Shown here piece by piece: positions 1 through 64,000 of a stretch of 64,000 nucleotides of DNA. Below the pieces are notes generated by a model. That model did not search any database, was not told the origin of the DNA, and saw nothing but the letters and a program-made list of their open reading frames with translations. The translations under genes were made by a program, and so were the position numbers. The stretch lies in the NCBI GenBank assembly GCA_977016875.1, contig CDRNST010000273.1, positions 1,178,001 to 1,242,000 on the forward strand, given 5' to 3'. The stretch is from Pavona decussata (lineage: Eukaryota). Within the stretch, counting starts at the first letter, position 1, and each line of letters begins with the position of its first letter.

Positions 1-1969
1 GGGATACAACTTAATTTGATCAGGGGCACGTGACCAAGAATCAACTATTCACAGTGCTCGTTTTGTTGAGTAAAAGGTATAAAACAACATCGAATACTCC
101 CCGAGGTTTGGTTGGACCATCACGTGACGTATTTTGAACACTCACAGGTAAACAAGAACTCTTTGGTTTATTCTTCTGCCAATACTGCGAATGCCTATTA
201 TACAAATGCGGACCAACAATTCTAGCTTCAACACTGTATTTTGCGCACAATTGCGCACTTATATTTATGTATGTGGCCCCTAACTCTTGCTAAATTTACC
301 AAGGAGTTCAATGAAAACCAGTGTTTTGGGTTGTAGCATCTTAATTAAATGCAGTTTCTTTCATGCTTATAACGGTGATGTTGTGAAATGTGGTCATACA
401 CTGTGTTCGTGTTGACCATACATGAACAAAGATAATCACAAATAAAACCGTAGCCATTTATCATTCGTAGAATTGACCTAAGCTAAGGAACCAAAGAGAT
501 GTCCATACGGCTGGCAAATGTAGCTGGACTAATTTAAAGGTGCAATAAAGCCAGAGTGACGAAATAAAGCTGAGCATGTTACTCCAAATAGATCTGTCGG
601 TATTGTTCTTTGTGTCAACAATAAGAATAACTTAAAATTTTCATTCATTTACCTCACTTCATAGAAAAAGAGCTTTTCTAAATCCTACTGATCTATTTCG
701 GCCACAATCCGAGGACTACAAATTTCTCAGTAATTTGGTAATATTTAGAGGCGTGTTTTCACTAGTGAGACACGCGCATTGCCATTAGAGATGGGAGTGT
801 GGCTCCCTACAAACACTGGGAAACGCATAAGCGAGAGAACAAGAATTGTTCACAAGTGTTTTTTCATGTGTTGTGCGTGGGCTTATGAGTAAGACTCTTG
901 TGCACACTTCCGCAAATACTTACGTCACTAGTGAAATCCGAGCCTTGAACCTGCCATTATTAAACAACATGAAAAATAGTTCGTCCAGGAGGCCACAGGG
1001 AACTTGAGCCTCCTTTCCTTTGTGCATTATCTATGAATATGATCTCTTTGTCTCTTCGATCGTTTTAGTAGAAAAAAAAAGCTCGTTTTGTCTCAATCGT
1101 TTTGTTTTGAGTACGATAAGCATCTGCTGGCTCGTGCTCCTTCCAAGACCTTTAGCAATCAGTTAATTTTTGCCATATACCTCCAATTGAAAACTAAATA
1201 GACTACGAAACGATCAACTTTTTAACCATTATTCCACTTATCAATTTAGTTGTACTTGAGCATATAGCGCAAGCTATTCAGAAGTGCAAAGAAGTAAGAA
1301 CGACTAGAATTGATGCATGGGACTGAGCAGAATAATTATTTTATAACAGCCACATTATAAATTATCAGATACCTGAAGGATGAAGGATAATTCATGAGCG
1401 GAAGTAAGATGAGAAAATAAAAGTTTCCTATCCTTTTGAAAACACTGGGTTTTTTTTGTTTTTGTTTTTGTTTTTTTCTTATTTTATAGCTCCGGCCTTA
1501 TGTACCGCTTCAAACCGACGTTATATTTTCCCCACAATATTCTTGGAGATGAAAGTTAATGTCCCGGGAACTTCCAGATGTCTACTGAGTCGTATCGTTC
1601 ATAGCTTGTCCTAGTATTGCATAAAAATCGTTCACTAAAATCAGAAAACAAATATTTTCGATTTTTTAATATGCAGGATGGGCGCAAGCTTCAATTTTAT
1701 TGCAGTCAATTTCCGGTAAAGGAAAAAGCCCCTTTTATAAAGATTGTAAATAAAATCTTTAACGAAGGATGGATTTCAATGAAATACCATCCGGTAGAGA
1801 TGTAACACTTACACATTGTGATGGTGTCGACCGATAATTCAAGCATTTTGCCAAACGACAAAAAAGGTCAAAGGAAAATTGTGTACAACGGTGAAGCGAA
1901 CTCCGGTATGGCCTCATGAAAGGGATTGATTGTCAAGGACTCAAGGAATGAAAATTTAGCTTTGCTAAA

Positions 1970-2177
1970 GGTGTGTTCGATTGACTTTATTCCGAACAAG
2001 AAATACACACAATGGTGACAAGAAATCCCTCATAAGAGGTTTTTGGAGTTATTGGAGTACAAAATCTCGCTCTTAAATTATTATGCGTCAGCGAAAGTTT
2101 ACAGAAATGTCTTCCCAAATTTACTTAAAAAGAGAAATCTTATGCTTATTCCGCGGAATACAGTCAATCGACCGCAG
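1970..2177. repeat. ~200-bp MITE-like dispersed repeat (second copy 28341-28562)
   Basis: TGTGTTCGATTGAC...TTATTCC...GTCAATCGA ends and a similar interior in both copies. Confidence 0.6.
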
Positions 2178-2207
2178 TCTATTTACTATTATTGTAAGTT
2201 GTTGTTC

Positions 2208-2347
2208 NNNNNNNNNNNNNNNNNNNNNNNNNNNNNNNNNNNNNNNNNNNNNNNNNNNNNNNNNNNNNNNNNNNNNNNNNNNNNNNNNNNNNNNNNNNNN
2301 NNNNNNNNNNNNNNNNNNNNNNNNNNNNNNNNNNNNNNNNNNNNNNN
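2208..2347. other. Assembly gap (140 N)
   Basis: Run of N. Confidence 1.
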
Positions 2348-5119
2348 AAGGTCGCTATTTAGACGCTCTAAGAGTAGGAAATTATCCAAACTTGCGGATT
2401 TGATGAAAGTTGGCTCTTGCACCTGTGTTCTCTTACAAAATAATAATTCTGCCGAGCCCGCATACTAATTATACTGAAGTATTTTTAATAGTTTTTCCAG
2501 ACAGGTTGTTCACCTATTAACAGACCTGGGCGACAGGTTGTTCGAAAACCGTTAAAAGTTTCTTCAATGCTCGATTAAACCTCCACATCGCGGTCATTTT
2601 GTCATTCATATCTCTGTGTACTTACCATCATATTGCCATATTTGCCACTTGGCAATTATCGAAATTGAAAAAAAACTACTGAATTTATCGACACTAAAGA
2701 GTCAAGTTTTGAATCATGCAATGTGGTATTAACCGTTTCAGTTAGAGCAAATGTCTAAGTGTGGCAGTTCAAATGAAAGCTCTGGAGCAAATAATTTCCG
2801 ATGGTATTCTCTAAATGCAATGTATTTCACATAAAACTTTTCAATGCTGTACTCAACCGTACGCTTTCGAGCGGTCTATAACAGAAGGTAGTAAAGATAC
2901 CGGCTATGGCGTCAAAGATGGTTTTAAGCCCTGCTTACTCTACTCACAGTGTTAGTGGTCACATACAGCGACTGACGAAGACGTCTAAAGGAAACAGCTT
3001 TTAGAAATCAGTGGAAACTTTATAAAACTGCTTCGTTTTCAGAGTGGGCGCGTCAGTTTTGGAAACACTAAGAATATCGTCTCGAAAATCCCTTTGTGAT
3101 TGGACAGGTGAAAACGAAGACGCTTAAAAGACGCTGACGCCAATATTGATAGATGAGGAGTAGACGATAAGCATAACGCAAAACTCATAAAACATAATAC
3201 GTTTTCAAACCAACATGTATTATTGTGGACAGGTGAAATGGGCGACTTCTAATTCCCATATCTAAATCTTTGAGTGTTATTGCATGATACTGGCTCGTGA
3301 ATCCTGGTCTCGAAATGTAAAATACAAATCCGCTAATACTTGTGGTGCATGGAAAAAATTCAACTACTTCGCATAGCGGGCTGTCGTCGACTTACAAAAA
3401 CGCGTCCTTTTTGCCACCTTTAAAAGTCAAACCGGACAAAAAATATATTTTTTTCCCATCAAACTTTGCAAATGACTTAGTCGCTCGGTTCAGCTGCCGG
3501 AATGTTTTAACCTGGGCTGATATGAACTTTCTCCAACCAGACTAGCTCATTCGATCATAAATGAAGAATTGGATTATAGGAATCAATCTTTAAACTGCTG
3601 ATGGTCTGAGTTCGTCGCCATATCGTTGACTCCCAAGTTAAACCTGGCGTGTTGGCCGCCTGTATCCAAAATGGGACTTTATGTTCAGAACGGTTCGCTA
3701 ATAACTTTCGAAAACACAGTGTAAATCAAGCTTTCAATGAAAATAACACATGTGATTTTGTTAAGCGAATAGCAGATATTAAGACGCTTTATAACCACAA
3801 AAAACTTCCTCATGTCTTCTGATGAACATACATCGAGACAAAAGCGTGAATGACTTAGAAAGGCAATTTGTTTTGACAGGTCCTAGATGTACATGTCGAC
3901 CCAATATATGCGACTCATTATACGTTCGCAATTTAATTTCTTATGGAAAATACTTTTATAAAGTCCCAGTCACCCAAATTTATTACCTAGAGCCTTCGTT
4001 TCACTGTCCCCTTTTGAACGAACGCGTATAGTGTAATCCAATAACTACAAACAGGGTTAATTCGTTGGATATTAATAAAGTTCTTAAGTGTGCCGCGGTT
4101 AGTCAATTTTGTTAGATTAATAGTTAAGCTTTTTTTACGCAAATGTAGTACATGTTCGGTATATTAATATTGATTAATTCGCATTCGTATTAATCGCGCA
4201 CACAGTGATCTAGCCAAACGACTCGACTCGCCTCTAACTCGCATAATCGCATATCAGAAAACGACGCGTTATACTATCCTACACATACACGAAAACCACG
4301 TGCTTTACTTGTCAATCAAAGTCATAAGATAAAATGTCAATCATTAATTACTGTCCCGACGTACGATCCAACAAAACAGTAGCAATAAATGTTTCACGAC
4401 ACTTTATTTCACAGACAATGAATTTAACAGCTATTTTAAAACTTTTTTTTTTTTTTAGTTTTGACAGTCTATTGTTTAGTTCATGCCCTTGCAACGACGC
4501 ACGATCTTGGCGGAAAATACAACACTACACTTGCTGCCTTAAGGATACCAATAGAAAAACTTTGTTGCCCTGAAGGACACATCGTCTACAATTTACGAAC
4601 AAGTTGCCTAACACCTTTGCATTTCCAAAGCATAGGCTCTCCGTCTCAATAACGGACATAATAGTAACTTGACATCTACACAGACCAAAATTAATTTCTT
4701 CTCAGCGTGAAAACATTTAGTGCGATGCACGTCCAATGGTGTCTTAGACAAACCAGCGCGGTAGGATGCGTCAATGAAGCCTATTACAATTATTTTGTTG
4801 ATGAGGCTTAAAATAGCCAAACGAGACCTGCTTTGGTGATCTATCGCCAGCAAAAATAACAGCATCATCGTAACCAGCCAAAAGTCGTCCAATCTGAATT
4901 CATTCCAGTTTAGAAATCCGAATAAAGCCTCAGAGAACTATGGTGCACTGTGATGCGATTCTGTAAAATTATGATCTTTAAAATAGTTTAGAGGGTCAAT
5001 CACAAGTTCAATGACAGAAAGCAATTAAGTACCACCCTCCACAAATAATACCTTTATCCCCATAATCCTAAAATTTGAACATTCAATTGAAACCTTGATC
5101 GAGCAGTGCTACTATCAGC

Positions 5120-5150
<31 letters not shown>

Positions 5151-6439
5151 CTTTTTTTTTTTTTTGGTGCAAACTTTTGGGCGCACAGTGGGATTAAGAC
5201 TGAGTTCATTTATTGAAGGGCTGAGTTGAAATCTCTTGTAGGTCGTGGATGCTAATTTGGTTGGTGTCCTAAGCGGTCAAGCGAAAACAATTACTTGTTC
5301 ATAGTGAGATCTGTGACAGGTAAGCGTGCCACAAAACACCGTGGGGTAACAAGACGCAAATAATACATTAAATGAAAGATAAAAAAATGACGCGTCTCTT
5401 AAAACAGCAATCGAACAAATATAGAAACACGTTGCTTTTTGTCAGTCTGTGGTTCGTTAGTTCTTTAGCTTTCAAAATTAGGTCGGTTTGAGGCATTAGT
5501 GATAAAATTTTGTCATCACTAAGAAACTAAAAAGCGCTAAGACAAAACAAGAACACGTTTCGGTTTATAGCGCTTTATTCACAAATGACCCCTTACTGTG
5601 GTGAAATCCATGAAAATTAGGGCCTAATTTAGGGGATTTATTCTAAGTGTTTTTTTTGTTGTTAAAGATAAGTTTTTTCTTCGTCATTTTTGTTGAAAGT
5701 CTACCGGATGTGTTAACCAACTTCGTCTCATCGAAAGGCATGATTTGAAGCGGTTCACTTAATAACGCCTAATTAAGTCTATTAAAAGTACTTGGTGGTA
5801 AACATCTACCGAACACAAATGACTTGAATTAGCCATCAGTGTCATTCGCAGCGCACAGCTGCCCAGTTAAGAACTTCGAAAAATGCCTAAAACGTCATAG
5901 TCTAACACGACTAAGTAAATATAATGTCGAGGCTGCAGACACGAACAAGTTTGCTGGGTTAAAATATGCTGGAAATTTCAATAGGATATTTTGACACCGT
6001 TGTCTAAAGTTAAGCATCTCATGTTCTGCATTACATGCCCCGAGGACTCGAAAAGGCAGAATACAAAATTTATTCAAGTGATCCTTGGATAAAAATTATC
6101 CTGCAGTAGTTTGCTATGGAGCAATTTAATCAGTATTGTTTCTCATAAAAGAAAAAATTTGAATTTGTTTTTCTCATTTTAAAACATGGCGGGTTTTGGA
6201 AATAAAACGTCAACGAAGCCTCGAATCAATTAAGATGTCGATCTTCAACCGTTACTTCGAATCTTCAGATGGAATCTCGAAGTATGACCATTCAATTAGA
6301 AGCTCTTTAGTAGCACCTTACGCTGACGTTCTATATATATTTCAAAAGGTTTTTCTTAACAAGTTGTAATCTTTACCGCTGATAGGATCCATCACGACTG
6401 AACCGCCGAATAAACGGACCCCTTAATTATTCGTTATTT

Positions 6440-6690
6440 TGACAATACAGGTGCAATAGACAATAGGTTTTGTTTAGCGCGCGGACTTTCTATTGGCGAA
6501 CAATGCACTTGGCACTTGTTGTTTGGTTTAGTTCAATCGTGAGTTCGTTGGATATACTCCAGCTATTCAGTTTACAATAAAAGCCAGCGCGTGCTCTGGG
6601 AGTTAACAAATCGGTTAGCCGTGCTCGCACGTGTCGCCTGTGGGACCATTTACTTCGCTTCACAATAAAACAGCGAAAGGACAATCAAGT
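6440..6690 (+). promoter_or_regulatory. Candidate proximal promoter of the SNAG-Fez gene with clustered Sox-type ACAAT sites and E-boxes
   Basis: ACAAT at 6442, 6460, 6500, 6574, 6662 and 6681; CAGGTG at 6448; CACGTG at 6628; reverse CCAAT at 6492. Confidence 0.4.
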
Positions 6691-6885
6691 GAAGAAAGAG
6701 TCACAACGTCCCTGTTTTTTTACGGGTCGCTCATCTAGACGCATCGCCGAGCTGTTTTCGTATTTGAGTTTGAAGCAGTTGACAAGTTAGGGCAAATCAA
6801 GTCCCTGCTTTCTTGAGAACACGTTGAGGAAAAACCAACACCCACTATCGAGAAGCGGAATTATAAAAAGCCGAAGGAAGCTAAA

Positions 6886-8497
6886 ATGCCTAAGTCTTTC
6901 CTGCTAAAGAGGCGATCGTTGATTAGCTCTGCTGTTAAGCCAGACCTCCAAGAAAAAGGTTTGTTTAAGTTCAAAAGTTCGTTTTCTAGCGACTTAAAGA
7001 CTAAGCGACTTTGTATCACAGTTACAACTGTATTCCTGTAAGTGCTTACCGTATTTAAAATGCATGTGTTGTAAATTAATCCAGCTTAAACAGGCTTAAC
7101 TTCTTGGTTGTTTTTCTCTTTAAAATTCGTTTTGAACAAACTTTTGCCGGAATGCAACTAAACGGCAGTCTCAAGGCCTTTTAGCAGGTCTCTGTACATT
7201 TTCAAATTAATTGTACACAAGCTTAACGCAACTAACGAATTTTGAATAGTGCTAAAGCAAAACGTTAACAACAAAGAGTTTATAATTTTTACAAAATACT
7301 CAATAGGTTCGTCTTGGCTTATAACACAACGGCAGAAGAAACATACAAAATCTAAATTCATTTTGAAACATTCACACACTAGCTTATTTAATGATTGTCA
7401 TCGAGTTTGTAAGTCTCTGACAAGGTAACTGGCAAATTTTTGACTAACATAAAGAGTGAACTTTGAAAACAAAGCGTTTGTAATTTTTCTAAAATGCTCA
7501 ATAGCCTTGTCTTCATTTACACACAGAAGTCGTTGGGGAAAGAACTAGAACTTCGAAATCCGAAGACGATGCGATGGAACACAGACCGCTATCAGAGCCA
7601 AAACAACTGACTCCCGTATCGCCTCAGATTGACAGTTGGTCAAGCAGTATTTTCGCTGACACTGGAGCGATGCCCTTGAACAAGGAGTTGATGAAGTACA
7701 CAGCCCACAGCCAGCTCCCCAGTTACACTCCTTTTTGCCACTTCGCAGTCCCTGGTGCATCAAACAGCTTCCACCAGAATTCCCATGCAGATTTCAGTAA
7801 CATGCAGACCGGTTTTAGCTATCTGCACGCGGCAAGTTTAAGAAACGAACGCTTTAGTTGGAATCCAAACTTACTAAGCACTCATCAGGCAGCAGTTAAT
7901 TTTGATGTTTGTAAGGGTGAAATCGCATTTGAGACACCACCGAAGGTTATTATTCCCAGTGAAGTTAGGCAGCCTTATCGCTGTGACCAGTGTGGTAAAA
8001 TCTTTAAAACAAAATACACCCTGGCGATTCACCTCAAAATGCCGAATCATACTTTTGCGCGACCTTTTGTTTGCAACACCTGTGGCAAAGGCTTTCGCTT
8101 GTCTTCTACACTGTGCAGGCATAAAATAATTCACACTAAAGAGAAACCGTACAAATGCCACGTTTGCGATAAAGCGTTCAACCGCTCTTCCACCCTGAAA
8201 ACGCATGTACGGACGCACAGCGTTGAGAAAGAATTTGTTTGCGATCGCTGCGGAAAAGGGTTTCACCAAAAGGGCAACTTGCGAAACCATATTCTTATCC
8301 ATACAGGTGAAAAGCCGTACAAGTGTACATTGTGCCAAAAGGCTTTCAACAAATTGTCGAATTTGAAGTTCCATATGCATGTGCACACTGATAATTCGCC
8401 TTATCGGTGCCGAGTTTGTAAGGTCTCGTTTTCACGAAGGTGCGATTTGAAGAGTCATGTGGAGAATGCCCACTCCCAAAAAGAAAGCGAATTCTGA
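6886..8497 (+). CDS. FEZF: SNAG-domain, six C2H2 zinc-finger transcription factor with a Fez/FEZF-type finger array; exons 6886-6958 and 7527-8497 (347 aa)
   Basis: Exon 1 reads [24 protein letters not shown], then a phase-1 GT donor at 6959. The acceptor ...ttacacacag ends at 7526 and restores the frame into ORF 7574-8497. Fingers [39 protein letters not shown] and NLKFHMHVH closely match FEZF1/2 fingers as I recall them ([48 protein letters not shown]). Confidence 0.88.
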
Positions 8498-11400
8498 ATC
8501 CATTGAATGAACAAGGCGAAAAAATTTGGCTTATACAGTTGTAACATTGGGTATGATTGTGCAGATTAAAACCTGGAGTGAGGTGCGAATGTTTACATTA
8601 TTAAACTATCGATCTTCCGTTATTTCCTGTTATTTCAGGCACTGATATTTTATTCTTTTTTTTGAAATCCTAAAGAATAATCAATAGAGATGAAAAATTT
8701 TACATCGAGCAGTGTTCTTGTCCTGAGTGCTTATTATGATGAACAAGATGGTAACAAGCTTTAGCGTGGAAACAAAACCTCAAAGATTCTGCATAAATTG
8801 AAAATAAGCAAGGATTTCTTGTTATTCCATTTCATCCTTTGATGAGTCCTTAAAGAACAAAAAGGTGGTAAAATTGAGCTTAAAAGTGTTATTTTTAGGT
8901 GTTACAAGCGCTCGAATGTAAGATAAGCTGATCGATTTAACATTTTTGAAACCCTTTTTGTTTTCATGTTTTTCACTGAGTGTGAAAGTTGCTGTGCTCT
9001 AATTTAGGACTGTAAAACGCATCGCCGTAATTGCAGTAATTTGACTCTTTATCTGCATTAGCTCTCAAAGAGTTAATCATTTTTAGGGTGCAATTTTTGC
9101 GATCGTGTTAAATTCAATTCACGCTTCAAACAAGAATCGAATTTGCACTTTATTCGGTGGTAAGGTTATTTACGTTTCAAAGTAGAGCGTATTACTTGCT
9201 TTTTAAGTACGCATAAGGATAATTTTGGGTAGTTCTTGTTAAACCTAAATTGTACTGGATGTGAACGAAGTTGCATCAAAGTCTGGTTAAATTTTCTTTT
9301 TTTTTTTTTAGATTCTGGTCGTAAGTAGTTACTCCTTAAACGCGAATAAAACATATATAATTTACATACAGGTGTAGAGAAGCAAAAACGAGTTAGAATT
9401 TTTGTATAAATTTCACTAAAGAGAGGGAAAAATTAAATGAAAATATCCTTCTTAAGCCAGCAATTACCTTCAACTTTACGTTAGAAATTTTAGTTTAAAA
9501 TAATGTAGATGTCTTAACACAAATTTTTAGTGAAAGACGTTTAGATTCTGCTGTCCTTTAAAAACATTTTTCAATAAAGTTTCATTCCTCCGTGAAACAA
9601 TATTGTGCTTAAAATGAAAAGAGAACTTTAAAAGAGTTTACAAGTTGAAGCTAATTCCCTAAGTTAAGTTCCCGTTAAATTGTATTGTAAAGTAGCAAGA
9701 AATGAAAGTACTGATGCTAGATGTATGTAAAAGTTATTACGAAATGTTAACGGTACCTGAAATAAATTTCGTAGACGTAACAAAGTTGTTTTCTAAGTTT
9801 GTCCTTTTATTTGCATTGGAAATACGACGAGAGGTAAAGCGGATAACATATGTACATACCTCGAGAGAAATTCTACAAGAGACAATTTCCTACCCGTGCT
9901 TGTAGCTTCGGTTAGTTTTTACCCAAAAATTGTGAAAGAAAAAACTGAGAAAATCTCTAAAAATAAGACAGAGGCCGGAAGCCACTCCCCAACTCCTCCT
10001 CCCCAAAATATATCACAATATATATGTACATAGGTTGAAAATACCACAAATCATTTAACATGCTCAACTCGAATATCAAATGCGCTCAAAAAATTCTGCA
10101 TTTTGACAACACTTATAGAACGGTTTTCTTATTATATTCCCACAAAACAAGTGTATTTAATTTTCCTCTAAGCAAAATTAATTTTGCTGCAACGGTGTGA
10201 AATTTGCTTCAAAACCGAAGTTATAATTTTCGTGAGCCGTGCTACCAAATGAGTTGTTTTTTTAAGTACTTCTAATTACTTAAACCTGGGCTATTAAGAA
10301 CGGTCTTTTCAGGTGTTCAAGATGACACAAAAACAGTGCGACGTTCGTGATCAAAATTGCCGGAGAAAATTTCTTAAATAGATGTAATTATCAAGGCGTG
10401 AAACCTCCTTAAATAAACAGTCTTACGTGTACGACACAGTCAATTTTCTAATGCGTAAATTGGGCCCTGGTGAAGTATTTTTATTTTCCTTTTTTTTTTT
10501 TTTTTACATTCAAATATTACCTTAAAGAATCTTTTTGCAACGGTGTGTTAGCCGACTTCCAAAATATAAGCACCTTGAGATCTCTGCTTCGCGTGACAAA
10601 TTTATGTATGACTTGAACATTTTGCATTGAATTGACGACAATTGGCTGCTAAGAAACCAAACAAATATGTGAATAACAGGCGATTTTAACTTAACTGCTC
10701 AAGATATTATACCGCGGAATAACTGAATTCACTTTCAAAAGTCCGAGGAGAAAACCAGAAGGCACCAGCCTTGTTTTTTTTTTTTTTTTTTTTTAGGTCA
10801 ATTTAAGATTCCGCGTAGGTTTGACCAAGCCGAAGTCGCGCCTGAAAACATACAATCAAATTTATACTTTCAGCACGTGTTTGACTTGGTTTTACCAACA
10901 AATTCATAGAAATACGCGCGGGAACTTGAACAAAAAAGGTCGACTAACCAATTTCAAGAAGGTCTAAAGTTCTTAGATTTCATCGTCGGTAGAATTTTCG
11001 TTTCCACAATTGTTTAAACATTCAATAAACCACTTCAGGTTCGCAATAAATTTGCAATTGGTTTCAAACAAAACTTGTGGTGAAAAGCCTTTTTATCCTG
11101 GTTTAACTTAAAAGGTAATTTCTAGAGTGTTATCGACCTTTTTGAAGCTTGAGGTCTTACTAGCTCTCTTTGGACCTTTTAGGTTATGTTCGTGACATTT
11201 TCTACAGTTTTCATACTGAGTTAATTTTAATTTCTTACCCTAATATCACTCCCACATTCAACCTCCCTAATTTTTTTCTCAGTCTGTTTCTTGCTATTGA
11301 TTTTTTTTTTTCGTGAATTAAACAACAAAGTGTAATCGTGAAATGATCGCTATCGCGCGAAGGTTTCCCACGATGTGGTTGTAGAAAATAATTCTAACTT

Positions 11401-12928
11401 CTGAATGATCCGTAGATGGAACCATTCAAGCTGTTAATTGATAAGTACATTTATTTTATTCGTCGATATCTTGAATTTGTATAATTCGTTTCTAGAACTT
11501 GGCAGTTTCGGTAGCGTCTCCAATTACCAGACCGCGAGTCATTAAAGGCGAGTTATCAGCTGCCCAAGTTGACATTCATACCCAAAATTGCACAAAAGAC
11601 GCCCCCATATTTGTTTGGAGGCTCTAATTATCTAGCTGTGAAACTAAGATAACACACTCCAATTTTTAACAGTCCTGGCAAGAAAATTGACCGATAACTG
11701 TAGTTGGCTTCGCTGGAGGGTGCCTTGAAGATTCTAGTTCAGTTCAAATTAACCTTAATTGGTTGTTAAGGACAGTAAACTGGCAAAAATTCTAACTAAA
11801 GGACCCCTCTTTGCCGAAGTAGATGACCTTTATTAATTCCTAACAATGACACAGTCAGACTTTCCTGGTGCTATGTACAAAACGTTTGAGCCTATGTAAG
11901 AAATCCCGCTATTACAATGACAGTAAAATGAACGCGCTTTAAAGTACTTGGCGCAGGTACTGTTCGTTTGACTGGAAAGAACTTTTAAACCGAAAGTTGA
12001 GAATTCGACTCACTGTTGAGCATACAACGCTTTTGAAAGCGATGTAGGCTCCTGCCTACTGATGATAAATTTTTATCACAGAGTATTCTAGAACCAAGCA
12101 TCAAATGTTTTAACTCTGAGCACCGCTAAATAGTATAACGGGAAGATAAACCGTCATATGCTAATGTTATTGTTCTTCTCCCACCCCCATAAACATATAC
12201 AGTATTACATACTCACGCACGCAAGAAATTTTTTTGTAATTATGATGGCAGGTGAATGAATATCGTAACAAACTTTCAAAAAGCCCATATTAGAATTTGG
12301 TCTGTTTGTTAGTTATCCGCTGGTTAACTAATGAGTAAAAATAGAACCTTAATTACGAAAAAACTTCGAGACGTTTCCACTTATTACAAAAAAGCTTAAT
12401 GTATGTTGAACATTTTTTTATTAAAACTGTTTAAATTATCATGATGGCTGGGAAAGCAGCAATGCACAAATTGAAAAAGATTTATAATTAGAACTTATGT
12501 TGACGTATACATGTCTTCGTCGCAGACGTTTGGGGCGCCACACTTTGAGAAATAACCACCGAAAATTCGTTCTTTCCCCGATCTGTCCACACTTGTCAAG
12601 ATTTAAGATTCTTAAGCATGCGCAAGGGCCAGTTTTGGAATGTTTTAGCAAGGAAATGCCATTTTCAACTGTTCGTATAATGCCCATTATTAACTAAGGA
12701 GTTTTAATTAACTCTCGAAACTCCAAAAATCATTTGTAAGTAAGAAGTCTCAATACTACCAAGGTCGTAAAGAGATGAAACTCGTAGAAGAAAGGCCTTT
12801 CGTGGGTTTCGCTGAGGCGGGAAAGGTTTTAGTTTAATCCTCCCCCCCCCCCCCCCTATAAATTTAAATAAATTGGCCTACGGGCCTTCAAATGAACCTC
12901 AAATTCGTGTTCTAAATATCACGATACG

Positions 12929-13091
12929 NNNNNNNNNNNNNNNNNNNNNNNNNNNNNNNNNNNNNNNNNNNNNNNNNNNNNNNNNNNNNNNNNNNNNNNN
13001 NNNNNNNNNNNNNNNNNNNNNNNNNNNNNNNNNNNNNNNNNNNNNNNNNNNNNNNNNNNNNNNNNNNNNNNNNNNNNNNNNNNNNNNNNNN
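12929..13091. other. Assembly gap (163 N)
   Basis: Run of N. Confidence 1.
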
Positions 13092-15975
13092 GGTTAGAGG
13101 CTAGGCCGGTCTCTACACAGTTATCGTTATCTTTCTTAACAAAACTAATAAAACTTAAGTCGGCTTTCAAGGAAGAGTTAGGCAACCAAAAATTAGTTTC
13201 AGATGTTAGTTAATATTTAAAGCCGGCTCAGTGATATGGGTTCACGTACTGAACTCTCTCTGTCCTCTTATTTGAATTGGCTCTTTATACAATGTTAACT
13301 TCAAATTATCAGTAGATACGCGTTTAAACAGATATCGCTTAACTTTTAATCCTGGCTGCTAACGTTTAAGCAACTTTTTAACAACTGGGTACAGGTGTGT
13401 AAATGTGGTAACCCTGAAATAGAGTGGTAAGGAAACCCATCCAGATGAGAGCAGAAATATTCTACGTTGTTTTATGCCGGCTAGCCAGAATGTGTAATGG
13501 GGTAGCGAGCTGGTTGTGTAACTTGCCTGTGGCCATTGTTATCTTGTATTACGCTTGGTAAACGCATGAAATGATAAATAAAGCAAGCTCTATTGGGTAT
13601 GAACAAAAAAAATGAACACACGAAAAATGATAAAGGAAATATATATGACATATCTTCGGGAACCCATGACTCTATAAAACGAAAATAAATGCGAGGATAT
13701 TGAATAAAGAAAATTGAGGAAAGTGAAATATCGTATAAAAATAAAGTTAATGCAAGCTTAATTTTCCTCAGGACCGCCGCAGCTGGCCTTACGTAATTTA
13801 TACCGCAAATTACTCAACGAAAAGTAAACATAAATGAAATACAATGTCGTAACTAACATGTCAGGTGGCAGTAACAGTTAAACTATACACACAAGCGACA
13901 AGTGCACCTTTCGGAAACCGAGAATATCGAATTCAACTCATCATGAGATGAGCCTTTCTAAAAGAGAATACAATGAATGGTTTGCCGCTAGCACTTATGA
14001 CACAAATAATGAATAAGGGAATTAACTCTGCAGTGTATGTTATTTCAACGCGCTAAAATGAACCCATGATTTTTCCACTGAACGCTCTAGAAAGGGAATT
14101 AGAGTTCATACAAAACAAAGAAATATCTCAGTCGATCGCAGCGGGAATCGAACCCACGACTTTGAATTGATCAACCGGCTGAGCTACGAGGCCAGAAGGG
14201 AGCAAGTCGTGAGCGATTATCTTTAATAGTTTGGGAATACAAAGAACAAGTATTGACAGGAAAACCCTAAACATGAGGTACGTCCCTCACTGAAGGGTTA
14301 CCTAAAGCCTACACTAAATAAACATTAAACATACAACATAAGTACATACATACATAATCAAATGGAAAATATGTACAGTAATTAGACTAGAAATATAATA
14401 AAAGAAGAAGAAGAATAAATCAAGAGAATGTAGTAATATCCTTCAGGTGTAAAAAGGATTTAAGGCGATCCATTATGGTGGTAACCGCAGCAATGTAAAT
14501 ATAAAGGGTACAATGAATATTGTTCCTCTAGCACAGGAAGAAAATTTATGAGTTCACTTAACACTTTAATATACACTGCAGAGTTAAATCTGTGATCCAT
14601 CACTTTTTATTCAAAATAAACATGCATTACACTTACGGGTGCTAATCAGGTGCTCTAATTTGAATGATCAGTACCGACCAGACTCAACGATAATTCATAA
14701 AGAGACTCAAAAATTTAGAACCGCCTTGTACAGCCAAGAAAAAATCGCCGCGGGGAAGTACTTAACAATTCCACCATTTACGTATGAAAAAATTTTAAAG
14801 GGTTAAAACAAAAACTAACGTTTTTGACTAATTAGCCGTCTTCAAGTGAAGAAGATGACTTGGACCAGTATAGACTGTGACTGAATACTCGAAGACTCGT
14901 CGAAACTGGCGTTAGATACATGGCCACAGTTTTCGGCTAAGCCTTTAAGCTAGAAATTTACTGTTTCTAAATCCTCACTGTTGATACTATGAGTTTTCAT
15001 CCTGAACAGAGAACTGTATATTTTGCTTAGAAGACATGGTGATTCACTCACACGCCGTGCTTCCAAACAATTTTACCTCGTCTCGCAGGCAGCTCGTGTT
15101 TTCCACAGAAACCGACGCGAGATCCCAACACCCCTGCCCACTTCTTTTCTGTTTACCAGTGGCTCAGATGGAGAGCATCTGATTTTTATAATCTTGCCAG
15201 ACGGGCGTTTGGATTATCAAGTTAATAAATAAAAACATCCAGCATTTAGGATTGTGTTCTTTATTTACTGTTACGCAAGATCGGTTCGTCTTAACATTGT
15301 CGCTTACGGGAGGTTAAAAACACAAAAACAATTCAAGCCACCAGCCAAAACGTGATTTGTAAAAATGGTATTTTTTTTTTTTTTTTTGCCCCAAAGAGTG
15401 GCTGCGGTCAGTTACGAGAGGGGTTTGAACTATACTGAGTAACCTGACCGGTATTTTGGAAACGTGGCCGGTTACGGGAAGGTGGTCCAACTTAAACGTC
15501 TAATCATCAAAGCCTTGGACAATTTTTTCGAATCGCAAGAAAAGCGCTCTTACTCTTTGGCTAAGAAGTGTTTTTAGGGCTGGGCTCGAAGCCGTATTTG
15601 AGAATTCTGGCATTATTTAAAGCATCCATTTGGTGTAGTTCGCTCGACTCGTCCAACTAGGTTTAGTACCCGCAAACAGTTGTCGTGTTGTGCAAATTCT
15701 ATCAAAAAAAAAAAGGACAAGGTAAGTGACACAGCAGCGGTTAGACTGGTAATTAGCTCTCGCCGGATAGTGCAAATGTGCATAGTGCATTATAAGAAGT
15801 CATCGGGAAACCCTGTATCACAGTACACTAACAATGGAGGGTAGTAAAACGGGAGTCAACTAAACTTTCGACCCATTCAAACTGTATTTTGGTAGCAAGG
15901 ATACTAGTGGAAGAAACATGAATAGAATCTAGTTGAGTCTGACTTCGAATACTGTATTGAGGGAAACACCCATGT

Positions 15976-16225
15976 GGGAGCAGGGATGGCGCAGTGGTGA
16001 GAGAACTCGCCTCCCACCAATGTGGCCCGGGTTCGATTCCCTGTCTCGGCGTCATATGTGGGTTGAGTTTGTCGTTGGTTCTCGTCCCTGTTCCGAGGGT
16101 TTTTCTCCGGGTACCCCGGTTTTCCTTCCTTCACAAAAACCAACATTTCCAAATTCCAATTCGACCTGGAAACAGTGGATGGAACTGAGCCATCCCTTGG
16201 AATCTACTAAAATTCCCATTTTCCC
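15976..16225 (+). mobile_element. tRNA-derived SINE with a V/Meta-like central domain
   Basis: A box TGGCGCAGTGG (15987), B box GGTTCGATTCC (16030), core GGGTTTTTCTCCGGGTACCCCGGTTTTCC; possible CACCCAT duplication at 15967 and 16225. Confidence 0.8.
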
Positions 16226-16325
16226 ACCCATCTCGGGACCCTCCCAATCGTCTATCATATATATTCGAAGAGTTGGTGTGGACTCGGTTCTTCACATGAG
16301 CGAATTTAGAGCGTCTCAAATTATT

Positions 16326-17185
16326 TAACCCTGGCTAAAATGTTTGAGACGCCGAACTCAAAGAGGCTCGCAACAGTTTTTCTGGCATTGGATGGATCTT
16401 TTCAAATCAATATTTCGAATGGAAGGCCTGATTTCGTTTTCCATCATACTACACCACCTTTTCAACCTGTGATTAAATATAACAATAGTGTTGATGTTCG
16501 CGGGCGTAAATATGTTTTTGCCCCGACTCAAGTTGAACATTAAGTTGGATCCCACATCCAACATTGTTGGATGTGAATGTTGATCAACATTCGCATCTAA
16601 CTATGTATAACAATTGAGATAGTGGCAAAACACTGTCCAACATTGCTAGACGAAACAAACTACTGATACAAGTTGGCGTAAATTTGAAAACATGGCGCTA
16701 ACACGGAAACGAAAAGCGCAAAAAGCGTTAATGGTATTCGAGCTGCTCGAGGACGCAAATGACGGTGTCAAGTAAGGAAAAACCAGGGAATGGTTAAGAG
16801 AACGACCAGAAAAGGGTAGGCTCCATACCGTTGTACGGTTAAAATTGCAAGATCCTCCCGCGTTTAAGGAGATGATGAGAATGATTCCGGATCAGTTCGC
16901 AGAAATTTTAAACGCTGTTGAACCGGACATCTGCAACCACGAGGTTATCTTCATCCCCCATTTTTGTTGCAAATGACGCGAGAAACCTAGGCTTGAAATA
17001 TAGGATAGCGATTTCTGATTGGCTAGCAGGGCGAACGTGGCTCGCTTCTGGACACAGCTTTGTTCGAAAGAGTGGCAAAAAACTGCAACATTTTTTTTTT
17101 GCGAGCAGAATTGTTGGGGGAAATGTTTGATTAAAAGCAAAGTACGTTGCACCCAACTTTGTTCGATAGTTTGGCACAAGGCTTT
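16326..17185 (+). mobile_element. Internally deleted Harbinger element retaining the 5' part of its transposase (ATG 16692)
   Basis: Reads MALTRKRK..*GKTREWLRERPEKG..QDPPAFKEMMRMIPDQFAEILNAVEPDIC, resembling the Harbinger transposase N-terminal W..W...R...G / F..RM...F.ELL..V.P.I pattern. Has a degenerate TIR-like end GTTTGGCACAAGGC and CAACA/TGTTG subrepeats. Confidence 0.6.
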
Positions 17186-17856
17186 ACATTCACTTCGCCG
17201 CCCGTCACGGAACCACTACATGCATTTAATTTCCACCAACGGCTTCATTTGAAGAAAATGAACGACTAGAATGTCAGAACAACTACGTTTCTTTGATTTA
17301 GAGCTATCCATTTTGTAGCTCAAACAATTTCTTTGCAGACTGATGTCCGCGCTTCCAGTTAAACAAGCAAGAAAATGGCGCGAACTATTCTAATGGCTGG
17401 CTACGTTATTTTCTTCAGTATCTTATTGGATCAGAGCAGCGGGCTAAAAACACATTTTTATAGCCCGCAGAATTCTCCATTTTATGCCGCAAAAAACGCT
17501 GCAACGTTCGACGAAATTATTATAATTGTATGTTTCTGTTACTCGAACCTTCTACGGAAATTGGATGATGTTCGAGTTCAGAGTTTGATGACGATACAAT
17601 ACACTGTAGATAAATATTTCCTAAACTAGCGTAGCCTGAACTGGACTGACACGGTAATGCAAGAACGGACTGCAACTTCAAAATGAATTCCATGTTTTGG
17701 ACTACAGAAATGATTTTTTTGACCTGTCGGGTTTAACGTTCACGTCTTACAATAAGACATCTTATTAGTCTACTCTAAATAATACAGTAATAGCATATAG
17801 ATTGTCCCGCGGGAATCAGACAAGCTCAAAAGTTGAAGACTTTTTTTACGACTGCT

Positions 17857-17887
<31 letters not shown>

Positions 17888-18790
17888 ATATCATAAGATG
17901 GTTTAAGTAAGGCGTAAATGATTAAACCGTGAGTGGAAACAAGCGTGGTGTACGTAAATATTCATTGCACCGGGTCTTAATGCCGGAAGTACTGTTTACA
18001 AACATAAACTTTATTTGGTAACGCAGGTTTACAATCTGGCAGCCAGAGGCTGGTGTGGACCTACCTAAAGTAAACTAACGAATTTACAAAAAGAAAATAA
18101 CAAAAAAATATGTTACAAATTGTGTGCGCATGTGTATTACATATTTATAATTGAAAAGACTAAAAGGAGAAAGGTTATTAAGAATATCGTTCTAGCCATC
18201 TTACTGATTTTCCTCGTTTTTTCTCCGTCGAAGGCTTGGCGGTGTGCGTCATGATCACCACCCACAAAGGGTGCCGGATAAGAATGTGTAATCGCTCATT
18301 TGCCTCTGGTCACGATCGATCGAGTAAACATCTCCCGAACGTAAGACTTACAGTCGCACTGAAATGGGCATTAAAACTATGCTTCCTTTTCTAAAAATTA
18401 TCATTGAAGACAGTAATTTGGCAAATTTAAACGGTCTAGAACCAACAGTAGATGCTTCTTGTTAGATACAGGGTTGTTCCCAGTTCGGAGACAATCGAAG
18501 GTCAGATTTTTTTTACAGTACATATTCTTGTACTGTGCCGTCACGTCTGCTTATAGACCGCGATCAGTCTCTTTCTTCTCCTAAATTCTGTAGCGAGTGA
18601 TGGATCTGCCGCAATCCTTCCTCGTTCACTTTTGTAATTTGCATAATTTTACTGTCACTTTGCGCGCGTGATCTAAAGGAAAAAGTACGACTGCTCACAG
18701 TCTACTTTTTATTGTTTTGCCATTTTTAGTTTGCTTTTTCATCGTAGGATGAAAGAGATCTACATTTCCTTCCTTGATTTGTTGGAGTGA

Positions 18791-19197
18791 GGCCCCGTTT
18801 ATATGAAGAAAAGTTGTCCCGGGTAGAAGGGTCACCCGCCTACCCGAGCTACCCTGGGCGAGCCAATTTTTCCTACATTTCCTTACAAAACTTGGCGAAC
18901 CATTTACATCGAGAAACAAAAAGTTGGCTTGGCTGGAAGGGTGACCCGCCTAGCCGGACCACCCTTTTTCGATGGTACCGTCACCCTCCTAGCCGGGCCA
19001 ACTTTTCTCCATATAAACACTTTGGCTCACCCAGCCAGGTCAACTTCCGTCAAGGCGAGACAATCAGAACATGCGCGAGCGCTGTTGGCTCGGGCAAAGG
19101 AGTCAACTTTTCTCTCATATAAACGCTCGCTGAAGTTGACTCGGCTAGGAGGGTGACCCTCTTTCCCGGGACAACTTTTCTCCACATAAACGGGGCC
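18791..19197. mobile_element. PIF/Harbinger-type MITE (TGA TSD)
   Basis: GGCCCCGTTTATATGAAGAAAAGTTGTCCCGGG ... CCCGGGACAACTTTTCTCCACATAAACGGGGCC, with TGA on both flanks. Confidence 0.8.
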
Positions 19198-21239
19198 TGA
19201 ATTAACATTCGCCCTTTGGCTTTTCCAGTCTGTTTCCCAGGAGTTGAGCCCCTTGGTTTCCATTAGTTCAACGGCTTCCAATGGGACACCAAAATGGGTC
19301 GACCCAGGTAGATCCCAAAACTTCTAAAGTAGAAAGGGTAAGCTAGCTTAACGAGTAAAAAACTTGGAAAAATTCCGGCAAGAGTAAATAGCTTTGTCAA
19401 GAAAAGCAGTAAAATCAACGATCAAAACCGCATGGCGGCAGGCGGGAGGTCGTCACCTTTGAAACGGCTACAAACGCGAAAAAACACTTCAGCTTGAAAA
19501 GTAACCTAACCATCACTAAGTTAATTTGTTCCTCTAAGCTGAAAACGAATTTCAACCGGGAAAAAATTTCACACACTTCGTTAACGACGAAATTTTTAAA
19601 ACGCTAACCTCTCCAGCCTGTTGTTCATGTGCGCGAAAAGAGTGACAACTTCACTCGTGAACCGCCATGCATGTTTGGCGTCCCAGTCTGCATGAAATCA
19701 TCTCTCACCTCTGTTTTCTTTCAGAGGCTTGCCTCCACCCACATTTCAGCTTGATGATGCCGGCCTGGGGGCTTATGCAGAGGAAAATGGCTCGACAAAA
19801 CACTTATAAAGCGCTAACCCTACCAGAATTGATACAGTTTGCCAAAAAAAGGTCATCAGTGTGTTGTGTTAAGAACTAAGTACAATTTTCTAGCTGCAGT
19901 TTTGTTCTAATCCGTAAGGTTTCCTGATAGTTCTCATTCTGATAGATATTTTAATTTGCATTTGACACAAGATAGTTCTGGATTGATGTAACCTTATCTA
20001 GTCGGTTATATTGCATTGATTTCATGCAGTAAAGATATGTAGAGAACGAGAAAGAACATTACTGAAGAGAAGAAGTCAAAAGTAAGCAAGACTGTAAAAG
20101 TCGCATGCGAACAAGCCTAATTTTAGCAGCGCTCTAATCTCCTCATATTTGGTTGCTCGCTAAATTTGGGCGCGCAACGTTTTTGGCTGTCGGAATCATT
20201 GTACTTCAATCGAGCAAACAAAATTTATCCTAGATAAATAGCACTCAACATTTATTGAAGTCCTTCATAATAATAGTCCTCCATTGGCGTTTTATTGCCA
20301 ATAAAAAGATTGTATTTGGCTTTGCAATGTCTTTCTCGCGGCTAATAAAATTTATCTAAGCGCCCTCTCTGAGGCCAAAACTAAGGGTTTCTTCCAAAAA
20401 CTAAACGAAAGCGAACTAGAACTCGCGTATGTCGTGTTACTGAAGTAATTTTGATCGGCAAACTTGAAAACTGGCAATCAATCCAAAAAGTTGGCAGAAG
20501 ACGCTCTGTAAAAATGACTTGTGTCACAGACTCTATTTTTCGTCTCACGTTTTTCGCTGGAATCGTTTACCAAGAGAAACTCTCAGGATCTTAAGAAAGC
20601 AGCTCTATCTAATGCCCGCGAATATCAACTCAATTGTTATATTATGCTTGCTTGCAGGCTGTGCTTACACTAATGGCGGTAACTTTTTTAAAGTTAATTT
20701 TACTGTCCAATCAGTAATCCGGTATAGTTCCACTAATCTTGCAAACTGAATTTTCTTTGCCACGGTCAGTTCAAAGCCATTACTCTCCGCTCCTACGGTA
20801 AAATGGCGTTGTTATTGCAGCCAACATTGAATCGCTTCGGAACCATATTAAAGACGCTGTTAAAAGCACTGCTTCTTTTGCTTGTTATCACCGTGTTGCT
20901 CACTTGCTTTTTCTACGTGTCTAGCTTCACAGCATTCATAAATAACAAGATAACGAGGAAACACAGAGCCGAGTCACATCTAGTACACAAGACCACAGGT
21001 CATCTGAATAGGTACCATATCAGCAACACTGATTTCACTTCTTCACAGGGAAGAAAAATCTTTTTGGTTTTGATTACCTGGAACAATTAACAAAGGCTAC
21101 AAACTACCTGCTTCAACTCACAGCCCTTGCTACATATTGTGGACGTCAAGTTGTTGTTCCGTTTGTAAAGGACTCATTTTTCCACGGAACGGTGACGCAC
21201 GGATTCAATAAAACACTCGTGTTTTATTGCAACATAACA

Positions 21240-21652
21240 ACAACAACAACAACAACAACAACAATTTATTTATTTATTTATTTATTTACAAATTCTGATG
21301 ATATAGGTTGCTTGTCCCGCAAATAGCCACAAAGCTAGTCGAGGCGGGACAAGACGAGCACGAGAACATAATGGAAGAAAATTAGAATAAATTACAAACA
21401 TGCTGGAAAACGGAAAAACTTAACTTTACAAAATAACGCAGATTTAGATAAGGCTATGCAACAAAATTAAAGTAAATTATATGGAATTTTTATTATAATT
21501 AATATCACAAGAAATGAGATGAAGAGGGAAAATGAGAATCAGTTTATACTAGCAAAAGAGAAGGACATTGATGATCAGTTTTTTATTTGGTCAATTATCG
21601 TTTCCACTTCAATATAGGAGTCTACAGTTTCAAGTATATCAAATAACTTTAA
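21240..21652 (-). mobile_element. LINE (CR1/L2-type) 3' end with a (TAAA)n(TTG)n tail, inserted in the O-FucT-like pseudogene
   Basis: Interrupts the reading ...CNIT|ALNNT...; microsatellite tail at 21240-21288. Confidence 0.6.
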
Positions 21653-22143
21653 GCGCTGAATAACACGATTCGTCATGTCGCACAGCCACGCTACATTGAT
21701 AAGCTCATTGGGAGTGAGGTTTAAGACGTCTGCAAAGGGAGACTAGACGTATTGGTACGTTTTGATTATACCAACTTGAGCACATCTACAACATACAGTA
21801 CAGCTAGGCCATTCCTTGCAAAAATCAACCGAAGATAGTTTAAGATATCAAATTTGCAAAAACAGTTTATATGAATGTTTTGCCCTCGATTCGGATGAAA
21901 AATTTTATTTGAAAATGAAGTTGTTGAAACGCTAGCGTGTGTTGGCATTTTAAAGTGGATGGGAGCTGATAAAGCAAAAACATTTAATGTAAGTGTCTTA
22001 TTTAATTCAAAACAGCTTCGAATTGTACAAGATTTAATCGCAAAAAGTATCGGCCCGTTCTTTACCTTCGTACATATTCGCTCAGATAAGATTAAAGTAT
22101 GGAGGAAGTCTTTCTTTGCCCAAAAAGTGTATTTCAAACCTAA

Positions 22144-22273
22144 TCCCTGATGATGCCGTTGATCGGCGAAAGCTTAGATTTTAGTTTTTACTTTTAAACA
22201 GCAGTTTAAGGCCTCAATAGAACAGCTTTATATATCCTTAACCATGCTGTTGAAGGGCAAGATGAACAGATTA
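22144..22273 (+). mobile_element. ~130-nt Penelope-like terminal-repeat fragment starting at a minimal hammerhead ribozyme motif
   Basis: TCC-CTGATGA-T-GCCG(TTGAT)CGGC-GAA-AGCT-T-AGATT. CTAA is duplicated on both sides. Near-identical to the arms of 61319-61547. Confidence 0.75.
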
Positions 22274-23205
22274 CTAACAGCACGAGTTCACAAAATTCGT
22301 AACTCTGTTTATATGGCCACAGATTTCTCAGAATTTGGTTCTTCAGGAGCATACATAAAACCCGCAAGGGAAAAGAGTAGGTCGCCTACGAAGATACTTT
22401 CTCCATTGAAGCCAAGTACTTTTCAGCCATTGGAATACAATCTTTGTGGTGGAGGTGCTGCAGCTATGCTAGAATTGAATCAGTTCTGGCGTCTGTGCAG
22501 GAACCGCGAAGGGGGAGGAGCTGGGGGGACTTTAGCCTCCCCTTCCCCCCGTCCGCTTTTTAAATGGTTAAAAAATATTTTATTTCATTTTACTTAACCA
22601 TGTCCCCTCCATCACATACGGAAACAACTTACCTTACATATTATTAAGTATATTAAGGTTTTCCCCGAAAAACACGACAATTTAATTCAGATTGTTTGTC
22701 GTTAGTTTTGCTGCTGAACGGACGACTAGATTTCAACCGTGAAATAATGGCATTTCAGCTGTTGTTTCTATTTTCATTTGTTTTTGGATCGGTGTTTCAC
22801 GTCGATAAAGTTTCATCACTGAATAAGTTTAGGGAGTTTTTGCACAAAGGGATTAATTTATTAAACCTACTTATCGCCGTTCCGCGTAAATATTTAAAAC
22901 GGAGAATTACGTACAGTAACGGTCAGACTGGATCATTTAATCCCGCAGTCATAACGAACGTAGAAGCACAAATGATTTACAGAAACATGAACAACGAGAC
23001 TGGGTCTTCACAACCTGCTGGCTTTCACAAGAAAACAAGTCGAAAATTTCTGCCTCATCAGCCTGTGGTGTTGGTCAAATGTAAGGGCAAGACTGAAGCC
23101 TTATTTTAGAATTTTAAATGTTGATCCCTCGATTAATCATCCTGTTCTTCCAGTAAAAGAATAAAAGTATTAGATTCTTCTTTAGCTAAATCAGCTTCCG
23201 TAGTA

Positions 23206-25965
23206 CTATCTCCTCGACCTAACAACGTTTCCAAGGAGCTCTTCTTGTTTCGTCTTCCTCCATTTTAGTTTATAAGTAGGCAAAGGGATTCTAAATCTCT
23301 TCACAGAGTTTTTGCTGAATAAATCCATAATTTCCTCTGGTAGAAGCTCGCATTTAAAGATGCGAAATTCATCCATAATGCCTTGCAGTGGTTTTTCTTT
23401 CTTTAGCGAACCAAGATTGGCGCACTTCGAATTCCAAGGCGCATGTGTGGCGTTGTTGGGAACTGGTACCGCTGACCTCTTTGGCGTCGTCACTGGCTTA
23501 ACTTCGTTCGCGAGAACTCCGTTTATATAAAGTCGGGCCCTACCGTTTGCTGCGCGATAGCTCCCAGCAATGTGGTACCATTTGTTACTTTGAAGAGTGC
23601 TGTCTGAAAAACAAATCATCAAATGGTTCTTCACTGTTAACAAGCTGTTAATCAAATGGTCTGTTACGTTTAATCAAATGATTTTTTACTATTTTAAATG
23701 ATTGGAATTCACTGTCTATTGTTGTCTGTTCAAATCCGCTCTTTTAAATGTCACCTACTATCCTGATCACCAGGTGTCACATTCCTATCGCTTTTACTCT
23801 TTTTTTTTTTTTAATATGCCATTTCTAAATTTCTTGTGAAGCAGTAAAGCAAAATCAGTTTAGTAAACGCGCAATTGCTTCCGACACTCAATTGAAATCC
23901 GCTATAAAGGATCATCTCTGACATTTTTTCCAAGGTTTTATTTACACATAACGTCGTTCCGTTTTACCTTTATTGTTTGCTTGTTTGTGTATGAACAGAA
24001 AAAAAATTAGCTTCCGTTTTTGTTTTCCACTTTTCTGAAATAAGCTTTATCTCAACGAAAGGTCGTCAATGTCGTAATTATATGAGAGGGGAATCGATCT
24101 ATTAGAAGCATGACTGTGAAATCTTAGGTAAACAACTTGTTAAAGCTCACGGCAAAAGATTGATGTTACGTGTGCTCTTAATTAAGCATGAAGACTGGCA
24201 TTATATATCGTTTACTTACTTGAAGAAATATTGAACTTTGTACCACCCCCGGGCAGGTCTTCAAGCCATCGAAGTTTCCCATCGTGAATAGCAAAGTGAT
24301 AATCGCCCATGTTATAAAGCTCGGGCGTGCCACAAATGAAAAGCAGTTCATAAGATCCATTGACCTGAGATAAATTGAGCCACAATGACACTGTAGTGGC
24401 GTCCGTTGGACGATTATGAAAACGCTCCACGTCAAACGTTACGTTACCGTTTTCACTCAGTTTCAGTCCTTTGCCAAATTTACCGTTGTCTACGATGCGC
24501 GCGCAGCCATGCAATGTCCCGGCGTTACCGTTGTGGGATTCGTCGTAGACGATATTGTTGTACGTGTGTTCGAAGCTTAGGTAAGCTGATAGGCAGCCGG
24601 CATCTCCTATAAAAGGTGCAATATAGCAATGTAATTTAGTTTGCCCTCTTGCAAAAACGCACCGCACACAAAAAAGTTGCGAGTACTTTCAGTAGAGTTA
24701 ATAGCGAGATTTAGTTATGTTTACGGTAAACGGCAAACACCAGAAATGATCACGTGACCATTTCATCCTACATTTGTCGCTCGCTGTTTTCATTTTCACA
24801 GAAAAACTGAGTAGTTTAGCGTTAGCATGAAAGGCCAGGTAAATTGCACCATTCTTTATCTATGTACTCATAACATAAACGCGAATCTCGCTTTTGCCGT
24901 TTCTAAATCTCTCTAATTACTCTTACACAATCTTTTGAAGTCAAATTTCGAACAGAAGACTGGCTTCGATTTTCTTCATGATGCACCAGCTTAGTTATCA
25001 TGGCAACGTTGGCAACCAACAACAACAATCTTAATTTGTACAATTGTCTAACAATATAATTAATCAACGGTTTTCATTTTAATGATGAAAATTCCACGAC
25101 TAAAATCGAAGTTTGTCGTTTCTGTCCGAAACTTTGGTTTCAAAACATCTAATCCAAGGAAATAGATACTAAAATGAAATAAATGAAATTCATACATTTT
25201 GAACTGAGGATGAAAGAATTAATGAGTACCAAACCATCGCAGTTATGGACACAACTAAATCAGCTGCGAACTGAAAAGAAAGCCAGGAAAACATTGAGGT
25301 TTGAACGGGTTCGAAACCAAGAATTCTGCGGTACCGGTGCAGTGCTCTACAAAACTGATGAGATATCAAGCTCTCTGGGAGCTGTTCATTTTAATTGTGA
25401 ATGCGTAATTTTCACGTGGAGGTGATGAGGTGAAAGTGAATATATGAAAATTCATACAATTATATTTGAACTGCGAATGGCCATCACAGTTTATTACTTG
25501 TAAGTACGCAGCTTTTTAAAAGCAGTTTCGAAGAGGATACCTGAAAATATTTCAGGGTTTAGCAGGATTAGAGCTCCTGACCTCTATGATACCAGTGCAG
25601 TGCTCTAACTGACTGAGCTGTCAAGACATTTTGTGAATTCGCAATTTTACCCGTAGAGGAGCTGAAGTATTTTTAAGTATTTCATACTAACACCGAAGTA
25701 TTTTTGCGCAGTTTATTAGTATGTGAGAAAAGTAGATATCTTAGCAAGGGCTATTGGAATCCAAAAAGAAAATTGAAGGGGTAACCACGCATTTTTTAGA
25801 GATGATTAAGCAACAATTATTCTTAAAAAAAACAGTAAAATACAAAGTAATGTAAGGCATTTTTTTTTTATCAAATTGAAGCTTTATTATCTCTGAAAAA
25901 TGCGTGGTTATCCCCAATTTTCTTTTTAAATACCAAGAGCACTTGCTAAGTTCTGCTTTCTCCGC

Positions 25966-26003
<38 letters not shown>

Positions 26004-64000: not shown

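What the first reader, a model, noticed from the sequence alone, without database searches (positions are those of the whole stretch)
6886..8497. Fez-type zinc fingers joined to a SNAG motif rather than eh1: a Gfi/Fez mosaic hidden in a 73-nt first exon
Seen: a small exon absent from the ORF track encodes [10 protein letters not shown] at the extreme N-terminus and splices in frame to six fingers. I see no eh1-like FSIxxI(L/M) motif in the N-terminal region. Known: SNAG (MPRSFLVK; Gfi1, Snail, Scratch, Insm, Ovol) recruits LSD1/CoREST and must be N-terminal. Bilaterian Fezf/Earmuff use eh1-Groucho instead. Fingers 2-5 are clearly Fez-like, not Gfi-like. Inference: either a relic of a common Gfi/Fez ancestor or a lineage-specific corepressor swap that puts LSD1 on Fez-type sites. 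Annotation starting at Met 7574 would miss this.
Basis: partly seen in the sequence, partly recalled or inferred. Interest (0 to 1): 0.72.

Follow-up and report, generated by a model that had tools for sequence, protein, structure and literature searches.

The report
Coral SNAG-Fezf-like repressor gene, already described
This is a real two-exon coral gene that joins a short N-terminal "SNAG" repressor peptide to six Fez-type zinc fingers, but this is the normal, already published architecture of Fez-family genes in cnidarians, not a new Gfi/Fez hybrid.

Summary
The ATG at 6886 opens 73 coding bases ([10 protein letters not shown]...) that end at a phase-1 GT donor (6959). Through the AG at 7525-26 they join in frame to the ORF with six C2H2 fingers. 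There is no eh1 motif.

The same exon, donor and phase occur at six orthologous coral loci and two paralogues. A transcript/genome pair from a relative shows the splice directly. RefSeq models of the orthologues in Porites, Acropora, Montipora, Orbicella and Pocillopora all start with MPK[SA]FLLKR.

The interpretation does not hold as a novelty. This is not a Gfi/Fez mosaic or a lineage-specific swap. The genome has one canonical Gfi, one canonical Fezf and three Fezf-like genes, all with SNAG first exons. The window gene is one of the Fezf-like three.

Irimia et al. 2010 (EvoDevo 1:7, PMC2942887) already reported that non-bilaterian Fezf and cnidarian Fezf-like proteins carry SNAG, and that bilaterians have a "Fezf box" instead.

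LSD1/CoREST recruitment is inferred, not tested. No RNA data for this species were available. The scan has noted hidden SNAG exons on other pieces of this genome (s1-477466, s1-480535). Interest is low.

The parts
6421..6707 (+). Conserved non-coding block upstream of the coding start. It probably holds the core promoter and the start of the 5' UTR.
   Evidence: blastn gives 75-78% identity over about 290-377 nt to the orthologous genomic loci L029, L031 and L006, and it lies inside one 2,180-nt, 72%-identical match to L030. The 5' ends of transcripts L001 and L002 align to 6531-6705 and 6580-6690.
6531..6885 (+). Inferred 5' UTR part of exon 1. The 5' limit is approximate.
   Evidence: Transcript contig L001 is colinear with its own genomic contig L006 from its first base through the SNAG codons. 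Its first 178 nt align to window 6531-6705.
6886..6958 (+). Coding end of exon 1: Met plus the SNAG motif ([10 protein letters not shown]) and 14 further residues. It ends in phase 1.
   Evidence: The first 10 or so residues are invariant or nearly so in orthologues, while the rest of the exon varies.
6959..7526 (+). Intron of 568 nt, GT...AG, phase 1.
   Evidence: The homologous intron is shown spliced in a relative. Phase-1 donors follow the ATG by 73-88 nt in six orthologous loci and two paralogues.
7527..8497 (+). Exon 2 coding part: weakly conserved linker, six fingers, stop at 8495-8497.
7976..8473 (+). Six tandem C2H2 zinc fingers of the Fezf-like type. Finger 1 has an H-x5-H spacing.
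   Evidence: Pfam, identities to the paralogues, tree, recognition residues.

Best explanation
The locus is a two-exon gene of a stony coral. It encodes a sequence-specific transcriptional repressor of the cnidarian 'Fezf-like' branch of the Fez zinc-finger family. Exon 1 (a 5' UTR plus 73 coding bases) supplies an N-terminal SNAG motif. Exon 2 supplies a poorly conserved linker and six C2H2 fingers. The base-contacting residues of fingers 2-4 are identical to those of canonical Fezf, so the protein probably recognises a Fezf-like core site. By analogy with Gfi1, Snail and Insm1, the free N-terminal Pro-Lys-Ser-Phe-Leu peptide would insert into the LSD1 active site and bring LSD1-CoREST (with HDAC) to those sites. 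SNAG is the ancestral corepressor motif of the Fez family. It is kept in non-bilaterians, and bilaterians carry the eh1/'Fezf box' instead. Shown here: gene structure, family placement, conservation, and splicing in relatives. Inferred: transcription of the junction in this species, DNA specificity, and LSD1 binding.
For: Splice in a relative: transcript L001 against genomic L006 gives two blocks (1-434 and 433-1529 matching 1803-2236 and 2592-3688). The donor is GAG|GTTTGT, the acceptor CAG|AAG, and the phase is 1, as in the window. A second orthologue transcript was seen in three sequencing runs.

All six orthologous genomic loci and paralogues L009 and L010 have MP[KR][SA]FLL[KR]R followed by a phase-1 donor. 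Nine RefSeq/GenBank orthologue models start with the SNAG motif.

Own genome: canonical Fezf L011 (85-91% finger identity to vertebrate FEZF1/2) with SNAG. Canonical Gfi L012 has its SNAG exon in L028. There are three Fezf-like genes, at 100, 81 and 74% finger identity to the window, against 62% for Fezf and 46% for Gfi.

Tree of 77 finger domains: Gfi | Fez split 100/100, canonical Fezf clade 97/91 without the window gene, Fezf-like clade 99/89 with it. Nesting inside Gfi is rejected (delta lnL 164, p-AU 5e-6).

Recognition residues of fingers 2-4 are identical to Fezf.

Literature: PMC2942887. An Lsd1-CoREST complex exists in a sea anemone (PMC9400249, PMC8786827).
Against: No RNA evidence from this species. 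In amphioxus a predicted Fezf SNAG exon was not found in transcripts (PMC2942887), so presence in the genome does not prove use. No cnidarian SNAG-LSD1 interaction has been shown in the papers I read. I could not clearly identify LSD1 in this genome. Fingers 1, 5 and 6 differ from Fezf, so the full binding site may differ. The root of the Fez tree is not resolved.
Confidence: 0.85

Rival explanations
1. One reading: a Gfi/Fez mosaic, or a lineage-specific corepressor swap in which a Fez-type protein of this lineage acquired SNAG in place of eh1.
For: SNAG plus Fez-type fingers with no eh1 is what the sequence shows. Bilaterian Fezf proteins do carry eh1 and lack SNAG (84 of the 99 Fezf hits without SNAG).
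Against: Canonical Fezf of this coral, of Porites, Nematostella, Exaiptasia and of octocorals also starts MPRSFLVK and lacks eh1. All three Fezf-like paralogues have SNAG exons with the same intron phase. There is no Gfi-derived segment: the finger domain is 46% identical to the genome's own Gfi, and only finger 3 comes close in its recognition residues (NSTT against KSTT). The distribution places the change on the bilaterian stem, as published.
Confidence: 0.03
2. The SNAG exon is conserved in the genome but not used in this species. The protein would start at Met 7574, as in the public ORF call, or an alternative promoter would give a SNAG-less isoform.
For: No transcript data for this genome. 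There is an amphioxus precedent of an untranscribed predicted SNAG exon. Several NCBI Gfi models of cnidarians are SNAG-less isoforms. The scan noted a possible SNAG-less alternative first exon at another gene of this genome (s1-477546, unchecked).
Against: [10 protein letters not shown] and the donor are intact and identical in a second assembly (L007). The motif is invariant across corals while the rest of exon 1 drifts, which argues for selection on the peptide. Transcripts of three orthologues include it. The ORF call at Met 7574 comes from a caller that cannot splice.
Confidence: 0.07
3. On origin: the Fezf-like genes are a cnidarian-only, fast-evolving duplication of canonical Fezf. The alternative is an older paralogue group that predates the cnidarian-bilaterian split.
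For: All 38 rows of the Fezf-like clade are cnidarian or unnamed. The AU test does not reject moving the Gfi outgroup onto the window's own subclade (delta lnL 1.17, p 0.44), so the root is open.
Against: With Gfi as outgroup the best tree puts Fezf-like outside a clade of cnidarian plus bilaterian Fezf (97/91). Irimia et al. report a sea-urchin Fezf-like gene with SNAG that branches basally. I had no such sequence in my set.
Confidence: 0.4

Closest known systems
Cnidarian 'Fezf-like' genes (NveFezf3, NveFezf12, NveFezf30 of Nematostella; Irimia et al. 2010, EvoDevo 1:7). RefSeq coral orthologues are named 'fez family zinc finger protein 1-like/2' (e.g. Acropora digitifera XP_015764245.1, Orbicella faveolata XP_020628428.1, Porites lutea XP_073229708.1).
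   Same: N-terminal SNAG, no Fezf box/eh1, six Fez-type fingers without introns, and position outside the canonical Fezf clade. The direct orthologues share the two-exon structure and start MPK[SA]FLLKR.
   Different: Nothing of kind. The linker between SNAG and the fingers evolves fast (55-77% overall identity between corals). The public ORF call for this genome lacks exon 1.
Canonical Fezf (FEZF1/FEZF2, Drosophila Earmuff, cnidarian Fezf)
   Same: Six fingers in the same order. The recognition residues of fingers 2-4 are identical (RSTR, NSTT, HGNN). The cnidarian members also carry SNAG.
   Different: 62% finger identity to the genome's own Fezf. Finger 1 has a two-residue longer His spacing. 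Fingers 1, 5 and 6 differ in contact residues. Bilaterian members have eh1 (LAFSIERIM-type) and no SNAG.
Gfi1/Gfi1b/Senseless
   Same: N-terminal SNAG and six C-terminal C2H2 fingers. Repressor logic is presumably through LSD1-CoREST.
   Different: 46% finger identity. Contact residues differ in every finger, most closely matched in finger 3 (NSTT against KSTT). The two are separated by a 100/100 branch, and nesting is rejected by the AU test. The genome has its own three-exon SNAG-Gfi on contig C18.

Membership tests
Fez zinc-finger family, broad sense (Fezf + Fezf-like) | Six tandem C2H2 fingers at the C-terminus, encoded without introns | tested here: met
   Pfam finds six zf-C2H2 stretches. 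They lie in a single exon, 7527-8497.
Fez zinc-finger family, broad sense (Fezf + Fezf-like) | The finger domain groups with Fez proteins and not with Gfi or other ZNFs | tested here: met
   Gfi | Fez split 100/100. Placement inside Gfi is rejected, p-AU 5e-6. Identity is 62-81% to the genome's own Fez-type genes against 46% to its Gfi.
Fez zinc-finger family, broad sense (Fezf + Fezf-like) | Fez-type DNA-contact residues in the central fingers | tested here: met
   Positions -1, 2, 3 and 6 of fingers 2-4 are identical to cnidarian, amphioxus and vertebrate Fezf.
Canonical Fezf (orthologue of FEZF1/2, Earmuff) | Membership of the canonical Fezf clade | tested here: not met
   The canonical clade (22 rows, cnidarian plus bilaterian, 97/91) excludes the window gene. 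The genome's canonical Fezf is L011 on contig C204.
Canonical Fezf (orthologue of FEZF1/2, Earmuff) | eh1/'Fezf box' near the N-terminus (bilaterian members) | tested here: not met
   A regex scan of the region before the fingers finds none in the window gene or in any cnidarian Fez-type protein. It is found in 85 of 108 canonical Fezf hits.
Cnidarian Fezf-like group (Irimia et al. 2010) | SNAG present, no Fezf box, branching outside canonical Fezf | tested here: met
   The definition is from PMC2942887. The NveFezf3/12/30 names could not be mapped one-to-one onto my Nematostella rows.
Gfi/Senseless | Gfi-type finger domain | tested here: not met
SNAG-domain repressors (functional class) | Motif directly after the initiator Met, with Pro2, Phe5 and a basic residue at position 8 | tested here: met
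   [10 protein letters not shown] at 6886-6915. The motif is unique in the window and invariant among the orthologues.
SNAG-domain repressors (functional class) | Binding of LSD1/CoREST and SNAG-dependent repression | not testable with these tools
   Inference from Gfi1/Snail (my own knowledge) and from the existence of an Lsd1-CoREST complex in Nematostella (PMC9400249, PMC8786827). No complex prediction was run.

The most novel reading that the evidence does not exclude
Corals keep four SNAG-bearing Fez-type repressors (one Fezf, three Fezf-like) that share identical contact residues in fingers 2-4 but differ in fingers 1, 5 and 6. If SNAG here really recruits LSD1-CoREST, cnidarians put LSD1 on Fez-type sites where bilaterians are held to use the eh1 motif and Groucho. 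That would make the SNAG-to-eh1 change at the bilaterian stem an experimentally testable corepressor switch. None of the Fezf-like genes has been studied functionally in the papers I could search.
Probability: 0.45. Interest if true: 0.35.

Novelty: already known. Interest (0 to 1): 0.15.

Why it matters
It matters little as a discovery. The architecture was published in 2010 and is present in RefSeq models of many corals and sea anemones.

Three practical points follow.
- ORF-style annotation of this assembly truncates the protein and drops its repressor motif. The same probably holds for its paralogues and for other SNAG genes in this genome.
- The shared contact residues in fingers 2-4, together with SNAG, give a concrete hypothesis for anyone testing LSD1-dependent repression in cnidarians.

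Tried and rejected
- **Joined protein.** The two-exon protein was not built or sent to any tool.
- **PDB sequence search.** Only generic poly-zinc-finger matches (ZNF568, PRDM9, CTCF; Gfi-1 fingers at 1e-23). It does not help to assign the family.
- **LSD1 in the window's own genome.** There are three SWIRM hits. Two were scanned with Pfam and showed SWIRM only. No amine-oxidase hit was listed next to any of the three. This is inconclusive, because exon-by-exon matching and candidate capping can hide LSD1.
- **Cnidarian Lsd1 and CoREST papers.** They do not mention SNAG partners.
- **AU test holding the window's orthologue clade with Gfi on one side of a branch.** Not rejected (p 0.44). This only means that the attachment point of the very long Gfi branch, the root, is unresolved. 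The proper test of nesting inside Gfi rejects strongly.
- **Bacterial-type promoter/terminator scan.** Not meaningful for a eukaryote.
- **Rfam gathering scan of the window.** No hits.
- **Complex prediction of SNAG with LSD1.** Not run: the exon-1 peptide has 24 residues (the tool needs 30), the joined protein was not to be used, and no coral LSD1 sequence was in hand.
- **Linker motif.** A conserved 'FSIYSPFYHF' in the orthologues starts like eh1 but has Pro and Phe where eh1 needs Ile and Leu, and it is degenerate in the window ([10 protein letters not shown]). I rejected it as an eh1.

Full report
**Observation.** The sequence shows an ATG at 6886 followed by 24 codons, [24 protein letters not shown], and one further G. 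Then comes AAG|GTTTGT with GT at 6959-6960. At 7525-7526 an AG closes a 568-nt intron and exon 2 starts at 7527. The split codon G+AA gives Glu. The frame then runs through Met 7574 to the stop at 8495-8497. Pfam finds six C2H2 fingers in exon 2. A degenerate DNA pattern for the SNAG start matches the 64-kb window once, at 6886, against 0 expected from shuffles. I did not build or submit the joined two-exon protein. Each exon was handled by reference.

**Is the exon real?** There is no RNA tool for this species, so the test is comparative.

- The closest public protein (P0001, 99% identical, ENA) starts at the Met that corresponds to 7574.
- Three orthologues taken from short assembled contigs of sequencing runs start [22 protein letters not shown] and [15 protein letters not shown]. 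One of them was seen in three runs.
- For one of these I found both the transcript contig (L001) and a genomic contig of the same species (L006). blastn splits the transcript into blocks 1-434 and 433-1529, which match 1803-2236 and 2592-3688. That is a 355-nt intron removed between GAG|GTTTGT and CAG|AAG, in phase 1, the same junction type and phase as in the window.
- Six orthologous genomic loci (L007, L029, L030, L031, L032, L006) carry MPKSFLL[KR]RR upstream of the called ORF, followed 73-88 nt later by a phase-1 GT donor. The first ten or so residues are fixed and the rest of the exon drifts.
- Cluster look-ups show that the direct orthologues are annotated in RefSeq/GenBank for Porites lutea, three Acropora, two Montipora, Orbicella faveolata and two Pocillopora species. 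All nine models begin with MPK[SA]FLLKR.

The 5' ends of the transcripts from relatives align to window 6531-6705 and 6580-6690. The first exon is therefore probably about 430 nt long, and only its last 73 nt are coding.

**What family?** Named hits of exon 2 are cnidarian "fez family zinc finger" proteins. A six-frame search of the window's own genome (602 Mb) gives a clear series:

| Locus | Contig | Finger identity to the window |
|---|---|---|
| window gene | C273 | 100% |
| L009 | C233 | 81% |
| L010 | C143 | 74% |
| L011 | C204 | 62% |
| L012 | C18 | 46% |

Below L012 come ordinary poly-zinc-finger genes.

- L011 is the canonical Fezf. Its fingers are 85-91% identical to vertebrate FEZF1/FEZF2, and the whole protein is 91% identical to a Porites lutea protein.
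- L012 is the canonical Gfi.
- Every one of these genes has a SNAG first exon: L009 MPKSFLLRRH, L010 MPRAFLLKRD, L011 MPRSFLVKLK. For Gfi the exon reads MPKSFLVKKRG and lies about 2.2 kb upstream in a three-exon gene.

The genome has a canonical Fezf and a canonical Gfi beside this gene, but the Fezf has SNAG, not eh1.

**Survey of motifs.** Among the 360 proteins retrieved, bilaterian Fezf proteins carry an eh1-type LAFSI[ED]RIM and no SNAG. Cnidarian Fezf proteins (Porites, Nematostella, Exaiptasia, Paramuricea, Dendronephthya) carry MPRSFLVK and no eh1. One amphioxus model has both. Proteins without SNAG in the Fezf-like groups are almost all unspliced ORF calls from genomic contigs.

**Tree.** I built a maximum-likelihood tree of 77 six-finger domains (166 columns, LG+C20). 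The rows were chosen by hand from the three searches plus the five genes of the window's own genome, and vertebrates were thinned to a few.

- It separates Gfi from all Fez-type sequences with 100/100 support.
- It recovers a canonical Fezf clade of cnidarian plus bilaterian sequences (97/91).
- It recovers a Fezf-like clade of 38 rows (99/89) that holds the window gene within a 10-row orthologue clade (98/91).
- Forcing the window's clade inside Gfi costs 164 log-likelihood units (p-AU 5e-6).
- Forcing it merely next to the Gfi branch is not rejected (p 0.44). The root of the Fez tree, and so the age of the Fezf/Fezf-like duplication, stays open.

The contact residues (-1, 2, 3, 6) of fingers 2-4 are identical in the window gene, its paralogues and all canonical Fezf proteins. 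Finger 5 shares two of four. Fingers 1 and 6 differ. Gfi differs in every finger and comes closest in finger 3, at three of four.

**Literature.** Irimia et al. 2010 (EvoDevo 1:7, PMC2942887) make three relevant statements:

[quoted passage not shown] Amphioxus keeps a predicted SNAG exon that is not transcribed.
- Bilaterians have a "Fezf box" instead.
- Cnidarians and sea urchin have extra "Fezf-like" genes with SNAG and without the Fezf box, and these branch basally.

I found no later paper on the function of the Fezf-like genes.

**Mechanism.** Shown: a two-exon gene, an N-terminal SNAG under strong constraint, and Fez-type fingers. Inferred: the protein binds a Fezf-like core site through fingers 2-4 and represses through SNAG. 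In Gfi1, Snail and Insm1, SNAG binds the LSD1 catalytic cleft and recruits CoREST and HDAC (my own knowledge). An Lsd1-CoREST complex exists and is developmentally required in Nematostella (PMC9400249, PMC8786827). Those papers name no SNAG partners. My attempt to pinpoint LSD1 in this genome was inconclusive.

**Verdict.** The interpretation as a new mosaic or lineage-specific swap is not supported. SNAG is ancestral for the Fez family, and the window gene is an ordinary coral member of the described Fezf-like group. Novelty: already known. Interest: low.

Noticed in passing
window 6421-6817: A non-coding block upstream of the SNAG ATG is about as conserved between coral species (75-78% over roughly 290-377 nt) as the coding exons. 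It overlaps the 5' ends of the orthologous transcripts. It is probably a promoter or 5' UTR element of this developmental gene.
   Followed up: partly
window 7452-7532: The last 75 nt or so of the intron before the acceptor are conserved in the orthologous loci (75-83%), more than the rest of the intron. This may be a branch-point/polypyrimidine region or a regulatory element.
   Followed up: no
G000:C233 (L009), C143 (L010), C204 (L011), C18 (L012/L028): This coral has one canonical SNAG-Gfi (three exons), one canonical SNAG-Fezf and three SNAG-Fezf-like genes. All Fez-type genes share a phase-1 intron right after the SNAG exon. Public ORF-style protein calls for most such loci lack the SNAG exon.
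   Followed up: yes
P0153 (Branchiostoma floridae x japonicum model, 521 aa): This NCBI amphioxus Fezf isoform model carries both an N-terminal SNAG (MPKSFLVKTVKG) and the eh1 motif (FSIARIM). Irimia et al. 2010 did not detect the SNAG exon in amphioxus transcripts, so it is worth checking against current RNA-seq.
   Followed up: no
window 22144-22273: Another first-stage note places a hammerhead-ribozyme-led 130-nt unit here. An Rfam scan of the whole window at gathering thresholds returned no family at all. I ran no lower-threshold scan.
   Followed up: partly
window 7976-8050 (finger 1): Finger 1 of all Fezf-like proteins has an unusual H-x5-H spacing (IHLKMP[NSD]HT) where canonical Fezf has H-x3-H (RHMPVHT). 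This two-residue insertion is a handy signature of the Fezf-like clade.
   Followed up: partly
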